64,000 nucleotides of DNA. Source: an uncultured Planctomycetota bacterium (GTDB lineage Bacteria; Planctomycetota; Phycisphaerae; Sedimentisphaerales; Anaerobacaceae). How positions within the stretch are numbered: position 1 is the first letter of the stretch; each line of letters starts with the position of its first letter. Positions 1 through 64,000 of this stretch are shown in pieces. Location of the stretch: positions 221,829 through 285,828 of the forward strand of contig CAWHAL010000004.1 in the NCBI GenBank assembly GCA_963827315.1, read 5' to 3'. Under the pieces are notes generated by a model, which saw only the letters and a list, made by a program, of their open reading frames with translations, did no database searches and was not told the origin of the DNA. The translations under genes were made by a program, and so were the position numbers.

Positions 1-1
1 G

Positions 2-400
2 GCCAATTACTCAAACCTCGTCCCGGCCGTTTCGGGCCTCTTGGCTGTTTTGGTTGTGCCCCTTCTTTTTTGTTTCAGGAAGACAATTGCTTATGGTTAT
101 GTTTTAAACGGATTTCTGGTTATTACAGGCACTATTACAATGGCCCATTTTTCAATTGCTCACTGGCCTAATCCGACGACGGTACAGGCGGTTCTTTTGA
201 ACACGACATTGGCTGATATACTGATTTTGTGGAGTAAATTTTTTGTTGGAAAGTCTCTCTTTGATTTGGAATTCTTCGGTTATGAAGCAGCCAGAGAGAA
301 AAAAGGCAAAACATTTCGTTATCCCAATATGGGATGGTGGTTTGTCCACTTGGCGGCAGTAAGCATTGTATATTATCTTGGCCATATTTTGTGGAGGTAG
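2..400 (+). CDS. hypothetical integral membrane protein, 5' partial (frame open to window edge)
   Basis: No stop in this frame from nt 2 to 400 (ORF track lists 41..400). Hydrophobic helices LLAVLVVPLLFCF, LNGFLVITGTITMAHF and WWFVHLAAVSIVYYLG. No family recognised. Confidence 0.35.
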   Translation, partial: ANYSNLVPAVSGLLAVLVVPLLFCFRKTIAYGYVLNGFLVITGTITMAHFSIAHWPNPTTVQAVLLNTTLADILILWSKFFVGKSLFDLEFFGYEAAREKKGKTFRYPNMGWWFVHLAAVSIVYYLGHILWR

Positions 401-538
401 ATATGAATCAGTTCAGGATGTTCACATTGAATTGGTGGATACTTCACATCTTGGCAATAATATTTTTCCTTTACCTTGGTCATGCGGTTCACTTTTGATT
501 TGCTTATTTTTTGCCGGGATAAAAGATACCTGGGATTC

Positions 539-1486
539 TTAGCGGACAAACCAGGAACCGATTCGCAACAGGAGTTTTTTGCCGAGGCCTTCAATTGCGT
601 AGGAAGTTGCTTTCATTGTCGCCTTTATTGCCTTGCGTACATCGCCGGCTGCTGAATTTGGGCCGATGATACTGTTCATAATATTGGCTGTTTCGTTGAT
701 TTCGTATTCGTAGCCTCTTACTATCGCAGCGGGAATGCCAGCATTTATCTGCCCAAACACAAGGGCTGAAGCAGCGGTTAACTCGTATGCTATGATGTCC
801 ATCCCGCCGAATTTAGGCTTGCCGAACAAATCCTTTTTGGCGAACATTTTCGCCCTCGGCTCAATGCCGGACGAACCGACCGCAAAATCCATTGTTCCAA
901 AAGGTATCATTTCGGTATCAGCCAGGATTACCGCCACCTGTCTGCCGCAGAGTCGTTGAATTTGTTCTCGTATTTCTTTCGCTGCTTTGTCCGGGTCTTC
1001 CGGCAAAAAGCTGACCACTCCCGGCGGATGGTTCGAGCCGTCTATCCCTGAATCGCTGGTATAAATTCGGCCGTCTTTGCCGAGGGTTATGCAGTTAGCT
1101 TGCTCGTGCTCGATAAGCTCTTTGCAGGCTTCCATATCTTCGGACGAATTCTTAATGTGCTGCTCGACAATTCCTTTGAGCGGCATAATCGCCAGTATCT
1201 TGTGACCTTTATCGAAAATCATTTGCAGCCATTTGGCGTCTTTTCCGGTTTTTCGCGATATCGACAGAGCTTTTTTCCCGGGCTTAACGTCGCTGAGTTT
1301 CTTTGTCAAGCCCGCCGCCTTTGATACAATCTTGCTGGTCAAAATGACAATGTCTTTTTCCTGCAGGCCTCCGATTTCACGGTCCGCACATTTGGTGATA
1401 ATCTCCGGCAGATTGTCTCCCTGCTTAATCTCCGGCACGCTCTGCAAACCTAATACTTCTATCTTTTTCATTGATATCCTGCCCAT
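539..1486 (-). CDS. cofE: F420-0:gamma-glutamyl ligase-like protein (CofE / FbiB N-domain family)
   Basis: 315-aa ORF. Motifs IVILTSKIVSKAAG, SGIDGSN, FLPEDPDKAAKEIR, AVILADTE and IPAAIVRGYEY match the CofE fold as I remember it. Confidence 0.7.
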   Translation of the reverse strand: MGRISMKKIEVLGLQSVPEIKQGDNLPEIITKCADREIGGLQEKDIVILTSKIVSKAAGLTKKLSDVKPGKKALSISRKTGKDAKWLQMIFDKGHKILAIMPLKGIVEQHIKNSSEDMEACKELIEHEQANCITLGKDGRIYTSDSGIDGSNHPPGVVSFLPEDPDKAAKEIREQIQRLCGRQVAVILADTEMIPFGTMDFAVGSSGIEPRAKMFAKKDLFGKPKFGGMDIIAYELTAASALVFGQINAGIPAAIVRGYEYEINETANIMNSIIGPNSAAGDVRKAIKATMKATSYAIEGLGKKLLLRIGSWFVR

Positions 1487-1508
1487 GCCGTTTGGCTACA
1501 CTTACCTG

Positions 1509-2240
1509 CTACGGCATGACATTGACGCGGTAGAGCGAACCACCCTTCATAGCGATATATTCCACTATTCCATCCTTCAAAAATATAGGCCCACACACAA
1601 TCCCGTCATACTCCGGCCCGGGCTGGCTGTCGACAACCACAAACCATTTGTTCACAAGCCATTTACTTCTCCGCGCCTCATACGCCACATGTTTGCCGTC
1701 GAGACTGAAGGTAATATCTCCAATCCCGTCATGTTCCGGCCCCGCCTGGCCGTCGACAACTACAAACCATTTGTTCACAAACCATTTATTCCTCCGTGCC
1801 CCATACGCCGCATGTTTGCCGTCGGGACTGAAGATAATACTTCCAATCCCGTCATGCTCCGGCCCCGCTTGGCTGTCGACAACCACGAACCATTTGTTTA
1901 CAAGCCATTTGCTTCTCCGCGCCCCATACGCCACATGTTTGCCGTCGAGACTAAAGGTAATATCTCCAATCCCATCATACTCCGGATCCGCTTGGCCGTC
2001 GATAACCACAATCCACTTCGCTCCGCGCTTCTCTGCCCAGGCAACACGACAGCCGTTAATAGTTTCTGACTTAGCAATATTAAAGCCTGAAGCAGGCACA
2101 CTACACAGATGCTGCTCCCGAATTTTTTCTATCTGGTTTGGCTCGGCATACACCGGCACAGCAGCGATGCCGAGCATCACAGCAATTAAAACCTGCGTCG
2201 GATTGATTGTGTTTTTTGTCATCATAATAAAACCCTCCAT
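1509..2240 (-). CDS. secreted repeat protein (PD40/TolB-like beta-propeller repeats)
   Basis: Signal peptide TQVLIAVMLGIAAVPVYAEP. Three full and some partial tandem 41-aa units (DGKHxAYGARRxKWxVNKWFVVVDxQxGPExDGIGxIxFSxDGKH), encoded by ~123-bp DNA repeats at about 1590-2010. Confidence 0.6.
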   Translation of the reverse strand: MEGFIMMTKNTINPTQVLIAVMLGIAAVPVYAEPNQIEKIREQHLCSVPASGFNIAKSETINGCRVAWAEKRGAKWIVVIDGQADPEYDGIGDITFSLDGKHVAYGARRSKWLVNKWFVVVDSQAGPEHDGIGSIIFSPDGKHAAYGARRNKWFVNKWFVVVDGQAGPEHDGIGDITFSLDGKHVAYEARRSKWLVNKWFVVVDSQPGPEYDGIVCGPIFLKDGIVEYIAMKGGSLYRVNVMP

Positions 2241-2317
2241 GCATCTTTTTCAAAATCTCTGGTGCCCGGCAAACGCTGAATGCATAATTAATAATAGTGT
2301 TTGACAACTCAATTTGT

Positions 2318-3411
2318 CTATCGTTTTTTTGAAAAGCCGGTAATTCTAACATCGTCGCCGAAACGCTTAACATCAACATAATGCAGACCGACTGTCTCGT
2401 TCAATTCAGCCATAGGCTGTGTTATATAGACGCTTCCCCGTGAGCCGAGTATTTTCGGGGCGATGTAAACGCAGACTTCATCGGCCAGACCCTGCTTCAA
2501 AAATGATGTTATAACCGTTGCTCCGCCTTCAACAAGTATTTGCTGAATATCTCTTTGGGCAAGTTTGGTAAGGACGGTTTTAAGGTTGCATTTGCCTTTA
2601 ACGGAGGGGACGGCGATAACTTCTGCTCCTTTTTTCTTCAGCAGTAGAATTTTTTTATTATTTCTATTTGTTGTGAATACAAGTGCCGGTGCTTTTTTTA
2701 CGGTTTTGATTAGATTGCAGTTTAGCGGGATTTTTAACTGGCTGTCGAGGACAACCCTGATAGGTTGATTGCCCGTATCAGGTCTTATGGTGAGTAGGGG
2801 GTTATCGGCAAGGACTGTATTTATGCCGACCAGGATTGCCTGTACCTTTCTTCGCAGTTTATGTGCATCTTTTCTGCTTTTTGAGTTGGTAATCCATCGT
2901 TTTTTGTCCTTTCGGGCAAGAAATCCATCTGTGCTCTGTGCCCATTTTATTATCACCCATGGTTTTTTTGTTTTGGCGAATTTGAAAAAAGGTGCGTTTA
3001 GATTTTGTGCTTCATTTTTGCAGATGCCAGTTACGATTTTTATACCTGCTTTTTTTAGGATTTTAAGACCTTTGCCGTTGACCTTTTTGGTTGGGTCTTT
3101 AGTTGCTGCCACGATTTTTTTTATGCCCGATTTTTTAATGGCGTCTGTGCATGGAGGGGTTTTGCCGTGGTGGCAGCAGGGTTCGAGCGTAACATACATT
3201 GTCGCGCCGTCGGCAGTTGCCCCTTTGCTCTTGCAATCCTGCAGTGCGTTTATTTCTGCGTGCGTGCCGCCGAATTTTCTGTGCCAGCCTTTACCGATGA
3301 TTTTATTGTTTTTTACTAAGACAGCTCCGACGGCAGGATTTGGTTCGACCTTTCCGATTCCTTTTTTGGCAAGAGCCAGGGCGATTTGCATGAATCTGGC
3401 ATCAGCACTCA

Positions 3412-3412
<1 letters not shown>
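2318..3412 (-). CDS. ribD: bifunctional riboflavin biosynthesis deaminase/reductase RibD
   Basis: Deaminase zinc motifs HAEINAL and TLEPCCHHGKTPPC. C-terminal reductase domain (IKWAQSTDG, ILVGINTVLADNP, LVEGGATV). Confidence 0.9.
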
Positions 3413-6212
<2,800 letters not shown>

Positions 6213-6262
6213 TTTAACTCCGACCACAAATGAATGCTTATTCCATTACCCCGTTGGCATAT

Positions 6263-6291
6263 ATTGTATCTGTTTAAGGGACAAATGTCAA
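6263..6291 (-). promoter_or_regulatory. sigma70-like promoter for the lipoprotein-ligA-ribD strand
   Basis: Minus strand reads TTGACA-N17-TACAAT, about 45 nt upstream of ATG 6212. Confidence 0.4.
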
Positions 6292-6402
6292 GAAAATTAC
6301 AGACCAGCCGTCGTCCTCTCCTTTTGGCGGCTGCAGGACGTCCAATATTCCTGCAGAAGGGGGGTATATTCTTGCGGAAAGCTAATACAACCGTTTGATT
6401 GG

Positions 6403-6437
6403 AATAAAACAAAAGGTCCCACTATTAGTGAGACCTT
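6403..6437 (-). terminator. intrinsic terminator downstream of the GIY-YIG gene
   Basis: 11-bp stem (AAGGTCCCACT / AGTGAGACCTT, 1 mismatch) with a 3-nt loop. On the minus strand it is followed by TTTTGTTTTATT. Confidence 0.5.
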
Positions 6438-6488
6438 GTTGAACACAGCTCCCTGAGCTGGGCGCACTTTGCTTCGCTCAGTGTAAAC

Positions 6489-6698
6489 TCACCTGCTGAA
6501 TTTTGCGATCAATTGCTCTTTTCTGGCTCTCGACCAACCTTTAATCTGTTTTTCTCTTTTAGCAGCCTGAGAGCCATCAGGAAACGTTTCTTGATACAGC
6601 AATTTCACGTTTCCGTGCCGACGCAGGCGTTTAGCCAAGTTGGTCGTTATTCCCGTATAGTAGTTATGCCCCTTTTGTATGATGTACGAGTGCCACAT
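6489..6698 (-). CDS. GIY-YIG nuclease superfamily protein (short stand-alone UPF0213-like)
   Basis: 69 aa. YIIQ..GHNYYTGITTNLAKRLRRH matches the GIY...YIG...R..H core. Confidence 0.6.
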   Translation of the reverse strand: MWHSYIIQKGHNYYTGITTNLAKRLRRHGNVKLLYQETFPDGSQAAKREKQIKGWSRARKEQLIAKFSR

Positions 6699-6734
6699 AA
6701 TCGCAAAATTCAGCGGTTCTCGCCCGCTTAGAAA

Positions 6735-6771
6735 GTCAAAAAGATTCCACCCCGAAGGACGGAATCTTTTT
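6735..6771 (-). terminator. intrinsic terminator 3' of tRNA-Asn
   Basis: Stem AAGATTCC/GGAATCTT. On the minus strand the apical CC-UUCG-GG forms a tetraloop and the stem is followed by TTTTTGAC. Confidence 0.55.
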
Positions 6772-6775
6772 GAAC

Positions 6776-6847
6776 TCCCCGAGCTGGACTCGAACCAGCA
6801 ACCTAGCGGTTAACAGCCGCTCGCTCTACCGATTGAGCTATCGGGGA
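6776..6847 (-). tRNA. tRNA-Asn (anticodon GUU)
   Basis: Hand-folded 72-nt cloverleaf. Acceptor TCCCCGA/TCGGGGA, D arm GCTC..GAGC, anticodon arm AGCGG-CTGTTAA-CCGCT, T arm GCTGG-TTCGAGT-CCAGC. No encoded CCA. Confidence 0.9.
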
Positions 6848-7046
6848 AGCTAAAATCGGTTTTCTACGAGTGTTTTTAATGTATCCGCTCATTATTGACT
6901 GTTGGTAATCAAAAATCAATCTTTTTTGCGCTTGAAGCCCTGAAAATCACCATAATACTGGACAGCCAGCCGATTATATTATAAAATGCTGGTTTCGTAA
7001 AAGTGGAAGGATAGCAGATTGTTGAGTTTCAGGTTGTTACGCGTAT

Positions 7047-7907
7047 ATGGCTAAGGACATACTCGATATAGGCGGTTTTACCATAATAAAGCGGATCGGC
7101 ACCGGTGCGCGCAGCACGATTTATCTGGCGACCGATGAGCAGAGCGGCTCAAATGTCGCCTTAAAACGAGTAATCTTCGAAAGGCCTGAGGACACCAGGA
7201 TATTCGAGCAGGTAGTGACCGAATACAAAGTAGCACGCCGGATGGACCATCCTTACGTCCGCAAGTGTTACAAGCTCAGAAAAATACGCAACATAGTTAA
7301 GGCAAAAGAGCTGCTGCTTTCTATGGAGTATTTTGACGGTGAGTCGCTTGAGGACAGTCCGACTTTGAGTTTAATTGATGTGCTGCTCGTATTCAGGATG
7401 GTTGCAGACGGCCTTAATGCTATGCATCAGCAGGGCTTTGTGCACTGCGATATTAAGCCGAATAACATCCTTCTAAGCAAAGCGGGTGCAATTAGAATCA
7501 TAGACCTCGGCCAGAGCTGTAAAATCGGAACAGTTAAGCAGCGTATTCAGGGCACACCCGACTATATCGCGCCGGAGCAGGTCCAGCGCAAGCCGCTCAG
7601 ACCGAAAACCGATGTTTTCAACCTCGGTGCTACGATGTATTGGGCCATTACGGGCCGCAATGTCCCGACCCTGATACCGAAAAAGGACAAATTCGGCCTG
7701 CCGATACCCCAGCAGCTAAGAGCGCCGCACGAGGTCAGAGAAAAGATACCTCTTGGCATCTCAAAACTTGTAATGGATTGCATAGAGAACGAACCTTCCC
7801 AGCGTCCTCGCGACATGTCGGCCGTCATATCCAGATTGGACCTGCTGATACACAGTATTTTGGTCAGCAAAACAAAAGCAGATAACAATGCCTCACACGA
7901 TAGTTGA
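7047..7907 (+). CDS. Hanks-type serine/threonine protein kinase (kinase domain only)
   Basis: Gly-loop IGTGARSTIY, VALK, catalytic HCDIKPNNILL, DLGQS, GTPDYIAPE. Confidence 0.85.
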   Translation: MAKDILDIGGFTIIKRIGTGARSTIYLATDEQSGSNVALKRVIFERPEDTRIFEQVVTEYKVARRMDHPYVRKCYKLRKIRNIVKAKELLLSMEYFDGESLEDSPTLSLIDVLLVFRMVADGLNAMHQQGFVHCDIKPNNILLSKAGAIRIIDLGQSCKIGTVKQRIQGTPDYIAPEQVQRKPLRPKTDVFNLGATMYWAITGRNVPTLIPKKDKFGLPIPQQLRAPHEVREKIPLGISKLVMDCIENEPSQRPRDMSAVISRLDLLIHSILVSKTKADNNASHDS

Positions 7908-8736
7908 TTTGCTTGACAGGGCCGCACAAGCCAATCAAACCGACCAGTTTCGGCACGGCAGTTTAATCTCCCTGCCCGCCCGCGGCAGCCTGATTGCAGC
8001 CGGCGATATCCACGGCCACCGGCGGAATTTCGAAAGGCTCGTCGCCTTCGCCGACCTTGACAACAATCCCGGCCGACACCTTGTCCTCCAGGAAATCATA
8101 CACGGAGGCCCTACGGATTCCGAGATGGGCTGCCTGTCTTACGAGCTGCTCTTTGATGTCGCACGGTACAAGTTAAACTACGCCGACCGTGTTCATATTA
8201 TTATGGGTAATCACGACATCGCTTTTATAACCAACAGCGAAGTAATCAAAGACAGTAGAGAAATGAACCGTTCGATGCGGCTGGCACTCGCTCGCCGGTT
8301 CGCAGACGACAGTCCACAAATCGAGCAGGCAATGAGCCGCTTCCTGTTATCGCAGCCGTTGGCTGTCAGATGCGATAACAGAATATGGCTGTCACATTCG
8401 CTTCCCGGCGACCGATACCTTGATAAATTTGACCATCAGGTTATGCACAGAAAGCTCGAAGCCAAAGACTGCGAAAAGCCAGGCTCGGCGTATCTATTGA
8501 CCTGGGGCAGAAACATCAGCGAGGCAACGTTGGGTACAGTCGCACAGTTATTCGATGTCGATATTTTTATCCTTGGGCATCAATCACAACCTGAGGGATG
8601 GACTAAGGTCGGGGAAAATTGCATAATTATCGCTTCCGACCACAGCCATGGGTGTCTGTTGCCGATTGACCTCGCCGAACCCTGCACCGTTGACAAGCTG
8701 GTCGAGTCTATAGTGCCTTTGGCCTCTATTTCTTGA
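7888..8736 (+). CDS. metallophosphoesterase / PPP-family Ser/Thr phosphatase-like protein
   Basis: GDIHGH, GNHD and later His motifs. The ATG overlaps the kinase 3' end by 20 nt. Confidence 0.75.
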   Translation: MPHTIVDLLDRAAQANQTDQFRHGSLISLPARGSLIAAGDIHGHRRNFERLVAFADLDNNPGRHLVLQEIIHGGPTDSEMGCLSYELLFDVARYKLNYADRVHIIMGNHDIAFITNSEVIKDSREMNRSMRLALARRFADDSPQIEQAMSRFLLSQPLAVRCDNRIWLSHSLPGDRYLDKFDHQVMHRKLEAKDCEKPGSAYLLTWGRNISEATLGTVAQLFDVDIFILGHQSQPEGWTKVGENCIIIASDHSHGCLLPIDLAEPCTVDKLVESIVPLASIS

Positions 8737-8767
8737 GATAGGATTCTTGGTTAAATAGTCAATCGCT

Positions 8768-9982
8768 ATGCAATGGTATTTCTATATAGCCCTGGCCGTG
8801 ATATTGTCTCAGCTGGTCTTTCTTGCCCAGATGTGTCGTAACTACCAGTATGCACTGTCAAGGTACAAAAGAAAACGCCTGTCTTATCAGCCGAAGGTTG
8901 TTCTTATAGTGCCCTGCAAGGGGCTTGACCAGGATTTCGCAGGAAACATCACATCACTTTTTAATCAGGATTATAAAAATTATCTGTTGTGGTTTGTTGT
9001 TGCTGACGAATCGGACCCTGCTTACGCCGAGTTGTTCAGATTAAAGAATTCCCTTGTCCGGACCTCCGGAGCCAGGGATGTCCAGATTCACATCGCAGGT
9101 CAGGCGCAATCCTGTGGCCAGAAAAATCACAACCTGCTTCATTGCTATCGCAAAATCGGTAATGACGTCGAGGTAATGGCCTTCGCCGATTCCGACATTC
9201 GTGTCAACAGTGATTGGCTGAGTTACCTCGTTTACCCTCTCAGAAGGCCGAAAAATGGTGTAGCCAGCGGCTATCGCTGGTTCGTACCACAAAGAAACAA
9301 CCTCGCAACGCTGGCACTTTCAGCCGTCAACGCCAAAATCGCTCAATTACTTGGCGACACCATTTTCAACCAGGTCTGGGGAGGCTCTATGGCTGTCCGC
9401 GTCGATGTCTTTCGGCGATTGGGCATCGATAAAATCTGGGCAAACTCTTTGAGTGATGACCTGTCGCTCAGCACTGCCGTTAAAAAAGCCGGTCTGAAAG
9501 TCGCTTTTGTCCCTGCCTGCCTCGTTGCTTCCTGTAAGTCTACCACTTGGCCGGAACTTTTTGAGTTTGGCCGACGGGAGTTTCTTATCACCCGCGTAAA
9601 CGCCCCGAAGACCTGGTGGTTCGGATTATGCAGCAGTCTTTATTCGATACTCGGCCTGTGGGCCGGCGCCACGCTGGCCATTTACGCCGCAAGCATCGGA
9701 GATAAGAATCTGCCGCTCTTTGCCGCTGTCCCGATACTATTTTTTGCAAGCCAGTTGGTTCGAGCAATTCTCCGGCAGAAAATGATTGTCAAATTACTTG
9801 AGGCTGACGCAGCGAAAATGAAAGCCGCTGCCGCCGCCGATATTTTCTTTTTTTGGGTGTGGTCATTTCTGCTGCTGTTCTTTATTGTTTCCTCAGCATT
9901 TGGCAGAACTATCCGCTGGCGGGAAATACGTTATAGACTGCTGGGTCCGACTCGAACTATTGTACTCACCAAAGACCCGTAA
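8768..9982 (+). CDS. membrane glycosyltransferase, GT2/GT21-like (ceramide glucosyltransferase / HpnI-like)
   Basis: N-terminal TM helix, VLIVPCKGLD, FADSDI (DxD), GGSMAVR, DDLSLS, and C-terminal TM helices. Confidence 0.7.
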   Translation: MQWYFYIALAVILSQLVFLAQMCRNYQYALSRYKRKRLSYQPKVVLIVPCKGLDQDFAGNITSLFNQDYKNYLLWFVVADESDPAYAELFRLKNSLVRTSGARDVQIHIAGQAQSCGQKNHNLLHCYRKIGNDVEVMAFADSDIRVNSDWLSYLVYPLRRPKNGVASGYRWFVPQRNNLATLALSAVNAKIAQLLGDTIFNQVWGGSMAVRVDVFRRLGIDKIWANSLSDDLSLSTAVKKAGLKVAFVPACLVASCKSTTWPELFEFGRREFLITRVNAPKTWWFGLCSSLYSILGLWAGATLAIYAASIGDKNLPLFAAVPILFFASQLVRAILRQKMIVKLLEADAAKMKAAAAADIFFFWVWSFLLLFFIVSSAFGRTIRWREIRYRLLGPTRTIVLTKDP

Positions 9983-10045
9983 CCCTCGTCTCAGCGACGC
10001 CCATTGTTATTCCTGTGCAGGGTTGTCGCCTCTGCGGATGATTTC

Positions 10046-10987
10046 CTATCTCTGTTGTTTGCGCAGCTGGTTCACCGGCGCTAGGTCGTCAGTGAGTGTT
10101 TTTGCGTGTGAGCCTGGGCGTATGTTAGGCTGCAGTTGCTCCGCGACCATCCGCATATCAAAAGCTAACTTGTGCTTGCGCTGCAGCACCTTCGCCTGGT
10201 CCACAGCTTTTTTGACAGTAAGCATCGGGCTGGTCGGCCCGGGTGCTACCAGCATAGCATTCGTGGAATAAACACCAAAAAATGCCTGGCACCGCCCGAA
10301 GACAGCTAAGAAGGTCGCAAGTTCCGCATCGAAAAGACGGTTGGAGTAAAATACATTCGCAATGACCACGCCGTCCTCAGCCAGTATTCCTTTTACCTCC
10401 TCAAGGAACTCCTTCGTCATCAGGTGGAACGGGACATAGTCACTGTTGAATGCGTCCAGTATAATGAGGTCGTACTTCGGCACAGGGTCAAGGCGGAGCT
10501 GCTTTTTAATAAACATTCGGCCGTCGTCGATGTGAACCCTTAGCTTATCGTCCTCGCAGAAGCCAAAAAACCGCTTTGCTATCAGTGGAATCTCAGGGTC
10601 TATTTCCACCACATCAATCTCAGTCGACGGGAAATAATGGTGCATCTCCCGCGGTATTACTCCGCCCCCAAGCCCCAGTACAAGCATCTTTTCCGGCTCC
10701 GGCTCATACAGCAGCCCACAGAAAGCCAAACTGGTATATTCCAGCATATGCTGCCGTAAATCATTCAGGTTAACCTGGCTCTGCGCCGGCACGTTAGACC
10801 GTTTGCCGAATTGAAGAGTTACAACAGACTGGTGTTGGTAAACAAATATGCGGTGATAGAGCGAATTTTTTTCGTGAACCAGTTGGCCGAACTGGCCGGC
10901 GGCTGCCACAGGAACAAACAGCAGTTGCCAAAAGGCCGCAACGCAAAAAATCAAGGTTAGGGTCGCCTTGCGCATCCTGTTTTCCAT
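10046..10987 (-). CDS. spermidine synthase-like (SpeE-fold) protein
   Basis: SLYHRIFVYQ, LVLGLGGGVIPREM, DVVEIDPEI, IILDAFNSD. Start set at ATG 10987 (AGGAAA 7 nt upstream). The ORF track start at 11014 overlaps the upstream gene. Confidence 0.7.
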   Translation of the reverse strand: MENRMRKATLTLIFCVAAFWQLLFVPVAAAGQFGQLVHEKNSLYHRIFVYQHQSVVTLQFGKRSNVPAQSQVNLNDLRQHMLEYTSLAFCGLLYEPEPEKMLVLGLGGGVIPREMHHYFPSTEIDVVEIDPEIPLIAKRFFGFCEDDKLRVHIDDGRMFIKKQLRLDPVPKYDLIILDAFNSDYVPFHLMTKEFLEEVKGILAEDGVVIANVFYSNRLFDAELATFLAVFGRCQAFFGVYSTNAMLVAPGPTSPMLTVKKAVDQAKVLQRKHKLAFDMRMVAEQLQPNIRPGSHAKTLTDDLAPVNQLRKQQR

Positions 10988-10997
10988 CGCCGGTTTC

Positions 10998-11675
10998 CTA
11001 CATAGTCGCCTCATCTTTGGTACCAGCGCTCTTTCTACCCTGCGTGGCTGCCTGCAACAGAATCGTTACACCCAGAGCTGCCAGGACAACCCCCGAGACA
11101 AGGATTGTACGCTGCGTAGAAAGAAGCACAAGGTAGAATGCGGTTACCACGCAGCCCGCGAAGCTGGCCACCGTCGAGAGCGCAAGAACCAGCCCCGTAT
11201 TGAGTCCGGAATCGCTCGCTCGTGTTGTCAGCCAGCGCACCGCCGTGGGCGAAACCGTCCCGAGCAGCAGGGTCGGCCCGCCGAACAGAATAAGGGCAGC
11301 TAAAAGAGAGCCCCATTTCTCGTCCAACCCAATATTGAATATCCCGTCGCACACAGGCTCTGTGAAAAAAGGCATAGCGCACAGCCACGCGCCCGCCGCA
11401 ATCAGGCTGCCCCCCAGCATCAGTTTGCTGCTGGCTTTTCTGGAAAGCCATCCGCCGAGCATATAACCAGCCGAAAGGCTGAGCAGGAAAACCCCGATTA
11501 CGCTGCCCATTACCACATATACAGCACTGCCAAAATATGGGGCGAGCACTCGAACTGCGAGGATTTCCATTTCCATCACGAACCAGCCGCAGCCGCACGC
11601 GATAAGGACTATCGCTACGGCCCGCAGCTTTCGCCCATTTTCCCAGTCTGCATTTTTGGATGATTGATGCCCCAT
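10998..11675 (-). CDS. polytopic membrane protein resembling the N-terminal domain of fused MFS/spermidine-synthase proteins
   Basis: About 6 TM helices. The motif ILAVRVLAPYFGSAVYVVMGSVIGVFLLSLSAGYMLGG is typical of the membrane part of fused SpeE-like proteins (memory). Confidence 0.6.
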   Translation of the reverse strand: MGHQSSKNADWENGRKLRAVAIVLIACGCGWFVMEMEILAVRVLAPYFGSAVYVVMGSVIGVFLLSLSAGYMLGGWLSRKASSKLMLGGSLIAAGAWLCAMPFFTEPVCDGIFNIGLDEKWGSLLAALILFGGPTLLLGTVSPTAVRWLTTRASDSGLNTGLVLALSTVASFAGCVVTAFYLVLLSTQRTILVSGVVLAALGVTILLQAATQGRKSAGTKDEATM

Positions 11676-11684
11676 CTAAGCGGC

Positions 11685-11761
11685 AATCTCAATCCCCCAA
11701 CAGTAAATTGTCAATAGTAAATAATAAATTGAAATCCCCTATCCCCTATACGCTAATTTTT
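11685..11761. repeat. heptad-phased tract (11 units, AAT-family plus ATCCCCT x2)
   Basis: AATCTCA ATCCCCC AACAGTA AATTGTC AATAGTA AATAATA AATTGAA ATCCCCT ATCCCCT ATACGCT AATTTTT. Confidence 0.8.
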
Positions 11762-11852
11762 TTCCTTGCTTTTTCTGACAATTCCGGCCATAACAGTTAT
11801 CACAGAAGCCTAAACCTAAGTAAATGATTATCAAAATCGAAGGAGAAATATT

Positions 11853-12569
11853 ATGAACACGAAATTGTTTCCAGCCTGCGGCCAAGCTGCCGTTATTTTG
11901 GTATTGACAGTTCTGCTCATTTGGCCGGCTCAAGTCTTGGCGGTGGACGCAAATTCAACTGCCGCGAAGGATGTTAATTCGGCCGGGGCGGCAGAGCTTA
12001 AGCCCATCCAGCTTCCCAAGCCGCAGATGGACGGCGGTAAACCCCTGATGCAGGCGTTGAAGGAGAGAAAGTCTTCGCGCGCATTCAGCACTGAGAATCT
12101 GCCCCCGCAGGTGCTTTCAAATATGCTCTGGGCAGCCTGCGGAATCAATCGCCCCGACGGAAAGCGTACTGCACCGACCGCGATGAACAAGCAGGAAATC
12201 GATGTCTACGTTGCCACTGCCGAAGGCCTTTACCTCTATGATGCGAACTCACATTCGCTAAAACCTGTCCTGGCAGGAGACATCCGTGCTGTAACCGGCC
12301 GTCAGCCGTTCGTCAAAGATGCGCCCGTAAACCTCATCTTTGTCGCCGACCTTTCAAAGATGGGCAATTCCCCAGCCGACCAAAAGGATTTCTATGCAGC
12401 TACCGACACGGGCTTCATCAGCCAGAATGTTTATCTGTACTGTGCTTCTGAAGGATTGGCGACTGTTGTGCGCGGCGCTGTTGACAAACCGGCCCTGGCC
12501 AATGCGATGAAACTGCGACCCGACCAAAAGGTCGTCCTCACACAAACGGTGGGCTATCCGAAAAAGTAG
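11853..12569 (+). CDS. secreted nitroreductase-family (SagB/ThcOx-like) protein
   Basis: Signal peptide. RKSSRAFSTENLPPQVLSNMLWAACGINR, and a C-terminal nitroreductase fold (TDTGFISQNVYLYC). Confidence 0.7.
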   Translation: MNTKLFPACGQAAVILVLTVLLIWPAQVLAVDANSTAAKDVNSAGAAELKPIQLPKPQMDGGKPLMQALKERKSSRAFSTENLPPQVLSNMLWAACGINRPDGKRTAPTAMNKQEIDVYVATAEGLYLYDANSHSLKPVLAGDIRAVTGRQPFVKDAPVNLIFVADLSKMGNSPADQKDFYAATDTGFISQNVYLYCASEGLATVVRGAVDKPALANAMKLRPDQKVVLTQTVGYPKK

Positions 12570-12662
12570 TAATTGCGCAAAATAGCAAACCTTGTGCCGC
12601 ATTAACGCTGCGTTTAGCGCGGTATGCGTTATTTGGTGCGTTGGGGGCCAATTGCGTAGGCA

Positions 12663-14177
12663 TTACCGCACAATCCTAAACGCATAGGCGTATTGACACG
12701 GTCTGGTGGCAGGAAGGCTGATGTGTAAGCCTTTTGCGTCACGTGTCCATTTCAGTTCGCCCTGATGCCCCAATAGGGTCACCGCTCTTATAGCCCCCAC
12801 CGAAGGCTCCCGTGTGGACAATGATTCGATGTGTAAGACATTGTCCCTGGGCCAATCCAGCGCAATGGCGTAGAGTGTTTGGCCGTCTTTGGATTGGGTA
12901 AAACGAATATCACGCTCAGAGAAGGGCGAAACCCGGGCACGCGGTTCCGGTTTTTTTACCGGCCCTTCGCCGAAGCGTATCCACGGACGCGAACCAAAGA
13001 TAGCCTCGCCGTTGATGCGGTTCCACTCGCCCAGCTCCCTGAGGATACTTATCGTATCGTCATCAAATGTGCCGTCCGCCCTCGGCGGGACATTCAGCAG
13101 CAAGTTGCCGTTTTTGCTGACTATATCCACAAACTTATCTATCAGTTGGTCTGCTGAAGTGTACGGCACTCTTGTATCATAGCCCCACGGTCCAATCGAG
13201 TCGTCGGTTTGCCAGGGCTGTTCGAGCAATCTGTCCGGCACATTTCGTTCGTAGTCGAGCGTTGCGATACCGGGGACATACCAGCCCTTGTTGTTGTCCT
13301 GACGCATTGCTGAGGTCTTATATGTTAAGACGACCTCCTGACGGCCATGGTGTCGCTGCTGGCCGGCATTATAATAGTGTGCCACAACCTCAAAACCGGT
13401 TTGTCCCTTGTCGTCGAGGAAGGGGATAGCTCCGTCAAGGTACACCAAATCCGGCTGGTAGTTATCTATCAAGTCGAGCGTACGCAGCTTCCACGACTGT
13501 TTCCACCACGCTGGCGATACAGCGGGATAACGCATTGCCGTATCGCCGTGTGTCGGATGGTAGAGTTCTTCAAATTCCTTTAGGTTGCCGTCATACGGCA
13601 CGCCTGTGTAAGGGCCGTTGGAATCGGCACCATGGCTGGTCTGGAACCAGCAGTAGCTGTTAGCTAAGTGATTAGTCACTCCAAAGCGCAGTCCGTAAGC
13701 CAGCGTCGCCTGGCGCATCATTCCGATTAAATCCTTCTTCGGGCCCATATTCACGGCGTTGAATCGCTGGTATTTCGAATTCCACAGGTCAAAACCGTCG
13801 TGATGTACCGCACAAGGCGTGAAGTAGCGGGCCCCCGCATCCTTGAAAAGCTTAAGCCACGCATTGGGGTCAAACTTTTCTGCTTTCCATAAGGGTATAA
13901 AATCCTTGTACCCGAATTTGCTCGGATGGCCGTAAGTCTTGACGTGATGTGCATAGACCGGGTCGTTTTGGTCGTACATCCTGCGCCCGTACCACTCGCC
14001 GCGTTCCGCCACAGAATACACCCCCCAGTGCACATAAATCCCCAACTTGGCGTCGCGGAACCATTCAGGACATTCATATTGTTTCAACGACTGCTCATTT
14101 GGCTTAAAATGCACATCTGCACACGATAGCTGAACCAGTGGCAAAAGCATCAAAGCCAACAGCATTCTTGTCTTCAT
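12663..14177 (-). CDS. alpha-L-fucosidase, GH29
   Basis: WFRDAKLGIYVHWGVYSV and HHDGFDLWNS. Start set at MKTRMLLALMLLPL (signal peptide) with GGGAG upstream. The ORF track start is 14222. Confidence 0.85.
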   Translation of the reverse strand: MKTRMLLALMLLPLVQLSCADVHFKPNEQSLKQYECPEWFRDAKLGIYVHWGVYSVAERGEWYGRRMYDQNDPVYAHHVKTYGHPSKFGYKDFIPLWKAEKFDPNAWLKLFKDAGARYFTPCAVHHDGFDLWNSKYQRFNAVNMGPKKDLIGMMRQATLAYGLRFGVTNHLANSYCWFQTSHGADSNGPYTGVPYDGNLKEFEELYHPTHGDTAMRYPAVSPAWWKQSWKLRTLDLIDNYQPDLVYLDGAIPFLDDKGQTGFEVVAHYYNAGQQRHHGRQEVVLTYKTSAMRQDNNKGWYVPGIATLDYERNVPDRLLEQPWQTDDSIGPWGYDTRVPYTSADQLIDKFVDIVSKNGNLLLNVPPRADGTFDDDTISILRELGEWNRINGEAIFGSRPWIRFGEGPVKKPEPRARVSPFSERDIRFTQSKDGQTLYAIALDWPRDNVLHIESLSTREPSVGAIRAVTLLGHQGELKWTRDAKGLHISLPATRPCQYAYAFRIVR

Positions 14178-14297
14178 AGATGTTTTCTCCCTTATTGACA
14201 CATAGCGCCTGGGCAAAACCATAATATTTAGCAGGGGTAATTCTTTCCCGCCATTTATGGCGGGCTTTGCCGTTACTTACCATCGCAATCCCAACCC

Positions 14298-14395
14298 AAA
14301 TAATAAATCGTCAATGGTAAATAATCAATTGATTCCGCCACGCCTTGGGGTCCAAATCGAAAATCTATCCCCAATCCCCACCCCCTAATTATTAT
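14298..14395. repeat. heptad-phased tract, 14 units in one unbroken phase
   Basis: AAATAAT AAATCGT CAATGGT AAATAAT CAATTGA TTCCGCC ACGCCTT GGGGTCC AAATCGA AAATCTA TCCCCAA TCCCCAC CCCCTAA TTATTAT. Confidence 0.8.
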
Positions 14396-15432
14396 TCAAT
14401 ATCAGCGATGTCGCTCTCCGGCTCACCGACTAAATAGATTCTGTTTTTGCCGCTTCGTTTTGCATCTAATAGTGCATTATCCGCCTGCAAAAACAGCTCC
14501 TGTACCGTCGAGCCGTCTCGCGGGAAGCTCGCTAATCCGCCGCTGATTGTCAATACACCTTTTCCTTCCGGCCCCAATGAATCGAATTCCGTTTTTTGAA
14601 GTTCCTGTCTGAGCCGCTTCGCTATGAAAATAGCATCTTTCGGATGATCCGCTGCGGCTGAGCGTCTCTCCGCCTGCGGGCCGCTTTGCTGAATGCGTGG
14701 CTCATTCCAGAAGATAACGGAAAATTCATCGCCGCCGACTCTGCCGACAACATCGTGCGGCCGACAACATCGCCGCATCAGTATCGCTGCCTGCCTTAGG
14801 ATTTCGTCGCCGGCCGAATGGCCGTAAACATCATTGTAGTGCTTGAAGTTATCGATATCAAAGACAAGAAGTGTTACCCTTCCCCCACCCTGCTTTGCGC
14901 GTTCTATGACTTGTTTGCAGAATTCCCAGATGTACCTTCTGTTTTTCAGCCCCGTCAGTTCATCCTCGGTAGCAAGCTTTTCAAGCTCCTTTATTTTCGT
15001 TTCCGTGCCGGCGTCGATACGGACAGGCTCCTCAGCCGCAACCCCGACCGCCGGCGGAGCCGCCAGTTTACGGAATCTGCTAAATGGAAGCGGGCAAATC
15101 ACATAGTCATCGGCGATGTTCGCGTCTTCTAAGCCTCCGGCAACCAGCTCGATTGCTGCCGGCTCCTGATACATCTGCGCCAGCAGGACAATCTTAGCGC
15201 CGGCGGCGACTTGCCGAAGGCGTTTCAATGCCGAACCTGACTTGCTCAGCGAATCCGATATCACTACACCAATCGCTTGAAAGGTTTCTTTGCCTGCCGC
15301 CTCTATTGCATCACCAATGTCCCTACAAACCTGGCAGCGGGGGCCCTCGATAGCAGCGGTGTCTAAAAAGGCCTTGCTGATATCGCCTACAAGCAGGATT
15401 CTGTAATCGTTTTTACCAGATAAAGCTGCCAT
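14392..15432 (-). CDS. diguanylate cyclase (GGDEF) with degenerate receiver-like N-domain
   Basis: GGDEF with an RxxD I-site (RPHD-VVGRV-GGDEF). The N-domain is ILLVGD...VISD...ICPL, where the conserved DD pair and the Lys of a CheY receiver are replaced. Start set at MAALSGKNDYRILLVGD. Confidence 0.85.
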   Translation of the reverse strand: MAALSGKNDYRILLVGDISKAFLDTAAIEGPRCQVCRDIGDAIEAAGKETFQAIGVVISDSLSKSGSALKRLRQVAAGAKIVLLAQMYQEPAAIELVAGGLEDANIADDYVICPLPFSRFRKLAAPPAVGVAAEEPVRIDAGTETKIKELEKLATEDELTGLKNRRYIWEFCKQVIERAKQGGGRVTLLVFDIDNFKHYNDVYGHSAGDEILRQAAILMRRCCRPHDVVGRVGGDEFSVIFWNEPRIQQSGPQAERRSAAADHPKDAIFIAKRLRQELQKTEFDSLGPEGKGVLTISGGLASFPRDGSTVQELFLQADNALLDAKRSGKNRIYLVGEPESDIADIE

Positions 15433-15576
15433 AACCGATAGTTCTTTGTTGGACTCGAAATATTGAATTTTACGGTAAAATAGCGCAAAAACTGGCTGAT
15501 TATCGGTCCCTATCTTACCACAAACGCCCCGAAAAATCAACGCCCCGTCGCCGCGGCTCTTGGGGCGCAGGCAACT

Positions 15577-17466
15577 TCAATCCCCCTTAGGCAGGTTTTC
15601 GAGGTTTTCTTTGACCTGCTCGGTGTGGAAACTGTCCGGATACAGCTTAATAAACCTTGACAGAATCTCTCTTGCCTCCGCCAGATATTTCTTTTTCTGT
15701 TCCGGTTTTGCCTCACTCTGCTGCTGCCATTGAGCAATCTTCAAACGCCCAAGCTCATACAGCGCTTGCATACCTGCATCAGTATTTTGAAATTTTTGGT
15801 GAAGCTCAGCGAGTTTTTCGGCCCTGAGCTGCTCATCTGCTATCAGCTTCACCTCGGCCAATAAGATATTATCGCATAATGGGTCGTTAATGCCGGCGCC
15901 GTGGAGTAAATCTTTGAGTTCGGCTGCATATCCGGGTGCGTGCGGGTTTAATGTGACGAACTTTGCGAGGTGTTTTTCCGCCTGCGCGTCACCAACTCTG
16001 TTTTCCCTGCTTATAAGATTGCGCAACTGGTCTAATCTTCCCCGCAACTCGATTAGTTTAGGCCTTGTCATCACCGACTCAGCCGGCGCGTGAAAGGGGC
16101 TAAAAAACGTTTCGCTTTTTGTTTGTTCTTTTGTCGGCTGCTTCAGTCGTTCAGCGAGCATGGTCTGCGCTTCAGCGAGCAGCTCATCAGCGAGCTCGAA
16201 TTTGCCCAGGCCGGCCAAGTGCTCTGCTATCCGCCATCGAGCCTCCAGCGATTCGGGACTGTTGCCGAATTCCTTATACAGACGATACCATATCTCGCGG
16301 GACCTCTCGTGAGGATAATCATAGTAGAAGTGCAGGACCTCCTTCTGTCCGAGGGCCTCGATGTCGGGGCTGTACTCGCTCAGCATAGCCTTATAGTACA
16401 GCCCTATAGGCATACGTTTGCTTTTTGGACGGCGATTTATAAATAAATCGTACTGCTGCAGGAGCCGTTGTTTTTCCGCCTGGTAATTCAGTTCCGGCGG
16501 TACAATTAACCAGCTTGGCCAGCGGCCCTGACTTAACTGGGACTGAATCTCTTTCTTAAGCTCAGTGCGCAGCGCTATTGGCTCGGAAGGATAAAAAAAT
16601 CCCTCCAAATACTTTCTCACTGTGGGGGTTTGAATCGTTTTATCAAGCGTTTCGGTTATACTGTGGTCGTGAAGTTTGCTTATCTGCTCGGGATTGTTGC
16701 CGGCGACATAAAGTTGATAGTCCAGCTCGTCAAAACCGATTTTTACTTTGAATAGCACGACCGCTATCAGGAGTATCGCGCAAATAAAAGTCCACACCAG
16801 CCCCGGCCGATATCGCGTAAAATGGCCCACTGCCAGGACCAGTCCTGCTATTAGTAAACCCATAAGCCAGGCGCAAACCCACGGCGTAAAAGAAAATCCA
16901 AACTTAAGCGGCTCAACACCCCTTGTGCCGCCGAAGTATCCCCAGTAAACAAGCTGAGGTGCGATGCATAGCGCTATTGCTGTAAAACGCGACCGGAAGC
17001 GCAAAGGACGACAGGCTGCCGCCACGCAGCTTATCAAAAGACAGACCGCAAAGCCCGGCAGGTTCGCCAGAAAAACCACCGCAGCCACGAAAAGCAAACT
17101 GTGCCGAAGACTCATAAGCTGCGATATCAACACCGGCGAAATACCCATAATTCCCATAAGCAGACCCAAAACAAGTATCTGCCACGGATACTCAAATATG
17201 CTCGCGCCCTGTACAGTGAATTGACCTAAGTACCAGGATTTGAAGGAAGTTACAGAGCCAAGGCTGAATTCGAGGTACGAGCCGCTCACTACCTTCGACC
17301 ACAGCGCACAGCATACTGAAAATACGGCGAGTGCCAGCAGCCAGCATCTTTGAACATTCCTGTGGCTGTAATGAAGTGTAGGCCCGACCGCCAGGAATGA
17401 TTTCGCCGGCCCATTCTGACGCGCCGTGGCTGTTTTGGGTGCTTTTTTTGCCCGCTTATCTTTCAT
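15577..17466 (-). CDS. hypothetical polytopic membrane protein with C-terminal helical/TPR-like domain
   Basis: 629-aa ORF with about 8 TM helices in residues 40-260, then a helical soluble region. No family recognised. Confidence 0.5.
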   Translation of the reverse strand: MKDKRAKKAPKTATARQNGPAKSFLAVGPTLHYSHRNVQRCWLLALAVFSVCCALWSKVVSGSYLEFSLGSVTSFKSWYLGQFTVQGASIFEYPWQILVLGLLMGIMGISPVLISQLMSLRHSLLFVAAVVFLANLPGFAVCLLISCVAAACRPLRFRSRFTAIALCIAPQLVYWGYFGGTRGVEPLKFGFSFTPWVCAWLMGLLIAGLVLAVGHFTRYRPGLVWTFICAILLIAVVLFKVKIGFDELDYQLYVAGNNPEQISKLHDHSITETLDKTIQTPTVRKYLEGFFYPSEPIALRTELKKEIQSQLSQGRWPSWLIVPPELNYQAEKQRLLQQYDLFINRRPKSKRMPIGLYYKAMLSEYSPDIEALGQKEVLHFYYDYPHERSREIWYRLYKEFGNSPESLEARWRIAEHLAGLGKFELADELLAEAQTMLAERLKQPTKEQTKSETFFSPFHAPAESVMTRPKLIELRGRLDQLRNLISRENRVGDAQAEKHLAKFVTLNPHAPGYAAELKDLLHGAGINDPLCDNILLAEVKLIADEQLRAEKLAELHQKFQNTDAGMQALYELGRLKIAQWQQQSEAKPEQKKKYLAEAREILSRFIKLYPDSFHTEQVKENLENLPKGD

Positions 17467-17717
17467 AAACTTAATCTGCCATTAGGACCTGAATGCACTG
17501 GCAAGCCGGAAACTTTGCTCCGTCGTAGTTGTAAAAGTTATTGCCGTCGCCGCCCATAGCTCGCGAAGCCGGCATTATACCCACAGACTCAGGTATAAGA
17601 CAGCAAAAACCAACGTTTTTTAGTTACTTGCAGCAGTTTGCGGTAAAAAATTTGATTGAAACCGGGACGGCGAATAAGCAAAATACGAGCAAATCAAGGA
17701 TTTTAGGGAATCAAAAA

Positions 17718-18069
17718 ATGCTCAGCAAATACTTTGGACTCTCAGAAAGGCAAACGAACTTCAAAATTGAGTTAGTCGCCGGCCTTGATTATGGTCGGCT
17801 TGTTCATGATGAAGGAGATTAGCAGGATCAATTTCAGGAATATGGAGGAGGCGTTTCCAGCCTTTATCATCATGGTAATGATAGCTCTTAGCTACAGCAT
17901 CAGCACGGGGCTGGCCTTCGGCTTTATCTCATTTGCGCTCATAAAGTTACTTTCCGGCAAAGCAAAAGATGTCAAACCAACGATGTGGGTCATCGCAATC
18001 TTGTCCGTACTGTTTTTGACAATGGACCGCATAGGTGGTATTATCGAGTACGTGCGAAATCTTAGCTGA
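17718..18069 (+). pseudogene. NCS2/AzgA-type purine permease remnant (large internal deletion plus frameshift)
   Basis: N-terminus MLSKYFGLSERQTNFKIELVAGL matches the AzgA/AdeP N-terminus. After about nt 17785 a second frame gives LIMVGLFMMKEISRINFRNMEEAFPAFIIMVMIALSYSISTGLAFGFISFALIKLL, which matches the last ~90 aa of that family. About 330 codons in between are missing. Confidence 0.75.
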
Positions 18070-18093
18070 CATCGTAACTGTAAGGAGGTTGAT

Positions 18094-18657
18094 ATGCTAA
18101 ATAAACTTTTTGTACTACTAACTGTAGCGGCATTATTGGTCTGTTCCTGTAAGGGCAGCGGGCAGAGTGGTTCTGAACCAGCGGGAGGTGAGAAAATGGA
18201 AATTAAAGTTACAAGTTCAGCCTTTGCGGAGGGTGGTATGATTCCGCCGAAGTATACCTGTGACGGGCAGGATATTTCGCCACCTTTGGAATGGGGTGCG
18301 GTTCCGGAGGGCACCAAAAGCATCGCTCTTATATCGGATGACCCCGATGCCCCAATGGGTACGTGGGTACATTGGGTTCTGTTTAATCTGCCTGCTCAGA
18401 CAAGGAAGCTGCCCGAGAACGTCCCCCCTGATAAGAGCCTGCCAAGCGGAGCCAAACATGGTATCACTGATTTCGGGAGGGTTGGCTATGGCGGGCCCTG
18501 CCCACCGAGCGGTACACACAGATATTTTTTCAAGATTTACGCACTTGACACCGAGCTGCAGCTTGGCGCAGGCGCCAGCAAACGTGATTTGCTAAAAGCT
18601 ATGGAAGGGCACATCCTCGCGCAGGGACAACTGATGGGCAAATACAAACGTAAATAA
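18094..18657 (+). CDS. YbhB/YbcL-family PEBP (Raf kinase inhibitor-like) lipoprotein
   Basis: Lipobox [62 protein letters not shown]. Confidence 0.85.
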
Positions 18658-18686
18658 GTCGGCTGTGCGCTGCGTGGGCTGCGGGC

Positions 18687-19568
18687 TTAGAAATTTTCGA
18701 GTATCGATGCCGTGTGAACTGCCAGCAACATCAGATAATCGAGGTCGCTGAGGGTATATTGTTCGTGAGCCGTATCGTTATCGATATATATCACACCGAA
18801 GCAGCCGGCCCGGCCCGTTACAGGCGCGATAAGTGCGGAGCGTACCCTTTCCTCCCCTAATTCAAATCCCAGCCGGGGAAACAGCAGAAACTGCCCCTGC
18901 TCCACTGCTTCCGTAATCTTCTCATTGAGTTTTATTTCCTCTAACTGGACTGCCGGTCCGCTTTGTCTTTTGCCTGCGTGGACGGTCATAGGACCACTTG
19001 TCTGGTTGCGCAACGCGCACCAGGTGCGGTAAGCGCTGAACTGCTTTGCCGCTATGTGCAACAGTGCCCGCGAAACCTCATCAAGGCCTTTGGCCTGGCA
19101 TATTTCGCCGGTCGCCTCCGCAAAATCCTTTATTCGTTTTGCCGGCAGCTTTACGGGAAGCGCGGTGTGCTTTGAATCCACCCTTCTTACCGTAATCTGC
19201 TGCTCGCGGGATGGCGTTACCAGCGTATCTTCCAGAGGAATCTCTGCCTCTACGCCGGCCTCTTTTTCCAGGTCAATTTCGATGGCATAATCGGCTATCC
19301 GCAAGGTATCACCACTTTTAACCTCGGCTTTGTGGATAACCTCATCGTTCAAATATGTTTTGTTTACTGAGTCAAGGTCTTCCACCATCCATTTGCCTGC
19401 CTGCGTACTGAAAAGAACGGCATGCTGTCGTGAGACTGCCTTGTCCGGCAGAAGTATCTGGCTGTTTGTGTGCCGGCCGATATAAATTGGCCCCCGCGCG
19501 AATTGAAATTCACGAACTGTGGAATCGCTTTGTTTTAGCACCAAACGCATCGCTTTTGCCACCTGCAT
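18687..19568 (-). CDS. FHA domain / GAF-like domain protein
   Basis: FHA: IGRHTNSQILLPDKAVSRQHAVL...VEDLDSVNKTYLNDE. The C-terminal ~150 aa look like a GAF-type fold (FGVIYIDN). Confidence 0.7.
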   Translation of the reverse strand: MQVAKAMRLVLKQSDSTVREFQFARGPIYIGRHTNSQILLPDKAVSRQHAVLFSTQAGKWMVEDLDSVNKTYLNDEVIHKAEVKSGDTLRIADYAIEIDLEKEAGVEAEIPLEDTLVTPSREQQITVRRVDSKHTALPVKLPAKRIKDFAEATGEICQAKGLDEVSRALLHIAAKQFSAYRTWCALRNQTSGPMTVHAGKRQSGPAVQLEEIKLNEKITEAVEQGQFLLFPRLGFELGEERVRSALIAPVTGRAGCFGVIYIDNDTAHEQYTLSDLDYLMLLAVHTASILENF

Positions 19569-19701
19569 TTGGAATTAGAAATTCCTGCGTTCTGTTATCC
19601 ACCATTTTGGGTATTTTGTCAAGTAATCGTGCAGGCTTTGCACTATAGCAATTATCGGCTGATTGGCTTATGGTCTTAAGCGACTATTATCGGTTCCGCC
19701 A

Positions 19702-20415
19702 TTATTGTAAATCCGCTGCGGTTATTACTTTTCCTGCTCCGGTATTCAGGTATCTTTTGCCAAATTCCCGTCCGAATAGTTTTTTTGCCTTGTCGCCTGA
19801 ACAATGCGCCGGGCCGACGCAGCGCACGCCCAACTGTTTGAAGGCCGAAATGACGTTTTCTATTTTGCCTCGTCCCGCCCATTCCAGATGAAAACCGCCC
19901 ATTACAAGGGCAGCATTTCCTTCGTGCAGTGTTTTCACCGCCCTTATGATTTTCACAATGCCGGGATGTGCACAGCCGGTTATCACTACCAACCCTTCGA
20001 CTGTCCGGACAATCAAAGACTGCTCTTTTATCCAGTTTCCGAGTTGGCCGGTGGAATAAACGTTTTCGCAAATCTTCAAAGGCTGTTCCACCTCGACGAT
20101 ATCTGCGCCATATTTCTGCACATTTTCTTTGAAACTATTTGGAAACGAGCTTAGCAGATAGACCGGCAACTTTGCGTGTTTGCCGAGAAGGTATTTTAGG
20201 CCGCCGCTGTGGTCGCCGTGAATATGCGACAAAACGATGCAGTCTATACTTTCAGGCGCTATTGCTAATCTTTCCATATTATTCAGCAGATCTCGTCCGG
20301 GCCCGGTATCGAAGAGAATCCTCCTGCCAGCCGCTGTGATAAGCGCACCAAAACCCCATCCTGTCTCCAGACCTTCCTTGTACGGATTATTGTCGTAAAT
20401 AACTGTGACGGTCAT
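19702..20415 (-). CDS. MBL-fold metallo-hydrolase
   Basis: LSHIHGDHSGG. Start set at ATG 20415 (MTVTVIYDN, the usual N-terminus for this family). The ORF track start is a TTG at 20436. Confidence 0.7.
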   Translation of the reverse strand: MTVTVIYDNNPYKEGLETGWGFGALITAAGRRILFDTGPGRDLLNNMERLAIAPESIDCIVLSHIHGDHSGGLKYLLGKHAKLPVYLLSSFPNSFKENVQKYGADIVEVEQPLKICENVYSTGQLGNWIKEQSLIVRTVEGLVVITGCAHPGIVKIIRAVKTLHEGNAALVMGGFHLEWAGRGKIENVISAFKQLGVRCVGPAHCSGDKAKKLFGREFGKRYLNTGAGKVITAADLQ

Positions 20416-20462
20416 ATCAGCATTATTATATGTCAAACAGGCGACTACCGTATGACTTTTTA

Positions 20463-20491
20463 TTGGCGGTGGTCCAGTCTCTGCATATAAT
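20463..20491 (+). promoter_or_regulatory. putative sigma70-like promoter of the malic enzyme gene
   Basis: TTGGCG-N17-TATAAT, 34 nt upstream of ATG 20525. Confidence 0.3.
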
Positions 20492-20524
20492 GGTTGAATT
20501 ATCTAATCAGGAGAGTTTAGGATT

Positions 20525-21874
20525 ATGAAATACGACGAAGAAGACCTCATAGCAAAAGCAACAAAGCCTCTGGAAATAGCTTCAGAACTTCATTCATATT
20601 ACAAAGGCAAGGTAGCTGTAACACCTAAGTGCCGCGTGAAAGACATGCATGATTTTGACATATGGTACACGCCGGGTGTTGCATCTCCGTGCAGAGACAT
20701 TGTCAAAAATCCTGAAATGGTTTACGAACTAACCAATAAATGGAATACTGTTGCCGTTGTTAGTGACGGCTCCCGAGTACTCGGGCTCGGGGATATAGGG
20801 CCGCAGGCAGCTCTTCCTGTTATGGAAGGAAAAGCCCTAATCTACAAGTATCTCGGCGGCGTTGATGCTTTTCCGATATGCCTTGATACGAAAGACGCTG
20901 ATAAGCTTATAGAGATTGTCCTGTCATTACATCCTTCTTTTGGAGGGATTAATCTTGAAGATATTGCTCAGCCTAAGTGTTTTTATATACTCGAGCGATT
21001 GAGGAGGGAAAGCCCGATACCGGTATGGCACGACGACCAGCAGGGGACCGCAACGGTCACCCTTGCCGGTCTTATTAATGCTTTGAAAGTGGTTGGTAAG
21101 AATATTAAAGATGTGAAAATCGTTTTTATGGGGGCGGGCGCATCGAATATAAGGATTTCAGACCTTATTTTTCAGTTTGGCGCTGATGCAAAAAGATGCA
21201 TTATGTATGACAGCAAAGGCCCCCTTTGTAAAAGCCGGATTGACATAAGGGACAATCCATCTCTAAAGGAGAAAGCGAATATCTGCCGGATTACCAATGA
21301 GTCCGGCTTCGAAGGTCCAATCGCCGAAGCGCTGCAGGGAGCAGATGTGCTGATTGCACTTTCAAAACCCGGACCTAAAACCATTCAAAAAGAATGGATA
21401 TCAAAAATGGCAAAGGATTCTATTGTTTTCGCATGTGCCAATCCGGTACCTGAAATATGGCCATGGGAGGCAAAACAAGCCGGCGCCAGAATCATTGCAA
21501 CCGGGCGCAGTGATTTCCCGAACCAAATAAATAACTCCTTGGGTTTTCCGGGAATCTTCAGGGGAACTCTCGACGTAAGAGCCAAAACAATAACCGACGA
21601 AATGTGTATCCAGGCAGCGAGAGAATTGGCAGGGACCGCCGAAGATAAGGGACTAAGTGAAGACTACATAATTCCTTCTATGGATGAATGGGAAGTGTTT
21701 CCACGAGAGGCGGCCGCGGTCGGTTCTATGGCAATCGAGCAGGGAATAGCTCAAAAAGTAATGACACGGGCAGAACTTTACAAAACTGCTGAAGCAATCA
21801 TAAAGAAAGCAAGAGAGCAAACCCGGTTGCTTATGGAAGAGGGGTTCATAGCAGAGCCGGAAAAAGAATTTTAG
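20525..21874 (+). CDS. NAD(P)-dependent malic enzyme
   Basis: YYKGKVAVTPKCRVKDMHDFDIWYTPGVA, VSDGSRVLGLGDIG, Rossmann motif FMGAGASN. Confidence 0.85.
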   Translation: MKYDEEDLIAKATKPLEIASELHSYYKGKVAVTPKCRVKDMHDFDIWYTPGVASPCRDIVKNPEMVYELTNKWNTVAVVSDGSRVLGLGDIGPQAALPVMEGKALIYKYLGGVDAFPICLDTKDADKLIEIVLSLHPSFGGINLEDIAQPKCFYILERLRRESPIPVWHDDQQGTATVTLAGLINALKVVGKNIKDVKIVFMGAGASNIRISDLIFQFGADAKRCIMYDSKGPLCKSRIDIRDNPSLKEKANICRITNESGFEGPIAEALQGADVLIALSKPGPKTIQKEWISKMAKDSIVFACANPVPEIWPWEAKQAGARIIATGRSDFPNQINNSLGFPGIFRGTLDVRAKTITDEMCIQAARELAGTAEDKGLSEDYIIPSMDEWEVFPREAAAVGSMAIEQGIAQKVMTRAELYKTAEAIIKKAREQTRLLMEEGFIAEPEKEF

Positions 21875-22049
21875 CGCTATTCCCACTGAAAGCCTGATAC
21901 TCAATAGACGACTTTATTTCAGGGGCTAACAAAAACAGGCACACGGAATTTCCCGCTAAATTTGACGCTGTTTGTTGAACTGTGGCCAATAATGTTGTAT
22001 CGTAAATAGTTCATGGTTGAAATGGCATTTTTGAATCGCAGGAACTTAA

Positions 22050-22355
22050 ATGGACCTGATAAAGAAAATAAAGGCTGCTGAGGCGCAGGCCCAGCAGATT
22101 ATTGAACAGGCCAAAACCGCTGCGGCGAAACAGGCTGAGCAGGGGCGTAACGAGCGTCTTCAGGCGATGGAGCAGACCGAACGACAAAGAAAAAAAACGG
22201 TCGAAGACGCTGTTGCTGCTGCCGGAGCGCAAGCTTTTGCGGAAGCTGAAAATCTGAAATCGCAGGCAGAAAAGGGCCGGCAGCAGCTTCATGATAAAGC
22301 AAACACCAAAATCAATGAAGCGATAGCAAAGGTAATGGATTACCTGGAAGGCTGA
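22050..22355 (+). CDS. V/A-type ATPase peripheral-stalk subunit G/H-like (NtpF-like)
   Basis: 101-aa Ala/Gln/Glu-rich coiled coil in the first position of the operon. Confidence 0.6.
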   Translation: MDLIKKIKAAEAQAQQIIEQAKTAAAKQAEQGRNERLQAMEQTERQRKKTVEDAVAAAGAQAFAEAENLKSQAEKGRQQLHDKANTKINEAIAKVMDYLEG

Positions 22356-22357
22356 GT

Positions 22358-24319
22358 ATGGCTGTTGCACAAATGGCAAAAGTCATTATCGTTTGTCACC
22401 GCTCCGAAGCCGGCGATTTATTAGAAGCGCTTCAGCAGGAGGGTATTTGCCACATCCTGAACGCCGAGCAGGCTACGGTCACTCAGGATTCCCCGGAGCT
22501 TATCAAAGAGGGGGAACGACCTAAAGACATAGAACAGCTTCTGGTTCGCCTGGAGAAAAGTATAAATTTTCTCAAAACTTTCGAGCCGGCCGCAAAGGGT
22601 CTTGCAGCGGTTTTGGCTCCGCGTACCGTCATCGAAGAAAGTACCTACAACAGGGTTGTTTCGGATAAGCAGATACTCCGGATGGTGGAACAGGCAGAGC
22701 AAATTGAAACGGCTATAGAAAGGCTCGAAAAAGAAAATGAGCACGTCTCCACTACGCTGCATCACATCAAACCCTGGCAAAAACTCGAAAGTCCCGTTGA
22801 GCAGATAGGCCCGCTCGGCAAAACAACTTCACTGGCGACAACAGTACCCACACATCGCCTCGAGCAACTCAACCAGGGCATCGCTGAACTGGGAGCGGCA
22901 ATCCAGTTAGTAGATACCAGCGGCAACAGGACTGCCTGTGTCATCGTTTCTTTCAACGAAAATCTTACTGACGTTCAAAAGCTGCTTCGCCAGGTGGACT
23001 TCGAGCAGGTAAACTTTGAAGGTATGACCGGAACTGCAGCGGAGCTGATAAAACAGAACACGGAAAAAATAAACCAAGTGCAAAGCCAGCTAAACGCCCG
23101 GCGAAAACAGGCTGCTTCGCTCGCTGAAAATCTGCTGAACATCGAAATCCTCCACGACCATTATACGAATCTGTTAAGCAGGGAAAAGACCAGGACCGAT
23201 GCACCGGCGACGGAGCAGACGGTTCTGTTCGAGGGGTGGGTCAAAAAAGACGACCTGTCGCGACTGAAGGAGACGGTCTCGAAGTTTGAAGCTTCGAGTC
23301 TGCATAAACTTGAGCCTGCTGAAGACGAAGATATCCCGGTCGAGATTGAAAACAAAAACATAATAAAGCCGTTTGAAGTGATAACGCGTCTTTACGGCAT
23401 GCCCCGGTACTTCGAGGTTGACCCAACGGTTTTTCTGGCACCGTTTTTTGCGCTATTTTTTGGGATATGTCTGAGTGATGTAGGGTACGGTCTGGTGACG
23501 ATTGCAGCAATGGCGATACTGATAAAGAAGATGCAGGGTGACACAAAGCTGATGAGGATGCTTGGGATATGTTCCGGTGCCGCGGTGGTTGTTGGAGCGC
23601 TTACAGGTGGGTGGTTCGGGGATGCGGTGCAGCAGTTTTTGCCGGCGCTGGTTCCGCTGAGGAATAAGATGATGGTGTTTGACCCGCTTGAGAAGCCGGA
23701 GATGCTGCTCGAGCTGGCTCTGATACTTGGATATATTCAGATTATGACCGGTCTTATTATTGCGTTTGGGTACAACCTTGTTCGGAGGAACTTTGTTGCG
23801 GCGGTGTGCGACCAGTTGACCTGGCTGGTTATGCTGAACTCGATTGTGCTGTTTGGACTGAGCGAAGCGAGGATTGTTCCTGCGGCGGTCGGGAACTTTT
23901 GCGGGAAGCTTGCGATAGTGCCGGCAGTGGCAATTTTTCTGTTTAGCAATCGGCAGGGCAGTTGGGCGTCGCGTTTGGGGATGGGCTTTTACAATCTTTT
24001 CAGCTCGGTATTTTATATGGGTGATGTGCTGAGCTACCTGCGATTGATGGGGTTGTGTATGGTGGGGGCAGGGATGGCGATGGCGATAAACCTTATCGCG
24101 AAGATTGCGATGGGAATACCTTACGGCTTGGGGATAGTAGTTATGATAACGGTGCTTGTTGGGGGACACGGGTTTAACCTGATGTTGTCGATTTTGGGTG
24201 CGTTTGTTCACACTATGAGGCTGCAGTATGTGGAGTTTTTTCCGAAGTTTTTTACGGGCGGCGGCAGGGCGTTCGAGCCTCTGCGCAAGGAGTATAAACA
24301 TATCTATTTGAAGCATTAG
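22358..24319 (+). CDS. atpI: V/A-type ATPase subunit I (a-subunit homolog)
   Basis: 653 aa. Soluble N-half plus a polytopic C-half carrying the conserved Arg motif DVLSYLRLMGL. Confidence 0.85.
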   Translation: MAVAQMAKVIIVCHRSEAGDLLEALQQEGICHILNAEQATVTQDSPELIKEGERPKDIEQLLVRLEKSINFLKTFEPAAKGLAAVLAPRTVIEESTYNRVVSDKQILRMVEQAEQIETAIERLEKENEHVSTTLHHIKPWQKLESPVEQIGPLGKTTSLATTVPTHRLEQLNQGIAELGAAIQLVDTSGNRTACVIVSFNENLTDVQKLLRQVDFEQVNFEGMTGTAAELIKQNTEKINQVQSQLNARRKQAASLAENLLNIEILHDHYTNLLSREKTRTDAPATEQTVLFEGWVKKDDLSRLKETVSKFEASSLHKLEPAEDEDIPVEIENKNIIKPFEVITRLYGMPRYFEVDPTVFLAPFFALFFGICLSDVGYGLVTIAAMAILIKKMQGDTKLMRMLGICSGAAVVVGALTGGWFGDAVQQFLPALVPLRNKMMVFDPLEKPEMLLELALILGYIQIMTGLIIAFGYNLVRRNFVAAVCDQLTWLVMLNSIVLFGLSEARIVPAAVGNFCGKLAIVPAVAIFLFSNRQGSWASRLGMGFYNLFSSVFYMGDVLSYLRLMGLCMVGAGMAMAINLIAKIAMGIPYGLGIVVMITVLVGGHGFNLMLSILGAFVHTMRLQYVEFFPKFFTGGGRAFEPLRKEYKHIYLKH

Positions 24320-24344
24320 GCATTGAGAAAGAGAGGTTTTGCCA

Positions 24345-24848
24345 ATGGATAACTATGGAATGGCGATGGCCCTGGGCGGAGCAGTGCTGGCAGCGTTGCT
24401 ATCCGGGATTGGCTCATCGATTGGGATTTTCATCTCCAGCAGGGCGGCCACCGGGGTATTGAGCGAGAAGCCGGAGCGATACGGCCAGATGTTCATTATG
24501 GTTGTGCTGCCGGGAACGCAGGGCTTTTACGGCTTTTTGGCGGCATTTATCGTGATGCTCAAACTGAACTTCTTTGGCATAGGAGGGTTGCCGGATGTCA
24601 GTTTTCAGTTGGGGACGAAGATACTGACGGCTTGCCTGCCTGTTGCGTTTGCGGGGCTGATTACGGCGATTTATCAGGGCAAGGTCTCGGCCGGCGGGAT
24701 AATGATGGCGGCCAAAAGGCCGGAGATGGCGTTCAAGGCCGGTGTGGTGTATGCGGTGATGGTGGAGATGTACGCCATTCTTGGTTTGCTGACGACGATG
24801 TTTATGCTGCTGAAAGGTATTGCCTGGCCGGTGGTATCAGCCGCGTAA
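24345..24848 (+). CDS. atpK: V/A-type ATPase proteolipid subunit K (4-TM, NtpK-like)
   Basis: VLPGTQGFYGF, IYQGKVSAGG and AVMVEMYAILGL align to Enterococcus hirae NtpK. ATG 24345 lies 8 nt after GAGAGG. Confidence 0.85.
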   Translation: MDNYGMAMALGGAVLAALLSGIGSSIGIFISSRAATGVLSEKPERYGQMFIMVVLPGTQGFYGFLAAFIVMLKLNFFGIGGLPDVSFQLGTKILTACLPVAFAGLITAIYQGKVSAGGIMMAAKRPEMAFKAGVVYAVMVEMYAILGLLTTMFMLLKGIAWPVVSAA

Positions 24849-24881
24849 GGACGGCGGGAAAGGGTTGAGTGGAAAAAGACT

Positions 24882-25475
24882 ATGGATGCCGAGAATGTTG
24901 TCGAGAAGATACTGGCCGATGCGAGAGTCGAGGCACGGAAGATAAAACAGCAGGCTGATGACAAAGGAGCTGCCGAGCAGACTAAACTGGACGGCCAACT
25001 CGACGAGTATAACAAGCAAACCCATGCCCTTGCTGAAAAACGCAGCGGCGATGAAAAACTGCATATTCTGGCAGCCGCCAGAATGGATATTGCAAAGCAA
25101 CTGCTCGCCGAGAAAGGAAAAATACTCGATGAGGTCTTCGAACAGGTACAGAAGCGGCTCAAAAAGCTGCCCGACAAGGACTATTGTGCGCTGATGACTA
25201 AACTGATACTTGAAGCGGTTGAAACAGGCGATGAAGAAGTTATCGTCGACAAAAACGAAACGCGAATCGACGACAAGTTCATCAACCAAATCAATCACCA
25301 ACTCAGTTCAGACGGCAAAGGCAGACTGAGATTATCTGGTGAAAGAGAAAATTTTGGAGCCGGCTTTATCCTGAAACGTGGAAAGATAAAAGTTAATGTC
25401 TCCGTCGAGGTATTGCTGAATCAGGCTCGCAGGGAATTGGAGACCGAATTGGCAAAGGAACTTTTCGGAGACTAA
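24882..25475 (+). CDS. atpE: V/A-type ATPase subunit E
   Basis: 197 aa with a charged N-terminal helix and a globular C-domain, at the operon position after K. Confidence 0.75.
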   Translation: MDAENVVEKILADARVEARKIKQQADDKGAAEQTKLDGQLDEYNKQTHALAEKRSGDEKLHILAAARMDIAKQLLAEKGKILDEVFEQVQKRLKKLPDKDYCALMTKLILEAVETGDEEVIVDKNETRIDDKFINQINHQLSSDGKGRLRLSGERENFGAGFILKRGKIKVNVSVEVLLNQARRELETELAKELFGD

Positions 25476-25482
25476 ATGATAA

Positions 25483-26517
25483 ATGGTCGAAGTTGCTGAG
25501 AAAAGTGTTATTGATTTTTACACCTACCCGCCCATCGGCAGTGATGACTGGCGTTACACTTTCGAAACAGCTCGGGTCCGTGCGCTTGAAACACGAATGC
25601 TGTCGGCAGCGATGCTTCTTGATATGGCCAACGCAGAAAATTTCGAGCAGGCCGCGGATTTACTGGCAGCCGGCGAATACGCCTTCCCGCATGGCGGCAA
25701 AAACTTTGCAGAGGTCGAGAATGTTCTGCGGATTAGAAGGTCGGCGGTGAGAGAATTGTTTGCAGAGTTAATGATTGATGAGCCGATTGTAGAGCTGTTT
25801 AGAGCACGCGATGATTTTGCCAATCTGCGACTGGCACTTAGACGCACATTGACTGAAAAACCGCTTGGGACCGATTACAGCGGCGATGGCAACATCTCGC
25901 CGGAGATTTTTACAGAAGCCCTCGAGCAGGAGAACTACGAGCTGCTCCCTGATTATATGGCCGAAGCGGTGGAGCGGGCGGTTTTGGCCTACTATCAAAA
26001 TAAGGATATACGCTGGGTTGATTATGCAATCGATAGGTTCCGGGCAGAATACAATTTGAAAAAAGCGCGCCAGCTAAAGAGCCTGTTTTTGATGGGACTT
26101 TTTAGAATACAAATCGACCTTACTAACATACGGACAATGCTCCGGCTGAAATTTACCGAATCGCAGCAGCGAAACGCATTCATTAAGGGCGGATATGTCG
26201 AGTTTGAGCGGCTCGAACAAGGGCTGGAGCTCGGCTATGAGTCGGCTGGCCAATTGTTTTTTGTGACGCCGTATCATCACCTTGTTGAAACAGGCGCCGG
26301 CTACCTGGCGTCTGATAAATCTTTTCTGAGATTGGAGCGGCAGTGCGAAGATTACTTAATGGGATTTTTGAAAACAACCATCCAGATTACCGCCGGCCCA
26401 CAGCCGGTTATTGCTTATCTTTTAATTAAGGAAAATGAAATCCGAGCTGTTCGGCTGATTCTGACAGCAAAGAAGAACTCACTTGACACGAAGCTTATTT
26501 TGGACCGTATTTCGTAA
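25483..26517 (+). CDS. atpC: V/A-type ATPase subunit C (d-subunit homolog)
   Basis: 344-aa helical protein at the matching operon position. Confidence 0.75.
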   Translation: MVEVAEKSVIDFYTYPPIGSDDWRYTFETARVRALETRMLSAAMLLDMANAENFEQAADLLAAGEYAFPHGGKNFAEVENVLRIRRSAVRELFAELMIDEPIVELFRARDDFANLRLALRRTLTEKPLGTDYSGDGNISPEIFTEALEQENYELLPDYMAEAVERAVLAYYQNKDIRWVDYAIDRFRAEYNLKKARQLKSLFLMGLFRIQIDLTNIRTMLRLKFTESQQRNAFIKGGYVEFERLEQGLELGYESAGQLFFVTPYHHLVETGAGYLASDKSFLRLERQCEDYLMGFLKTTIQITAGPQPVIAYLLIKENEIRAVRLILTAKKNSLDTKLILDRIS

Positions 26518-26543
26518 AACACCCGCAGAGGTGTGAGCAAAAA

Positions 26544-26858
26544 ATGGAAGGTAAAGTTGCGGTTTTAGGTGATGTGGATTTTGTGAAGCCGTTTTCGGCG
26601 CTTGGACTCGATACGTTTGCAGTAGGCGATACATCCGAAGAAAGAATCAAAAGTGCCGAGAGAATAATCAGCGATAAATATACCCTTGTGGTTGTTGCCG
26701 AAAATGTGGCTGCGGTGGTTGAGGAAGTTTTCTCCGCTCGGATGGATTCGCCGACCCCCTGTGTCGTAGTTGTGCCGTTTACTACGGAATCGAAGGGTTT
26801 TGCAACCACTGCCCTGGCGAAAACACTTAAAATGGCTACCGGCATAAACATTTTATAA
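26544..26858 (+). CDS. atpF: V/A-type ATPase subunit F
   Basis: 104 aa. KVAVLGDVDFVKPFSALGLDTF is typical of subunit F. Confidence 0.7.
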   Translation: MEGKVAVLGDVDFVKPFSALGLDTFAVGDTSEERIKSAERIISDKYTLVVVAENVAAVVEEVFSARMDSPTPCVVVVPFTTESKGFATTALAKTLKMATGINIL

Positions 26859-26882
26859 AACGATTAAGAAAAGGTTTTCATA

Positions 26883-28661
26883 ATGGCTGAAGAGAAAACC
26901 GGCAGAATAGTCAAAGTTGCAGGCCCCGTAGTCACCGCTGAGAATATGGCCGGTGCCAGAATGTACGATGTGGTTCGTGTCGGCAAACTGAACATCATCG
27001 GCGAAATCGTCGCCCTTAAAGGCGACCTTGCTTCAATCCAGGTTTACGAAGAGACCGTCGGCATCGGGCCCGGTGAACCGGTTACCGATACACAAGCACC
27101 TCTAAGCGTTGAGTTAGGACCCGGCCTGATTGAAAGTATCTACGACGGTATCCAGAGGCCGCTGAGCCTTCTCATGCGGGCGGAAGGTGAATTTATGAGC
27201 AGGGGTTCTGCTGTGCCCAGCCTCGACAGGAAAAGAAAATGGCACTTCAAGCCGACGGTAGATAATGGAACCAAAATCGGCCCGGGCGATATAATCGGCG
27301 AAGTTGCGGAATCCACTATCGTCACACACAAAATCATGGTGCCCGCTGGCGTAACAGGAACCCTGCAGAAAATTGCTGAAGGTGATTTTACCGTCGTTGA
27401 GACCATTGGCCTTGTCGTCGCCGATGACGGCACACAAACACAGCTCAAACTTATGCAGAAATGGCCTGTCCGAAGTCCGAGGCCAATAATTAAACGGCTG
27501 GCACCAAACAGGCTGCTTGTTACCGGCCAGCGCGTAATTGACGCCTTCTTTCCTGTTGCAAAAGGGGGAACTGCCTGCATCCCCGGGCCGTTTGGCTCAG
27601 GCAAAACGGTCGTTCAGCATCAGTTATCAAAATGGGTCGATGCAGATATTGTCGTCTATGTCGGCTGCGGAGAACGAGGCAACGAAATGACCGATGTCCT
27701 TACCGAGTTTCCCAAGTTGAAAGACCCGCGCAGCGGCCAACCTCTTATGAAGCGCTCGGTGCTTATTGCGAACACCTCAAATATGCCCGTCGCCGCCAGG
27801 GAAGCCTCTGTTTACACCGGCATCACGATAGCTGAATACTTCCGCGATATGGGTTACACCGTGGGCCTGATGGCTGACAGCACAAGCCGATGGGCTGAGG
27901 CGATGCGAGAGATATCGACCCGTCTCGAAGAAATGCCCGCTGAGGAAGGCTACCCAGCCTACTTGGCTGCCCGGACTGCATCGTTTTACGAAAGGGCGGG
28001 GCGGGTCCAGTGCCTTGGAAAACCGCAGCGAGAGGGTGCTTTATCAATCATCGGTGCGGTAAGTCCGCCCGGCGGCGACCTGTCCGATTCGGTTGTACAG
28101 GCAACACTGCACGTTGTTAAGGTCTTCTGGTCGCTCATCGGAAGACTCGCTTACCAGCGGCACTTCCCGGCTATCGATTGGCTCACAAGCTATTCCTTCT
28201 ATAAGCAATATCTCAAGGACAGCTTCGAAGATAAAGACCAGGGTCTCCAAATGCAGGAGCTTACCGTAAAGGCGATGAGTCTGCTTGAGCAGGAATCTGA
28301 GCTGCTTGAGATAGTTCGTCTCGTCGGCGCAGAGGCCCTGTCGCCGCAAGACAGATTGGCGATTGAAACCGCAAGGAGCATTCGCGAAGACTTCCTCCAT
28401 CAAAACGCCTACCACGAAGTCGATACCTTTACGCCGATGACCAAACAGTACCAGATGCTGAAAACCATCCTGTACTTCCACAGCCAGGCCGTTATTGCCA
28501 TCGACAGGGGGGTGGATACAGCCGAGATATTCAAATTGCCCGTCCGCGAAGAAATCGCACGTGCAAAATATGTCCCCCACAAGCAGACGGAAAAAATCGC
28601 TCAGATAAGAAAAACCATCGAGCAGCAAATGAGTGAATTAAAGGTAGCTGAGAACGTATAA
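26883..28661 (+). CDS. atpA: V/A-type ATPase catalytic subunit A
   Basis: Walker A GPFGSGKTV, non-homologous insert region, ADSTSRWAEAMREIS. Confidence 0.95.
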   Translation: MAEEKTGRIVKVAGPVVTAENMAGARMYDVVRVGKLNIIGEIVALKGDLASIQVYEETVGIGPGEPVTDTQAPLSVELGPGLIESIYDGIQRPLSLLMRAEGEFMSRGSAVPSLDRKRKWHFKPTVDNGTKIGPGDIIGEVAESTIVTHKIMVPAGVTGTLQKIAEGDFTVVETIGLVVADDGTQTQLKLMQKWPVRSPRPIIKRLAPNRLLVTGQRVIDAFFPVAKGGTACIPGPFGSGKTVVQHQLSKWVDADIVVYVGCGERGNEMTDVLTEFPKLKDPRSGQPLMKRSVLIANTSNMPVAAREASVYTGITIAEYFRDMGYTVGLMADSTSRWAEAMREISTRLEEMPAEEGYPAYLAARTASFYERAGRVQCLGKPQREGALSIIGAVSPPGGDLSDSVVQATLHVVKVFWSLIGRLAYQRHFPAIDWLTSYSFYKQYLKDSFEDKDQGLQMQELTVKAMSLLEQESELLEIVRLVGAEALSPQDRLAIETARSIREDFLHQNAYHEVDTFTPMTKQYQMLKTILYFHSQAVIAIDRGVDTAEIFKLPVREEIARAKYVPHKQTEKIAQIRKTIEQQMSELKVAENV

Positions 28662-28676
28662 ACATGAGGGATTGAG

Positions 28677-30086
28677 ATGCTCAAGGAATACCAGACGGTC
28701 GCAAGTATCGCAGGCCCATTGATGCTTGTCGAGATGGTCGATGAGGCGAAGTTCGGCCACATCGTTGACATCGAGCTTGCTGACGGCTCGATTCGCCACG
28801 GCCAGATATTACAGGTCGAGAACGACAAGGTTCTCGTTCAGGTCTTTGAAGGCACCCGCGGCGTCGATGTCGAAAAAAGTACTGTTCGCTTTCTGGGCAG
28901 ACCTCTGGAGTTTGCCGTCTCACCCGACATATTAGGCAGGGTCTTCTCCGGGCTCGGCGAGCCGAAAGACGATGGTCCTGCAATCATTCCCGACAAACGG
29001 CTCGACGTCAACGGCAGGCCAATCAACCCGTATGCCCGCGACTATCCGAACGAATTTATTCAGACGGGCATATCGACCATCGACGGCCTAAATCCCCTCA
29101 TACGAGGCCAGAAGCTCCCCGTTTTCTCAGGGGCGGGTCTGCCGCACGACCAATTGACCGCTCAGCTCGCACGGCAGGCAACGGTATTGGGCAAAGAAGA
29201 AAAATTCGCCGTTGTTTTCGCCGCAATGGGCATCACTTTTGAGGCGGCGCAGTTTTTCATCGACGACCTTACGGGAACTGGCGCCATTGAACGAGCTGTT
29301 ATGTTCATAAATCTTGCCAATGACCCTGCTATCGAGCGGATTGCGACGCCGAGATTCGCGCTTACCGCCGCCGAATATTTGGCGTTTGAGCTGGATATGC
29401 ATGTGCTGGTGATACTAAACGATATGACAAACTATTGCGAGGCACTTAGAGAAATCAGCGCAGCCAGAAAAGAAGTTCCCGGCCGACGAGGTTACCCCGG
29501 CTATCTCTATACAGACCTCGCTACCGTTTATGAAAGGGCCGGCCGAATCAAAGGCAAAAAAGGCTCAATCACTATGGTGCCGGTATTGACAATGCCGGAG
29601 GACGACAAAACCCACCCCGTGCCCGACCTGACCGGCTACATCACCGAAGGCCAGATTATCCTCTCGCGCTCGCTGCACAGAAAGGCCGTCTCGCCGCCTG
29701 TCGATGTTCTGCCGAGCCTGTCCCGATTGAAAGATAAAGGCATCGGCTCCGGGAAAACCCGCGAAGACCACGCAGACCTTTACAACCAGCTTTATGCTGC
29801 TTACGCACGCGGCAAAGAGGTCCAGGAGCTTGCGACCATTATTGGCCAGGCTGCCCTTTCCGAAGAAGACAAAAAGTATGTGGACTTCGCAGGCAGATTC
29901 GAGACCCAGTACGTCTCACAGGATTATTATGAGAATCGCTCGGTCGAGCAAACTCTCGACCTCGGCTGGAAACTCCTGAGTATGTTTGATAACGCCGAAT
30001 TGAAACGCATGGACATAAAGCTCATCGAGAAATATATGCCTAAATTCAGGAAAACCTTCGGTAAGAAAAAGGAGGAGACTGAATAG
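28677..30086 (+). CDS. atpB: V/A-type ATPase subunit B
   Basis: 469 aa. [21 protein letters not shown] and [26 protein letters not shown]. Confidence 0.95.
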
Positions 30087-30704
30087 ATGCTCGAGAACGT
30101 AAACGCAACGCGAATGGAGCTTTTATACCTGCGAAAGCGCGTTGCCCTCGCTATTCGTGGCCACCGTCTTCTCAGCCAAAAAAGGGACGAGATATCCCGC
30201 CAGTTGATTCAAATCGCCCGACAAATCCAGCCTCTGCGAAAACGTGTCGAGGCGGAGCTTCTCGAAACCTGCCGACGCTTTGTGCTCGCACGGGCCTCGA
30301 TGGAGCCGGAAGATGTGAAAGCTGCGCTCGAAGTCCCCACCAAGAAATTTAGTCTCGCTGTCGAATTTGCCCGCATTATGAACGTAAAGGTCCCTCACCT
30401 GATAAAGAAAATGTCCGGCGAAATCATCTGTTACGGCTTTGCGACAACGTCCGGCGAGATGGACGTTGCGTTGCTTGCCCTTGAACGTGCCTTCGATTCT
30501 TTGATTGAGTTAGCCGAGAAGGAAAAACAGGCTCGTCTCCTTGCCACGGAATTACGAATGACGCGTAGGAGAGTAAATGTCCTCGAATACGTTGTTATTC
30601 CTGAGCTCCACGAAACCATAAAGTTTATCTACGATAAACTCGCCGAAGCCGAACGCGACAATACCTCTCGCCTGATGAAAATCGCAGATATAATCCGCAC
30701 ATAA
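30087..30704 (+). CDS. atpD: V/A-type ATPase central-stalk subunit D
   Basis: NATRMELLYLRKRVALAIRGHRLLSQKRD, the typical subunit D N-terminus. Confidence 0.85.
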   Translation: MLENVNATRMELLYLRKRVALAIRGHRLLSQKRDEISRQLIQIARQIQPLRKRVEAELLETCRRFVLARASMEPEDVKAALEVPTKKFSLAVEFARIMNVKVPHLIKKMSGEIICYGFATTSGEMDVALLALERAFDSLIELAEKEKQARLLATELRMTRRRVNVLEYVVIPELHETIKFIYDKLAEAERDNTSRLMKIADIIRT

Positions 30705-30740
30705 ACTCCCGAAGTTGCAATGGCCTTGTTGGGGTTTTCC

Positions 30741-31466
30741 TTATGATATTTTTATCCTTTCACCTGTTTTCATACACAAATGCTCGTTGGCGCTGCCGTT
30801 TTTGAGACCGATTTCTAATGTCTTGTTCGAGCCTTCGATTAGAAAAAGCTCTCCTTTTTTCGCTGCTTCGTAGGTTGTATGCAAATTCATCGTGTACTCC
30901 TTCTTCGCTGTTTTTACGCAGTACTTATTTTTCTTTTGTCTGGGGAGATTCGTTATGATATTGCCGAACCGGTCAATCCGAACAACTATTCCATATCTAC
31001 CTTTTTTGTAAAGCTTCAGCTTTTTTATCGTTTTTGTTTTTTTACCTGTGCTCTCGAACTTACCATTCTCAATCTGTGCCGCTGCCTTGGCGAAGACATC
31101 TCTGCCGTGGAACGTCCTGCTTGCCTCGGCGCCGACTGCGATTTTTCTTATCTCGGTTATCTTTTGCTCGGCCAGTGCCTCCCACATCAAGCCATTATCA
31201 GGCCCGACAAAATAATAGTCTTTTGTCCTGACGGCGATTGCCTTTCTTTTTGTCCCGACGCCCGGGTCAACCACACAGCAAAACGTCGCCCCCTCAGGAA
31301 AGTATTTGTAGTTATTCTTCAGTATCCACGAGCCTTCGATAATACATTGCGGCCAAATCGTGTGGCACAAATCAACCACCTTCGCATCCGGCGCACAGCG
31401 GTAAATCACCCCTTTCATTACGCCGACGTACTCGCTGTCGCCGAAGTCCGTCAACAGGACTATCAT
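30741..31466 (-). CDS. SAM hydrolase / SAM-dependent halogenase family protein (DUF62)
   Basis: MIVLLTDFGDSEYVGVMKGVI, VVDPGVGT, GPDNG. Confidence 0.8.
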   Translation of the reverse strand: MIVLLTDFGDSEYVGVMKGVIYRCAPDAKVVDLCHTIWPQCIIEGSWILKNNYKYFPEGATFCCVVDPGVGTKRKAIAVRTKDYYFVGPDNGLMWEALAEQKITEIRKIAVGAEASRTFHGRDVFAKAAAQIENGKFESTGKKTKTIKKLKLYKKGRYGIVVRIDRFGNIITNLPRQKKNKYCVKTAKKEYTMNLHTTYEAAKKGELFLIEGSNKTLEIGLKNGSANEHLCMKTGERIKIS

Positions 31467-31533
31467 ATCGACCTCACAGCTTCTTCCCTCGCGCCGCTGG
31501 CAACATTATACAATTAAACGAGGGTGTCAGCAC

Positions 31534-31589
31534 TCTGTCATCTGCCGTCTGTCGTCTGTCTTCTGCCTTCTGTCATCTGTTCTTTCGTC
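31534..31589. repeat. heptad tract TCTGNNN x8
   Basis: TCTGTCA TCTGCCG TCTGTCG TCTGTCT TCTGCCT TCTGTCA TCTGTTC TTTCGTC. Confidence 0.85.
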
Positions 31590-31660
31590 TCGTTTAGCTA
31601 AGTGTCCAAAATGAGCAATATGCCTTTTAAGAGCACTAAAAGCCGCTTTTTGCCCCTGAC

Positions 31661-31688
31661 TTGACTTTTTCAGCAATTTCCCTATATA
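31661..31688 (+). promoter_or_regulatory. putative sigma70-like promoter of dnaG-rpoD
   Basis: TTGACT-N16-TATATA, followed by the inverted repeat ATTAGCC-N6-GGCTAAT. About 110 nt upstream of ATG 31800. Confidence 0.4.
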
Positions 31689-31799
31689 TTATTAGCCGGT
31701 TTTGGCTAATCACTTTTGTTGCGATTTGTGGTTTTGGTACATAATCACACCGGGTGTGAAGGGATAATATCATTAAGGGCAAGGAGGTGGCGACAGTAC

Positions 31800-33598
31800 A
31801 TGCCGGGGACATTTGACCATACAATAGTCAGCCGGGTTCAGGAGGCTAACGACATCGTCGACGTGATAAGCGAGCATGTCAGCCTCGCAAAAAAGGGCAG
31901 GGAGATGGTTGGCTTATGTCCTTTTCACGACGACCATCGTCCGAGCATGAACGTGAACGCCGACAAACAGATATTCAAATGTTTTGCCTGCGGCGCCGGC
32001 GGCAATGTGCTCAAGTTCGTGCAGATGCGCGAGAACCTCACCTTCCCGCAGGCCATACAAAGGTTGGCCCAGCGGGCCGGCATAAAACTGAAACCGTCCA
32101 CGACGACAAAAACCAAAAGTCAGCAGGATGATGCCGACCCCAACCAGCTTGCGAAGCTAAACGCATGGGCTGCTGAGCATTTTCAAAACAATCTTAGAGA
32201 CAAAGAAAAAGGCGATGCTGTCCGCAAGTACATTGCCCAAAGACAAATTACACCCGAAAGCATAAAGAGATGGCAGCTTGGCCTCGCTCTTTCGGGAGAT
32301 GACCTCATCGCGGCTGCCTGTAAGCGCAATATTCCGCTCAAACTCCTCGAACAGGGGGGGCTGGTTGTAACCCGAGCCGGCGGCAGCGGCTTTACCGACA
32401 AGTTTGTAAATCGCCTGATGTTTCCCATTGCCGACGCGACGGGCAGGATAATCGGCTTCGGCGGACGAACCCTCGACGAAGCCGCGCAAAATATCTTAAC
32501 TCACCTGCAACCGCGCTGTTCGACAAAGGCAATGCTCTTTACGGTCTGTACCACGCCAGATGCCACATTGCGTCGTCCGGCATCGCGGTAGTTGTTGAAG
32601 GTTACACCGACTGCATAATGGCACATCAGTTCGGCTGTGCCAATATTGTTGCCAGTTTGGGAACCAGCTTCACCACAGGTCAGGCGCGTATCCTCCGCCG
32701 GTATGCGAAGGAGGTGGTTTTGCTTTTTGACAGTGACGCTGCTGGTATTGAGGCTGCCAACAGGGCGCTTGAACTTTGCCTTTTGCAGCGAATCGATATC
32801 AAGCTTGCGCACGTTCCTGAGGGAAAGGACCCCTGTGATTTTCTCCTGGCTGCCGGCAAGCAGCGATTCGAAGAACTCCTCAGCGGCGCCCACGATGTCT
32901 TAAAGTTCAAATGGGCCAGATTGAAAGACCGCTTCGGCCCCGAGCATACACTTGGCGATAACAAAGCAGCCATTGACGAGTTTCTCCAGACGGTGGCTGC
33001 TGCTATGTGGGCCGGCAATCTCTCTGCGATTGAGAAGGGTCTGGTGGTCAACCGACTCTCCACGATTATTCCTCTTGACAGCAGGCAGATTAACGCTGAG
33101 CTGTCTAAGAAAATCGTTGCCCTTACGAGAACAGGTCGCCGCAGTACAGAAGACAAAAAAGTTCCTGCCCTTGATTTCGGCCAGGGTTTGACTGCGGCAG
33201 CCCAGAGAGAGATACTCGAGGTTTTGTTGAACCGGCCGTCACTCTTTGAGCTTGCAAGGCAAAAAATTACACCGGCTGCCTTCGACGTGCCGGTATTAGC
33301 CAGAACCGCAGATGTGCTTTTTGAGACCTTAAACAGCGACCCAAATGCCTCACTGAAACAGGTTCTGGCCAAGGTAGAGGATATTTCTTTAGGTAACTGT
33401 ATTGTTGAATTGGCCCAGAGCGGTGCGCAGAAGGGGAATTTCGAAACTCGGCTGGCGGGGGCTTTGGATGTCATCCGGCGATTGCAGCAGCGAAAGGAAA
33501 TCGACAAAGGTACGACCGTTAAAACTCAAGCCAGATTTTTGCGTGATGTCCGTGAAGCGGCCGCCGAGCAAAATCCCCATAATATCGGGATGGTATAG
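31800..33598 (+). pseudogene. dnaG: DNA primase DnaG interrupted by an apparent 1-nt deletion near 32487 (true pseudogene or sequencing error)
   Basis: Zinc finger CPFHDDHRPSMNV...CFACGAGGN in frame 0. The frame-0 product ends GFGGRTLDEAAQNILTHLQ... The neighbouring frame reads KYLNSPATALFDKGNALYGLY...VVVEGYTDCIMAHQFG (Toprim) and runs to 33598. Adding one C in GCGC-AAAAT restores the canonical PKYLNSP. AAGGAGG sits upstream of ATG 31800. Confidence 0.8.
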
Positions 33599-33643
33599 TG
33601 AACAGTATATGGTGAGCTTGTCGAATCCGCTATCGAAATATAA

Positions 33644-33678
33644 TGGTAACTGGTTATTGGTTACTGGTAACGGGTTAC
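33644..33678. repeat. heptad tract TGGTWAY x5 with nested palindromes
   Basis: TGGTAAC TGGTTAT TGGTTAC TGGTAAC GGGTTAC. The outer inverted repeat is ATGGTAAC...GTTACCAT. Confidence 0.85.
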
Positions 33679-33702
33679 CATTTAACCATTAAAGGTGGTA
33701 TC

Positions 33703-35481
33703 GTGGCGAAGAAGAGATTAAAGGCAAAAAAACCGGGTAGTAATAATCTGGCTCCTGTGGCCGACACAGTCGAAGAGCCGCAGCAGCACGACCGCAAGAA
33801 GGACCCGCAGCAGCAGATAAAGGCCCTCATCGAAAAGGGCAAAAGCAGAGGATACCTCACCTACGAAGAGATGAACCGCCATCTTCCTGAGGAAGCTGTC
33901 AGCCCTGCCAGCCTTGACAAGCTCCTGGCGAGCCTCGACGAAATGGGCATCCAGCTCGTCGATGAAGCCGACCTGCAGCGCCCCGCCAAGGACGAGTTCG
34001 AGGAATTCGAAGAAGCTCCAGTTGACGAAGAGACCGCTTCCACTGAGCAGCTTGAAGAGGATGCGATGCTCGAAAAAGAGCTTGTTAGAGCCGGGGCCGC
34101 CCGAAGAATTGATGACCCTGTCCGGATGTATCTTACCCAGATGGGAGAGATACCGCTGCTGACCAGGGAAAGTGAAATCGCACTGGCACGCAAGATAGAG
34201 ATGGCGAGGATGGCCTTTCGAAGAAAAATGCTCGAATCCGATTACTGTGCCAGAAACGCCGTCACAATACTGCAGCAGGTTTCCGAAGGCACGCTTTCCT
34301 TTGACAGGACTATGAAAATCAGCACCGCTGAAAATTTCGTCAGAGCGGTAATAAAAAAACGCCTGTCCCAGAACCTCTGTACCATAGACAAGCTGCTGAA
34401 TCACAACCAGAACCTGTTCCGCAAACTTGTGCAGTCACCAGACACTGATGATGCAAAACATGCGCTGAGGCAGCTATGCCGAAACAGACGTAAGGTCGCG
34501 ACCCTTCTTGAAGAGCTCAGTCTGCGGACAAGCAGAATTCAGCCGATGAAAAATAAGCTCCACAGCATGAGCCAGAAAATGCATGAGTTGGAAGGGATAA
34601 TCAAGCAAGGCCCCAATGGCAATTATGCTCCTGAGGACGTCGATATGATGAAGCAGGAACTGGCCGGCCTGCAGGAGCTGGTCTTGGAAACACCAGACCA
34701 GCTTGATAAGAGACTGCGAACCATCGACAGAATTTTCAATCACTACGAGGAAGCAAAGCGGATGCTCTCGAGCGCGAATCTCAGGCTTGTTGTTTCCATC
34801 GCAAAAAAATATCGCAACCGCGGCCTGAGTTTTCTTGACATAATCCAGGAGGGCAACACTGGCCTTATGAGGGCCGTTGATAAATATGAGTACCGAAGGG
34901 GATACAAATTCAGCACCTACGCAACATGGTGGATTCGCCAGGCTATCACCAGGGCTATCGCCGACCACGCACGAACCATTCGCATCCCCGTTCACATGAT
35001 AGAGACTATGAGCCGGCTGCGGAACGCAACCAAAACTCTGCTTCAACAGCTCGGCAGAGAGCCGAAAGTCGAGGAAATCGCCGCCGAGGCCAATATGAAT
35101 ATCGAGGAGGCACGAAGGGTCCTCAAGATTTCAAGGCATCCCATCAGCCTCGACAGGCCTATAGGCGAAAGCGAAGACAGCTATTTCGGCGATTTTATCG
35201 AAGATGACAATGTTGACTCACCTGATTCCTTCGCCTCGCAGGGAATGCTCAGGGAAAGAATCGAAATGATTCTGAAAACCCTTTCGTATCGCGAACGCGA
35301 AATCATCAAGCTTCGTTACGGAATCGGCGACGGCTACACCTACACACTTGAGGAGGTCGGCAGAATCTTCAAAGTTACTCGCGAACGAGTTAGACAGGTC
35401 GAAGCCAAGGCGATAAGAAAGATGCAGCATCCCGTACGGGCCCGAAAGCTCGAAGGATTCCTCGACCACAAATCGGCATAG
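33703..35481 (+). CDS. rpoD: RNA polymerase sigma factor RpoD (sigma-70)
   Basis: Regions 1.1-4.2, including [51 protein letters not shown] and [23 protein letters not shown]. Start proposed at GTG 33703 (AAAGGTGG upstream). The ORF track ATG 33643 lies inside the heptad tract. Confidence 0.9.
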
Positions 35482-35513
35482 TTAGCCCCCAGGCCTGCCG
35501 GGGGGTCATCCTC

Positions 35514-36125
35514 CTATTTCAATTTCCAGTCGTCCGGGCAATAATCGAACCAGTGCTCGCCAAAAATACTGAAGTCCTTGAAATCGACATTCTCATCGCT
35601 GTACAAGTCCGCAAACTGCCCAGGACCGCTTTTGAGCCAGTCGTCAACAAAATTGGCCAGGTCATAAAAATTTACCTTGCATGCCTTAACATTGTAGCCA
35701 CACAGACTAACAGACTGGAAATTTATCCATCCGATATTCTCGCCCCAGGCCCAGCCGTCAAAGTTACCATTTGAATCGATGGTCACACCGCCATAGGAAG
35801 GGCTGAAATTTATCCAGCCGACATTTTCACCCCACGCGTAGCCGGAAAGGTTTCCTTGCCCATCGTTGAACACACCGCCGTAGTTTTCAGGCGACAGATT
35901 TATCCAGCCGAGGTTCTCCGCCCAGATAAAACCGGTCAATTTGTCACTGCTTACTGTTGCACCCGCATCTGGCCCTGCTGCATTTGGCTCAAAATTGAGC
36001 CAGCCGACGTTCTCACTATAGGCATATCGCGAACCGTCTTCATAAGGGTCGATGTTTTCGCCAAATACAGAAGCTGCGCTAAACACCCATAGAAAGAAAA
36101 CTACTTGTATTGTTTTACTGAACAT
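35514..36125 (-). CDS. secreted repeat protein (4x [YFW]-A-W-x-E-N-x-G-W-I-N-F units) with dockerin-like C-terminus
   Basis: Signal peptide. Repeats YAYSENVGWLNF, FIWAENLGWINL, YAWGENVGWINF and WAWGENIGWINF spaced 29-32 aa apart. C-terminal VNFYDLANFVDDWL and DENVDFKDFSIFGEHW. Confidence 0.6.
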   Translation of the reverse strand: MFSKTIQVVFFLWVFSAASVFGENIDPYEDGSRYAYSENVGWLNFEPNAAGPDAGATVSSDKLTGFIWAENLGWINLSPENYGGVFNDGQGNLSGYAWGENVGWINFSPSYGGVTIDSNGNFDGWAWGENIGWINFQSVSLCGYNVKACKVNFYDLANFVDDWLKSGPGQFADLYSDENVDFKDFSIFGEHWFDYCPDDWKLK

Positions 36126-36597
36126 TATAAAAATAACCTACTATCATCGCTCTTCTTGTCCCGGCGCTGCCATTTGCAATTCCCAATGAGTCACCTGCAT
36201 TGAGTACAACACATCTGTCCGGAAAATCCATAAAAGTCTTCCCATCCGGCGTACTATATGGCCCCCCTGTTAAGAAAGCACCGTTCTTTGTTAGATACAT
36301 AGCCGCATCGTGAAGAACCATCTTTAATAAGACGAATTGCTTGCCTGTCGGCACTGTAAAAAGTGTTATATTACTGTCTGACACCACTTCATTGTGGTCA
36401 ATAAGACCTTCCCTCTGGGATATACCCGATGAGCCGGCTGTCACAGCATCATATATCTCACTCAGCGTTTTCATAGTAGCCCCCGGAGGGGCGTTTGGCT
36501 CTAAGTTACCTGCCTTTACCAATAGAACGTAACCCAAAAGCCCGACCACCACGAGTAACGCCGCTGCCAAATGTGTGTCTGCTTTTTTCTGTTTCAT
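36115..36597 (-). CDS. hypothetical secreted/anchored protein
   Basis: AAAGGAGAAGG RBS. N-terminal TM/signal LAAALLVVVGLLGYVLL, then GNLEPNAPPGATMKTLSEIYDAV. Overlaps the downstream gene by 11 nt. Confidence 0.55.
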   Translation of the reverse strand: MKQKKADTHLAAALLVVVGLLGYVLLVKAGNLEPNAPPGATMKTLSEIYDAVTAGSSGISQREGLIDHNEVVSDSNITLFTVPTGKQFVLLKMVLHDAAMYLTKNGAFLTGGPYSTPDGKTFMDFPDRCVVLNAGDSLGIANGSAGTRRAMIVGYFYNVQ

Positions 36598-37131
36598 TTC
36601 CTTCTCCTTTAGAAAAAAGTTTTAACGTATTTATAGTGCACCTGTTGCGCACGAGTATCCTTGTAAAACTTATGGGAACTCAAAGAATTGAACGGCCTCT
36701 CTCCTGTTATCTCCATCCTCCTTTATCCCCGGCTGAACCTGTAAGACTGCAAGCGTTATATGTCCTTTTACCGGATAGTCAAGACCAAATTTACAAAAAA
36801 TATTGGCCGGGGTCATTGCGAGCAAACTTGTCCTGAGCGAAGTCGAAGGAGCGCGGCAATCTCGTTTAGCGTCCGCCGGCATGGCAGGTTTTTGTTTAGC
36901 GGTCGTCGGCACGACGACCTTATCTGAGGTTTTTATCTGGGACCCACTCAATTTGGCCAAGAACAGGGGACCCACCTCCCATTTAACCACTCCTCCGGGA
37001 TTGCTTTCCCCCCCAACGCCCGCCGTCTGGGCGTTTGTATTTAGCCCCGGCCTCCGGCCGAGGTTGCAAACGCCTGCCCTGTGGGATGCGCCGTATGCTA
37101 TCCCATCGGGGCGAGGAACGCTTAAATTTAC

Positions 37132-37159
37132 CCCCTCAATTTATTGAGGGGTTTCTTTA
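37132..37159 (+). terminator. terminator-like hairpin inside the 104-bp repeat (copy 1)
   Basis: CCCCTCAA-TTTA-TTGAGGGG followed by TTTCTTTA. No obvious upstream plus-strand gene. Confidence 0.3.
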
Positions 37160-37614
37160 CTGACGCCGGGGTGCAAACGCGAGGTCCGCTTATACCATTT
37201 CCGCGAAACGCGGCGTATTTAGCCTTGGGTTTTACCCTGGGTTGCAAACGTGAGGATTGCTTTCCCCTTCAACGCCCGCCGTTTGGGCGTTTGTATTTAG
37301 CCCCGGCCTCCGGCCGGGGTTGCCTGCGCGAGGTCCGCTTATACCATTTCCGCGAAACGCGGCGTATTTAGCCTTGGGTTTTACCCTGGGTTGCAAACGT
37401 GAGGATTACTTTCCCCTTCAACGCCCGCCGTCCGGGCGTTTGTATTTAGCCCCGGCCTCCGGCCGGGGTTGCCCACGCCTGCCCTGCTTGCCCCGTGAGA
37501 CGTGTCGTGTACTGTCTCACTGGGGTGAGACTTGCCCTGTGAGATGCGCAGTGTGCTATCTCATCAGGGTGCGCCGTATGCTATCCCATCGGGGCGAGGA
37601 ACGCTTAAATTTAC

Positions 37615-37642
37615 CCCCTCAATTTATTGAGGGGTTTCTTTA
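37615..37642 (+). terminator. terminator-like hairpin inside the 104-bp repeat (copy 2)
   Basis: Same sequence as copy 1. Lies about 170 nt upstream of the 693-aa gene. Confidence 0.3.
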
Positions 37643-37808
37643 CTGACGCCGGGGTGCAAACGCGAGGTCCGCTTGATATTCGTTTTCCTTCATATACCGC
37701 CGGTATAGAACGCAGAACGAGATTCCGGTTGCAAATGGACCCGTTTTGGGGATAGAATTCCAATGTGCGGGAATGAAGCACCGCGAAAAATAAATCGGAG
37801 ATTTTATT

Positions 37809-39890
37809 ATGGGCGTATGTGATGCGCATGACGCAGCTTGGGGATGCAAGAAAACGCTCGCAGAAGGTGAAGGTTTTGCGATCGCTGCTAGGTTCATGCA
37901 GGACTCGCCGATTCAGGAGAAACTTGTCGATAAATCCTTGGATGTATACAAGAGACTTGGCATGCCGTTGTCTAGGCAAAACTGTAAGCTTCAAATCGAG
38001 AGTATACAGGGTGCCACACTATGGTTAATCTGTGAGCAGTGCGCAAACCTGTTGAAGCTAAGCAGTGCCGACAAAGAGGCGGCGAGGGAAGCTGCCCGAA
38101 GATGGTGGAAGGACAAGAGTGCACCTGGTCATATGCCTGGACAAAAGACGACAGAAAGGAACAAAAAGCCAGCATATTTCATTATTTATGGAAATGGATT
38201 CACTCCATCAGCGATACAGGCGCATCTTATCCTGCGGTATTGGGTTGAAAAGGTAAAAGGCAAACTTGGCGAAGATATATGGGAACATATCAGGATGGAG
38301 CTGACAAGTAAAGAACACGGATCTAGGATGGTATTCACAGAGGTTTTCACTGAGGAGAAAAAGGTTCATCGGGGTCAGTTGGTAGATGGCCTGTTTCTAC
38401 TAGACTACAAAACAGGACAAGATATGGCACTTATTGCAGTGTGGGCGCCGGAAGATTCAGAGTATGTCGGCTCTTTATTGAAACCAAACCAAGCCGTGAA
38501 GCCGATGGCAATCGCCGAGGCCGAGATCGAGCAGATTCAGAAACAGGTTTGTGAAAAACCAAAAAACATTTACGAGATTCTCATGGACGCGATCTGCTGT
38601 GTCATGTGTGCTGATGGAAATGCGACGCCAAAGGAGCAAGAAGCGATTCATATCATTTTGGGTAAAACCAAAGCTTCTTGGACAAAAGAAGACATAGATA
38701 AGCGAATTGACGGCTTCCTGGAGCGAATCAAGATGGATGGTATGGACAAGATTGTTCAAGCGACCTGTGAGAATCTGCCCGAATTTAAGAGTAAAAAAAG
38801 ACGGGAGGTCTTGACGTTTTGTCTCGAATTTATTGCGCGTGCCGATGGAATAGTTGATGAAAAGGAAAAACAACTTATTGAAAAATTCAAGTCCGCTCTT
38901 GGAGTAGAGTCTGGCGATTCTGCCCCAAAGAGTGGGAGTCAGTCAAGCAAAGAAGAAAGGAAAACGGAAGAAGAAGAGCAAACAACTGTAAATTCCAGCC
39001 CATCAGATGATATCAATGCGAATAAATCTTCTGAACCGATTTTGCCTGATGGTAGTGTAGACGACCGTATCGATGGTTTATGGGACAGTGCTAAAAAGCT
39101 GGGTTGGTCGGAAACAGACTGCGAGAAAGAGATATCGATATATACAGAAATTCTCGGATTGGTTAATAAAAGTTCGAAATATAACGCATGTGCATCATTG
39201 CGCAATAGAGCAATTTCTTATAGGAATTTAAAGAAGTTCGACGAGGCTTTAAATGATCTTCAACATGAGTTGGAAATTGCTCAAAAAATCGGGGACCGAT
39301 ATCGCGTTATGGAATGCCAGAGAGTCATGAAAGAGACCAAACAAATGAAACAGGATGCTGAAATAAAAGCAAGCGGTGGTGAGAAGTCTTTAAAGGTCCA
39401 GTCCATGGAGCAACAGGCAAGTAAACTCTCTGACTCTGGTGCCGAGGGGGATGCAGCCTTTAAGAGTCTTTTCGAGGATTTAGCAAATAGCGATAGCGAT
39501 ATTCGTGCAAAGGCCTCGCAGCTATTGGCACACTCTTCCGAGGCTAGCAGCAAATTAATTAATGTGTATCAGGAGTCCCTTGTCGCAGATCCGCGAAAGA
39601 GTGTCCTTGCAGGGCGAGTGCTTGGTCGAAAACTTGACGGTGGAAGGCAAGACATGATTCCTGAACAAGTGACTATGCTGCTGTTCAGAGTCAAAATTGC
39701 ATTTACCCCGTGCGTTTGTGGACGCTGTGGCGAGCTGAATGTTGGTATCCCTGTACCTGAAAAAGGTTTGTATATTGGATTCTATGGCCAAACCGATGAC
39801 AAACATGGAGCATACGCTCTGCCTGTACTTTGTGATTACTGCGGCAAGGAATTCTTCATAGCGTGGGATAGTGACCCGCGAGGGCAATAA
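37809..39890 (+). CDS. hypothetical multidomain protein: TerB-like domain, acidic/Ser linker, TPR-like helices, C-terminal CxxC...CxxC zinc ribbon
   Basis: 693-aa ORF with GGAG 7 nt upstream of the ATG. ILMDAICCVMCADGNATPKEQEAIHIIL ... FIARADGIVDEKEKQLIEKF looks like a TerB-type fold. NRAISYRNLKKFDEALNDLQHELEIAQKIGD is TPR-like. CVCGRCGE...CDYCGKEF is a zinc ribbon. Confidence 0.6.
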   Translation: MGVCDAHDAAWGCKKTLAEGEGFAIAARFMQDSPIQEKLVDKSLDVYKRLGMPLSRQNCKLQIESIQGATLWLICEQCANLLKLSSADKEAAREAARRWWKDKSAPGHMPGQKTTERNKKPAYFIIYGNGFTPSAIQAHLILRYWVEKVKGKLGEDIWEHIRMELTSKEHGSRMVFTEVFTEEKKVHRGQLVDGLFLLDYKTGQDMALIAVWAPEDSEYVGSLLKPNQAVKPMAIAEAEIEQIQKQVCEKPKNIYEILMDAICCVMCADGNATPKEQEAIHIILGKTKASWTKEDIDKRIDGFLERIKMDGMDKIVQATCENLPEFKSKKRREVLTFCLEFIARADGIVDEKEKQLIEKFKSALGVESGDSAPKSGSQSSKEERKTEEEEQTTVNSSPSDDINANKSSEPILPDGSVDDRIDGLWDSAKKLGWSETDCEKEISIYTEILGLVNKSSKYNACASLRNRAISYRNLKKFDEALNDLQHELEIAQKIGDRYRVMECQRVMKETKQMKQDAEIKASGGEKSLKVQSMEQQASKLSDSGAEGDAAFKSLFEDLANSDSDIRAKASQLLAHSSEASSKLINVYQESLVADPRKSVLAGRVLGRKLDGGRQDMIPEQVTMLLFRVKIAFTPCVCGRCGELNVGIPVPEKGLYIGFYGQTDDKHGAYALPVLCDYCGKEFFIAWDSDPRGQ

Positions 39891-40040
39891 TAGGGACAGC
39901 TATCGTTTTTTACAGCCCCCTCGTCCCTTTTCCTTGTCCACTCCGCTGACTTCTCCGCCCGCGACTTCAATTTTAGTTTTACGTCGCCGCGCACGGGCCA
40001 CGAGCAACGAAATTTTCCTTCGGCCAAACCAAAAAATACA

Positions 40041-40089
40041 GTGTTAATCTGTGTTAATCCGTGTCTAAAAATCTGTGTAATCAGTGATT
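40041..40089. repeat. short GTG-initiated ~10-bp repeats
   Basis: GTGTTAATCT GTGTTAATCC GTGTCTAAAAATCT GTGTAATCA GTGATTAAT. Confidence 0.6.
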
Positions 40090-40127
40090 AATTTTTCTTT
40101 GTGCCTTTTGTGTTTTAAAAAACCCTG

Positions 40128-40328
40128 CTATCTCTTCTCTTGATGGCCGAGTATTCTGGCCGGTAGAAACAGAATAGATTTAATCAGGGCCAAAAACGCA
40201 TCGGCGGCAATACCCACAATACGAAATGGAATCGACAAAAGCCATATAACCGGCCATAATACCAATGCCAACAATGCTATCGGCCAGCACAACGCCAGCA
40301 AAATCGCCCACAACAGTAAGACAAGCAA
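40128..40328 (-). CDS. possible small hydrophobic membrane protein
   Basis: 66-aa ORF with two strongly hydrophobic helices. The only start is a TTG, and the AGGAGA is 16 nt away, so the call is weak. Confidence 0.35.
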   Translation of the reverse strand: MLVLLLWAILLALCWPIALLALVLWPVIWLLSIPFRIVGIAADAFLALIKSILFLPARILGHQEKR

Positions 40329-40628
40329 TACCTTAATTGTATGTCTCCTAATAAATAAGCTGCGTCCATATTATAACGTGCCCCAACATTAAAAACCAGT
40401 AGATTTGATTCGATATCCTTAAAAAAACTTGTATTTTCAGTTAAATTGCGCAGCCATCGGCCAAACTATGCAGCGGAATCCACGTCTTAAAAATCCCCGC
40501 CAAAATCGCCATTCGTAGCGCAGCGCAAGCCTCAGGATGATTTTGCAAAAGTCGCCGTTCGTCTTCTGACTTGTGCTCTTATGCACTTACGACTTTTGCT
40601 CTTGCACACCTACGCTGTTGCTGCCGGC

Positions 40629-40663
40629 GAGATACGAGATACAAGCGACGAGCCACGATTCAC
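40629..40663. repeat. heptad tract, GAGATAC family
   Basis: GAGATAC GAGATAC AAGCGAC GAGCCAC GATTCAC. Confidence 0.8.
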
Positions 40664-40721
40664 AAATCCCCCATTCTCAAAACCTTCACTTAAAAATCCT
40701 TGCTTATTAAGTCACGACATT

Positions 40722-40756
40722 AGTATATATGCATATACTAATATACTTTCTGACGC
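40722..40756. repeat. 35-bp perfect direct repeat, copy 1
   Basis: AGTATATATGCATATACTAATATACTTTCTGACGC. Contains the 12-bp palindrome TATATGCATATA. Confidence 0.9.
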
Positions 40757-40894
40757 TAGGTGGTATTGACACCTACTGAAAAAACATCTAAAAAATTCCC
40801 ACCTCAAATCCCTCTTTCAAAAAAACCATGTTTCTTAAACTCCTCATTCCCAAAACCCTCGTTCTCAAAACTCTGATTCTTAAAGCAGTCCGTA

Positions 40895-40929
40895 AGTATA
40901 TATGCATATACTAATATACTTTCTGACGC
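40895..40929. repeat. 35-bp perfect direct repeat, copy 2
   Basis: Identical to 40722-40756 and 173 bp downstream of it. Confidence 0.9.
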
Positions 40930-40965
40930 CACCCCGGCAAAACCCGCACTTAAAATTTCTTCGGC

Positions 40966-40993
40966 GACATACGATATACGCACGACGCAACAC
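40966..40993. repeat. heptad tract, GAnAnAC family
   Basis: GACATAC GATATAC GCACGAC GCAACAC. Confidence 0.7.
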
Positions 40994-41007
40994 GAAGTTA
41001 TAGTTTA

Positions 41008-41042
41008 CCCCGTGAGATGTGTCGTTTACTATCTAACTGGGG
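41008..41042. repeat. dispersed copy of the CCCCGTGAGAY hairpin family
   Basis: CCCCGTGAGAT-GTGTCGTTTACT-ATCTAACTGGGG. Same architecture as 37077-37111, 37491-37525 and 37535-37569. Confidence 0.75.
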
Positions 41043-41085
41043 CTGCATCCAAAAAACATCGTAAAATCTCGTGCTTTGGTAATTC

Positions 41086-41168
41086 GAACTTGTCCGCCGC
41101 AGGCGGATTTGTTTAGGACTTGTCCGCCGTCCGTCTGGCGGATTTAGAATTTAGAGATTCGGATTTAG
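41086..41168. repeat. two ACTTGTCCGCC...GGCGGA hairpins followed by GATTTAG heptads
   Basis: TCCGCC-GCA-GGCGGA at 41093-41107 and TCCGCC-GTCCGTCT-GGCGGA at 41123-41142, then GATTTAG AATTTAG AGATTCG GATTTAG at 41141-41168. Confidence 0.8.
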
Positions 41169-41179
41169 AGAAAAGAATA

Positions 41180-41198
41180 CCTAAGTATCTTAGGTATC
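41180..41198. repeat. palindrome CCTAAG-TAT-CTTAGG + TATC, copy 1
   Basis: Seen directly. Candidate operator. Confidence 0.8.
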
Positions 41199-41265
41199 AC
41201 TCCTAACAGTTCAGCGACAAGGTGTATGAAAAAGTTAAGATGTATAAACAAGTTGGCTATCAATG

Positions 41266-41284
41266 CCTAAGTATCTTAGGTATC
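41266..41284. repeat. palindrome CCTAAG-TAT-CTTAGG + TATC, copy 2
   Basis: Identical 19-mer, 86 bp downstream of copy 1. Confidence 0.8.
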
Positions 41285-41362
41285 GCTCTCGGCTAATCAA
41301 TGCTTATGAACTGCGAACTACCAACCACAAACTTGCTCGTCGCGGCCCCCGCCAGCAACAAA

Positions 41363-41397
41363 GTCTGGCGTCTGTGGTCTGGTGTCTGGAGTCTTTT
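41363..41397. repeat. heptad tract GTCTGNN x5
   Basis: GTCTGGC GTCTGTG GTCTGGT GTCTGGA GTCTTTT. Confidence 0.8.
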
Positions 41398-41460
41398 GGC
41401 CGCGCATGTCGCTGCGCGACCAAATGCGCAAGGGGGTACTTCAATCACTGTCCAAAACGC

Positions 41461-41541
41461 ACCAATTTCTTGCAATTTTTGCTAATTTTTTGAAATTTTT
41501 ACGAATTTTTGCAAATTTCTTACAATTTTTTGCATTTTTTT
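41461..41541. repeat. eight helically phased T-tracts (9-11 bp period)
   Basis: ACCAATTTCT TGCAATTTTT GCTAATTTTTT GAAATTTTT ACGAATTTTT GCAAATTTCT TACAATTTTTT GCATTTTTTT. Confidence 0.85.
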
Positions 41542-41732
41542 CGCTCAACTTGCGCGTTTGATGCGAAATTTTACTTTGCCCCGCTTGCCCAATTGCTACA
41601 TCTTAACGCCCACCCCAATTTTATCCGCCTGTGACGGACCCCCGTTTTTAACCCAAAAACCAGCTTAGGCCCCTAAAAATCAGCCCCAAATTTTCCCAAA
41701 ATTCCGGATTGTCAAGGTTGGATTATGAATGC

Positions 41733-41760
41733 TTGCCTTTTAGTGAAAAATGTTTATAAT
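41733..41760 (+). promoter_or_regulatory. putative sigma70-like promoter of the SPOR-gene operon
   Basis: TTGCCT-N16-TATAAT, about 45 nt upstream of ATG 41804. Confidence 0.35.
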
Positions 41761-41803
41761 TTCCCGTACAGGTGACAACGTAAGTTTTTCGGCAAAAGCA
41801 AAA

Positions 41804-42541
41804 ATGACACGTAAGCGAAAAAAAATGGCCCTTTATGAGGTAATCGGCAAGACGGGCGTTAGGCCTCACTATGACAAGCTCTCGGGGCAATCGCATCCGC
41901 AGGAATCCGGCGACCACAAATCAGATACAACCGGCTTTGCTGCAACGTCACTCGGCAGGGCAGTAGGGTGGCCGAGAAGGCCGAAAATGCTGCTCTTTAA
42001 CGCCGGGCGCGTAGAAATATCTCTGCCGTATCAGCTTGCAGTTGCGATACTGTTAAGTTTCGTTTTGTTGATTTTGGTATCGTTTCGGCTTGGCCAAAAC
42101 TTGAGCAGCAAGGCTGTAAAAAATTCAGCCGCAGTGCCGAAGAGTATACAGAAACTGGCGGAGCTTCCGGTTGTCGAGGTGCCGAAAGAAGCTGAGCCTG
42201 TTAAAAAGGTTTCACCGGTGGTGCAGAAGCCGGTGGTGGCTGATGCAAAAGGGGGCAACAATAGAGTCGTGATACAGACTTGGCGGGTCAAAGAGCAATT
42301 GGAGCCTGTAAAGGAGTATTTCACCAAGTGCGGCATAGAGACAGAGATAATAAATGAAGGCGACTGGTATTATCTGGTCACCAAAGAAAAATATGAGAAT
42401 CCTGATAAATCGGGGACATATGGATACGTTGTGAAGCAGAAGATAATCGAGTTTGGGGCCAAGTACCAACCGCTGGCGGGTTCTCCAAGTTTTGGTCCTC
42501 AACCATTTCACGATGCATACGGCAAAAGGTTTAACGAATAG
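41804..42541 (+). CDS. membrane-anchored SPOR-like domain protein
   Basis: One TM helix (LPYQLAVAILLSFVLLILVSF), a Pro/Val/Lys linker, and a C-terminal NRVVIQTWRVKEQLEPVKEYFTKCGIETEIINEGDWYYLVT resembling a SPOR fold. An alternative start is ATG 41825. The ORF track start is 41750. Confidence 0.55.
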   Translation: MTRKRKKMALYEVIGKTGVRPHYDKLSGQSHPQESGDHKSDTTGFAATSLGRAVGWPRRPKMLLFNAGRVEISLPYQLAVAILLSFVLLILVSFRLGQNLSSKAVKNSAAVPKSIQKLAELPVVEVPKEAEPVKKVSPVVQKPVVADAKGGNNRVVIQTWRVKEQLEPVKEYFTKCGIETEIINEGDWYYLVTKEKYENPDKSGTYGYVVKQKIIEFGAKYQPLAGSPSFGPQPFHDAYGKRFNE

Positions 42542-42560
42542 TTTTTAGGAGAAATGTCGG

Positions 42561-42827
42561 ATGTCTATGGACCGTTCTTTGAAGATTAAAGGGGCCTTGA
42601 GGAGACACCGAAACGTGCTGAATCGCGCGGAGCGGGTCGAACAGCTTAAAGACGAAGAGCGCTGGTCTGAGGGTGATTCAGTATTCGGTCTGCCTAAGGT
42701 TGCTCATCGCAAGAGTCACGCCGGCCGAAAGGCCGCCAAGGAAGAGGTAGCTGTGCAAGCTGCTGCCACCGAGGTACCGGTTGAGACACCTGAACCTTCG
42801 GAGAAAGGAAAAGAAAAGGAAAGCTAA
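42561..42827 (+). CDS. small basic protein (PVC-group family)
   Basis: SLKIKGALRRHRNVLNRAERVEQLKDEERWSEGDSVFGLPKV matches the conserved 'small basic protein' family of Planctomycetes/Verrucomicrobia as I recall it. Confidence 0.6.
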   Translation: MSMDRSLKIKGALRRHRNVLNRAERVEQLKDEERWSEGDSVFGLPKVAHRKSHAGRKAAKEEVAVQAAATEVPVETPEPSEKGKEKES

Positions 42828-42876
42828 GAACCACGTCTAAAGTTCCGGTACGAAATTGCCGACTCGGGAGTTAATT

Positions 42877-43869
42877 ATGAGGTGGTATGCGGTTTCTATT
42901 TTGGTTTTTCTGTGTGCACACGGGTTCTGTCTGGGGGATATGGTCGTTCTAAAGGAAGGCCAAACGTTAACCGGAGATATCCTTGCGGAAAGAAACGATG
43001 AACTGGTAATAGATATCGGCGTAACGGTTCTGACCATTCAGAAGGAAAAGATACTGCAATATGAGTATACAAGAGCTTATGAGGAAGCTACTGCTGATTC
43101 CAACGAGGCGGCTATAGGGATAACTACGGAGGTCAATCAGGTCGGTCATGGGCGGCTGTATACACAGGCTAAGCTGCCAAAGACGACTATCGAAAAATGC
43201 GTAGACCGTGTTTCAGAAGCGGTGGTTAAGGTCTCAAGCCCTGCGGGGATAGGTTCGGGTTTTTTCTTAAACGGGGATGGATACCTGATAACAAATTATC
43301 ATGTAATAGAAAAAGAGACAAAGATAGAAATTACCGTATTCCAAAAAGCCAAGGACGGCTTCGAGAAGAAGCAGTTCAAAAAAGTCAAAATCGAAGCGAT
43401 TAATCCTTTCGTTGATTTGGCGTTGTTGAAAGTCGAGGACCTCGGCGACGTGAAGGTGAAATATGTGCCCCTTGGTGATATGGGCAGCGTCAAAGTCGGC
43501 GAGAAGGTTTTTGCAATCGGCAACCCCCTCGGGCTGGAGCGGACCGTAACCGACGGTGTCATCAGCATGATGGACAGGGCCTTCCAGGGGCTTGTTTATA
43601 TCCAGACCAATGCCGCTATCAATCCGGGTAACTCGGGCGGGCCGCTGTTTAATCTCGCCGGAGAAGTTATCGGCGTTACGAACATGGGCTATATATTCTT
43701 CGGCGGACTTGGTTTTGCCATACCGATCGATTACGTAAAGCATTTCATAGATAACCGTGACGCCTTTGCGTATGACAAGGATAATCCGAATACGGGTTAC
43801 AGATATATTCAGCCAGACCAAAGACGTAATAAGGCTGAGCCTGAATTTCTCAAAGAAAAAGGCCAGTAA
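42877..43869 (+). CDS. trypsin-like serine protease (S1C/DegP-like, no PDZ)
   Basis: Signal peptide. Catalytic triad context GYLITNYHVI, DLALLKV, GNSGGPLFN. ATG 42877 follows GGGAG. Confidence 0.8.
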   Translation: MRWYAVSILVFLCAHGFCLGDMVVLKEGQTLTGDILAERNDELVIDIGVTVLTIQKEKILQYEYTRAYEEATADSNEAAIGITTEVNQVGHGRLYTQAKLPKTTIEKCVDRVSEAVVKVSSPAGIGSGFFLNGDGYLITNYHVIEKETKIEITVFQKAKDGFEKKQFKKVKIEAINPFVDLALLKVEDLGDVKVKYVPLGDMGSVKVGEKVFAIGNPLGLERTVTDGVISMMDRAFQGLVYIQTNAAINPGNSGGPLFNLAGEVIGVTNMGYIFFGGLGFAIPIDYVKHFIDNRDAFAYDKDNPNTGYRYIQPDQRRNKAEPEFLKEKGQ

Positions 43870-43911
43870 CGGCGGCGGTCAACGGGGACGGGAGCATTAA
43901 AGGGTGAAAAA

Positions 43912-45747
43912 ATGAAACGTTCTGCAGGGGCAGTTTTGACTGTAGTTGGTGTTTTAATTGTGTCGATGTTATCTGGTATTGCTGCGGCGGATACATTGCC
44001 GGCGACGGCGAAACTTCTTCCTGCGGAAACCATTTTACTCGTTAACGTTGAAGATTTCAACCAGACCCAGCAGCAGTTTGAGAAGACCAGCTTTTACAAA
44101 CTCTATAAAGACCCCGCAATGGCTGATTTTCTGGCTGATGCCAAAGCGAAGTGGCGTGAAAAGCTCCCGCAGCAGGGCAACAAAATCGTTCAGGCAATTC
44201 TTGACGCAGGGGTATTGCCCGAAGGCAGGGCGGCTGTCGCGTTGGTGACCGATGAGCAAAACAAAGAAGCGAACGAGCCGGCTGTCTTGTTCATAACTCA
44301 GTGGGGTAAACAACTGCCCAAAATTACCGAAGCGGTAGAGAAGGAAGTCAAGAAACTCATCGAAGACGGTGCGCATCAAAAAAGTGAAAATTACCGCGAT
44401 GTCAATATAGAAACGGTTACCAAGGGAAGTTCCACGACGGTCAGTTACTGCTTCTTTAAGGATTGTCTTATAGGCTCTACGAATGTGGATGTCCTCAAGT
44501 TTGTAATCGCCCATATCAGGGGCGCCAGCAGCGCGACGTTAGCCGACGACAGTGATTATGCCGCCACCTTAAAGACCACGGGCCCGTATCACGATATCGA
44601 TTTCTACGTCAATATAAAGCAAATCATTAAGACCACCATTGCCAGTGATACCAGCGGCGAGGCCCGGGAAACGGTTGGCGACCTCGGACTTGACAATATC
44701 GCGGCCTTGGGGTGCTCGGCGGGCTTTGGCAGGCAGGCCGGCAGCAGTTGTTCCGGCAAGGCGTTGCTGAGAATCAACGGTGCTAAAAAAGGCATCTGCA
44801 GGATACTCGAAGTCGAATCAGCTACCTTTAAGGCCCCGCGGTTTCTTCCTGCTTCGACATATTCAGTAACGTTCATAAACCTGAATATCAAGAAGGCGTA
44901 TGACGAGCTTTATAGAGTTCTTTACAGCTCTGACCCCGCCCTTGCGGCGGTACTGCTGACGCCGCTTTTGCCGCCCAGTCCCGATGGCGAGCCGGGCGTG
45001 GAGCTAAAAAGGGACATCATAGAGCACTTAGGCTCTCAGATTGTGTTGGCTCAGAGCATCAACAAACCGTTCTCCACCGGTTCGGCACCGACGACGTCGC
45101 TTATCGCTCTTGGTGTAAGCAACCGCAGCGCCCTGGAAAAGTCTCTTTCGACTTTGCACAGCAAGCTGATAGCACCGAATAAACCTGATTCCAAACGCGA
45201 ACTGCTTGGCTATACGATATATCTGTTTGATTTTTTTTCTCTGCTGCCGAATTTTTCACCGGGTGGTGCGACACCCATGCAGCAGCCGGTGCCGGAGGCT
45301 GTTCCGAAAGTGCTTCCGCAAAAGCCTGTGATGGCGTTCACGGTCACCGACACTCATCTGATTTGGGGGTCAGAGTCGGCTGTTGAAAAGGCCATTCGAA
45401 CATTGAGTAGTTCGGGGAGCGCATGGGTGGGTTCATCCAAGTGGTTCACGTCGGCCAGGAGCAATATTCCATCGGTTGTTGGCCTTGCGGGCTTGGAAGA
45501 CAGTGCGGCCTCGAACGAATCGTTCTGGTGGATGCTCAAGCAGGGCTACAATGTCAGTGCCGCCGGCACATCGTTTGGTACGCTGTTGTTTGGCCTGCCG
45601 GGAGTAAGTGCATCTATTAACCCAGCTCTTTTGCCTGAATTCGATGCTGTGCGCAAGTATTTCGGCTCGTCCACATTCTACGGCATCAGCAGACCGGATG
45701 GTTTCTTCTTTGAATTCAATTATCTCAAGCCACCCAAAACTGAATGA
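43912..45747 (+). CDS. hypothetical secreted protein
   Basis: 611-aa ORF with a signal peptide (VVGVLIVSMLSGIAAADT). No motif recognised. Confidence 0.5.
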   Translation: MKRSAGAVLTVVGVLIVSMLSGIAAADTLPATAKLLPAETILLVNVEDFNQTQQQFEKTSFYKLYKDPAMADFLADAKAKWREKLPQQGNKIVQAILDAGVLPEGRAAVALVTDEQNKEANEPAVLFITQWGKQLPKITEAVEKEVKKLIEDGAHQKSENYRDVNIETVTKGSSTTVSYCFFKDCLIGSTNVDVLKFVIAHIRGASSATLADDSDYAATLKTTGPYHDIDFYVNIKQIIKTTIASDTSGEARETVGDLGLDNIAALGCSAGFGRQAGSSCSGKALLRINGAKKGICRILEVESATFKAPRFLPASTYSVTFINLNIKKAYDELYRVLYSSDPALAAVLLTPLLPPSPDGEPGVELKRDIIEHLGSQIVLAQSINKPFSTGSAPTTSLIALGVSNRSALEKSLSTLHSKLIAPNKPDSKRELLGYTIYLFDFFSLLPNFSPGGATPMQQPVPEAVPKVLPQKPVMAFTVTDTHLIWGSESAVEKAIRTLSSSGSAWVGSSKWFTSARSNIPSVVGLAGLEDSAASNESFWWMLKQGYNVSAAGTSFGTLLFGLPGVSASINPALLPEFDAVRKYFGSSTFYGISRPDGFFFEFNYLKPPKTE

Positions 45748-45771
45748 CGGCCTGCAGTTGGTCTGGCCTGG

Positions 45772-46647
45772 TCAGTGAATGACTTTGTTCAGGGGGTAGG
45801 TGATGATTCCCGATGCCCCGGCCCGCTTTAAAGCTGGAACAAGAGAGCGTTCCACTTTATCTTCGATAACCACTTCTATCGCCACGTAATCGGAATCAGC
45901 GAGGCTCGAAATCGTCGGACTCTTTTCAGCAGGCAGCAGTTTCAAAACCTTCTCGAGGTCATTTTTTCTTACGTTCATCTTCAAACCAACCCTGCTTGTA
46001 GCGTTAATCGCTGCGCTAAGCAGTATGGAGATGTTTTCTATTTTTTCTCGTTTGAAGTTATCCTGCCAGGCTTTTTTATTTGCGATGAGTCGAGGTGTTG
46101 AGGTCAGCACAGTATCAATTATCCTCAGGTTATTTTCCTTGAGCGATGAGCCGGTCTCGGTCAGTTCGACTATCGCGTCAAGCAACTGGGCTTTTACTTC
46201 GGTAGCACCCCAGCTAAATTCCACCTTTACATTGATGTTTTTGTCTGCGAAGAATTTCTTCGTGACATTAACAAGCTCAGTCGCAATCAGTGCGTTCCGC
46301 AGGTCCTGTGGCTTTTTAACTTTCGATTCGCCGGAGACGGCCAGGACCCATCTGGTTGGTTTGTTTGAAGTTTTGCTGTACATTAGTTCGCAAACTTCCA
46401 CGACGTCTGAGCCGTTTTCGATTATCCAGTCGTAGCCGGTAATGCCGGCGTCGAGGATGCCATCTTCGACGTATCTGCTTATCTCCTGTGCGCGCAGGTA
46501 AATCGGCTGAATTTGCTCATCGTCGATACGCGGTGCATAACCCCTTTCAGTTTCGGTGATATGGAAGCCGGCTTTATTGAAAAGCTCAATAGTTGCCTTT
46601 TGCAGACTGCCTTTGGGAATACCTAATTTTAGTATTTTGTCTGGCAT
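45772..46647 (-). CDS. hisG: ATP phosphoribosyltransferase, long form
   Basis: LKLGIPKGSLQKATIELFNKAGF, ELTETGSSLKEN, and a C-terminal regulatory domain. Confidence 0.85.
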   Translation of the reverse strand: MPDKILKLGIPKGSLQKATIELFNKAGFHITETERGYAPRIDDEQIQPIYLRAQEISRYVEDGILDAGITGYDWIIENGSDVVEVCELMYSKTSNKPTRWVLAVSGESKVKKPQDLRNALIATELVNVTKKFFADKNINVKVEFSWGATEVKAQLLDAIVELTETGSSLKENNLRIIDTVLTSTPRLIANKKAWQDNFKREKIENISILLSAAINATSRVGLKMNVRKNDLEKVLKLLPAEKSPTISSLADSDYVAIEVVIEDKVERSLVPALKRAGASGIITYPLNKVIH

Positions 46648-46670
46648 TTTAGACCCTTATAAGAATCTTT

Positions 46671-47339
46671 TTATTTACTCTTTTTTGCTTTTTTTGTTTT
46701 AATTTTCTTTTTACGAGCGGCTTCTCCGCGGCCTTTGTACGACTCACTTTGAACTCGCAAAAGCTGGTAAAACTCACAGCCGTTGTGAGCGGGAATCTGC
46801 CTTGTCAAGAACCCTTCAATCTCCTGTTCATCGGCATTGGGATGTACGAGTTCGTTATCTCTTAGATATTCGAGCATCTTTTTGGTCAGGGGTATAGCAT
46901 GACCGTGCAGGGCTGTGAGCACACAATAATTTACAACGAACCTGCTGGTACCGTCCATTTGTTCGAGGGTCTGTTTTGCCGGGCGTTTGCCGAGCTTTTT
47001 TAAGGCTTCAAGGCTGAGGGTATTGTATCGGTTAAATACCGCTGCCAGGGCTTTGGTCAGCGACGAGGCAATCTGTTTTGTCTCTGGCGTATTCTCACCC
47101 AGCGCCTCAATGATTTCTTCGCTTCGTGAAACACGCAAATCGTTGAAATCAACGAAATTCTCAACCAACCTTTTCATCGCGGTCTGTGCGGCTCGCGTAG
47201 TGAGATTCTCACTGACGATGGAGTAGACCAGTGCTTCGACCGGGTCGTCATGAGTAACCGGCTGGACCCTGGGGTATTTATGTTTTAGTGAGTCGTACAG
47301 CCGGTGTAATTTTTTGGAATACTTGCTGCTGTTTTTCAT
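46671..47339 (-). CDS. HhH-GPD-like (endonuclease III-related) protein with basic tail
   Basis: DPVEALVYSIVSENLTTRAAQTAMKRL resembles the Nth-like N-terminal helices. Lys-rich C-terminus. The assignment is tentative. Confidence 0.4.
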   Translation of the reverse strand: MKNSSKYSKKLHRLYDSLKHKYPRVQPVTHDDPVEALVYSIVSENLTTRAAQTAMKRLVENFVDFNDLRVSRSEEIIEALGENTPETKQIASSLTKALAAVFNRYNTLSLEALKKLGKRPAKQTLEQMDGTSRFVVNYCVLTALHGHAIPLTKKMLEYLRDNELVHPNADEQEIEGFLTRQIPAHNGCEFYQLLRVQSESYKGRGEAARKKKIKTKKAKKSK

Positions 47340-47362
47340 AAAGGCTTTTGCCGGGTAAGAGT

Positions 47363-47749
47363 TTAGTGTTTTTCATGTTCAGATGAGTCGTTGTTTTTCA
47401 GTTCGCTGACAGCCTTGTCTATGAGGTTCATGGTTTCCAGAGCTTTTTTGAATTTTTCATCTTTGTGGAGGCGCAAAACGGGGCAGAATTTGCTCCGCAC
47501 CGCGCTGGCCAGCACCGACTGTATTCGACTTCTGGCGTGCATAATCGCTGCAAAGGTTTTTTCATTGGCAGCGGGATTTCTGCTAAAGACACTAAGATAT
47601 ACGTCAGCGGTGCGCAAATCAGCGGCCACATCCACTCTCGTGACGCTCACTAATCCCTCAATGCGAGGGTCGTTGAGATGGTTGGCAATCGCATCGCTTA
47701 CAGCCTCTTTTACGACCCGAGCAACCTTTTCCTGTCTTCTGGTCGGCAT
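47363..47749 (-). CDS. rbfA: ribosome-binding factor A
   Basis: RRQEKVARVVKEAVSDAI...DPRI...VSVTRVDVAADLRTADVYLSV. Confidence 0.85.
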   Translation of the reverse strand: MPTRRQEKVARVVKEAVSDAIANHLNDPRIEGLVSVTRVDVAADLRTADVYLSVFSRNPAANEKTFAAIMHARSRIQSVLASAVRSKFCPVLRLHKDEKFKKALETMNLIDKAVSELKNNDSSEHEKH

Positions 47750-47755
47750 CTCGAT

Positions 47756-47811
47756 ATTGATTATTTACTATTTGCTATTGACTATTGTTTCGGTTGTCAA
47801 TATTCAATTCA
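47756..47811. repeat. heptad tract (8 units), AAT family on the minus strand
   Basis: Plus strand reads ATTGATT ATTTACT ATTTGCT ATTGACT ATTGTTT CGGTTGT CAATATT CAATTCA. Minus strand reads AATAGTC AATAGCA AATAGTA AATAATC AAT. Confidence 0.8.
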
Positions 47812-50385
47812 AAGGGTTCTGGCTACCTCAATAATTTCATAGAAGTCAAGGACATCGTCAATTTTGACATCGTCAAATTTAGCCAGTTTTATGCCGCATT
47901 CAAGTCCGGCCTTGACCTCTCGGGCGTCATCTTTGAAGTGCCTCAGCGAATCTATCGACAAACCATCTCTGGTTACTATATTGTCGCGTATCAGTCGGAC
48001 TTTCGCATTTTTAGTTACCGAGCCGTCGCTGACGAAACAGCCTGCGACGGTACCAACTTTTGAGACTTTGAAGGTATTTCTGACCACAGCTCTGCCGACC
48101 GTCTTCTCCTGCTTCTCGGGTTCCAGTAAACCTGCCATAGACTTCCGCAAATCTTCGGTTATGCGGTAGATTATGGTGTAGAGCCGGATGTCCACGCCTT
48201 TGACTTCGGCGAGTTTCGATACGTGCTCTTCGGTGACGACATTGAAGCCGATAATAATCGCATTGGAAGCTTCGGCAAGCAGGCAATCACCTTCTGTGAT
48301 TCCGCCGACAGCTGCGTGCAGAACCTTGATTTTTACCTCGTCGGTGCTCAGTTCGGATAAATATTTCGTCAAGACATCAACCGAACCCTGTGCGTCGGCT
48401 TTGATAATTATATTCAGCTCCTTGATATTGCCAGCCTCAATCTGGGCGAACAGATTGTCGAGTGTTATCTGCGTTCTTTTGGCAAGTGTGCTTTCTCTCG
48501 AACGTATTTTACTTTCTTCAGCGGCATCTTTGGCCTTATTGATGTCGTCGAGGCAATAAAATCTGTCACCTGCCTGGGGGACATCGCTAAGGCCTGTAAT
48601 CTCGACAGGCATAGAACTGGCGGCGACTTTTACGTTTTGGCCGTAGCTGTTACTTAGAGTTTTAACTCTGCCGTAGGTGGCTCCTGCCAGAACCACATTG
48701 CCTTTTGTCAATTGGCCCTCTTTGACCAGCAACGTCGCCACGGGACCTCGCTGTGATGACATCTTTGCCTCGACGACCCATCCTGTTGCCGGGATTGTGT
48801 CGTCGGCCTTGAGCTCAAGCAGCTCAGCGACATAATCGAGATGCTCAAGCAGCGCATCAATACCTTCACCTGTAACAGCGCTTGTCTTGACAACTTCGGT
48901 CTGGCCGCCCCATTCAGCCGGTGTCAATCCGTGTTCGGACAACTGTGAGTAAACACGGTTGTAATTGCAGCCGGGCAGGTCGATTTTATTTAAAGCCACT
49001 ATGACAGGCACATTGGCTGCCTGGGCGTGATGTATGGCCTCTATTGTCTGCGGCATTACGCCGTCGTCGGCAGCCACAACGAGCACCACCACGTCCGTCA
49101 TATTCGCGCCACGAGCTCGCATAGCAGTGAAAGCCTCGTGTCCCGGCGTGTCGAGGAAAGTTACCGTGTGTCCGCCGATAGTAGTCTGATACGCACCGAT
49201 ATGCTGAGTAATGCCGCCGGCTTCGCTGGCTGCTACCTGAGTCGAACGAATTCTGTCGAGCAGACTGGTCTTGCCATGATCAACGTGGCCCAGCATCGTA
49301 GCGACGACGGGACGCTTCTGGAGGTTCTTACGCTCGCACCGGTCGAATTCGCTTTGTATCTGCTCCTGCAGGTTTTTCCTGTGCTCTACCACTAATTCAG
49401 TGCCGAAATCCAAGGCGAGCAGTTCGGCAGCATCTGAACCTATGGTCTGATTGGCTGAGGCCATTATACCCTGCTGCATCAGTTTGGTGATGAGCTCAGG
49501 CGATTTGACCGCTAAGGCAGCAGCCAAATCCTTGACGGTAATTGGCTCATTTATGGTGACCTTTGCCGGCCGCGCAGTGGTAACTGCCGCCTGCATCGAT
49601 TTGGCGGCGATTTTCCGTATGGGTCTTAGTCTGATGCGTTCGCCAACAGCAGCATCAAGCCGGGCCCGCCTTTCCTCCATATCTTTTTGCCGGCGTTGAC
49701 TGGCGAATCTAAGTCTTTTCGCAACTTCCGTATCCGGGTCGTATCGTCGGCGACCGTGCGTTCGTTCACCATGCCATTCGGGAGCGCCTTTTTTGCGTTT
49801 TGCTGCAGTCGCAGTAAGTTGCTCCTCGTCCAGCTCATCAGGAAACAAAGGTTCGGTAACAGGAACACCGTACTTCGCCCTTGGTTTTGGTCTTGGGGGA
49901 GGTTTTAACGGTTCCGGTGCTTCAACTCTGACAATCTGAGGACCAGATAATTGGGCAGGCTCCGGTTTTTCCAGCATCGGGCCTGCGGGTACTATTGGCT
50001 CCGGTTTCGGCTTCTCGGGTTTTTCCGCTTTATGTGGTTTTATTATTGTTGGCTTTTCTTCGGTCGCGGCGGCAGCTTCTGTGGCAGGCTCAGCAGCAAC
50101 CTCTGTGGGCTCATCTTTCTTTTTCTCTTTAGCTTTTTTTGGCGGATGTTCTTTCGCTGGTTTTTTCTTGATTCGCGCCTTGCTCAGGTCGACCTTCTCT
50201 GTCGTCTCAACCGTTGTGATGTTATCGCCTTCGCTGAACCATTCACGAATAGTTGCCGCCAGGCCGGCCGATATCACCGACATATGGTTTTTGACGTCCA
50301 GACCCTCGTCGCGACACTTTTTGATGATGGCGGAGCTTTTTACACCAAGCTCGTTTGACAAAATATAGACCCTTGTGGTGGCCAT
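47809..50385 (-). CDS. infB: translation initiation factor IF-2
   Basis: G domain ([26 protein letters not shown]), a Pro/Lys/Glu-rich N-terminal region, and C-terminal domains. Confidence 0.95.
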
Positions 50386-50425
50386 AAAATTTATATCTCG
50401 TATCGTGGGACCTGCTTTGTGGCGG

Positions 50426-51655
50426 TCACGCTTCTGCCCGCTCGTTATCCGTTGTCTGTGTCTCCTGTTTCAACACATCTTGGGCCTGGCTTTTCTCTGC
50501 CTCAGCAGCCAGACGTTCCGCCTGTTCCGTCGCTGCGACGACAAGCTGCCCAGCGATGTCCGCTTCGATGTTTAGTTCGCTGATAAGCGGCTCTGTCCCG
50601 ACGTCCTCAATATCCAAAACAGATATGATGCCTAATGCTATGAGCTTGTCCACGGTCGTGTCGTCAGCGGTTTTTACACTTTTGACGCAACTTGCCAATA
50701 ATTCAATGCCCTGATTGTACTCATCAGGTGTCAGTATATCGATGTCCCAGCCTGTCAACCTTGCGGCAAGTCGTACATTCTGGCCATGCTTGCCGATGGC
50801 CAGGCTCAGCTGGTCTTCGTCGACTACCACCGTTGCTCGTCCCAATTCAAAACACAGCGCAATCTCGCTTGCTTTTGCCGGCATCAGTGCATTGGCGACA
50901 AATACCTGGGAAGAATCGCTCCAGCGCACAATGTCTATTTTTTCGCCGCCGAGCTCATCGACGACATTCTTTATTCTGCTGCCTCGCACACCGACACATG
51001 CGCCGACGGGGTCAACCTTGTCATCGAGCGAAGCAACGGCGGCCTTCGTCCGATAGCCCGCTTCCCGAGCCAACGCTCTTATTTCAATAATGTTCTCGGC
51101 GATTTCCGGCACTTCCATCTCGAAGAGCCTGCGAATAAAATCGGGATGTGTGCGGGAGAGGATAATCTTCACCTGGCTTGCGACCTCTTTGACGTCAAGA
51201 ATCAGGCACCGAATTCTCTCACCTGGTCGATGAGTTTGGCCCATTATCTGCTCGGCCTTCGGCATAAATCCCTCGGTGCGATGGTCTAAATTGACGATGA
51301 GAGTCCCACCTTCGTATCGCACCACCGAGCCGCTTATAATCTCACCCTTTCGCTGCACGAACTCAGCATAGATACTGTCCCTCTCATCAGCCTTTATTTT
51401 CTGTATCATTACCTGTTTGGCCGTTTGAGCGGGGATTCGGCCAAGCTGCTTTATGTCGATTTGCTCATTGTCCTTAAGCGCTGTAACCTCTCCGGTAGTG
51501 CGGTCGATACGTACGACTATCTCGCTGTCAGGCTCTCCAAAATGCTTTCTGACCGCTGAGACCATAGCCTCTTCCAGGTCGACAAATATGGATTCTCTGT
51601 CGATGTTTTTGTCGTGAGCAATGTTGTCGACAATCCTTATTAATTCCTGGCTCAT
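50426..51655 (-). CDS. nusA: transcription termination/antitermination factor NusA
   Basis: S1 and KH domains (GEIISGSVVRYEGGTLIVNL, VGACVGVRGSRIKNV, AIGKHGQNVRLAARLTG). Start set at MSQELIRIVDNIAHDKNI. Confidence 0.9.
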   Translation of the reverse strand: MSQELIRIVDNIAHDKNIDRESIFVDLEEAMVSAVRKHFGEPDSEIVVRIDRTTGEVTALKDNEQIDIKQLGRIPAQTAKQVMIQKIKADERDSIYAEFVQRKGEIISGSVVRYEGGTLIVNLDHRTEGFMPKAEQIMGQTHRPGERIRCLILDVKEVASQVKIILSRTHPDFIRRLFEMEVPEIAENIIEIRALAREAGYRTKAAVASLDDKVDPVGACVGVRGSRIKNVVDELGGEKIDIVRWSDSSQVFVANALMPAKASEIALCFELGRATVVVDEDQLSLAIGKHGQNVRLAARLTGWDIDILTPDEYNQGIELLASCVKSVKTADDTTVDKLIALGIISVLDIEDVGTEPLISELNIEADIAGQLVVAATEQAERLAAEAEKSQAQDVLKQETQTTDNERAEA

Positions 51656-51701
51656 TACCTTTTTTCCCTTTCCTGCATAGCACCGCGAAGAGCTTCGGGA
51701 C

Positions 51702-51731
51702 AAAAAAAGTGGAAACTTCTACAGTTTCCAC
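51702..51731 (-). terminator. intrinsic terminator/attenuator 47 nt upstream of the nusA start
   Basis: On the minus strand: GTGGAAAC-TGTAGAA-GTTTCCAC followed by TTTTTTT. Confidence 0.6.
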
Positions 51732-51985
51732 CTCAGCGAAAAACGCACACGATGATGTAGCTCATTCCTATACTACATCAGTAGCCTCCCATAGCAAGCA
51801 AACTCACTCGTTTCCCGGCACCGAAGCAGAAACATCGATTCACAAGCCACCATTTGCGCAGAAGCATGGCCGAATAGACAATTTATCCGGTCAGTCTGCA
51901 CTGTTCGCCAGTCCTGTCAAAATCATCTCAAGTTCCCTTAATTCGGCTTTGGTAGCACTCTTGCTAAATCCTTATAACAAGGGTC

Positions 51986-52013
51986 ATTATAGTTAAATCG
52001 TTCTGCCTGTCAA
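51986..52013 (-). promoter_or_regulatory. consensus sigma70-type promoter directed toward nusA
   Basis: Minus strand reads TTGACA-N16-TATAAT exactly. Confidence 0.5.
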
Positions 52014-52292
52014 TGATAATAACTTTTTTGCCGAATTTACTTGATTTTTGCTTAACTTCACTGTGGGAAATAGACTTGAGGCTAAAGGACCTCTCCTGGT
52101 TCGCAAATGTCCGATAAAACAAGGTTTTTGACCTGCAGAAAGGGGTTTATCGTGTATCTAAGCTGGTTGTCTCTGTGTGGTGTTTTTTCTCATAGTCTGG
52201 GGCGAATTTGGTCAATCTCACGAGATTTCCTTTGCCCAATAGTCCGGTGCGGCGCAAATCTATATTATCACCGACAGAGAAGCGCAAAAACT

Positions 52293-53030
52293 TTAGTTGG
52301 CAACCGGGGCCAGACGGACGGTCAGTTTTTCCGGTGTAAGCGTTATCTTTTCGACCCGCACTTTTTTTTCTTCGCCGCCGAGCATGTCCTTGATTTCAAA
52401 GACGGGGTCAAACGGTTTGTCACTGAACAGTGAGGCAGCTATTTGCGCCCCTAAATCGTGGGGGTCAGACTCTACAGCGGCAAGCCTTTCGGTGTACATA
52501 CTTCTGGCAACAGCCATGATAACAGAGGTGATATTCATAGCGCCAGCCTTGATTTTCGAGACTCGGAGGTTCAATAGCCCGCGTTCGTCAAGCGAAGGAT
52601 TTAATTCAATGGTTATGACCACTTGCACGCTTCTTAGGACAGCCGTTCCCATCAGCACAATTGTATCCGGCAAAAAAAGCACCTCAGGCGCGGAAAATAC
52701 GATTCCACGGTAGCGTTTCGGCCATTTAGCCCGGGAAGTGGCATCGTTTATTCCTTTCTGGGTGACCACCAAATCGAATGGCTCGGTCCCCTGGGCGCCG
52801 TTGTAGAGTTGAGGCAGTAATTCGTGCGTCAGATATTTGCTGACCTGTCCGGTGTAATCAATGTCGAGAGGGTTGTACCTCGCTGGTTTGTGCAGAAACA
52901 GAAGATATAACAATGAAACGAGGATAACCACTACCGCTATCAATTTTATAGCGAGCGAACGTTTGCTTTTTGGGGCCGAAGAATCGGCGTCGGTAGGCTG
53001 CTGTGGTTTTGTCTCTTTAATAATTTTCAA
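52293..53030 (-). CDS. hypothetical membrane-anchored protein
   Basis: 245-aa ORF with one N-terminal TM helix (LAIKLIAVVVILVSLLYLLFL). No family recognised. Confidence 0.5.
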   Translation of the reverse strand: MKIIKETKPQQPTDADSSAPKSKRSLAIKLIAVVVILVSLLYLLFLHKPARYNPLDIDYTGQVSKYLTHELLPQLYNGAQGTEPFDLVVTQKGINDATSRAKWPKRYRGIVFSAPEVLFLPDTIVLMGTAVLRSVQVVITIELNPSLDERGLLNLRVSKIKAGAMNITSVIMAVARSMYTERLAAVESDPHDLGAQIAASLFSDKPFDPVFEIKDMLGGEEKKVRVEKITLTPEKLTVRLAPVAN

Positions 53031-53160
53031 ATCCTCACAAATATTCGAATTCGGTCTTGCTCAAAGCCACAAACATAATTATTATAACGATTCTGCTGCT
53101 TATTAAAAAGACTTTTCGGGTGTTTGCTGACAGGTAGGAAAGTAGAAAGGGCTAAAGACG

Positions 53161-54111
53161 GTGGCAAGTCATTTTGCGGATAGGCTTTGTGAGGCGGTAA
53201 AGGCCAGGAAAACACCTTTGGTTGTCGGCCTGGATCCTCTTTACGGTCGGCTGCCGGCGGCGATAAAAGGCCATCGGGATATGAATGACGAGTTTGACGC
53301 AGCGGCAGCGGTAGATGCGATTTTCGACTTTTGCACTCAGACGATGAGAATCATCGCACCGATGGTTCCAGCCGTAAAAATAAATATCGCCTTTTTTGAA
53401 AAGTATCTCTGGGAAGGGGTGGAAACTTATTACGCGTTGGTTTCTGAGGCGGATGCTCTGGGCCTTGAGGTAATCGGGGATGTGAAGCGAGGCGACATAG
53501 GCCATACCGCCGAGCTTTATGCCTCCGCTCATCTGGAAAATCCGGAATTGGTTGGCTTGGAAGACACGCTCACCCCTGATGCTATTACCATCAACGGCTT
53601 TGCAGGAGTCGAATCGATAGAGCCGTTTGTACGAGTCGCTGACCAGCAGGGCAAAGGCGTCTTTGTTTGGGTCCGCTCGAGCAATCCCACAGCGGCGCCG
53701 ATTCAGGATTTTGCCGGCGCAGACGGCCAAATGATGTACGAGAAACTCGCTGAAATCGTCGCGCAAATTGCCAATAAACCGGAACATGTCGGCAAAAATG
53801 GCTACAGCAACGTCGGAATGGTGGTTGGTGGTACCGCGCCACACGTCACAACAGCACTACGTCAAAAGTACGATAAAGTATGGTTTCTCGTGCCGGGCTA
53901 CGGCTCACAGGGCGCTTCCGCTACAGACTGCGTCCGCTTCTGCAAACCGGACGGCACGGGAGCACTGATTAACGCCTCACGTTCAGTTATCTACGCCTAT
54001 GAAAAGCCAAGGTACAAGGAACAGTTCGGCGACGACTGGGGAAGATGTATCGAGCAGGCGGTCATCGATGCAAAAATTGACCTGGCGAACGCGATGCAGA
54101 CCTTGATTTGA
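53161..54111 (+). CDS. pyrF: orotidine 5'-phosphate decarboxylase, type 2
   Basis: PLVVGLDP, DVKRGDIGHTA, and a long-form length of 316 aa. GTG start. Confidence 0.85.
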   Translation: MASHFADRLCEAVKARKTPLVVGLDPLYGRLPAAIKGHRDMNDEFDAAAAVDAIFDFCTQTMRIIAPMVPAVKINIAFFEKYLWEGVETYYALVSEADALGLEVIGDVKRGDIGHTAELYASAHLENPELVGLEDTLTPDAITINGFAGVESIEPFVRVADQQGKGVFVWVRSSNPTAAPIQDFAGADGQMMYEKLAEIVAQIANKPEHVGKNGYSNVGMVVGGTAPHVTTALRQKYDKVWFLVPGYGSQGASATDCVRFCKPDGTGALINASRSVIYAYEKPRYKEQFGDDWGRCIEQAVIDAKIDLANAMQTLI

Positions 54112-54214
54112 TATAATGGTACAAATACTTAGGTTTTGGTCGCAAGACCTCGGTGAAGACCATTAACTTTTTTGTACCATACTGTGAGCAGTGATTTCGG
54201 CGGGAAACAGAGTG

Positions 54215-55645
54215 ATGGTTAGTCATGCGGAATACCAAACACAAAGAAGGTTAAAGCCAGACACAATCAGGGACAGGGGATACTTCGCCGGTAAAAAAGT
54301 TCTGGTTATGGGCCTGGGGCGGTTCGGCGGCGGCGTTGATGTCGCCAAGTTTGCCGCCGGCGCCGGCGCAAAGGTAATAGTAACAGATATTGCTGCCGCC
54401 GAGCGGTTAAGCGGTTCACTAAAGCAGTTGGAAGGATTAAATAACGTAGAATATCACCTCGGCTCACATATCGCCGGTGATTTTGAGCGGGCCGATATTA
54501 TCGTAGTCAATCCTGCTGTGCCTGCCGATAATGAATTTCTGGAGATTGCCCGCCGAAACAACAAACTTATCACTTCGCAGGTGAATATTTTTTTTGAACT
54601 GTGCGCCGCAACGATAATCGGCATAACAGGAGCCAACGGCAAAAGCACGACAGCAGCACTCACAGCGCATTTGCTCAGAAGTACGAGAAGCGAGATACGA
54701 GATACGAGAAACGAAAACGTCTGGCTGAGCGGCAACATCGGCGACCAGCCGTTGCTGATGGTAGCGGACCAGATTGGCCCTGATGACCTCGTTGTATTAG
54801 AACTGTCGAGTTTTCAGCTTGAGCAGTTGGCTCAAATTCAAAAGGTGCCGCAGGTTGCCTTGCTGACAAACCTTACGCCGAACCACCTTGACCGTTACGG
54901 AACGTTCGCCAGTTACTGCCGGGCCAAAGAAAATATATTCAAATACCAGAAGCCGAACGGGAAATCGCTGCCGGTTTCGTTTTTTAACGTCGAAGATAAG
55001 ATAGGGGCCGAATGGTTTGAAAAATACAGCAAAGATAAGAGGAGAACTTGTCTGAAGTTTTCTGCTGATGATGTAAGTGGAGAAATTCGTTCTTGTTTCA
55101 CACTGCTTGGCCGGGCCAATCTTTCAAACCTTGCCGCTGCAGTTGCCGTCGCGAAGTACTTCGGCGCGGATGAGGAGGCGATAAAGAATTGTCTGCTTGG
55201 ATTCAAGCCGCTGCCGCACAGACTCGAGTTGATATCGCAGATAAACGGCGTATCCTGGTATGACGATTCCAAAGCCACCACACCCGACAGCGCAATCGCT
55301 GCGCTGGAGGCATTCGAACAGCCGATAATAATAATAGCCGGCGGATACGATAAGAATATATCATTCGACAAGTTTGGCGAAGAAGTTGCCCATAAGGCAA
55401 AGGCGGCGGTTCTGATTGGGCAAACCAGAGAAAAAATCGCGGCGGCGATACGGTCGAGCCGGGCAGATGTTCTAACGGTTGAGTTTGCCCAATCACTGGC
55501 CGAGGCTGTGGGGCTGGCCGAGCGGCTGAGCACACCCGGTGACGTCGTTTTGCTCAGCCCAGCTTGCGCCAGCTTCGATATGTTTGAAAACTTTCAGCAG
55601 CGGGGCCGGGTATTTCGCGAGTTGGTCCGAAAAATCAGCGGTTAA
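54215..55645 (+). CDS. murD: UDP-N-acetylmuramoylalanine--D-glutamate ligase
   Basis: VLVMGLGRFGGG, P-loop GITGANGKSTT, GNIG, LPHRLE, and the Mur ligase C-domain. Start set at ATG 54215 (the ORF track GTG is 54191). Confidence 0.9.
   Translation: MVSHAEYQTQRRLKPDTIRDRGYFAGKKVLVMGLGRFGGGVDVAKFAAGAGAKVIVTDIAAAERLSGSLKQLEGLNNVEYHLGSHIAGDFERADIIVVNPAVPADNEFLEIARRNNKLITSQVNIFFELCAATIIGITGANGKSTTAALTAHLLRSTRSEIRDTRNENVWLSGNIGDQPLLMVADQIGPDDLVVLELSSFQLEQLAQIQKVPQVALLTNLTPNHLDRYGTFASYCRAKENIFKYQKPNGKSLPVSFFNVEDKIGAEWFEKYSKDKRRTCLKFSADDVSGEIRSCFTLLGRANLSNLAAAVAVAKYFGADEEAIKNCLLGFKPLPHRLELISQINGVSWYDDSKATTPDSAIAALEAFEQPIIIIAGGYDKNISFDKFGEEVAHKAKAAVLIGQTREKIAAAIRSSRADVLTVEFAQSLAEAVGLAERLSTPGDVVLLSPACASFDMFENFQQRGRVFRELVRKISG
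54685..54719. repeat. heptad tract (GAGATAC family) inside murD
   Basis: GAGAAGC GAGATAC GAGATAC GAGAAAC GAAAACG, which encodes most of the RSEIRDTRNEN segment. Confidence 0.8.
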
Positions 55646-55800
55646 TTATGGTGATATAGCCATACAAAACTCCAGAGGTTGTAAAAAAACCTGACTGGTA
55701 AGCGATTCAGGCGGCGGTTTTTCTGCAATGTTTCGTAAAGGAACTCGTCCGATTTGCCGATTTTGTAGTGTAAAGGCAAACGAAATTTGGGGCAAAAGTG

Positions 55801-56190
55801 ATGGACAGCAGGCACGAGCAAAGAGGAGAGCGAAGGCTACGTTATCACTGGCCAATCTGGTTCGCCGAGGACTTCGACGAAACACTCTCACAGGGACAAA
55901 TGGTCGATGTTTCCAGCGTTGGTGCGTCATTTACGTGCTGCGCTGGTGTAAATTGTCCGTCTCCGGGCCGACGGGTGACCAGCCGCTTTAGTGTCCCTCG
56001 CTTTTGCTCAGACGAATCATTCGATTTGGCGAGTTTCACGCGGACAGGCTCTGTTTGCCGCGTCGATGAGGTCAGCGAATTTCTCCGTCGTGTCGCGGTT
56101 CAGTTTGCAGAACCCCTGCCCTTTAGACCCGGTGAACAGGTCGCCAACGAATCTGAAATGCAGCAAAGGCTAAAGGCTGTGACAATATAG
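55801..56190 (+). CDS. PilZ domain protein
   Basis: RGERR (RxxxR) and DVSSVG (DxSxxG). Confidence 0.7.
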   Translation: MDSRHEQRGERRLRYHWPIWFAEDFDETLSQGQMVDVSSVGASFTCCAGVNCPSPGRRVTSRFSVPRFCSDESFDLASFTRTGSVCRVDEVSEFLRRVAVQFAEPLPFRPGEQVANESEMQQRLKAVTI

Positions 56191-56341
56191 TCCCTGCAAT
56201 TGGGGGAAAAGCCCAAAAACAATTTTCTGATTGTCAGCATCTGCGCCAAATGCGCAAAAACCTGTAAACTTCCAAAGCACCGTCACTTTTTTGCCGATGG
56301 TTGAATTGCAGGTTTGAAGAAAGATTTGCAGGATAGGAAAG

Positions 56342-57013
56342 ATGACTTCGCCGGAAATCGAGAACTTAATAGCGGAGGCGATTGATAACAGGCCGATGGT
56401 GACAGACGCCCCTATGAATCTCTATATTCACAACGGCAGATTGATTTGCGGAGCGCGGATAGTCATGCCTGAAGATGCTGTTTTTATTGCACACGTTCCG
56501 GCGGACCGGCTTGAAAACGGATTCAGCGAGAGAGAGTGGAAACTGATTGTGGAAAAAATAGAGAATGTTTTGGCAAAAGCGGAATCTGCAGCTGTCGCTG
56601 GGCTGCCGACAGATGCGGCGATATCTGAGCCTCAGACAGGGGTGGAGACCGGGCAGGAAAAACCCGAAGAGCGAAGAAGCGAGCAAAGGCTGTGTTATTA
56701 CCGTCCAATATGGTTTTCAGAAGACTTCGATAAGGGACCGCTGCAGGGCCAGATGGTCGACATCAGTAGCCGTGGTATGGCGTTTACCTGCGACAGTGGT
56801 GAGCCTTATATTTGCCCAGGCCGGCGGGTAACTACCCGGTTCAGTGTCCCCCGCTTTGATTTGGGCAGGTCCCCTGAGATAATGGGTTTCGAGCGCACCG
56901 GCTGCGTTTGCCGGGTCGATGATTCAAACGGAGTTTCACGCCGTGTTGCGCTCCAGTTTGCAGAACCTCTGCCTTTCAAACCAGGTGAGCAATCGCACAG
57001 CGTCCCGGACTGA
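56342..57013 (+). CDS. PilZ domain protein with N-terminal extension (paralog of the upstream gene)
   Basis: RSEQR and DISSRG. The C-terminal ~110 aa are colinear with the preceding gene (VALQFAEPLPFKPGEQ versus VAVQFAEPLPFRPGEQ). Confidence 0.7.
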   Translation: MTSPEIENLIAEAIDNRPMVTDAPMNLYIHNGRLICGARIVMPEDAVFIAHVPADRLENGFSEREWKLIVEKIENVLAKAESAAVAGLPTDAAISEPQTGVETGQEKPEERRSEQRLCYYRPIWFSEDFDKGPLQGQMVDISSRGMAFTCDSGEPYICPGRRVTTRFSVPRFDLGRSPEIMGFERTGCVCRVDDSNGVSRRVALQFAEPLPFKPGEQSHSVPD

Positions 57014-57093
57014 AAACGAACATTAAACTGTTTGTGGGCGCTTTTTTAAGTTTTTTGGTTTTCAATTCGCTGCAGTTCTTTTAATATAATCCC

Positions 57094-57636
57094 ATGCTCA
57101 AAAAAGGACTTGTTCAGATTTATACCGGCGACGGCAAGGGTAAAACGACCGCGGCTTTCGGCTTTGCGCTTTGCGCAGCAGGTCAGGGCAATAAAGTCCT
57201 GATTTACCAGTTCCTAAAATCTCCTTCGCTTGATATCGGTGAGCGTTTCGCCCTGAAGCTGGGCGCAGTCAGAATCATGGTCGAGGCACTCGATATCGAA
57301 TGGGATATGGCCAAATCCTTCGAGGATGAAAAATTAGTCGCCCAAACCAAGGCGGCAATCAAGGAAGCTCTTGGGAGAATCGCCGAAACAGCCGAGAAAA
57401 GGTTCTACGATTGTATCATACTCGATGAGATTGTGTTTTGTCTCTCAAAAGGCTTGGCCGAGCTGAAAGACATCAAAAATCTTATTGAAAGACGAGACCC
57501 CGCAGTCGAGATTGTCCTGACCGGCAGAGGGGCAACAAAGGAATTGATGGAGATGGCAGATTTAGTAACGGAAATGAAAAATATAAAGCACCCGTTCGAC
57601 AAGGGAATCAGTGCAAGGAGAGGAATAGAGTTTTAG
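57094..57636 (+). CDS. cobO: cob(I)yrinic acid a,c-diamide adenosyltransferase (CobO/BtuR family)
   Basis: GLVQIYTGDGKGKTTAAFG, ILDEI, VLTGRGA, MKNIKHPFDKGISARRGIEF. Confidence 0.85.
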   Translation: MLKKGLVQIYTGDGKGKTTAAFGFALCAAGQGNKVLIYQFLKSPSLDIGERFALKLGAVRIMVEALDIEWDMAKSFEDEKLVAQTKAAIKEALGRIAETAEKRFYDCIILDEIVFCLSKGLAELKDIKNLIERRDPAVEIVLTGRGATKELMEMADLVTEMKNIKHPFDKGISARRGIEF

Positions 57637-57717
57637 CCCTTTTCACAATGTCAATTTTTGTGAAGAGATGAATCGGCGAATATATAAAATAAAAATCTTG
57701 TTACGGAGGGTTAAATT

Positions 57718-60700
57718 ATGATATCGAAAAGTAAATCATGTTCGCGTAGCATGAGGAAGATTGTCTTTGCGGGACTGCTCCTCTGGATTGCGGCTGTTCC
57801 CGGTGGTGCCTGGGGTAAACAAATTGTTTTGAAAGTCGTCGGACCAAACGGAGAAGCATTAGCAATCGCTGAGGTCTATCAATATTATTCGATGCACGAC
57901 GAACAGCCTTGCGGCAAGGAAAAGAAATATGTCTGCGATAAGAAGGGGCTGGTCCGTTTGCCCGAGGACGAGGTATTTCAATACGAATGGCAACGAAAAG
58001 GTGTCGTGCTGTACGGCCTTTACGAGGATAAACTGGCTGGCTTTGCGGATGTGAATGCAGACGACCTTGATAAAGAGGTGGAACTGAAGCTGACACCGGC
58101 GTGCCGAGTTTATGGCAAATTGAAGAGCACAGAGCTGGACAATTTGGGGCAGAAGGTGGAATGGGCGAATGTATATGTTTGCCGCGAGAATAACCGGCCG
58201 TTGTCGTATTCAGGCAGACGAGGGAGATTTGAGTTTTTGCTGCCGAGCGGCGAATATCGATTGGATGCGTATGGGACAAGGTTATATCCTAAACAAGAGG
58301 AGGTCGAAGTCAAAATCGGACAAAAGGAGCTGGAGATAAATCTTGACCTGCTGGCAGACCGGCTGGCGTATTTGATTGGAAAGGAAGCCCCTGAACTGCA
58401 ACAGATAAAGGGGTGGATAAACAGCGAACCGATAAAATTGGCTGACCTTCGAGGAAAGGTCGTCTTGCTGGATTTCTGGGGGACATGGTGCGGCCCGTGC
58501 GTTGGGGCAATACCGAAGTTGATTGACCTGCACGAGAAGTACCACAACAAAGGTCTGGTCATCATCGGCATCCACGATGATTCGATAAAGTCGATGAAGG
58601 AACTAAACGAGAAGCTCAGCGGATTGAGTGAGAAGCGTTGGGACGGCAAAGAGATACCGTTTGTTGTCGCGCTGGATGGAGGTGGGAACTGTAAGATTGA
58701 AGGAACAAAACTGACTGTCCGCGGAGCGACAACAGCAGCATATGGCATACAGAGTTTCCCGACAATGGTGCTGATTGACAAAGAAGGCAAGGTCGTCAAA
58801 GAATATAACCGTGGTGAGGACACTGATGTGCTGGAGAAGTTGCTGGCCGCCGACATTGACAATAAGCCGTACTCTGAGCCAAACCATCTGTCTAAAAATC
58901 TCGAACCGCTAAAACCTGAAGTAGTTCAATCGAAATCCAAATGCGTTTTGTGCGGCTTTATCACCGACTCCAGGACGGGACGGCCCGTTACTGACGCAAC
59001 GGTCAATATAGAGTACAGGTATAACGCCGAAACGGATGCAAACGGATTTTACTGCCTTGAGAAAATCCACCAAGACGGCAATTACAGAATCGGCATTGAT
59101 TCAAATGAATATGTCGGAATATACGACTACGCAGCAATGCCGATTGTAAATCTCAGCGGGAGCAAACAAGTCGTCAAAGATTTCAAGCTCGACAGGGCTT
59201 GTATGATAGAAGTGCGGGTTGTTGATGAAGAGGGCAAACCCGTTGAAGGTGCAGAACTTTTGGCAACCTCACTTGGCGACGAAAGGCGTACAGAAATTGG
59301 CGGCCAAATGCGTCGCAAGCGCACGAATAAAGATGGGATTTTATTGCTCGGCGATTTCCCGCCCAGCAAAACAAGCTATCTGATTACTGCCACGCACAGC
59401 ACAGACATTACGTCCTTGCGCAAGAATGGATTGGGACTCATTCGGAGGCACTGGGATTATGCTCCAGGCAAGCTCGTAGTAACACTTACCAACCCGGAAG
59501 TTGTTGAGTCCGGGAAAATAGTCCTTCAGAAAGGAGTCGATGTTAATGGTTGCGCTCAGTATGAAGATGGCGTGCCGGCAGCAGATTTGCAAATCAGTGC
59601 CTATCCCGATTGGTGGCACAGCAATTACTGTCCCGAAGATTATCCTATTGACGCCAATGGCCATTTTACACTCCGAAACATAACGCCGGGTATCTATCAA
59701 ATTCAAGTTCTTATACCGGCGGGGTCGGGAAGCTCAATGGGTATTAACGTTTTGCAAACCAAGCTGCCTCTACCCAATGATGAACTGATTATGGTGAAAA
59801 TCCCGCAGAAATCGCCGCAGTCATTGGCGTCCATCTGCGGAAGATTGACCTTCGCTGGCGACAAAGTTCCAAATTATGTTGACATATCTGCTTCTTCAAT
59901 AGATGGCAAATATCATTCTTCTACCATGTGGAACAATTACAGGCGTGACGCCTGTGATACGAATTTTGTGATAGACCGGCTTGAGCCTGGAAAGTACAAA
60001 CTCACATTTTCAGCGCCTGATTTGGGGCAGAAGGTTGTTGAGAACGTCGAGGCGCCAAGTGAGGGACTTCAGGTCGAACTTGTATATTGCAGCAAGCCGT
60101 ATCTTACTGGCACCGTTCTAAATTCACAGACTAACCAGCCAATACACCAGTTCAAGGCGAGGGTAAAAAAAATACAGACCTTACGCGGCTCAAATTATAC
60201 GCAATCTGACCAATGGTTTGAGTTTGACGATGCCGAGGGCAGATTTAATATAGAGGCCGTTGGTCCGGGTATATATCAGATTCAGATAGCCGCCGAAGGT
60301 TTTGCTTGGGCGAGGAGCGAAGATGTTAACACCGACCAGAATGTTCCTGTTGTGATTAAGCTTTCGGCCGGCGGTGGCATAAAGGGAAGGATTGTCAACG
60401 AGGCGGGCCAGCCTGTTAACGGAGCCAAAGTCTTACCACTATCGAAAGCAGGCGGGGTCACGGTTGGAATGATGGCCTATACAAGAGAACCGTTTGTTTC
60501 GGAAGATGGGGCGGTTGAGACAGTCGACGGCGCATTTGAATTGAAGCACCTATCGGCAGGAAAGGAAAGTATAAAGGTCGTTCATTCGGGTTATGCCTAT
60601 TCGGTAGTCAGCGACATAGAAGTCAAAGAAAACCAGACGATGGAAGGCATCGAGGTTGTGCTCCACAAGGGTGGAACAGCGGAAGGGTATGTTTATGATG

Positions 60701-62010
60701 CCCGGGGCCAGCCACAGTCAAATGTTACTCTGTATTTTCAAAACGATGCTGGTTACAGCAGCCCGGCAGAAGAAAAGACAGGGCGTCTCGCCACGGTGAC
60801 GACAGATGCAAACGGGTTCTATCGAGTCGGAGGGCTGCCTGAGCAGCTCTGTTATGTAAGACGGCAGGGAGAATGGAGTAGTATGGGTGTGGCTTGCCGT
60901 GCATTCGTGCCAGCCAATGGTAAGGTGTCACGTCTTGATTTCGGCGGCCGGCCCGCTGTGATGGGACGAGTAATTATCGACGGGATTCCCCTTGCCAATC
61001 ACAAGGTTGAGCTCTCGGTGATTAATATGCCACACTCTCCCATCTTTCATTGCTATGCAATGACCGGACCTGACGGCGGGTTTACGTTTGGTGGGATACC
61101 GAAAGGAAAATGGTCGGTTTATTATGAGGACTCCGAAAAGCGCAATAACTGGATTAAAATCGCAACGGTTGACACAGCCGGACAAAATACGGATTTGGGC
61201 GTGATACCGGCAGGACTGAAGACAGTTCGCATCTCGATTGAGTATGAACAGGGTGCACCGAAGTGGGGCATCACGCAGGCATTCCTGCAGGAAGGAAATA
61301 GGCCCTGGAGCCAACCAATGGCCGAAATGAGTAAACCGACTGATGAGAATGAGCCATATATTGTCAGGAATGTCCTGCCGGGCGAGCACTGCCTTGTCCT
61401 AATACGGCAGGATTTTGTGACACTCCGGCACCCAATAGAGGTTACCGAAAACGACGTGAATATAATCGTCCAGATGCCGAAATGTACTTCCGGTATACAC
61501 GGTCGGCTGACCGGCAAATTCAGCGGTCAAACATTGTGGAGAAAGGACAAGACGGTAGTCGGCTATATAAGGCCTGATGCCAATAGCAATTATAAACTTG
61601 ATAATCTGCCCGCAGGAGAGTATCGGCTCGGCGGCAATATGCTCATAGATTCCGCGGCGTTACTGGAGTTTGAACTGGCGGAGGGCGAGCAAAAAGTCTT
61701 GGATATAGATGTACCAAGCACCCCGGCAAGCCAGATAGGTTCGCTGCAGGTAATGGTGCTTGATGAAAACGGGGTCCCGATAACAGGGGCGGACGTCCAG
61801 TTAGAGGGGGACGCCGGCGTGATTGAGCCGATGGCCAGCTTTGGCCAAGGATTCTACTTTATAGCAAAGCCGGGGCCATATACGCTGCATGCTAAATTCG
61901 CCGGTTATAAAAAAGCAAGACAACAAGTATCAATCGAAATTTTGGATTTGCAGAAGATAAAGCATGCTCCCAATCCTGTTCTGCTCCGACTGGAAAAAAC
62001 AGTGGAGTAA
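57718..62010 (+). CDS. giant secreted protein: TlpA/ResA-like thioredoxin domain embedded in many CarboxypepD_reg/Ig-like repeats
   Basis: GGAGGG RBS and a signal peptide. LLDFWGTWCGPCVGAIPKL...GLVIIGIHDD. Many ~80-100-aa units of the type G.V.D..G.P..GA.V. Terminator downstream. Confidence 0.8.
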   Translation: MISKSKSCSRSMRKIVFAGLLLWIAAVPGGAWGKQIVLKVVGPNGEALAIAEVYQYYSMHDEQPCGKEKKYVCDKKGLVRLPEDEVFQYEWQRKGVVLYGLYEDKLAGFADVNADDLDKEVELKLTPACRVYGKLKSTELDNLGQKVEWANVYVCRENNRPLSYSGRRGRFEFLLPSGEYRLDAYGTRLYPKQEEVEVKIGQKELEINLDLLADRLAYLIGKEAPELQQIKGWINSEPIKLADLRGKVVLLDFWGTWCGPCVGAIPKLIDLHEKYHNKGLVIIGIHDDSIKSMKELNEKLSGLSEKRWDGKEIPFVVALDGGGNCKIEGTKLTVRGATTAAYGIQSFPTMVLIDKEGKVVKEYNRGEDTDVLEKLLAADIDNKPYSEPNHLSKNLEPLKPEVVQSKSKCVLCGFITDSRTGRPVTDATVNIEYRYNAETDANGFYCLEKIHQDGNYRIGIDSNEYVGIYDYAAMPIVNLSGSKQVVKDFKLDRACMIEVRVVDEEGKPVEGAELLATSLGDERRTEIGGQMRRKRTNKDGILLLGDFPPSKTSYLITATHSTDITSLRKNGLGLIRRHWDYAPGKLVVTLTNPEVVESGKIVLQKGVDVNGCAQYEDGVPAADLQISAYPDWWHSNYCPEDYPIDANGHFTLRNITPGIYQIQVLIPAGSGSSMGINVLQTKLPLPNDELIMVKIPQKSPQSLASICGRLTFAGDKVPNYVDISASSIDGKYHSSTMWNNYRRDACDTNFVIDRLEPGKYKLTFSAPDLGQKVVENVEAPSEGLQVELVYCSKPYLTGTVLNSQTNQPIHQFKARVKKIQTLRGSNYTQSDQWFEFDDAEGRFNIEAVGPGIYQIQIAAEGFAWARSEDVNTDQNVPVVIKLSAGGGIKGRIVNEAGQPVNGAKVLPLSKAGGVTVGMMAYTREPFVSEDGAVETVDGAFELKHLSAGKESIKVVHSGYAYSVVSDIEVKENQTMEGIEVVLHKGGTAEGYVYDARGQPQSNVTLYFQNDAGYSSPAEEKTGRLATVTTDANGFYRVGGLPEQLCYVRRQGEWSSMGVACRAFVPANGKVSRLDFGGRPAVMGRVIIDGIPLANHKVELSVINMPHSPIFHCYAMTGPDGGFTFGGIPKGKWSVYYEDSEKRNNWIKIATVDTAGQNTDLGVIPAGLKTVRISIEYEQGAPKWGITQAFLQEGNRPWSQPMAEMSKPTDENEPYIVRNVLPGEHCLVLIRQDFVTLRHPIEVTENDVNIIVQMPKCTSGIHGRLTGKFSGQTLWRKDKTVVGYIRPDANSNYKLDNLPAGEYRLGGNMLIDSAALLEFELAEGEQKVLDIDVPSTPASQIGSLQVMVLDENGVPITGADVQLEGDAGVIEPMASFGQGFYFIAKPGPYTLHAKFAGYKKARQQVSIEILDLQKIKHAPNPVLLRLEKTVE

Positions 62011-62053
62011 GCGCAAGGGCAATAAGGGAACTTTTCTTTTTTGGAGAGTAAAC

Positions 62054-62084
62054 AGCTGGGCTGGGATTGGCCCAGCTTTTTTAT
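62054..62084 (+). terminator. intrinsic terminator of the giant gene
   Basis: AGCTGGGC-TGGGATTG-GCCCAGCT followed by TTTTTTATT. Confidence 0.7.
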
Positions 62085-62183
62085 TGGTCGGCTACGGTCC
62101 TGTTTACGACAGGTGTTGACAATGAGCCATGATTGTTTATGCTTTGGCAAGTTGACTGACAAAATAATTGGAGCGTCTAAACG

Positions 62184-62924
62184 ATGTCTACAAAGGTTGC
62201 TGCGATAATTTGTGCCGCTGGTGCGAGCAGGCGGTTCGGCGGAGGAAGGAAAAAGCCGTTTGTCGATGTGGCTGGCAGGGCGGCCTTTCTGCGAAGCGTT
62301 GAGCTATTTTCCAATCGCGATGATGTAAAACAAATCTTGTTGGCCATCGCAGCCGACGACGAAGAGCTGGTAAACGTCAAGTGGGGGCCGAACCTGAAAT
62401 TCTTCAACGTTAAAATATTCTTGGGCGGAGCCGAACGTTTCGACACCGTCCAAAAAGGTCTGGAACTTATTAAAGACGATATCGACCTTATCGCTGTTCA
62501 CGATGCTGTCCGCTGTTGTGTTAAGAGCGAATGGGTTGACGATTGTTTAGCAGCCGCTGCCAGAACCGGCGCTGCCATATTAGCCTGTCCCGTCGTCGCA
62601 ACACTAAAACAGGTTCGCAAAGACATAATAATTAAAACCGTTGACAGGGCGGAACTTTATGAAGCACAGACGCCGCAGGTCTTCGAGGCTTCGCTGCTAA
62701 AGAAGGCTTACGCTAATCTCAAAAATCTGGACAAAAGCAAAATCAGCGACGATGCCCAGTTAGTTGAAGCGCTCGGCCGAGAAGTCTCAATCGTCGAGAC
62801 CGATTCATCCAACATCAAAATTACCGCCCCAGCCGACATTGCAATTGCAGAAGCCATCCTCAAATCCCGTCCCAAACCCAAGCCCAAAGGCCCCATAGGC
62901 CCATATATCGAGGCCCAATGGTAA
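62184..62924 (+). CDS. ispD: 2-C-methyl-D-erythritol 4-phosphate cytidylyltransferase
   Basis: AAIICAAGASRRFGG, AVHDAVR, and a Pro/Lys-rich C-terminal tail. Confidence 0.85.
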   Translation: MSTKVAAIICAAGASRRFGGGRKKPFVDVAGRAAFLRSVELFSNRDDVKQILLAIAADDEELVNVKWGPNLKFFNVKIFLGGAERFDTVQKGLELIKDDIDLIAVHDAVRCCVKSEWVDDCLAAAARTGAAILACPVVATLKQVRKDIIIKTVDRAELYEAQTPQVFEASLLKKAYANLKNLDKSKISDDAQLVEALGREVSIVETDSSNIKITAPADIAIAEAILKSRPKPKPKGPIGPYIEAQW

Positions 62925-63028
62925 AATAATAAGGACACAAAGCACTAAACGCTGAGTGGAACGTTACGGGGTAGCTCTACTGGGCTTTTGGCGATGAGTC
63001 CATCCTGAAATAGGTGAATGTGCTCACT

Positions 63029-64000
63029 TCATAAAGGACTGATGAGGATTCTGTAAGAGCCCCCCATCTTCTGCTTAAGCTGGATTGCTATTTTATTCTT
63101 CTCGTCCCGAAAGGAATCCCTTTTACCGATGTCAAATGCTGCACCTTCAAGATGTGGAATAGACGTATCCGCATTTATCAGTTTGACCGGTGCCCTCCCA
63201 TGACGGCATTCAGCGACGCTGTCATCAGCATACATAATCAAGACGCCGCTTCCGGGCAGATATTTGTCGCAGCCGATGGGTTGGCGGTTCTCAATCAGGT
63301 AATAGGTAGTTGCAGAAAGGGGTATCTTGACGACCGAAACCTCGGAGGAACCATCCTCAAGAGGACCTAAGACTAATTCGGCCCTTTGGCCTGGCTTGAC
63401 GACCTTTATCTTTGATTGGTCGATCCAATTCAATCTCATCCTGGTCCAGGAAGATATGCCGGGTGGCGGTACTTCTCTTTTATAGAAGTGGCAAGACATG
63501 GGGTCCCAGAATCCCATATTAATCATCGCATCAACAGCCACCTCACGTGTCGGACCGGGCTTCGCCTGCAAGTCATGGTCATAGAGGCACGGGACCATTC
63601 TTTTGTCTGCCTTCACCCCTCCAAGAATATGAGCGATGTCGTGGAAGAGAGTTCCAAGATGTGCCTGATAGCAGAAGATTGCTGCTCCTCCTCTGACCCG
63701 TTGGCCGCTCCTGGTTTTTAGAACGTCTTGCGAGCTCCAGCCGAGCATTCCCGGATATCCACAAAGGCCGATCATCCCGTAGTCCGTCACTTTTGCCCCC
63801 ATAAAAATGACCGCGAAGGAGTACTTGGAAAAATCGACTTCCTTATCTGCTGCATCGAGGGCGTCTTCGATTAGTTTCTTAACCCGTGATTTGTCCACTT
63901 CAAGGTTTCTTGACGAGATTTTATACTGGCTGACAGGACTCGGCATTTTGTACCATCTTTTTGTAACATCGATATCCAGAGAAACTTTGCCGTAGGACAT
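63029..64000 (-). CDS. M6/InhA-like metallopeptidase-fold protein with HDxxH in place of HExxH (may continue past the window edge)
   Basis: LFHDIAHILGG ... VPCLYDHD ... GFWDPMSCH ... SSWTRMRLNWI is colinear with M6-family HExxHxLGLPDLYD...WD.MS...GW as I recall it. Confidence 0.55.
   Translation of the reverse strand: MSYGKVSLDIDVTKRWYKMPSPVSQYKISSRNLEVDKSRVKKLIEDALDAADKEVDFSKYSFAVIFMGAKVTDYGMIGLCGYPGMLGWSSQDVLKTRSGQRVRGGAAIFCYQAHLGTLFHDIAHILGGVKADKRMVPCLYDHDLQAKPGPTREVAVDAMINMGFWDPMSCHFYKREVPPPGISSWTRMRLNWIDQSKIKVVKPGQRAELVLGPLEDGSSEVSVVKIPLSATTYYLIENRQPIGCDKYLPGSGVLIMYADDSVAECRHGRAPVKLINADTSIPHLEGAAFDIGKRDSFRDEKNKIAIQLKQKMGGSYRILISPL

Follow-up and report, generated by a model that had tools for sequence, protein, structure and literature searches.

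Short AATNGTM heptanucleotide tandem repeats, probably shaped by slippage, at three intergenic sites of a Planctomycetota genome

Head-to-tail heptanucleotides beginning with AAT were located at three intergenic sites of the window, that is, the whole 64-kb stretch of DNA that was analysed (Table 1). Site 1 lies in a divergent spacer between an open reading frame for a 225-residue membrane protein (10998–11675, reverse strand) and a nitroreductase gene (11853–12569, forward strand); its distance to the divergent ATG (11675) is 30 nt and that to the nitroreductase ATG (11853) is 123 nt. Site 2 is found between the stop of a GGDEF gene (14392) and the start of an alpha-L-fucosidase gene (14177), both on the reverse strand; the fucosidase ATG is ∼120 nt away and the end of the GGDEF gene 62 nt away. 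Site 3 takes up half of the 59-nt intercistronic spacer between infB and rbfA, 22 nt from the infB stop; its last AAT is 6 nt ahead of the rbfA ATG (47749), which lacks a Shine-Dalgarno (SD) sequence. A previous interpretation of this DNA from its letters alone (the sequence-only reading) had placed all three sites within 10–80 nt of a start codon, which is correct only in part. The neighbouring genes (membrane protein and nitroreductase; fucosidase; rbfA) are unrelated, and the orientation of the tracts relative to the genes is not uniform.

Table 1. Heptad tracts and associated features in the window, with positions counted from its first nucleotide.
Feature	Coordinates	Strand	Sequence or basis
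Site 1, full tract	11685–11761	+	AATCTCA ATCCCCC AACAGTA AATTGTC AATAGTA AATAATA AATTGAA ATCCCCT ATCCCCT ATACGCT AATTTTT
Site 1, AAT core	11706–11732	+	AATTGTC AATAGTA AATAATA AATTGA
Site 1 complement, candidate promoter	11686–11714	-	TTGACA-N17-TGAGAT or N18-GAGATT; sequence; same arrangement in L127
Candidate nitroreductase promoter	11766–11794	+	TTGCTT-N17-CATAAC; 33 nt past the AAT core; 8/12 matches, below threshold
Site 2, composite	14287–14335	+	AATCCCA ACCCA followed by AATAATA AATCGTC AATGGTA AATAATC AATTGAT
Site 2 complement, promoter-like site facing the fucosidase gene	14300–14328	-	TTGATT-N17-TATTAT; 9/12 matches
C-rich heptads, 36 nt past site 2	14368–14381	+	TCCCCAA TCCCCAC; rotation of AATCCCC
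Array upstream of dnaG	31534–31582	+	TCTGTCN, 7 units; TRF
Array in the dnaG–rpoD spacer	33644–33678	+	TGGTTAC, 5 units; TRF
Site 3	47756–47786	-	AATAGTC AATAGCA AATAGTA AATAATC AAT
Partial inverted heptad copy directly after the infB stop	47795–47808	-	ATTGAATATTGACA; weak 7-bp hairpin with the start of the site 3 array
Two heptads directly ahead of the SD-less infB ATG	50383–50407	-	CGAGATA type; sequence
Array in frame inside murD	54682–54716	+	TACGAGA type, 5 units; TRF

Re-reading of the sequence reproduced the eleven phased 7-nt steps of site 1 letter for letter, and the recurrence of its core at site 2 (from 14306, forward strand) and at site 3 (reverse strand) was confirmed. The extent given earlier for the site 2 copy was too short, as its heptads span 14299–14335 in five phased units, with the recurring core at 14306–14329. 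Each site has 4–5 phased AAT units, where three or more head to tail define a heptanucleotide SSR, the class used here (long SSRs as understood by Mrazek 2007; STRR-like). The unit order NGTC, RGYA, ARTM is common to all three sites. The left flank GCAATCNCAAYCCC is shared by sites 1 and 2; site 3 has the repeat unit in common with them but not the flanks. TRF reported 4.7 copies of a period-7 repeat at site 3 and 2.3 copies of ATCCCCT at site 1.

The tracts are heptad-phased and dispersed at a level far above chance, as had been claimed. A 24-nt pattern, derived from the three sites themselves, remained without a match in 100 dinucleotide shuffles when up to 3 mismatches were tolerated. A pattern-independent test, in which three AAT triplets spaced 7 nt apart were counted against block shuffles of the window, yielded 10 matches, 8 of them inside the three tracts (block shuffles: mean 0.64, maximum 3). 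A fourth AAT-heptad tract was not found in the 64-kb window.

Many different heptamer units, not just AATNGTM, behave alike in this genome. TRF detected 8 period-7 arrays in the window, whereas 30 shuffles averaged 1.47 (maximum 3); periods 8–11 were at background. In 486 kb of DNA from relatives, selected by protein homology, 234 phased arrays were counted at period 7 and 14–62 at periods 5, 6, 8, 9 and 10, corresponding to a ∼4–17-fold excess of period 7 over periods 5–10. Strict self-matching arrays numbered 19 at period 7 and 0–7 at periods 5, 6 and 8–12; of the 19, 13 were intergenic, although intergenic DNA makes up only 17% of the bases in this set. The comparison of 7-nt periodicity with shuffles that had been proposed is positive for the window and for the relatives: period 7 is in excess both over other unit lengths and over shuffled DNA, mainly in intergenic regions.

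Comparison of orthologous intergenic regions, also proposed beforehand, revealed that the arrays recur with changed unit number. The infB–rbfA spacer contains 4 units in two orthologs (L121 and L122) and 2 units in four others (L123–L126); the latter also carry 2.1 copies of CGAGATA, the unit type found ahead of infB in the window. The array upstream of dnaG has 7 versus 4 units (L124), that in the dnaG–rpoD spacer 5 versus none (L123 and L124), and that in murD 5 versus 2 (L123), the last being an in-frame indel of 21 nt (7 residues). The ortholog of site 1 in L127 has two extra ATACGCT-type units (+14 nt), and in L128 a decayed remnant was found at the same place. Five loci vary by 14 nt, 21 nt or entire arrays, and among the three options of the sequence-only reading, slippage-driven repeats is the one backed by the data, because unit numbers differ between orthologous loci. 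In near-identical strains from independent assemblies the array length is constant (L121 equals L122; L123–L126 are identical; L212 equals the window), and slippage thus appears to be slow at these short arrays.

The tracts are better conserved than third codon positions: site 1 and its counterpart in L127 differ by 5 substitutions in 61 nt, versus 32% divergence at third codon positions (P = 1e-5), and in a second tract comparison the values were 3 in 59 and 15.5% (P = 0.013). Site 2 is nearly identical in L212 (fucosidase 97% identical at the protein level), the sole syntenic relative; the next relatives are not syntenic, and no informative empty site for site 2 was found. At larger distances, where RbfA is 75–78% identical, the infB–rbfA spacer contains other heptamers or none, which does not support the idea of one conserved element. 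A GGGAATC-type array precedes a start codon in L208.

The AATNGTM family is not restricted to the window, and at least 120 stretches in contigs of other genomes match the pattern. Among the matches listed, 74% run on in phase past the searched pattern (∼3% expected by chance), the loci contain 205 arrays in 827 kb, and ∼43% of the places are in Planctomycetota, with further matches in Acidobacteriota, Bacteroidota and phage-like contigs, in both orientations. Based on crude ORF calls in these loci, neither strand is preferred overall (47 forward versus 42 reverse arrays in tandem spacers); forward arrays occur 16–36 nt upstream of tRNAs, and one array lies in an rRNA operon spacer. The left flank AATCTCAAYCCC of sites 1 and 2 is also present beside arrays in other Planctomycetota metagenome-assembled genomes (MAGs), a sharing that pure slippage in situ does not account for. 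In the phage-like contigs, many genes are preceded by a 31-mer version whose sequence does not vary, which indicates that some family members are under sequence-specific constraint. The spread across phyla is treated with caution, because mis-binning or a phage origin is evident for some of the MAG contigs. The sequence of L097, labelled 'archaeon', is the same as that of L012 and L120, and L037 (Bacteroidales) and L055 (Desulfobacteraceae) have flanks in common.

We conclude, with a probability of roughly 0.7, that the three sites are short, slippage-driven heptanucleotide tandem repeats of the unit AATNGTM in a Planctomycetota lineage prone to period-7 arrays. Slipped-strand mispairing would account for both the origin and the turnover of tracts of this unit (complement KACNATT), in a Sedimentisphaerales-like host lineage whose intergenic DNA is prone to such arrays in general. 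The likeness of the three sites would then stem from use of the same unit, and not from common descent from, or service as, one regulatory element, and tracts would be retained wherever their composition suits a local job. In the KACNATT orientation, the ATT|GAC junction would provide a -35 (TTGACN) and TACNAT three units on a -10 at 17-bp spacing, so that such arrays could act as sigma-70-type promoters. In the AATNGTM orientation, the tract would form an A-rich RNA leader, with no significant predicted structure, ahead of SD-less starts or tRNAs; site 3 with rbfA may be of this type.

The complement of alternating AATNGTC and AATNGTA units reads TTGACN-N17-TACNAT and has the same geometry as a sigma-70 promoter (-35 TTGACA, 17 bp, -10 TATAAT), with a minority of the arrays reaching consensus score. 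The canonical consensus is present in this lineage, the nusA promoter being TTGACA-N17-TATAAT. At site 2 the promoter-like site is contained wholly within the heptad complement and passes the scan (shuffles of the region: mean 0.5 sites); site 2 is a candidate promoter of the fucosidase gene. The site on the complement of site 1 falls below the promoter threshold of the scan and fits only with a relaxed -10. This -10 stops 9–10 nt ahead of the SD-less ATG at 11675, and an mRNA started from it would thus be leaderless; site 1 is a possible promoter for such a putatively leaderless divergent ORF. The -35/-10 pair at the nitroreductase position is also found upstream of many orthologs, some of which have no heptad tract. 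The scan gave no promoter-like match at site 3, which looks like an AU-rich leader of rbfA without SD. The function of the tracts appears to depend on context. The left flank AATCTCAACCC was considered as a reverse-strand -10 (GAGATT) and rejected: the geometry fits 5 copies, and a gene lies downstream only in the window and in L127. The consensus sequences for IHF, Fis, DnaA boxes, ECF sigma factors and sigma-54 were compared by eye, and none of these fits.

Only ∼20% of the arrays pass the promoter test, versus ∼7% of shuffles. When the complement of an array has a sigma-70 match, 28 out of 33 face a gene start, compared to 62 out of 129 without a match (p = 1.4e-4); with another ORF cut-off the numbers were 27/34 and 63/132 (p = 0.001). 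This association of promoter match and orientation was absent in the phage-like contigs. A more far-reaching and rather doubtful proposal, put forward tentatively on the geometry of the repeat, is that AATNGTM/KACNATT arrays are 'self-phasing' sigma-70 promoters made from a simple repeat, the opposite strand serving as an unstructured A-rich translation leader. Since 3 units plus 2 nt (23 nt) separate the -35 (ATT|GAC junction) from the -10 (TACNAT), a sigma-70 promoter would be present in any array that combines the two unit types. If true, slippage could create, shift or tune promoters, and selection for both uses would explain why this one heptamer family recurs in Planctomycetota, Acidobacteriota, Bacteroidota and their phages.

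The absence of a described element of this kind, noted in the sequence-only reading, applies to PVC bacteria in the literature searched, but the kind itself is known from cyanobacteria, Xanthomonas, Beggiatoaceae and Geobacter. Searches of the literature for sequence strings of the AATNGTM unit gave nothing relevant. Short tandemly repeated repetitive (STRR) heptanucleotides have been reported in Calothrix PCC 7601, as mentioned in PMC4692102. In Nostoc PCC 7120 the STRR units are GGGGA(T/C)T, (GACYAAT)8 and (TTTTGAA)3, with arrays of up to 26 units. Like the arrays described here, cyanobacterial STRRs are tandem 7-nt repeats, mostly intergenic, on both strands and often near promoters or starts, with several unit families per genome. 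The C-rich heptads by sites 1 and 2 (ATCCCCT, TCCCCAA) closely resemble the Nostoc unit GGGGATT read in complement. The Calothrix units of Mazel et al., dating from 1990, are reportedly CCCCA(A/G)T, TT(G/T)GTCA and CAACAGT. CAACAGT is present at 11698, and TTGGTCA is one position off the AATGGTC repeats. In contrast to the STRRs, the host here is a member of the Planctomycetota and not a heterocystous cyanobacterium, AATNGTM is not a described STRR unit, and the arrays are short (3–7 units). A cyanobacterial origin was rejected in view of the single occurrence of HIP1 (GCGATCGC) in 64 kb, a GC content of 49% and RbfA relatives within the Sedimentisphaerales. The arrays are not STRRs in the strict sense either: the relatives bear the names Sedimentisphaerales or Planctomycetota, and the literature search did not find the AATNGTM unit.

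Direct repeats of TAACTGA occur in marine Beggiatoaceae, some Cyanobacteria and Bacteroidetes (MacGregor 2015, PMC4679880). They resemble the present arrays in their 2–6 intergenic copies, many of them a few nt from a start without a canonical ribosome-binding site, in their location in ribosomal and translation operons, and in a patchy distribution across phyla for which no mechanism of transfer is apparent; site 3 ahead of rbfA and the heptads ahead of infB match this picture. The unit is different, however, and mostly has one orientation to the gene, whereas the AAT arrays have both. For the GGGAATC heptamers of Xanthomonas, an intergenic excess of heptamers and not of other unit lengths was described (Rehm et al. 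2015, PMC4692102), with slippage as the proposed origin; as here, they have mostly ∼4 units, form inverted pairs and vary in length and sequence at the same locus between close species. Unlike AATNGTM, which cannot do so, the G-rich GGGAATC repeats form G-quadruplexes in vitro. The only experimentally worked-out mechanism for the class of heptanucleotide repeats is that of Haemophilus influenzae hmw1A/hmw2A, in which the tract lies in the promoter region and its unit number tunes expression, more 7-bp repeats leading to less hmw1A mRNA and protein (PMC8262952). Those arrays are long (13–24 units) and vary within populations, whereas the window arrays are short and the same in near-identical strains, which makes rapid phase variation unlikely.

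Alternatively, the tracts could be operator or activator sites of one heptad-binding protein, with the three genes forming a regulon. The same unit order at all three sites, the conservation above that of third codon positions and the invariant 31-mer upstream of several genes in phage-like contigs are in line with this, and binding of SARP regulators of Streptomyces to heptameric direct repeats is mentioned in PMC5930380. We nevertheless consider it unlikely, given the functionally unrelated neighbours, the varying orientation and the start distances of 6, 30/123 and ∼120 nt. Furthermore, the unit number and the distance to the nearest -35 shift by 14 nt in close relatives, a length that does not correspond to complete turns of the helix, other heptamers replace the tract or it is lost where RbfA is 75–78% identical, and many other heptamer units in the genome behave alike. 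A single conserved element with a shared regulatory role, as suggested in the sequence-only reading, likewise does not agree with the unrelated neighbours, the mixed orientation and a site 3 without flanks.

It is quite unlikely that the AAT strand acts as UP-element-like AT-rich activator DNA for adjacent sigma-70 promoters. In four loci (L012, L065, L097, L120) the array ends 4–10 nt ahead of TTGCCT/TTGACA-N17-TATTTT, and 13 out of 179 arrays have a promoter-like site that starts within 22 nt of the 3' end, compared to ∼6 in shuffles; a neighbour was called for 11 of the 13, and each of the 11 faces a gene start. Yet such an arrangement fits only ∼7% of the arrays, and the A/T block is not directly upstream of the -35, at -40 to -60: the site 1 core is 33 nt upstream of a conserved -35, a distance that is 14 nt different in L127, site 2 faces a gene end on the AAT strand, and site 3 is within an operon. 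With regard to A-tract bending, AAT every 7 bp is out of phase with the DNA helix.

It is very unlikely that the tracts represent a mobile or dispersed element of only ∼50 nt (MITE-like or SDR-like), composed of AATCTCAACCC, AAT heptads and AATTGA. The full composite is present twice in the window and also in L012, L034, L065, L120, L127 and L148; the flanks of the copies are unrelated and both orientations occur. The unit family is also present in phage-like contigs. Terminal inverted repeats were sought, however, and none was found around any site; moreover, site 3 has no flanks, orthologs differ by whole internal units and not by presence or absence, and L128 has a decayed remnant at the same place. 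Finally, a structured RNA (riboswitch, attenuator, terminator or small RNA) is hardly credible and already largely refuted: many arrays elsewhere have a nearby inverted partner that could form a hairpin (L013, L019, L045, L101) and site 3 has a weak 7-bp stem, but this centroid stem is not significant (z-score -0.9), folding at all three sites and on either strand is within one standard deviation of shuffles (z -0.9 to +0.85), non-palindromic direct repeats cannot self-pair, an Rfam search of the window matches one tRNA only, and terminator-like sites were sought at sites 2 and 3 and not found.

Overall, the AATNGTM tracts, read as slippage-driven heptanucleotide repeats, add a new example to a kind of bacterial repeat that is known though poorly understood, and do not constitute a new regulatory element. 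They extend to the Planctomycetota (Sedimentisphaerales) a phenomenon noted for decades in the intergenic DNA of cyanobacteria, Xanthomonas and Beggiatoaceae, where its origin and role are still unexplained. For annotation, such tracts are best labelled as heptanucleotide repeats and not as a regulon motif. The matches in other genomes suggest that the unit family is common to several mostly uncultured phyla and phage-like contigs, and the geometry of the repeat, one strand of which would be a sigma-70 promoter and the other an A-rich SD-less leader, offers a hypothesis that can be tested with reporters.

The three heptad tracts (sites 1-3; table) consist of units of the family AATNGTM. The 7-nt-step reading of site 1 proposed from the sequence alone matches the sequence exactly, and its core recurs as claimed, at 14306-14329 (+) and at site 3. 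Site 2 is composed of five phased units, the first at 14299. Sites 1 and 2 have a common left flank (GCAATCNCAAYCCC) and a common right end (AATTGA); the shared left flank AATCTCAAYCCC was found twice in the window and in loci L012, L034, L065, L120, L127 and L148 of other genomes. The 24-nt pattern of the sequence-only reading gave no matches in 100 dinucleotide shuffles with up to three mismatches permitted, a test that is not independent because the pattern was built from the three sites themselves. Recurrence beyond chance was borne out by a pattern-independent test: three AAT triplets at 7-nt spacing occurred 10 times in the window (8 within sites 1-3), versus a mean of 0.64 and a maximum of 3 in block shuffles. 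The 64-kb window contains no fourth AAT tract. The rbfA ATG lacks a Shine-Dalgarno (SD) sequence and the site 3 array ends 6 nt upstream of it; the gene sets around the three sites have no obvious common theme. Within the predicted 5' leader of the fucosidase gene, between its start and site 2, is the perfect palindrome CCCGCCAT TT ATGGCGGG; locus L212 keeps it, and the transcribed (-) strand shows no U-run there.

Positions of repeat arrays, promoter-like elements and neighboring features in the window
Feature	Position (strand)	Setting
Site 1	11685-11761 (+)	177-nt divergent spacer; 225-aa membrane ORF start 11675 (-), nitroreductase gene start 11853 (+)
Site 2	14299-14335 (+)	between GGDEF gene stop 14392 and alpha-L-fucosidase start 14177, both (-)
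Site 3	47756-47786 (-)	half of the 59-nt infB-rbfA spacer, within the nusA-infB-rbfA operon
TTGCTT-N17-CATAAC	11766-11794	upstream of the nitroreductase gene
TTGATT-N17-TATTAT, predicted	14328-14300 (-)	site 2
TTGACA-N17-TATAAT	52013-51986 (-)	nusA promoter
nusA leader region	51719-52292 (-)	~570 nt
Palindrome	14247-14264	fucosidase leader
TCTGTCA x6.7	31534-31582 (+)	before dnaG
TGGTTAC x5	33644-33678 (+)	between dnaG and rpoD
TACGAGA x4.7	54682-54716 (+)	inside murD (54188-55645)
AGTCTGG x4.7		window
CGAGATA, ATCCCCT, GCTTTGC		other period-7 arrays in the window
149-nt tandem repeat x2	37178-37473	spacer 37141-37793
Repeat-rich region	39891-41746	1.86 kb
CAATTTTTTG x7.9	41463-41541	in 39891-41746
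23-mer x2.4	40568-40622	in 39891-41746
15-mer x3	40837-40884	in 39891-41746
Heptads	40628 and 41362	in 39891-41746
123-nt tandem repeat x3.4	1598-2015	inside ORF 1206-2069

Sites 1-3 belong to a wider pattern of period-7 arrays. In the window, Tandem Repeats Finder reported eight such arrays, site 3 among them, whose units differ widely; thirty dinucleotide shuffles gave a mean of 1.47 and a maximum of 3. Periods 8-11 were at background. The suggested 7-nt autocorrelation gave an intergenic peak at lag 7 (0.277, versus 0.255-0.263 at adjacent lags). In 486 kb comprising the window and relatives, chosen by protein homology only, arrays of four phased trinucleotides numbered 234 at period 7 versus 14-62 at periods 5, 6, 8, 9 and 10, and AAT was one of the commonest anchors. 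A strict self-match detector found 19 period-7 arrays, of which 13 were intergenic (intergenic DNA makes up only 17% of the bases), and 0-7 arrays at periods 5, 6 and 8-12. The early guess at a PVC bacterium was right, because the window's RbfA is ~90% identical to relatives that include one cluster member named Sedimentisphaerales, and its hits at 72-78% identity are named Planctomycetota or Sedimentisphaerales.

Longer repeats were seen as well. The 653-nt spacer before the TerB/TPR gene carries the 149-nt repeat (97% match) and 44- and 25-nt repeats as far as 37594, and its motif CCCCGTGAGA...TCTCAC recurs downstream of a promoter in L012. The 1.86-kb region is low in GC (~43%), has no ORF of at least 100 aa and is dense in short tandem repeats. 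The 123-nt repeat (86% match) would encode a 41-residue protein repeat; its ORF has no Pfam match.

The option of slippage-driven repeats was assessed by the proposed comparison of orthologs, in which the changes in unit number argue for slippage together with turnover. The infB-rbfA spacer reads AATAGTC AATAGCA AATAGTA AATAATC in the window; where RbfA is 91% identical, it keeps four units with three substitutions (L121/L122) or is 29 nt with just ATAGTA AATAGTA AAT (L123-L126). At 75-78% identity, the spacer carries AATATTG AATAGTA AATCGAG ATACAAA CACGAGA (L209-211), CGAGATA units as an inverted pair (L208) or no heptads (L207). At site 1, the composite is kept in L127 (nitroreductase 87% identical) with three ATACGCT-type units versus one in the window, adding 14 nt, and a shortened, decayed version persists in L128 (86%) despite a different upstream neighbor. 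More distant nitroreductase orthologs have a -35/-10 pair where the window has TTGCTT-N17-CATAAC, and the heptad tract is missing. The TCTGTCN array has 7 units in the window versus 4 in L124, and the TGGTTAC array, followed by a short palindrome (GGTAACGGGTTACC), 5 versus 0 in L123/L124. The murD array is in-frame with 5 units and encodes a variable loop; across three relatives it has 5, 5 and 2 units (5, diverged, in L121; 2 in L123), and the frame is kept because the difference of 21 nt equals 7 codons, a 7-residue deletion in L123. Arrays were identical in independent assemblies of near-identical strains, which argues for slow change and against phase variation on a short time scale.

Aligned over 61 positions, the site 1 heptad tract shows 5 differences from L127, versus 32% at the third codon positions of the adjacent nitroreductase gene (P = 1e-5); the infB-rbfA spacer differs from that of L121 at 3 of 59 positions, versus 15.5% of rbfA third positions (P = 0.013). 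Divergence below that of third codon positions indicates purifying selection on the DNA in which the tracts lie, as is usual for whole regulatory spacers. On this time scale the tracts are not neutral filler, despite their turnover at greater distances.

A scan for AATNGTCAATNGNAAATANTNAAT in one genome per GTDB species yielded at least 120 stretches. The AAT phase extended at least one unit past the pattern in 74% of the matches listed (chance expectation ~3%), and the loci listed contained 205 AAT arrays in 827 kb. By record labels, some of them unreliable, the 120 stretches listed included ~52 Planctomycetota (Sedimentisphaerales, Phycisphaerae, 'Pirellulales' bins), 20 Bacteroidota, 14 Acidobacteriota (mostly Pyrinomonadaceae) and 8 Desulfobacterota, the remainder being scattered. 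The sequence around the array of L097, labelled 'archaeon', is near-identical to that of Planctomycetota loci L012/L120, and L037 and L055 have common flanks in different phyla; such near-identity across phyla or domains indicates that public metagenome-assembled genomes (MAGs) include mis-binned contigs or mobile/phage DNA. Applied to viral contigs, the scan found 29 stretches; these loci, 226 kb in total, contain 76 arrays. In phage-like contigs (L217, L221, L228, L231 and L243 from IMG/VR; also listed for L020, L037, L040, L044, L055, L072 and L100), several genes per contig have an invariant 31-mer, CAATAGTCAATAGTCAATCGAAAATAGTCAAT, 8-15 nt ahead of their SD and ATG. A 14-bp hairpin (GGAACGCTACGCTT / AAGCGTAGCGTTCC) often precedes this 31-mer, which may be a phage regulatory signal. 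A 24-mer of these contigs also occurs in suspicious MAG contigs of low coverage whose assigned phyla differ.

With crude ORF calls, the arrays among the genome matches listed fell in tandem spacers (47 forward, 42 reverse), divergent spacers (34) and convergent spacers (19), or overlapped ORF calls (21). Forward arrays had no preference for either spacer end; 30 of the 42 reverse arrays were nearer the end of the upstream gene (Fisher p = 0.03). Forward arrays also lie 16-36 nt upstream of tRNAs, with one standing between two tRNAs in an rRNA operon spacer, and reverse arrays lie after tRNA 3' ends; in a Sedimentisphaerales rRNA operon (L101, 2864-3070) two tRNAs upstream of 23S rRNA are separated by a spacer made up of an inverted pair of AAT arrays (TTTACTATTG / CAATAGTAAA).

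The complement of the units is GACNATT or TACNATT. The junction ATT/GAC yields TTGACN, and a TACNAT unit three units downstream begins 23 nt later, leaving a 17-bp spacer. By the scanning tool's own criteria, a promoter-like match was present on the complement strand in 41 of the 205 arrays listed (~14 in shuffles) and on the AAT strand in 22 (~15 in shuffles). Among the matches listed, a gene start was faced by 28/33 arrays with such a match on the complement strand versus 62/129 without (p = 1.4e-4), or 27/34 versus 63/132 with another ORF cut-off (p = 0.001); such matches typically read TTGACT-N17-TACTAT, 20-200 nt upstream of the start codon. The association was absent in viral loci. The lineage uses the canonical consensus, as the nusA promoter is perfect and conserved. 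It is followed by a long, probably structured leader; this region is strongly conserved in relatives and has no Rfam match. The predicted promoter of site 2 is directed at the fucosidase gene. Site 1 has a perfect TTGACA, then TGAGAT/GAGATT after 17-18 nt, with 9-10 nt left to the SD-less ATG at 11675; this arrangement, kept in L127 yet below the scan threshold, would be leaderless. The promoter scan found no match within the site 3 array.

Other readings fared poorly. No Rfam family matches the tracts, terminal inverted repeats are absent around them, and RNA folding of sites 1-3 on either strand did not depart from shuffles by more than one standard deviation, the AAT-strand RNA being almost unstructured (-2.6 to -4 kcal/mol over 66-86 nt). 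A role as UP element was rejected: just 13/179 arrays among the matches listed lie directly upstream of a -35, and the site 1 tract does not adjoin the -35, its spacing varying by 14 nt.

Heptanucleotide repeats are the most abundant long simple-repeat class in many bacteria, with polymerase slippage as the proposed cause, according to Mrazek 2007 as cited in PMC4679880 and PMC4692102. Cyanobacterial STRR and Nostoc heptamers are located near promoters and start codons. Xanthomonas GGGAATC (PMC4692102) is, as here, intergenic, with about four units and inverted pairs, and varies in length and sequence between close relatives. Beggiatoaceae TAACTGA (PMC4679880) lies directly before SD-less start codons and has a patchy cross-phylum distribution; Geobacter has elements of four heptamers; and at H. 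influenzae hmw1A the number of 7-bp repeats tunes expression (PMC8262952). The statement that no such element was known in PVC bacteria stands within the literature searched, but the kind is known from all these groups. Since heptamer cases have been described and AATNGTM strings were not found in the literature searched, the arrays are a new case of a known kind of repeat; what is new is the host phylum, the AATNGTM unit family with its breadth, and the promoter-geometry observation.

Follow-up and report, generated by a model that had tools for sequence, protein, structure and literature searches.

A decayed heptamer-repeat tract beside a planctomycete fucosidase gene, probably one of many short slippage-type arrays in its lineage

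Short arrays with a 7-base unit are scattered through the DNA of an uncultured sediment planctomycete order, and one intergenic tract (tract A, positions 14298-14395 of the 64,000-nucleotide stretch analysed here, the window) is probably a patchwork of short, decayed heptamers of the STRR or long-SSR kind, in a lineage that accumulates such arrays through slippage followed by decay. The tract is a weak, decayed example and no new kind of element, and no specific function is needed to account for it. We propose that arrays arise and change by replication slippage, one 7-base unit per step, a process documented at orthologous loci in relatives and suggested by extension for tract A, and that arrays, once formed, would decay by point mutation.

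Why bacterial tandem repeats favour 7-base units, and what role they have, is a small question that has stood since the STRR work of 1990 and a survey of 2007. STRR units are reportedly, following Mazel and colleagues in 1990, CCCCA(A/G)T, TT(G/T)GTCA and CAACAGT in tandem arrays. The traits that mark STRRs are a tandem 7-base unit, a non-coding position, many dispersed copies per genome and a (heterocystous) cyanobacterial host; HIP1 is an octamer of cyanobacteria. According to the survey by Mrazek, Guo and Shah (2007), as summarised in PMC4679880 and PMC4692102, heptanucleotide repeats are the most abundant long-SSR class in most repeat-rich prokaryotic genomes, their excess is known in Cyanobacteria, Burkholderia, Xanthomonas, Actinobacteria, Beggiatoaceae and Bacteroidetes, and the slippage explanation is tied to the polymerase footprint. 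Heptamer over-representation having been described in several phyla already, the unusual biology that an earlier note on this DNA had seen in the tract is not borne out: the class is known from cyanobacteria and other phyla, so the case offers a new host and not new biology. In a full-text literature search, no publication was found that connects heptamer repeats to Planctomycetota or Phycisphaerae, which hints weakly that the extension of host range to Planctomycetota was unreported before. What is added is an uncultured sediment planctomycete order with a high density of arrays, and metagenomes that capture natural unit-number variation at orthologous sites beside essential genes; such variation provides comparative material for weighing slippage against function.

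The sequence of tract A and its parsing into heptamers match the earlier quotation exactly. The tract lies between a GGDEF gene and an alpha-L-fucosidase gene (Table 1). A 97%-identical fucosidase homologue, called as a 504-aa gene, is 15 residues shorter than the longest open reading frame in the window and agrees with a start at ATG 14177. The full GGDEF-fucosidase spacer, judged from this start, probably covers about 214 bases (14178-14391), of which the 98-base frame takes an arbitrarily chosen part. Within the tract, the AAT-type block belongs to the AATAGTC unit family and closes at its 3' end in a 12-base palindrome (AATCAATTGATT).

Table 1. Coordinates of tract A, its neighbours and related features in the window
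Feature	Position	Strand	Basis or remark
GGDEF gene (diguanylate cyclase)	14392..15540	minus	ORF call and Pfam
GGDEF stop codon TAA	14392..14394	minus	inside the last 'unit' of the earlier 14-heptamer parse
Alpha-L-fucosidase gene	12663..14222 by longest ORF	minus	Pfam
Fucosidase start ATG (probable true start)	14175..14177	minus	AAGGGAG Shine-Dalgarno-like site before ATG
Left flank of module, GCAATCCCAACCC	14285..14297	+	tract A/B alignment; sequence around the 21-mer in Planctomycetota
AAT-type block, 5 degenerate units AAATAAT AAATCGT CAATGGT AAATAAT CAATTGA	14298..14332	+	
Non-repetitive middle, TTCCGCCACGCCTTGGGGTCC	14333..14353		within the 34-nt segment missing from tract B
Unit pair AAATCGA AAATCTA	14354..14367	+	6/7 identical
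C-rich units ATCCCCA ATCCCCA CCCCCTAA	14367..14388	+	complement of GGGGATT type
Sigma-70-like promoter candidate TTGATT-17 nt-TATTAT	14300..14328 (14328->14300)	minus	consensus scan, 9/12 matches
Perfect hairpin, 7-bp stem, CCCGCCA-TAAA-TGGCGGG	14247..14264	minus	presumed fucosidase 5' leader; identical in L182
Imperfect 12-bp hairpin, UUGGGG...CCCCAA, inner stem UAGAUU/GAUUUG	14345..14374	minus-strand RNA	RNA fold
Tract B, second module copy: flank + CAACAGT AAATTGT CAATAGT AAATAAT AAATTGA + AATCCCCTATCCCC + ...CTAATT	11683..11757	+	
Third AAT-type array AATAGTC AATAGCA AATAGTA AATAATC AATA	47755..47789	minus	TRF (TATTGAC x4.7)
TCTGTCA x6.7	31534		TRF on the window
TGGTTAC x5	33644		TRF on the window
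GTCTGGn x4.7	41362		TRF on the window
TACGAGA x4.7	54682		TRF on the window

Measured against 2000 dinucleotide-preserving shuffles, the lag-7 identity of the whole tract is 0.43, compared with 0.26 in the shuffles (p = 0.0015, or p = 0.017 with the lag left free between 2 and 14). The periodicity comes entirely from two blocks, a left one (14298-14332) with a lag-7 identity of 0.61 and a right one (14354-14395) with 0.57; the 21 bases of the middle (14333-14353) are aperiodic, at 0.14 and thus under the shuffle mean. Identities between adjacent units across the tract are 5, 5, 4, 3 / 0, 1, 1, 0 / 6 / 2 / 6, 4 / 2 out of 7, from which we count about 5 + 2 + 2.5 related units and not 14. The run of 14 heptamers proposed in the earlier note is therefore upheld as a real 7-base periodicity in the two blocks but not in the middle. 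Its 'one unbroken phase' does not survive comparison with the closest relative, L182 (JGI Ga0646000_010410), in which the fucosidase is 97% identical and the gene order GGDEF-spacer-fucosidase is conserved. The spacer of L182 differs from tract A by one substitution and one added C, in GGACCCC(C)AAGG, and is otherwise identical; the extra C in the middle puts the two blocks out of phase. Their common phase in the window is a coincidence, as the gap between them happens to be 21 bases.

A large part of tract A recurs within the window in tract B, which lies between the divergent genes 10998..11675(-) and nitroreductase 11853..12569(+) and has a lag-7 identity of 0.56 (p < 0.0005). The two tracts are linked by a 38-nt direct repeat of 84% identity (11695-11732 and 14295-14332, exactly 2600 bases apart), by a common left flank GCAATCnCAA..CCC (GCAATCnCAAnCCC) and by a common right part ATCCCCnATCCCC...CTAATT. 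The left flank GCAATCTCAATCCCCC of tract B, at 11683-11698, is the counterpart of GCAATCCCAACCC in tract A, and AATCCCCTATCCCC, at 11733-11746, is the counterpart of the C-rich units of tract A. The pattern (GGGGAnn)x2 occurs in the window only in tracts A and B and is absent from 664 kb of related sequence. Tract A corresponds to the tract B module plus a 34-base insert, made up of what had been called the divergent middle and AAATCGAAAATCT. From this alignment we infer that the tracts would be duplicates of one small module of roughly 75-105 bases. The earlier description of tract B as a site resembling STRR2 and STRR3 gives way to its status as a second copy of the tract A module, in which CAACAGT and ATTGTCA are single units within an AAT-type array.

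The AAT block also recurs far outside the window. A collection of species-representative genomes was scanned with AAATNGTCAATNGTAAATAAT for the 21-mer of this block (AAATnGTCAATnGTAAATAAT), and at least 100 genome stretches matched; the matches are selected by the pattern itself, so that taxon proportions are indicative only. Among the matches listed, 36 are labelled as Planctomycetota (Pirellulales, Phycisphaerae, Sedimentisphaerales) and 9 as Verrucomicrobiota (Akkermansia- or Verrucomicrobiia-labelled MAGs), the latter with the 21-mer inside a longer multi-copy repeat; several assemblies of these two phyla among the matches listed hold 4-8 copies each, several of the Planctomycetota ones 4-6. 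The rest of the matches listed are mostly Bacteroidota, in which AAATCGT/CAATCGT units stand in tandem, often paired in inverted orientation. Flanks in the Planctomycetota resemble those of the window, with CCAATAGT before the 21-mer and (A/C)AATTGA followed by GCAATCTCAAnCC after it, and many of their module copies carry GCAATCTCAAnCC where tract A has its left flank. All 39 of the 39 Planctomycetota copies among the matches listed are intergenic; of the listed copies, 24 of 35 have a minus-strand gene to their left and 20 of 31 a plus-strand gene to their right, which indicates a preference of the module for promoter-containing spacers with neither strict orientation nor strict distance. In one MAG (L047) the 21-mer is carried by a large inverted repeat that could be an assembly artefact.

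Heptamer arrays are the dominant class of tandem repeat in this lineage. TRF applied to 664 kb from 80 related metagenome contigs detects 97 period-7 arrays, 69 with at least 3 copies and 41 with at least 4, compared with at most 11 arrays of at least 3 copies for any other period; the next peaks of the period spectrum are at 14 and 21. This is a density of about 10 arrays (of at least 3 copies) per 100 kb, from which any per-genome count is an extrapolation; a 50-kb E. coli control is illustrative only. The units are diverse, the commonest classes being AATAGTC (10 arrays), ACGAGAT (7), AGCATCG (6) and AATAATC (5), and 55 of the 91 distinct arrays lie outside crude open reading frames, although such frames take up 87% of the relatives' DNA. 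In the window, autocorrelation of crude intergenic DNA has its maximum at lag 7 (0.279, compared with about 0.25-0.26 at neighbouring lags). The 7-base excess anticipated by the earlier note is thus present both in the window's intergenic DNA and in the relatives, where period-7 arrays predominate. Besides the arrays in Table 1, TRF finds further, shorter period-7 arrays in the window. The third AAT-type array there lacks the module flanks; it is located between infB and rbfA, stopping 9 nt short of the rbfA start codon. Its orientation with respect to the neighbouring genes is opposite to that of the other copies, so that no single oriented function suits every copy. A role of TAA/TAG heptamers in supplying stops in three frames was rejected, tract A on direct reading having stops in two frames only and many window arrays (TCTGTCA, GTCTGGn) having no stop codons.

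Comparison of orthologous sites shows how such arrays behave. In the spacer upstream of orthologues of a lineage-specific gene for a 629-aa protein, seven contigs carry 1, 2, 2, 2, 3, 3 or 4 TCAATAG units between nearly invariant flanks, and the inverted partner array has a 7-base indel in one contig. The infB-rbfA spacer has 59 nt both in the window and in L181, whose IF-2 is 93% identical; in L187 (IF-2 82%) it has 45 nt, which is 14 nt fewer than in the window and exactly two units, and in L186 (IF-2 84%) 29 nt; at 72-74% IF-2 identity it contains unrelated heptamers, TCGTGAT/ATTCACG in L188 and GTATCTC/ACGAGAT in L189. Orthologous GGDEF genes of about 60% identity are followed after their stop by other arrays (GTATCTC x7 in L117, TGGTAAn x5 in L109); no fucosidase gene is present at these loci, which are informative only on the DNA after the GGDEF gene. 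In contigs with 86% and 80% identical fucosidases, the DNA upstream of that gene is unrelated to the tract A spacer. The arrays differ by exact multiples of 7 bases at orthologous sites, as slippage-type variable repeats do, and their pattern of gain, resizing in 7-base steps and rapid replacement is the behaviour expected from slippage. The length polymorphism that the earlier note had proposed to check is accordingly found as whole-unit differences at orthologous sites in relatives but not at tract A, where comparison with L182, the one close relative, gave no difference in unit number.

Two parts of tract A could contribute to expression of the flanking genes. The AT-rich block may supply the -35 and -10 hexamers of the fucosidase (TTGATT-17-TATTAT): the candidate lies inside the AAT block, points at the fucosidase about 120 nt upstream of its probable start codon and is the only sigma-70-like site on the minus strand of the spacer. 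The tract being the only promoter-bearing space upstream of the fucosidase, this block would be the most likely source of the hexamers. That it serves as, or overlaps, the fucosidase promoter is nevertheless a tentative reading, which we hold to this level because sigma-70-like sites in the region are no commoner than expected from shuffles and because Planctomycetota have no established promoter consensus. In tract B the corresponding site, TTTATT-17-TACTGT, is a weaker match and lies about 25 nt upstream of ORF 10998..11675. The GGGG/CCCC part is predicted to form a weak hairpin (14345-14374) that lies about 20 nt after the GGDEF stop and might have a functional role; a terminator for the GGDEF gene was considered and rejected, as the hairpin has no T-run and was not called, and no intrinsic terminator site was called anywhere in 14223-14391. 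A G-quadruplex was likewise set aside: the three G-runs (GGGGGTGGGGATTGGGG) are too few for a standard intramolecular four-run quadruplex, and GGGGAnn pairs do not occur in the 664 kb of relatives.

The host is a planctomycete. IF-2 of the window (47809..50385, minus strand) shares 91% identity with a protein whose name assigns it to a Sedimentisphaerales MAG, and 72-74% with further proteins of Sedimentisphaerales, Phycisphaerae and Planctomycetota. Relatives of the 629-aa protein are found in sediment metagenomes, an exact look-up of that protein having given no hit, and HIP1 (GCGATCGC) occurs once in 64 kb. The earlier judgement that the window is non-cyanobacterial is confirmed by the placement of IF-2 in the Sedimentisphaerales and by the single HIP1. 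The likeness to STRRs drawn in the same note holds in part: TCCCCAA TCCCCA is indeed a rotation of CCCCAAT (complement GGGGATT), over 1.5 units only (CCCCAATCCCC), but tandem arrays (at least 2 units) of STRR1, STRR2 or STRR3 are absent from the window and from the 664 kb of relatives. Taken strictly, tract A shares with STRRs the tandem 7-base unit and the non-coding, dispersed copies, and differs from them in unit sequences and in host.

Set beside described heptamer repeats, the arrays have both counterparts and differences. They resemble STRRs in their 7-base tandem units, non-coding position, many loci, differing units side by side and inverted arrangements, and one unit of tract A (GGGGATT / AATCCCC) is identical to a unit of Nostoc PCC 7120, whose STRR heptamers include GGGGA(T/C)T (PMC4692102). 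Unlike STRRs, they occur in Planctomycetota, are degenerate and short, with 2-5 units per array in the window and as many as about 10 in relatives, and are dominated by AT-rich units (AATAGTC, ACGAGAT), canonical tandem STRR1-3 arrays being absent. With the long SSRs of the 2007 survey by Mrazek and colleagues, as summarised in PMC4679880 and PMC4692102, they have in common the dominance of period 7, intergenic enrichment, length variation between close relatives and a proposed origin by slippage; a period-7 excess and whole-unit copy-number differences between related genomes are both found here, the latter at sites other than tract A. The difference is that here one unit family, down to an identical 21-mer, recurs across phyla. 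The TAACTGA repeats of marine Beggiatoaceae, some Cyanobacteria and Bacteroidetes (MacGregor 2015, PMC4679880) are similar in forming short sets (2-6 copies), in lying in intergenic DNA, often a few bases upstream of start codons and beside essential genes, in their 7-nt-step indels between strains and mixed heptamers, and in being scattered across unrelated phyla. They differ in unit sequence, and the planctomycete arrays have no dominant orientation toward start codons, tract A being antisense to both flanking genes. The GGGAATC repeats of Xanthomonas (Rehm et al. 2015, PMC4692102) are also G-rich intergenic heptamers that form inverted pairs and vary widely in length from one related strain to another, whereas tract A has only its three G-runs and G-rich units are rare in the planctomycete lineage. 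Regulatory effects of heptamer repeats are described for the Nostoc recF/recO promoters (preprint, 10.1101/2022.06.06.494920). In the Vibrio cholerae ctxAB promoter, the TTTTGAT heptads (bioRxiv 10.1101/2021.05.14.444153) are comparable as AT-rich heptads in or next to a promoter whose unit number could set expression; the promoter of tract A, by contrast, is a candidate from a consensus match.

Several other explanations of tract A can be weighed against slippage and decay. The earlier alternative that these are ordinary cyanobacterial STRRs, on a cyanobacterial contig or in a spacer acquired from a cyanobacterium, draws on the 1.5 STRR1 units of ATCCCCAATCCCC and on the one CAACAGT in tract B, but it has a vanishingly small probability: IF-2 together with other proteins puts the window in the Sedimentisphaerales, HIP1 occurs once, the module is common to other Planctomycetota and not to cyanobacteria (1 of 100 among the matches listed), and cyanobacterial origin is refuted by the taxonomy of IF-2 and the lack of tandem STRR1-3 arrays. 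It is extremely unlikely that the heptamers are a chance parse of an AT-rich spacer with nothing repetitive in it. The aperiodic middle and last unit, the loss of the single phase through a 1-base indel in L182 and the failure of TRF, at its lowest threshold (score 30), to call any array in 14298-14395 would suit such a parse, but both blocks, and the tract taken as a whole, surpass the shuffles in lag-7 identity, and the left block has homologues at 11698-11732, at 47755-47789 and in many genomes. For the two blocks, lag-7 identity and the 38-nt repeat rule a chance parse out, and it stands only against the claim of 14 continuous units. A structured regulatory RNA (riboswitch or sRNA) encoded by the spacer is very improbable. 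The perfect 7-bp hairpin in the presumed leader, the weaker one in the tract and a whole-spacer RNA fold z of -2.0 speak for it, but this z-score is marginal, the spacer is not kept upstream of the 86% and 80% identical fucosidases, and the Rfam 15 covariance models, which at gathering score return nothing but one tRNA over the whole window, give no match in 11500-14600 even at E <= 1. Dispersal of tracts A and B as a small non-autonomous mobile element (MITE- or REP-like), with the heptamers as its cargo, is quite improbable. It would fit two copies, separated by 2600 bases, that have flanks and a core of 84% identity in common, the related modules dispersed within single assemblies such as NIOZ-UU13, and the 21-mer inside longer multi-copy repeats in Akkermansia-labelled bins from rabbit gut. 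Set against it, no terminal inverted repeats pair the ends of tract A or B, no target-site duplication is evident in the sequence, the 64 kb contain no more than two full copies, and the boundaries are fuzzy and vary between genomes.

Slippage followed by decay, the reading that we prefer, has also to be set against selection on the AAT-type block as a cis-element, that is, a binding site or a promoter or translation-leader module for a putative conserved factor, in which the heptamer would be the spacing of contacts. Changes in unit number would then tune expression, by analogy with a proposal made for TAACTGA in Beggiatoaceae and with the TTTTGAT heptads of the cholera toxin promoter, for which such tuning has been demonstrated. 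We judge this unlikely. It is favoured by the recurrence of AAATnGTCAATnGTAAATAAT in at least 100 stretches (36 Planctomycetota and 9 Verrucomicrobiota among the matches listed) with like flanks (CCAATAGT before; (A/C)AATTGA and GCAATCTCAAnCC after), by the wholly intergenic position of the listed Planctomycetota copies and the minus strand of their left gene (24 of 35 cases), by the sigma-70-like site inside the block, and by the infB-rbfA spacer arrays, which persist across relatives and, like those of similar co-directional spacers, end 1-14 nt before start codons without a good Shine-Dalgarno sequence. Opposed to it are the weakness of that orientation bias, the lack of a fixed orientation and distance to genes, an enrichment that is not rigorous in matches chosen by the pattern itself, and the unrelated heptamers that distant relatives carry at the same orthologous site, which argue against a sequence-specific reader. 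The broader proposition that arrays of the AATAGTC/AATCGTC type, typified by AAATAGT-CAATAGT-AAATAAT, are a conserved functional cis-module and not slippage debris seems to us unlikely. If it were true, a cis-module common to Planctomycetota, Verrucomicrobiota and Bacteroidota would have a reader that is itself conserved widely, such as ribosomal protein S1 acting where leaders are poor in SD sequences, or else a nucleoid or transcription protein. Unit number would then adjust, at the level of populations, the expression of housekeeping operons (nusA-infB-rbfA, dnaG-rpoD) and of glycoside hydrolase genes.

Two observations sit uneasily with slippage as the account of tract A: unit number is not polymorphic at the tract itself (in comparison with L182 only), and the same 21-mer with similar flanks is found in many Planctomycetota assemblies, which hints at selection or dispersal in addition to neutral slippage. 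Arrays of the infB-rbfA type, just before SD-poor starts, are in the situation behind MacGregor's proposal of a translation-initiation role for repeats just before start codons (PMC4679880). Of most interest is that one AATAGTC-type arrangement recurs in several phyla and persists beside housekeeping genes.

Within the nusA–infB–rbfA operon, heptamers make up nearly the whole of the infB–rbfA spacer (47751–47808, minus strand), which we compared between the window and five related contigs matched by IF-2 identity (L181, L186, L187, L188 and L189). The spacer measures 59 nt in the window versus 45 nt in the relative at 82% identity (L187), a difference of two units, and 29 nt in the relative at 84% (L186); relatives at 72–74% identity (L188 and L189) carry unrelated heptamer families at this position. 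A clear Shine–Dalgarno sequence is absent at the rbfA start.

Heptamer arrays also lie near or inside other genes of the window (see table). The array in the dnaG–rpoD spacer precedes the probable GTG start of the sigma-70 gene (33703) by about 25 nt, and its units are near reverse complements of one another, so that the array can self-fold. The murD array translates to ...RSTRSEIRDTRNEN... and is a heptamer array tolerated inside coding sequence.

Coordinates of short tandem arrays in the window
Repeat	Position	Location
TGGTAAC/TGGTTAC ×5	33644–33678	dnaG–rpoD spacer
TCTGTCA ×6.7	31534–31580	precedes the dnaG (DNA primase) ORF by ~135 nt
TACGAGA ×4.7	54682–54714	within the murD (Mur ligase) reading frame, directly past the P-loop
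10-base CAATTTTTTG ×7.9	41463–41541	gene-free 39890–41750
23-base and 15-base tandem units	40568–40884	gene-free 39890–41750
Heptamers	at 40628 and 41362	gene-free 39890–41750

Just ahead of the lineage-specific 629-aa gene, in the interval from a stop codon to the gene's start, AATAGTC-type arrays form an inverted pair on either side of a conserved 22-nt loop (L149, 2718–2799). Across this site and its orthologues (L129, L152, L157, L165, L168 and L179), the right arm holds one to four TCAATAG units, varying by contig. Upstream of 17466 in the window, this pair is absent.

In other genomes, the surroundings of the 21-mer, an AAT-type sequence recurring from the tract module, are themselves repetitive. 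Planctomycetota spacers with the module (21-mer flanks in L041, L058, L062, L003, L082 and L094) are mosaics of further short repeats. Some of these are hairpin-like, built as GTCATTGCGAG...GCAATCTC or GTCATTCTGA...AGAATCTC, with stem halves that vary in complementary fashion between loci; others are additional heptamers (GAGAATT, CTCAACA, GAAATTT). In Akkermansia-labelled rabbit-gut MAGs (L001, L021, L028, L050, L068, L072, L076 and L088), a repeat about 150 bases long that includes AAATCGTCAATCGTAAATAAT occurs at least nine times and is conserved in its flanks on both sides (...GCGCGCAGCGCGCT... and ...CAACGCTTTGCGTTGAACGATGTGCCGTT...). In MAG NIOZ-UU13 (L047), the 21-mer is part of an element that exceeds 130 bases and is present in multiple copies, two of which (1–335 and 3851–4149) are 98–100% inverted repeats enclosing 3.5 kb on this contig; either a composite element or an artefact of the assembly could account for the pair.

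The window holds repeats of other kinds. The gene-free stretch spans 1.86 kb, is AT-rich (43% GC) and is dense in differing short tandem repeats. Longer tandem repeats occupy 1598–2015 and 37178–37594, with units of 123 bases (×3.4, 86% matches) and 149 bases (×2, 97%) and, after these, of 44 and 25 bases. A direct repeat of 19 nt (89% identity) connects the tract's non-repetitive middle (GCCACGCCTTGGGGTCCAA, at 14337–14355) with 13856–13874 inside the fucosidase coding region, probably by chance. The lowest point of the cumulative GC skew (−0.55) lies at about 20 kb, where the skew changes sign together with a switch in gene strand; the adjoining genes encode malic enzyme and a metallo-β-lactamase-fold protein rather than dnaA.

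Follow-up and report, generated by a model that had tools for sequence, protein, structure and literature searches.

What kind of element is the array of palindromic modules that occupies ~0.8 kb of an intergenic spacer in an uncultured planctomycete, and how did it come to contain perfectly duplicated blocks? The array lies within a 64,000-nucleotide stretch of DNA (the window) on a 698-kb contig of the 2.26-Mb genome of a member of the Sedimentisphaerales (Planctomycetota), which is assembled in six contigs. A first-pass annotation of the window had placed it in a gap of ~1.2 kb between divergent genes, and the spacer indeed measures 1211 nt, from an ORF at 36115–36597 (minus strand) to an ORF at 37809–39890 (plus strand). 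The same annotation had likened the modules to E. coli BIMEs built from REP units, while also entertaining a duplicated small-RNA gene or a transcriptional insulator. Our results make it very probable that we are dealing with a BIME-like cluster of REP-type elements that form part of a REP-RAYT system.

On the left side of the array lie rpoD and then two minus-strand ORFs, and a promoter-like site (37729–37758) is located just 3′ of it. An Rfam scan of positions 36000–38500 at E ≤ 1 gave no match, no tRNA or tmRNA genes were found, and the ORFs called over the array (36670–36990, 36803–37147, 37144–37371, and 37257–37646) are likely spurious. A CRISPR was considered and dropped for want of regularly alternating repeats and unique spacers, and integron attC sites for want of R''/R' core sites. 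The location is atypical for the kind of element that we propose, since divergent spacers of this genome tend to be poor in REP units (4/56).

The module order read in the first pass, A-H3-C-B-A-B-A-H3-H3-C, proved correct, and the four named hairpins and both linkers were all found. The copies of modules C and B are identical over exact blocks of 105 and 81 nt, respectively, while module A occurs three times with substitutions (starts at 36998, 37254, and 37403; 86–95% identity). The left edge lies further out than in the originally proposed span of 36999–37674, at ~36864, where two extra tagged hairpins were found (Table 1). Modules A and B represent variant forms of a single ~75-nt module, whose recurring frame consists of AAGCNNNCCTCNCG, TTTGCAA, a hairpin X (HPx), CTAAATAC, and a hairpin Y (HPy). 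The HPy hairpins (AACGCC...GGCGTT, CCGCGTTTCGCGG) have no tag of their own and are therefore possibly passengers of a composite. Blocks B and C overlap in a 14-nt junction, CGCGAGGTCCGCTT, which is present three times (37178, 37327, and 37661). The linker GTATTTAG is present as described, but it is not neutral: on the opposite strand, GTATTTAG plus its hairpin reads as a GC hairpin with CTAAATAC behind it, so that the linker is the conserved hairpin foot. The array has its tagged units on the minus strand without exception, and contains no inverted pairs.

Table 1. Features of the array and their positions in the window.
Feature	Position	Strand	Remarks
Degenerate class-II REP unit, CCTGCCATGCCGGCGGAC + GCTAAAC	36864..36888	−	From regex map; beyond the first-pass coordinates
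Class-II REP unit, GGTCGTCGTGCCGACGACC + GCTAAAC	36894..36919	−	Matches the type of hairpin flanking RAYT paralogue C2b on either side
Module A1: HPx (CCTCGGCCGGAGGCCGGGG) + tag CTAAATAC + HPy (AAACGCCCAGACGGCGGGCGTT)	37015..37063	−	
H3-type long hairpin, CCCCGATGGGAT-N11-ATCCCACAGGG	37077..37111	−	~25 genomic copies
AT-loop REP unit, CCCCTCAATAAATTGAGGGG + GTAAAT, block C copy 1	37126..37151	−	
Identical block C, copy 1 (105 nt)	37087..37191		
Identical block B, copy 1 (81 nt)	37178..37258		HPy' (GCCGCGTTTCGCGG) 37201–37214; decayed HPx' (CCCAGGGTAAAACCCAAGG + CTAAATAC) 37215–37241
Module A2: HPy + HPx (CCCCGGCCGGAGGCCGGGG) + CTAAATAC	37271..37319	−	
Identical block B, copy 2	37327..37407		
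Module A3: HPy + HPx + CTAAATAC	37420..37468	−	
Two complete H3 hairpins (37491–37525, 37535–37569) and a half H3 (37570–37594) opening block C copy 2	37491..37594	−	
Identical block C, copy 2	37570..37674		AT-loop REP 37609–37634; terminal 14-nt junction motif 37661–37674

The two B copies are 100% identical and contain the same decayed hairpin, whereas the copies of the 149-nt period in which they are embedded differ at seven positions, all outside B; judging from these patterns, local duplication is the most likely source of the perfect B and C copies. A perfect-stem relative of the decayed HPx', CCCTGGGTGAAACCCAGGG-CTAAATAC, is found at C4:413403 and C1:649334. The stem arms of the H3 hairpins vary in a compensatory manner (GGGAT/ATCCC, GAGAT/ATCTC, and GAGAC/GTCTC), and the array as a whole folds better as single-stranded DNA than shuffled versions of itself (z = −3.9; 0/20 shuffles as good).

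Read on the minus strand, a unit consists of a short GC-rich hairpin followed by CTAA(A/C)(T/C) or (G)TAAA(T/C), which appears on the plus strand as a 5′ TTAG/TTTA foot. The foot is TTTA(C/G) in the H3 and AT-loop classes, and 5′ TTAG (CTAA on the hairpin strand) in the other units. A hairpin followed by CTAA(A/C)(T/C) occurs 60–80 times in the genome, nearly always between genes, and the copy number of the units is modest, varying with the definition used (~60–110). Only 9 of 77 strict units fall inside ORFs of at least 150 aa, though such ORFs cover ~85% of the genome. The units are thus short, GC-rich, dispersed, intergenic palindromes, as expected of REPs. The class-II type GTCCGCCGTGCCGGCGGAC-GCTAAAC accounts for ~14 occurrences, and a search for the H3 type returned 29 matches compared to 4 for the control. 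The modules themselves, whose genomic copy number had been singled out as a check in the first pass, are not unique to the locus either, diverged copies of A, B, and C being present at ~18 other loci.

In an unbiased census of the 6-mer tails of 475 GC-rich perfect hairpins, CTAAAT (19), CTAACC (16), and GCTAAA (12) were the commonest, with TTTTTT found 7 times. An anchor-only search with CCCC-N7-18-GGGGCTAA gave 60 occurrences vs 0–7 for control tails, and all four inner stem positions pair in 41 of these 60 units, compared to 3.5 expected from partner shuffling. Whereas the outer stem is always CCCC/GGGG, the inner stem is free to vary, and 32 distinct versions of it exist among the 60. These strict and anchor-only tests replaced a relaxed hairpin-plus-tail census allowing one mismatch, which was dropped because its background was too high (118 vs 44–87 in controls). 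Clusters of units are co-oriented in 14 of 15 cases in the genome. No fixed offset separates a CTAA tag from the hairpin that follows it: the gaps span 4–178 nt, without any peak. The published REP tags GT[AG]G, CGTC, and CnGA are absent from the units. GC skew follows local gene orientation, with no clean replichore signal.

The absence of a nearby RAYT, as remarked in the first pass, is true of the 64-kb window; the genome, by contrast, encodes 7–8 RAYT-like Y1 transposases. In the window, tblastn with all eight paralogues produced chance-level matches only, which leaves the array without an adjacent RAYT remnant. The eight genomic PF01797 matches are 151–187 aa long; H85-x-H87 and Y143 are invariant across 41 sequences, and the HUH motif and catalytic tyrosine are carried on a Y1-transposase fold. 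An AF2 model (pLDDT 82.8) matched only Y1 transposases in Foldseek, including TnpA-REP 4er8 (E 1.6e-5, TM 0.57) and 2f4f (E 6e-6). The best NCBIfam family is REP_Tyr_transpos (NF047646), which outscored the IS200 model in each of the three proteins examined, but at 26–50 bits, below its cut-off of 80; homologues are annotated as RayT by JGI. The tyrosine motif is D/A-Y-V-x-K/R-H in seven paralogues and Y-I-Q-A-N-P only in the divergent C2b, the class-2 RAYT signature Y---NP being absent from 7/8, and none has Q at +4 or +5 of Y143. The N-terminal region is conserved and extended (GYMxTWTTYGTWLQG). Pairwise identities are 27–51%, with one pair at 81%, a low-copy, low-identity pattern that is not IS-like; the sole near-identical pair is a duplicate between the C4 end and the C6 contig. 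We infer RAYT-like activity for these paralogues.

Each paralogue is flanked by tagged hairpins of its own type, and several of these classes recur in the array. The CCCCGGCC type is found by C2c, the CCCAGGG type by C4a, and the GGTCGCCG type by C2b, while H3 is abundant by both C4a (three copies upstream) and C4b (at least five upstream). The cluster in the window therefore mixes hairpin classes found by at least three paralogues. The HPx-CTAAATAC arrangement of module A1 recurs directly upstream of C2c, and the 450 nt upstream of C4a form a homologous three-fold array. Both C2a and C2b have a hairpin plus tag in direct orientation on either side. Flanking of a RAYT gene by one REP class extends beyond this genome to eleven loci in other genera, where a hairpin-GCTAAAT unit lies upstream of the gene and, in several, an inverted unit lies downstream; the AT-loop REP is homologous to REPs flanking RAYT genes in the genomes G020 and G015 (loci L013 and L014).

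Motif and RAYT counts are correlated across 31 genomes of relatives, with a Spearman rho of 0.77 (p 3e-7, without phylogenetic correction; medians 25 vs 0). Genomes with other Y1 transposases only have 0–2 motifs, whereas two genomes (G023 and G018) contain motifs with no Y1 gene detected. Units turn over at orthologous spacers between congeners. A 16-mer scan of 596 Gb of genome contigs, in which ~280 chance matches are expected, gave mainly single matches, which were taken as chance, and was interpreted through multi-match loci only (L035 and L049). One of these, an independently assembled Phycisphaerae MAG (L035), contains an H3-HPx-CTAAATAC-HPy mosaic with 87% identity over 119 nt. In short, the units lie scattered outside genes, have a conserved structure, flank the 7–8 HUH/Y1 genes, and co-vary with that gene family.

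The resemblance to the REP-BIME systems of E. coli and Pseudomonas (PMC2817692, PMC3333891, PMC3479197) is extensive: short GC-rich extragenic hairpins with a conserved foot tag, dispersed as well as grouped into mosaics in which linkers recur, a small HUH/Y1 gene flanked by cognate hairpins (REPtron), and several REP classes and RAYTs per genome. The likeness to E. coli put forward in the first pass is thereby borne out as regards dispersed units and RAYT-like genes, but the array departs from a classical BIME. The units have TTAG/TTTA(G/C) at the foot rather than GT[AG]G, clusters are co-oriented whereas BIME REPs alternate, there are 7–8 RAYT paralogues compared to 1–3, the copy number is ~60–110, and the tyrosine motif is Y-V-x-K/R-H rather than the Y---NP of class 2 (PMC6006769). 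The GTAG- and CGTC-tagged REP superfamilies (Di Nocera et al. 2013, PMC3733652) are likewise stem-loops tagged by a tetranucleotide at one end, and include head-tail dimers and tandemly reiterated clusters; the tag described here fits neither consensus as given there, and the combination of a fixed outer stem CCCC/GGGG with a variable inner stem also sets the present units apart from that description. The class 3 TnpA-Y1 of Planctomycetes and Acidobacteria (Quentin et al. 2018, PMC6006769) share with our system a planctomycete host, REPtron-like genes with atypical multi-copy flanking hairpins, several related genes per genome, and an extended conserved N-terminal region, but by the published descriptors they have Y----Q and a CnGA foot instead of Y-x-x-x-H and TTAG. 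Like REPINs (Bertels & Rainey 2011, PMC3116915), the units are non-autonomous hairpin repeats that are tied to RAYTs and, in genomes without the RAYT, are lost or absent; unlike REPINs, they form singlets or head-to-tail runs rather than inverted doublets folding into a long hairpin.

An entirely different possibility is that the modules have been selected here as cis-regulatory or RNA elements, such as terminators, an insulator for the 693-aa gene, or duplicated sRNA genes, with any REP likeness being incidental or secondary. Five terminator-like hairpins with T-rich sites are indeed found on the plus strand and none on the minus strand (2.4 ± 1.6 expected), the promoter-like site lies just beyond the array, and E. 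coli REPs are reported (PMC3733652 and bioRxiv 10.64898/2026.03.23.713779) to influence termination and mRNA decay. Module C had been credited in the first pass with a textbook terminator, and a hairpin with a T-rich stretch does exist on the plus strand (CCCCTCAATTTATTGAGGGG-TTTCTTT); transcripts stopped by it would end at 37151–37160 and 37634–37642. However, this hairpin is the AT-loop REP unit itself, and its homology to the REPs that flank RAYT genes in other genera, notably the REP located after the gene, includes the T-rich flank; moreover, there is no plus-strand gene upstream to terminate, no Rfam family matches, and the units recur at dozens of unrelated spacers. Because 12 relatives lack the 693-aa TerB/TPR gene, no locus-specific conservation is demonstrable. 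A terminator-like side effect on the plus strand is possible, but we regard selection of the modules for such a role as very improbable. We give slightly less credence still to the proposal that the units are MITE-like derivatives (PATEs) of active IS200/IS605 insertion sequences and the small genes ordinary IS transposases. The fold and the weak profile matches are common to IS200/IS605 TnpA, the direct-orientation hairpins around C2a and C2b resemble LE/RE hairpins on one strand, and several paralogues can coexist, up to 15 in one genome (G016). Against this, the paralogues are too diverged to include recent identical copies other than the contig duplicate, and multiple near-identical copies of gene plus ends were not found; each has its own hairpin type, which is retained in related form beside same-genus orthologues (L020 matching C1b, and L010 matching C4a/C2c); the REP-transposase model outscores the IS200 model; and the ORF lists around the genes contain no TnpB-like partner.

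The perfect duplications (B twice, C twice, and the 149-nt period) could also be an assembly artefact, in which case genuine units would sit in a mis-expanded or mis-joined array. Perfect repeats of 81–105 nt are difficult for short reads, and gaps occur in such arrays at two MAG loci (L010 and L049), although the Ns may be masking. Attempts at same-genus synteny were unsuccessful, the G002 contig breaking 60 nt past rpoD, and no second assembly of the locus emerged from exact-protein look-ups of both flanking genes or from a scan of metagenomes for the unique sequence of the right flank, all of which returned no match. On the other hand, the contig is 698 kb long in a six-contig assembly, repeats are usually collapsed rather than expanded by assemblers, and the copies sit within non-identical A modules and distinct junctions. 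Similarly duplicated mosaics are also found elsewhere: that of L035 is internally duplicated (286 nt) in an independent assembly, and the array upstream of C4a comprises three ~124-nt copies of less than 100% identity. Of the alternatives considered, we find an artefact the least probable.

On the reading of the array as a REP-RAYT cluster, the RAYT enzymes would recognize a hairpin and its foot on single-stranded DNA, and by cutting and rejoining would seed units in intergenic DNA, preferentially beside resident ones. Local segmental duplication, or recombination at the common 14-nt junctions and hairpins, may then have enlarged the array, a process that we propose as the origin of the perfectly identical B and C copies. 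Effects on neighboring genes, such as plus-strand termination, would be secondary. A bolder idea, which we consider rather unlikely, is that the ~75-nt frame is a landing pad common to several RAYT paralogues, with the CTAA tag acting as both cleavage site and target, such that each paralogue would insert its cognate hairpin directly behind a resident tag. This would account for the co-oriented, class-mixed runs, for the apparent nesting of hairpins within an invariant frame (HPy behind CTAAATAC, H3 behind CCTCG), and for arrays of many classes in one spacer. However, precise tail-targeted insertion predicts a fixed tag-to-hairpin offset, which the observed gaps do not display. If true, the landing pad would imply a multi-enzyme, tail-targeted mode of REP propagation, undescribed for GTAG REPs.

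The practical message is that the array should be treated as repeat DNA rather than as a gene or a dedicated regulator; it represents a known type of bacterial junk/regulatory DNA in a recognizable but unusual form. Annotation pipelines keyed to GTAG feet will miss such repeats. To the best of our knowledge, REP-RAYT systems have been worked out almost wholly in Gammaproteobacteria. The present lineage offers a compact natural experiment, with many diverged RAYT paralogues in one small genome, whose adjacent hairpin classes differ mainly in the inner stem while having one common foot, TTAG, so that the reading of stem vs foot by RAYTs becomes testable by stem swaps.

The array lies in a 1211-nt spacer between two divergent ORFs, in agreement with the gap of about 1.2 kb claimed in the first-pass annotation, and it is a real, non-random structure. 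Folded as single-stranded DNA, it is more stable than dinucleotide shuffles by 3.9 sd. Direct comparison confirmed the module order described there, A-H3-C-B-A-B-A-H3-H3-C (H3 being a long hairpin type); repeat search and direct comparison likewise gave two perfect copies each of modules B and C, module A occurs three times with substitutions (86–95% identity among copies), and all of the named hairpins and linkers are found in the array. Two features had been missed: blocks B and C overlap in a junction motif, and A and B are two variants of one module of ~75 nt.

Every tag, the short conserved sequence beside a hairpin, is carried by the minus strand, on which linker GTATTTAG plus hairpin reads as hairpin plus CTAAATAC. 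The whole array then follows the frame AAGCNNNCCTCNCG - (T/C)(T/A)(T/G)GCAA - hairpin X - CTAAATAC - hairpin Y - ~9 nt - next frame. Other small repeats lie close by: a member of another dispersed family (41 genomic copies at ≤2 mismatches), enclosed by a ATTGCGAGC...GCGGCAAT inverted repeat and found near class-II REP units in the few loci inspected, and, just left of the array, a motif pair that is probably another small repeat family, a similar element taking up an unrelated spacer in a genome of the same genus.

Features of the array, its hairpin units and related loci (plain coordinates, window; C1–C6, contigs of the source genome; L numbers, loci from other genomes)
Feature	Coordinates	Sequence	Remarks
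Flanking ORFs	36115-36597 (-); 37809-39890 (+)
Identical block C	37087-37191 = 37570-37674		105 nt
Identical block B	37178-37258 = 37327-37407		81 nt
B/C junction	37178, 37327, 37661	CGCGAGGTCCGCTT	14 nt
ORF-finder ORFs crossing the array	36670-36990, 36803-37147, 37144-37371, 37257-37646		75-129 aa; almost certainly not genes
Hairpin X, main form		CCCCGGCC-GGA-GGCCGGGG	3x in array
Hairpin X, decayed form		CCCAGGG-TAAAA-CCCAAGG	2x in array
Hairpin Y		AAACGCCC-N-GGGCGTT or GCCGCG-TTT-CGCGG
AT-loop hairpin, module C		CCCCTCAA-TAAA-TTGAGGGG + GTAAAT
H3 long hairpins, module C		CCCCGATGGGAT-N11-ATCCCACGGGG
Two more tagged hairpins	36864-36919	GGTCGTCG-TGC-CGACGACC + GCTAAAC	another class; left of first-noted start
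Different dispersed family	36800-36860 (core 36833-36849, +)	core CTGAGCGAAGTCGAAGG
Motif pair	36935-36990	GGGACCCA-containing, TCTGGGACCCA...GGGGACCCACC
Similar element	L141 (G001:C38) ~1900-1960	GGGACCC...CTGGGACCCAG
Lone H3-type hairpin	41008-41042 (-)	CCCCAGTTAGATAGTAAACGACACATCTCACGGGG + TAAAC	in 1.4-kb ORF-poor stretch, 40.3-41.7 kb
Five classes head-to-tail	C4:502360-502516
C2a flanks		AACCCCCAAG-N6-CTTGGGGGCTAAATG	both sides
C2b flanks		GGTCGCCGTGCCGGCGACCGCTAAAC	both sides
C2c and C4a flanks		hairpin X - CTAAATAC - GCCGCTGGCGAGGCCAGCGG	directly before start codon
Array directly 3' of C1a	C1:118,480-119,080	CCCCCACC/GGTGGGGG type	600 nt, ~12 hairpins
C6/C4 near-duplicate	C6:1-3400 vs C4:693,300-696,500		REP array included
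Frameshifted RAYT copy	C6:1542-2075 vs C4:694764-695237
Heptamer runs	C4:695,240-695,330; L014; L035 660-720	e.g. CGTATGTCGTATATCGTATGTCGT
Tandem ~247-nt repeats	L049 2540-3120 (CAZWMN010000017.1)	hairpin X - CTAAATAC - GCCGTCGGCAGGGCCGACGG - TTTGGGTGCAGAATACAATATG	MAG labelled Pirellulales

The units are not confined to this spacer. A BLAST search of the 2.26-Mb, six-contig genome with the modules, a check that the first-pass annotation had proposed, found diverged copies at ~18 other loci. Among the 475 GC-rich perfect hairpins of an unbiased list, the commonest 6-mers after the stem are CTAAAT (19), CTAACC (16) and GCTAAA (12), with TTTTTT less frequent (7). An anchor-only search for CCCC-N7-18-GGGGCTAA returned 60 copies, compared with 0–7 for permuted tails; these have 32 different inner stems, and the four unconstrained inner positions are all complementary in 41 of them (3.5 expected with shuffled partners). 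The tagged hairpins keep their structure while drifting in sequence. ORFs of 150 aa or more make up ~85% of the genome and contain only 9 of 77 strict units; convergent spacers are enriched in units and divergent spacers depleted. All units are co-oriented in 14 of 15 clusters. There are ~25 H3-type hairpins in the genome, and hairpin Y, present at 11 loci, nearly always adjoins hairpin X.

The earlier statement that no RAYT or transposase lies nearby holds for the 64-kb window, where a Pfam search detected no Y1_Tnp/RAYT-like gene, but not for the genome, in which eight ORFs of 151–187 aa elsewhere match Pfam Y1_Tnp. These paralogues share GYMxTWTTYGTWLQG, an H-V-H motif and a C-terminal D/A-Y-V-x-K/R-H, with H85, H87 and Y143 invariant in 41 homologues; they are 27–51% identical, except for the pair C4a/C2c (81%). 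The PDB matches of an AlphaFold model (pLDDT 82.8) are Y1 HUH transposases only: IS200 (2f4f), TnpA-REP (4er8, lowest rmsd), ISDra2 and IS608. All three proteins tested match the NCBIfam REP-associated tyrosine transposase model best, though below its cut-off, and score lower against the IS200 model. Many of the 1129 database homologues are named 'REP element-mobilizing transposase RayT' by JGI, and NCBI assigns them to Sedimentisphaerales/Planctomycetota MAGs. One copy, C6a, is frameshifted and lies on a 29.5-kb contig that near-duplicates the end of C4; the cause is either mixed strains in the bin or a genuine duplication.

Tagged hairpins flank every paralogue. A ~124-nt composite (H3 - hairpin X - CTAAATAC - hairpin Y) occurs three times in succession and makes up the 450 nt upstream of C4a; it is homologous to the array in the window and shares its orientation. 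The array downstream of C1a alternates complete (CTAACC/CTAATC-tagged) with truncated copies between AT-rich flanks (GTTAATTA), and short runs of a CGTATGT/CGTATCT-like heptamer occur just upstream of RAYT genes and within REP arrays in three genomes.

Of 31 relatives, 22 have homologues of the RAYT-like family, the largest number in one genome being 15. At eleven loci in ten other genomes of ten genera, the sense strand carries hairpin-GCTAAAT 10–70 nt ahead of the gene; at seven of them the gene is followed by the inverted unit (ATTTAGCC-hairpin, then a T-rich run), the classical REP-RAYT-REP layout. Module C had been said to end in a textbook terminator. Its hairpin, together with the T-rich flank, is homologous to the unit (TTTAGCCCCCCAATTTATTGGGGGGTTCTTTTTACTGATG) that follows the RAYT-like genes of two relatives, G015 and G020. 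Across the 31 genomes, anchor-motif and gene counts correlate (Spearman 0.77, p 3e-7, a statistic that ignores phylogeny), and the median motif count is 25 with the family versus 0 without it. A reversed-pattern control gave 0–7 motifs, uncorrelated with gene counts, and relatives with other Y1 transposases but without this family have 0–2. The exceptions are G023 (42 motifs, CTAA-tagged hairpins; assembly 95% complete) and G018 (9 motifs), where no Y1 transposase gene was detected; these REP populations may be orphans whose RAYT has been lost, or the gene may sit in sequence that was not assembled. The array hairpins belong to a family of REP type that is linked, both physically and phylogenetically, to the RAYT-like genes, and the suggested likeness to E. 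coli BIMEs and REP units is supported by the dispersed units, the gene flanks and the count correlation.

The array works like a REP/BIME-RAYT system, although several defining details differ. The feet are TTAG/TTTA(G/C) rather than the known GT[AG]G, CGTC and CnGA (PMC3733652, PMC6006769); units are co-oriented, whereas those of BIMEs alternate and REPINs are inverted doublets; and seven of the eight paralogues lack both the class-2 Y---NP and the class-3 Y----Q motif (PMC6006769).

By analogy with what biochemistry has established for TnpA-REP and IS200/IS605 TnpA (PMC3333891, PMC3479197, PMC6006769), the RAYT-like enzymes would recognize hairpin plus foot on single-stranded DNA and disperse the units by cutting and rejoining. 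We infer that the paralogues are the dispersers; the hairpin classes mixed in the array are those beside at least three of them. The perfect copies of B and C most likely arose recently and locally, by duplication, recombination or conversion at junctions that they share, superimposed on older seeding by transposition, because the two B copies (100% identical) share an already decayed hairpin, the seven differences between the 149-nt copies all fall outside B (calculated chance ~0.005 if spread evenly), and the 14-nt junction motif is where the identical blocks adjoin.

The same mosaic occurs in L035, a Phycisphaerae MAG locus (87% identical over 119 nt to window 37005-37123), where it is itself duplicated 286 nt apart. 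Repeat content turns over at orthologous spacers of same-genus genomes with flanks 83–96% identical: the first is fully replaced, a second holds an additional unit in the source genome, and a third keeps a unit in the same position with a different inner stem. Exact-protein look-ups of both flanking genes and a metagenome scan with the right flank found no second assembly of the array locus. Each L049 repeat corresponds to the leader 5' of a RAYT gene plus its start codon, the gene itself being absent, and at least three such repeats stand in tandem.

Five terminator-like sites lie on the plus strand and none on the minus strand, so that a putative polar terminator effect on plus-strand transcription is possible. 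In the array, TTAG-footed REP elements form a BIME-like cluster, part of a planctomycete REP-RAYT system with predicted RAYT activity. The locus itself is ordinary; the system is of moderate interest.

What the first reader, a model, noticed from the sequence alone, without database searches (positions are those of the whole stretch)
37077..37569. Hairpin families with compensatory stem substitutions (structure conserved, sequence drifting)
Family 1 has four full copies:
- CCCTGTGGGAT-gcgccgtatgct-ATCCCATCGGGG (37077-37111)
- CCCCGTGAGAC-gtgtcgtgtact-GTCTCACTGGGG (37491-37525)
- CCCTGTGAGAT-gcgcagtgtgct-ATCTCATCAGGG (37535-37569)
- CCCCGTGAGAT-gtgtcgtttact-ATCTAACTGGGG (41008-41042, 3.5 kb away)

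The inner stem changes GGGAT:ATCCC to GAGAT:ATCTC to GAGAC:GTCTC through paired substitutions. The 12-nt loop keeps the pattern GYGYMGTNTRCT.

Family 2 changes similarly. AACGCCC-gccgtct-GGGCGTT (three copies near 37013, 37271 and 37420) becomes TCCGCC-gtccgtct-GGCGGA (41123-41142). The loop is similar in both, and both are followed by a T-rich ...TTTAG motif.

Covariation argues that the folded form, either ssDNA or RNA, is under selection. That is expected for REP-type elements recognised by a protein, or for a structured RNA.
Basis: seen in the sequence. Interest (0 to 1): 0.6.

Follow-up and report, generated by a model that had tools for sequence, protein, structure and literature searches.

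The report
REP-like hairpin repeats with transposase partners
The hairpins are real and keep their fold through matched base changes, and they belong to a family of small palindromic repeats scattered between genes in this planctomycete lineage, whose genomes also carry the HUH-type transposase-like genes that normally go with such repeats; this is a known kind of bacterial repeat in a new host and a new flavour.

Summary
All four Family 1 (F1) copies sit at the stated coordinates, and a fifth, 3'-half copy lies at 37570-37594.

F1 is a 35-nt hairpin of 14-15 pairs. It has an invariant bulged T23, a second bulge near position 30 and a conserved G14·T20 wobble, so the "12-nt loop" is mostly stem. 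On 45 distinct copies from this and related genomes, 8 pairs change on both sides and 93.8% of cells pair (0/500 shuffles). The pair states occur in 21 combinations.

F1 occurs about 30 times in this 2.26-Mb genome and in 27 of 151 genomes of the order.

The 1.2-kb region is a one-orientation mosaic of hairpin modules. Several are REP-like: a CCCC…GGGG palindrome with a conserved 5' TTTAG foot. The genome encodes 7-8 diverged RAYT-like HUH/Y1 genes. These genes are flanked by such tagged hairpins, here and in nearly all of 20 loci from relatives. Two have F1 arrays just upstream.

F1 shows no orientation bias relative to genes, which argues against a terminator or RNA role.

Family 2 is real, but the 41122-41142 hairpin belongs to a different family.

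Verdict: a REP/BIME-like system, an undescribed variant of a known kind. F1's own dependence on a RAYT is inferred, not shown.

The parts
36812..37676 (+). Whole mosaic of hairpin modules in the divergent intergenic region. It lies between the minus-strand ORF 36115-36597 and the plus-strand TerB/TPR ORF 37809-39890. All modules are in one orientation.
   Evidence: The direct-repeat families D1-D4 include a 149-nt unit repeated twice and a 108-nt unit repeated twice.
37077..37111 (+). F1 hairpin copy 1 (CCCTGTGGGAT…ATCCCATCGGGG), with 5' foot GCCTG.
   Evidence: 58.1 bits; DNA fold -8.2 kcal/mol.
37491..37525 (+). F1 hairpin copy 2, the GAGAC/GTCTC and GTG/TAC variant.
37535..37569 (+). F1 hairpin copy 3, the GAGAT/ATCTC variant with T4-A32.
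37570..37594 (+). F1 3' half copy (inner stem plus 3' arm), joined directly to copy 3.
   Evidence: family D4; model positions 11-35.
41008..41042 (+). F1 hairpin copy 4. It has a G7·A28 mismatch and the 5' foot GTTTA.
37015..37035 (+). Family 2 ('A') hairpin AACGCCC-gccgtct-GGGCGTT, copy 1. Copies 2 and 3 are at 37271-37291 and 37420-37440. Each is always followed by TGTATTTAG plus a CCCC…GGGG hairpin.
   Evidence: (family D1).
37040..37063 (+). TTTAG-footed REP-like hairpin 'B' (TTTAG-CCCCGGCCtccGGCCGAGG). Further copies are at 37296-37319 and 37445-37468.
   Evidence: C4:259124-259147 and 259273-259296, read on the minus strand as hairpin+CTAAAT. The same hairpin lies next to a RAYT-like gene at C2:22752-22775.
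37218..37241 (+). TTTAG-footed REP-like hairpin 'C' (TTTAG-CCTTGGGttttaCCCTGGG). A second copy is at 37367-37390.
   Evidence: Relatives of this hairpin lie directly upstream of the RAYT-like gene C4:485672-486142.
37131..37151 (+). Palindrome 'E' CCCCCTCAATttATTGAGGGG, preceded by AATTTA. A second copy is at 37614-37634.
   Evidence: I1. A tagged copy is at C3:18391-18415.
36894..36919 (+). Second REP-like class: GTTTAGC foot plus GGTCGTCGgcaCGACGACC.
   Evidence: C4:258723-258747. The same class brackets the 182-aa RAYT-like gene C2:29483-30031 on both sides.
37201..37213 (+). Accessory hairpin 'D' CCGCGaaaCGCGG, followed by CGTATTTAG plus hairpin C. A second copy is at 37350-37362.
   Evidence: part of the 149-nt tandem unit.
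41122..41142 (+). GTCCGCC-gtccgtct-GGCGGA hairpin. It is a member of a separate family, and a sister hairpin lies at 41092-41107.
   Evidence: no family-2 hit; 39 GTCCGCC…GGCGGA hairpins in the genome.

Best explanation
The hairpins are modules of a REP/BIME-like system of dispersed extragenic palindromes.

**The basic unit.** In this planctomycete order it is a G+C-rich palindrome, typically CCCC…GGGG, with a conserved foot on its 5' side. The foot is (T)TTAG, which reads as hairpin+CTAAA on the other strand. Window modules B, C and E and the GGTCGYCG class are such units.

**F1 and family 2.** These are further hairpins that travel with the basic units in fixed composite blocks: A – TGTATTTAG – B/C – TTGCAWRNGTTTA – F1 – CGAGGAWTGCTT. 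F1 has the same CCCC/GGGG outer stem and its own conserved 5' foot, GYYTR.

**The inferred partner.** This is inferred, not shown. The elements are bound as folded single-stranded DNA and are cut and rejoined by the RAYT-like HUH/Y1 proteins encoded by 7 diverged paralogues in the genome. That would explain four things:
- the copies disperse to intergenic sites;
- the copies pile up as tandem, partly truncated units;
- the stems keep pairing through compensatory changes;
- the bulged T's, the G·T wobble and the foot stay fixed.

**Strand.** The G·T pairs all lie on the strand that has the foot 5' of the hairpin, which is the window + strand. That is therefore the strand whose fold is constrained.

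**Shown versus inferred.**
- Shown: structure conservation, copy number, taxonomic spread, RAYT-like genes flanked by tagged hairpins, genome-level co-occurrence.
- Inferred: that a RAYT-like protein acts on F1, and which paralogue does so.
For: - **Covariation.** Eight of 15 pairs carry double-sided changes and 93.8% of cells pair (0/500 shuffles). Slid controls pair at 39-52%.
- **Not just subfamilies.** There are 21 pair-state haplotypes, with all four combinations for 8-27 × 13-21, 1-35 × 8-27 and 11-24 × 13-21.
- **Strand asymmetry.** About 71 G·U cells lie on the + strand against one C·A cell.
- **Copy number and spread.** There are 30 CM hits in the own genome at about 16 loci. The element is found in 27/151 genomes, 7/76 genera and two families of the order, and in 41 loci of about 14 named Planctomycetota MAGs.
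- **F1 foot.** The F1 5' flank is GCCTG 31, GTTTA 19 and GCTTG 11 of 75 copies.
- **Tag enrichment.** CTAAA is the commonest 5-mer after hairpins of 7 bp or more. Of 142 CCC…GGG palindromes, 69 carry the tag: CTAAA/CTAAC account for 54 of 284 flanks, and the next 5-mer for 7.
- **RAYT-like genes.** There are 8 PF01797 hits. The proteins have the NHVH motif and a C-terminal Tyr. The best NCBIfam match is REP_Tyr_transpos. PDB profile hits are IS200-type TnpA, E. coli TnpA_REP 4er8 and ISDra2 TnpA.
- **Flanking hairpins.** Every own RAYT-like gene, and nearly all of 20 fetched from relatives, is flanked by hairpin+CTAAA(T/C). The stems differ from locus to locus.
- **F1 next to RAYT-like genes.** F1 arrays lie within 0.5 kb upstream of C4:485672-486142 and C4:694764-695237.
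- **Co-occurrence across the order.** 56 of 61 REP-rich genomes have a RAYT-like gene, against 30 of 90 others (Fisher 1e-13). 26 of 27 F1-positive genomes are REP-rich and 26 of 27 have a RAYT-like gene.
- **Conserved composite.** The same A–B–F1 composite occurs in another MAG (L031).
- **Orientation.** F1 shows no bias relative to neighbouring genes: 15 co-oriented against 23 opposed.
Against: - None of 20 RAYT-like loci fetched from relatives has F1 within 2 kb. F1 therefore has no demonstrable cognate RAYT.
- F1's foot (GYYTR) is not the TTAG of the canonical units.
- All units in the mosaics are in direct orientation. They do not alternate as in E. coli BIMEs and are not inverted doublets as in REPINs.
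- The RAYT-like proteins score far below NCBI's equivalog cut-off (26-50 against 80 bits) and only at about Pfam's threshold (23-29 against 23 bits).
- The co-occurrence statistics are not corrected for phylogeny.
- G·T wobbles and T-rich tails after some copies fit an RNA reading equally well.
- No biochemical or transcript evidence is available.
Confidence: 0.65

Rival explanations
1. F1, and family 2, act at the RNA level. They would be intrinsic terminators or RNA-stabilising hairpins, or modules of small RNAs, and covariation would reflect selection on the RNA fold.
For: - The conserved G14·U20 and other G·U pairs lie on one strand only.
- In at least 10 loci of several genomes, and at own C4:696999-697333, F1 closes a conserved non-coding block of about 190 nt and is followed by TCTTTTTTCG.
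- The family-2 stem is followed by the T-rich TGTATTT.
Against: - F1 shows no orientation preference relative to flanking genes in 38 loci: the upstream gene is co-oriented in 15 and opposed in 23.
- Only 7 of 75 copies are followed by TCTTT.
- Tandem truncated half-copies are hard to explain by RNA function.
- There is no Rfam match at gathering or at E≤1.
- The window array lies between divergent genes.
Confidence: 0.15
2. The hairpins are host-factor binding sites or structural DNA elements, for example nucleoid-protein, gyrase or IHF-type sites as described for E. coli BIMEs. They would spread by ordinary recombination and slippage and would be unrelated to the RAYT-like genes.
For: - The bulges and foot are invariant, which suggests protein recognition.
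- Arrays grow as tandem composite units of 123-149 nt.
- F1 is not adjacent to RAYT-like genes in relatives.
Against: - Genome-level co-occurrence with RAYT-like genes and tagged hairpins is strong.
- Two own RAYT-like genes carry F1 arrays directly upstream. By my own rough estimate, two or more of 7 such genes lying this close by chance has a probability of about 0.003.
- Dispersal to about 16 unrelated loci per genome needs a mobilising mechanism.
Confidence: 0.12
3. The copies are neutral products of recent duplication plus drift, and the apparent covariation is an artefact of a few clonal subfamilies.
For: - Many copies are tandem, and some modules are 95-100% identical.
- The pair counts score sequences, not independent events (caveat stated).
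Against: - There are 21 haplotypes of pair states, with four-gamete violations among several pairs, yet almost no unpaired cells: 0/45 at 8-27 and 0/45 at 13-21.
- Two copies replace the whole inner stem by different complementary sequences, ATAG/CTAT and GTCC/GGAC.
- The element is conserved across two families of the order.
Confidence: 0.05

Closest known systems
E. coli REP/BIME elements and their RAYT (TnpA_REP, PDB 4ER8). Sources: Nunvar 2010 PMC2817692, Messing 2012 PMC3479197.
   Same: - Short imperfect extragenic palindromes with a conserved foot on the 5' side of the hairpin and with bulges or mismatches.
- Clustering in mosaic arrays with other motifs.
- A HUH/Y1 gene flanked by the palindromes (REPtron-like).
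- The profile of the local proteins hits 4ER8.
   Different: - The foot is TTAG/TTTAG (GYYTR for F1), not GTAG.
- Units in arrays are all in direct orientation rather than alternating.
- There are 7 diverged RAYT-like paralogues in a 2.26-Mb genome instead of one.
- The proteins fall well below the NCBIfam RAYT cut-off.
- F1 has a much longer stem (14-15 bp) than typical REPs.
Class 3 TnpA_Y1 proteins of Quentin et al. 2018 (PMC6006769), found mainly in Planctomycetes and Acidobacteria.
   Same: - NHVH HUH motif, W[T/S] motif and a YV… tyrosine motif.
- Extended N-terminal conservation.
- Several related genes per genome.
- Genes flanked by 'atypical secondary structures' that are also dispersed in the genome (one search compared).
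   Different: - The published Y motif is YV[VI]xEQ and the foot is CnGA. Here the Y motif is YVNKH (YIQANP in the 182-aa paralogue) and the foot is TTAG.
- Class membership could not be tested, because the class 3 sequences and profile were not available.
GTAG- and CGTC-tagged REP superfamilies (Di Nocera et al. 2013, PMC3733652).
   Same: - The concept of palindromes sorted by a short terminal tag.
- Many stem families share one tag.
- Several families can occur in one genome.
- The phylum Planctomycetes is listed among the hosts.
   Different: The tag here is neither GTAG nor CGTC. No planctomycete genus that I searched for is named in the main text.
REPINs of Pseudomonas fluorescens (Bertels & Rainey 2011, PMC3116915).
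   Same: Non-autonomous hairpin repeats thought to be mobilised by a RAYT, mostly inherited vertically and evolving within the genome.
   Different: REPINs are inverted REP doublets. Here the units are single hairpins in head-to-tail composites, with frequent half-copies.
Subterminal hairpins of IS200/IS605 elements (for example IS608 and ISDra2).
   Same: Bulged hairpins recognised as ssDNA on one strand by a HUH/Y1 enzyme. PDB hits 2f4f, 2ec2 and 2xm3 support the relationship.
   Different: - The RAYT-like genes are diverged paralogues (45-81% identity), not identical mobile copies.
- Hairpins vastly outnumber the genes.

Membership tests
REP / BIME-type extragenic palindromes | Short imperfect palindrome that folds as a stem-loop, with the fold conserved among copies. 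| tested here: met
   93.8% of cells paired, 8 covarying pairs, 0/500 shuffles; folds of -4.7 to -10.2 kcal/mol as DNA.
REP / BIME-type extragenic palindromes | Conserved short tag (foot) at one end of the hairpin. | tested here: met
   - The CTAAA/CTAAC tag directly abuts 69 of 142 CCC…GGG palindromes.
- F1 has the 5' foot GYYTR in 61 of 75 copies.
- The tag sequence differs from the described GTAG, CGTC and CnGA tags.
REP / BIME-type extragenic palindromes | Many dispersed, mainly intergenic copies. | tested here: met
   - F1 has 27-30 copies at about 16 loci.
- There are about 58-69 tagged CCCC…GGGG hairpins.
- The apparently 'genic' cases are short spurious ORFs across arrays.
- Copy number is lower than the >100 typical of classical REPs.
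REP / BIME-type extragenic palindromes | A RAYT gene flanked by the same palindromes (REPtron). | tested here: inconclusive
   - Met for the TTTAG-footed hairpins: own genes and nearly all of 20 loci from relatives.
- For F1 itself, only 2 of 7 own RAYT-like genes have F1 arrays within 0.5 kb, and none of 20 loci from relatives does.
REP / BIME-type extragenic palindromes | BIME/REPIN arrangement: neighbouring REPs in alternating (inverted) orientation. | tested here: not met
   All modules of the window array, and of C4:486178-486509, are in one orientation. Inverted copies are seen only downstream of some RAYT-like genes.
REP / BIME-type extragenic palindromes | Binding and cleavage by the cognate RAYT. 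| not testable with these tools
   Needs biochemistry.
RAYT / TnpA_REP (HUH Y1 transposase superfamily) | Y1_Tnp fold with a HUH motif and a catalytic Tyr. | tested here: met
   - PF01797 scores 22.9-29 bits in the hmmscan of four of the proteins (cut-off 23).
- Five of 8 genomic hits are over the cut-off.
- NHVH and a C-terminal YV/YI motif are present.
- PDB profile hits are 2f4f, 2ec2, 4er8 and 2xm3, with HUH aligned.
- The 182-aa paralogue reads YVH instead of HUH.
RAYT / TnpA_REP (HUH Y1 transposase superfamily) | Reaches NCBIfam REP_Tyr_transpos (NF047646) equivalog cut-off. | tested here: not met
   Scores are 26.5-50.3 bits against a cut-off of 80. It is nevertheless the best-scoring family, ahead of IS200.
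RAYT / TnpA_REP (HUH Y1 transposase superfamily) | One gene per REP family rather than many identical copies. | tested here: met
   There are 7 paralogues at 26-81% identity, each with differently sequenced flanking stems. One near-identical, degenerate duplicate lies at a contig end (C6).
Intrinsic (rho-independent) terminators | G+C-rich hairpin followed by a T-run, downstream of a co-oriented gene. | tested here: not met
   A T-run follows only a minority of copies (TCTTT in 7 of 75). The upstream gene is co-oriented in 15 of 38 loci.
Described structured RNA families (Rfam 15) | Match to a curated covariance model. | tested here: not met
   There is no hit in the region at gathering score, only chance-level hits at E 0.5-0.7, and none in 7 related loci.

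The most novel reading that the evidence does not exclude
F1 may not be just another REP. It could be a strand-specific structured element with a role of its own.
- One possibility is that it is the shared 3' hairpin or terminator of a multi-copy, conserved RNA-like block of about 190 nt. This block is seen in several genomes and at C4:696999-697333.
- Another is that it is the substrate of an undescribed HUH specificity with a GYYTR foot and two fixed bulges.

In either case it would sit within a system in which 7 diverged RAYT-like paralogues each maintain a private hairpin family, under a common TTAG foot, in a 2.3-Mb genome.
Probability: 0.2. Interest if true: 0.55.

Novelty: new variant of a known kind. 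Interest (0 to 1): 0.35.

Why it matters
REP/RAYT systems have been studied almost only in Proteobacteria. This case offers three things:

- **A natural comparative data set.** An uncultured Phycisphaerae-type planctomycete order carries a TTAG-footed variant with many stem families and several diverged RAYT-like paralogues per small genome. The foot stays constant while the stems vary and co-vary. That makes it useful for asking how HUH enzymes read hairpin shape as opposed to sequence.
- **A practical consequence.** These repeats explain contig breaks and the long 'ORF-free' stretches in MAGs of this lineage. They should be masked before calling small ORFs or regulatory motifs there.
- **A clean test substrate.** F1 has a long stem, two fixed bulges and a fixed G·T pair, so it is well suited to binding and cleavage assays.

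The finding does not open a new class of biology.

Tried and rejected
**Alternative identities tested and rejected**
- **Known structured RNA.** Rfam gave nothing at gathering or E≤1.
- **Integron attC or CRISPR.** I considered these from the GTTGCAAAC and TTTAG motifs. I dropped them because there are no cassettes, no spacers and no regular period.
- **Terminator function.** The orientation test was negative.

**Tests that were inconclusive or led nowhere**
- **Replication-strand bias.** GC skew in 20-kb bins is noisy and the assembly is in 6 contigs. F1 copies on C4 are + in both skew regimes. Inconclusive.
- **RAYT within 8 kb of F1 in other genomes.** None was found in loci L001-L041, nor in 20 RAYT loci of relatives.
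- **Synteny comparison of the window's intergenic region.**
  - The TerB/TPR gene has no homologue in 25 relatives.
  - The left-flank ORF is found only in one genome of another genus.
  - The right-flank gene sits at a contig start in the same-genus genome.
  - So no empty-site comparison was possible.
- **G·T versus A·C asymmetry in the short TTTAG-footed hairpins.** There are too few mismatches to say (3 against 1).
- **DNA folding energies of the two strands of F1.** They are nearly equal and not decisive.
- **First fuzzy-regex scan.** It missed copies and was replaced by nhmmer/CM searches.
Full report
**Setting**

The window is C4:221829-285828 of a 2.26-Mb, 48% G+C, 6-contig genome. Related public records that share the element are labelled Planctomycetota, Phycisphaerae or Sedimentisphaerales MAGs, and some are labelled 'Pirellulales'.

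The finding lies in a 1.2-kb region between a minus-strand ORF (36115-36597) and a plus-strand TerB/TPR ORF (37809-39890). This is a divergent intergenic region downstream of dnaG-rpoD.

**The observation**

A fifth, 3'-half copy abuts the third.

A profile search finds about 45 full or partial copies in the genome. A covariance model finds 30. A degenerate pattern that leaves the covarying positions free finds the hairpin in 41 loci of about 14 other MAGs.

On 45 distinct 35-mers the fold is a hairpin of 14-15 pairs. It has an invariant bulged T23, a second bulge at position 30 and a 3-5-nt loop.
- 93.8% of cells pair, against 39-52% when the partner is slid.
- Eight pairs change on both sides.
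- The covariation score is 0.272, against 0.165±0.009 in shuffles (0/500).
- Pair 8-27 is AU 25 / GC 20 with no unpaired cell.
- Pair 13-21 is CG 23 / UA 20 / UG 2.

Two copies replace the entire inner stem with unrelated complementary sequences.

The pair states occur in 21 combinations. All four combinations occur for several pairs of pairs. So this is not just two clonal subfamilies.

G14·T20 is a conserved wobble (42/45). G·T pairs occur only on the + strand: about 71 cells against one C·A.

Family 2 is also real. It has about 10 genomic copies and a C-G/T-A switch at its seventh pair. However, the hairpin at 41122-41142 is not a member (no hit at E≤1). It belongs to a 39-copy GTCCGCC…GGCGGA family.

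**What the region is**

The 1.2 kb is a mosaic of short hairpin modules, all in one orientation. It contains duplicated 149-nt and 108-nt blocks. Pieces of it recur at dozens of other intergenic sites.

A search for PF01797 (Y1_Tnp) gives 8 hits in the genome.
- They are ORFs of 149-182 aa with an NHVH motif and a C-terminal YV/YI tyrosine motif.
- They are best matched by NCBIfam REP_Tyr_transpos, although far below its cut-off.
- They are related by profile to solved IS200-type TnpA, E. coli TnpA_REP and ISDra2 TnpA.

Read on the gene strand, each of these genes is flanked by G+C-rich hairpins immediately followed by CTAAA(T/C). The same holds for nearly all of 20 RAYT-like loci fetched from other genomes of the order. 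The stems differ from locus to locus but the tag is constant.

An unbiased count confirms the tag.
- CTAAA is the commonest 5-mer after hairpins of 7 bp or more.
- 69 of 142 CCC…GGG palindromes carry it directly. CTAAA and CTAAC make up 54 of 284 flanks, and the next 5-mer accounts for 7.

Window modules B, C and E and the GGTCGYCG class are foot-plus-palindrome units, analogous to GTAG-REPs.

F1 shares the CCCC/GGGG outer stem and has its own conserved 5' foot, GYYTR (GCCTG 31, GTTTA 19, GCTTG 11 of 75).

Family 2 and hairpin D always sit just before a TTTAG-footed unit. A relative of family 2 lies between such a unit and the start codon of RAYT-like genes (C1:370377 and L056).

The composite A–B/C–F1 recurs with a period of about 123 nt directly upstream of the RAYT-like gene C4:485672-486142, at C4:570890-570993, and in another MAG (L031).

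**Association with the RAYT-like genes**

Two of the 7 distinct RAYT-like genes have F1 arrays within 0.5 kb. With about 16 F1 loci in 2.26 Mb, I estimate the chance probability of this at about 0.003.

In an even sample of 151 genomes of the order:
- F1 occurs in 27 genomes, in 7 of 76 genera and two families.
- The RAYT-like family occurs in 86.
- The pattern CCCC-N9-24-GGGGCTAAA reaches 8 or more copies in 61 genomes, while the reversed-pattern control gives 0-6.
- 56 of the 61 REP-rich genomes have a RAYT-like gene, against 30 of 90 others (Fisher 1e-13).
- 26 of 27 F1-positive genomes are REP-rich, against 35 of 124 others (2e-11).
- 26 of 27 F1-positive genomes have a RAYT-like gene.

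These tests ignore phylogeny.

Against a simple one-to-one link, none of the 20 RAYT-like loci from relatives has F1 nearby, and no RAYT lies within the 8-kb loci around F1 in other genomes.

**RNA or DNA?**

F1's orientation is unrelated to that of its neighbours. In 38 loci the upstream gene is co-oriented in 15 and opposed in 23. Convergent, divergent and both co-directional settings all occur.

Only a minority of copies are followed by a T-run. Arrays contain orphan 5' arms and 3' halves joined head to tail. No Rfam family matches.

This favours a DNA-level element. The strand-specific G·T pairs then point to the foot-5' strand as the one that folds, as in GTAG-REPs.

The RNA reading is not excluded. 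In at least 10 loci F1 closes a conserved, multi-copy non-coding block of about 190 nt and is followed by TCTTTTTTCG.

**Comparison with what is known**

This works like REP/BIME elements with their RAYTs (PMC2817692, PMC3479197, PMC3116915). Four features differ:
- the foot is TTAG/TTTAG (GYYTR for F1), not GTAG, CGTC or CnGA (PMC3733652, PMC6006769);
- the arrays are strictly head to tail;
- there are seven diverged RAYT-like paralogues in a small genome;
- F1 has an unusually long, doubly bulged stem.

By motifs, the 149-158-aa proteins come closest to the small 'class 3' of Quentin et al. (NHVH, W[T/A], YV…, extended N-terminal conservation, Planctomycetes, several genes per genome, atypical flanking hairpins). 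Their Y motif (YVNKH) and the foot differ, and I could not test membership.

**Verdict**

This is an undescribed variant of a known kind of repeat, of moderate interest. That a RAYT-like enzyme acts on F1 itself remains an inference.

Noticed in passing
Own genome C4:696999-697333 (=C6:3882-4218), which is outside the window. Other own copies are at C2:452411-452581, C4:541735-541961, C2:213130-213297, C2:662352-662567, C4:567714-567905, C4:568068-568238 and C1:98392-98573. Also loci L003, L005, L014, L022, L026, L029, L039, L008, L055, L002 and L038.: A conserved, multi-copy non-coding block of about 170-330 nt: TCAATCAAAWGCG… ACCAAAAA… AAAATTTTTTTAYC… CGAAAA-N-TTTTCG… GCGCAAGTTCGCCC-TACTAA-GGGG. 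In many copies it ends in an F1 hairpin plus TCTTTTTTCG. There is no Rfam match. It could be an sRNA gene that uses F1 as its terminator, or another mobile module.
   Followed up: partly
window 37809-39890: The 693-aa TerB/TPR gene, bracketed by repeat-dense DNA, has no homologue (E≤1e-20) in 25 relatives, including two genomes of the same genus. The segment 36.7-41.7 kb looks like a variable island.
   Followed up: partly
window 41177-41197 and 41264-41283; more than 25 further copies genome-wide: Perfect palindrome ATACCTAAG-tat-CTTAGGTAT, usually preceded by AAAGA. It is one of the most abundant dispersed motifs of the genome and often lies at the start of the conserved block noted above.
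   Followed up: no
window 40722-40756 and 40895-40929; about 12 further copies: A 35-nt direct repeat AGTATATATGCATATACTAATATACTTTCTGACGC, which contains a palindrome, is dispersed over all large contigs.
   Followed up: no
Own genome, for example C2:662243 downstream; C1:~98700; C4:~542100; also loci L003, L014 and L008: A recurrent motif TCAATCAAAATTGAACGATT-ATGCAAAACAAACCCAATTT follows several copies of the conserved block. It opens short ORFs beginning M(Q/R)NK(P/A)NF. It could be a conserved small-ORF start or simply another repeat.
   Followed up: no
Own genome, 39 sites; window 41092-41107 and 41122-41142: A GTCCGCC-N3-10-GGCGGA hairpin family, most copies followed by TAAA(T/A). It is a further tagged palindrome family, distinct from F1, family 2 and the CCCC…GGGG units.
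   Followed up: partly
C6:1542-2075 compared with C4:694764-695237: The contig-end duplicate of one RAYT-like gene diverges after about residue 100 into an unrelated reading. This is either a frameshifted or degenerate copy or an assembly artefact at a repeat.
   Followed up: no
C2:29483-30031: The 182-aa RAYT-like paralogue reads D-Y-V-H where the others read N-H-V-H, so the first His of the HUH motif is replaced. It has the classical YIxxNP tyrosine motif. It is bracketed on both sides by identical GGTCGCCGtgcCGGCGACC-GCTAAAC hairpins.
   Followed up: no
L041 (JAFFZZ010000095.1, 2.5-kb contig): An F1 array occurs on a short contig binned as 'Candidatus Babeliaceae'. This is probably a mis-binned planctomycete contig rather than cross-phylum spread.
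   Followed up: no
window 36812-36869: Module GTCATTGCGAGC…GCGGCAATCTCGTTTAG has 5 copies in the own genome. Similar GTCATTGCGAG… units lie next to F1 in L001 and L007. It is another TTTAG-ending repeat family.
   Followed up: no
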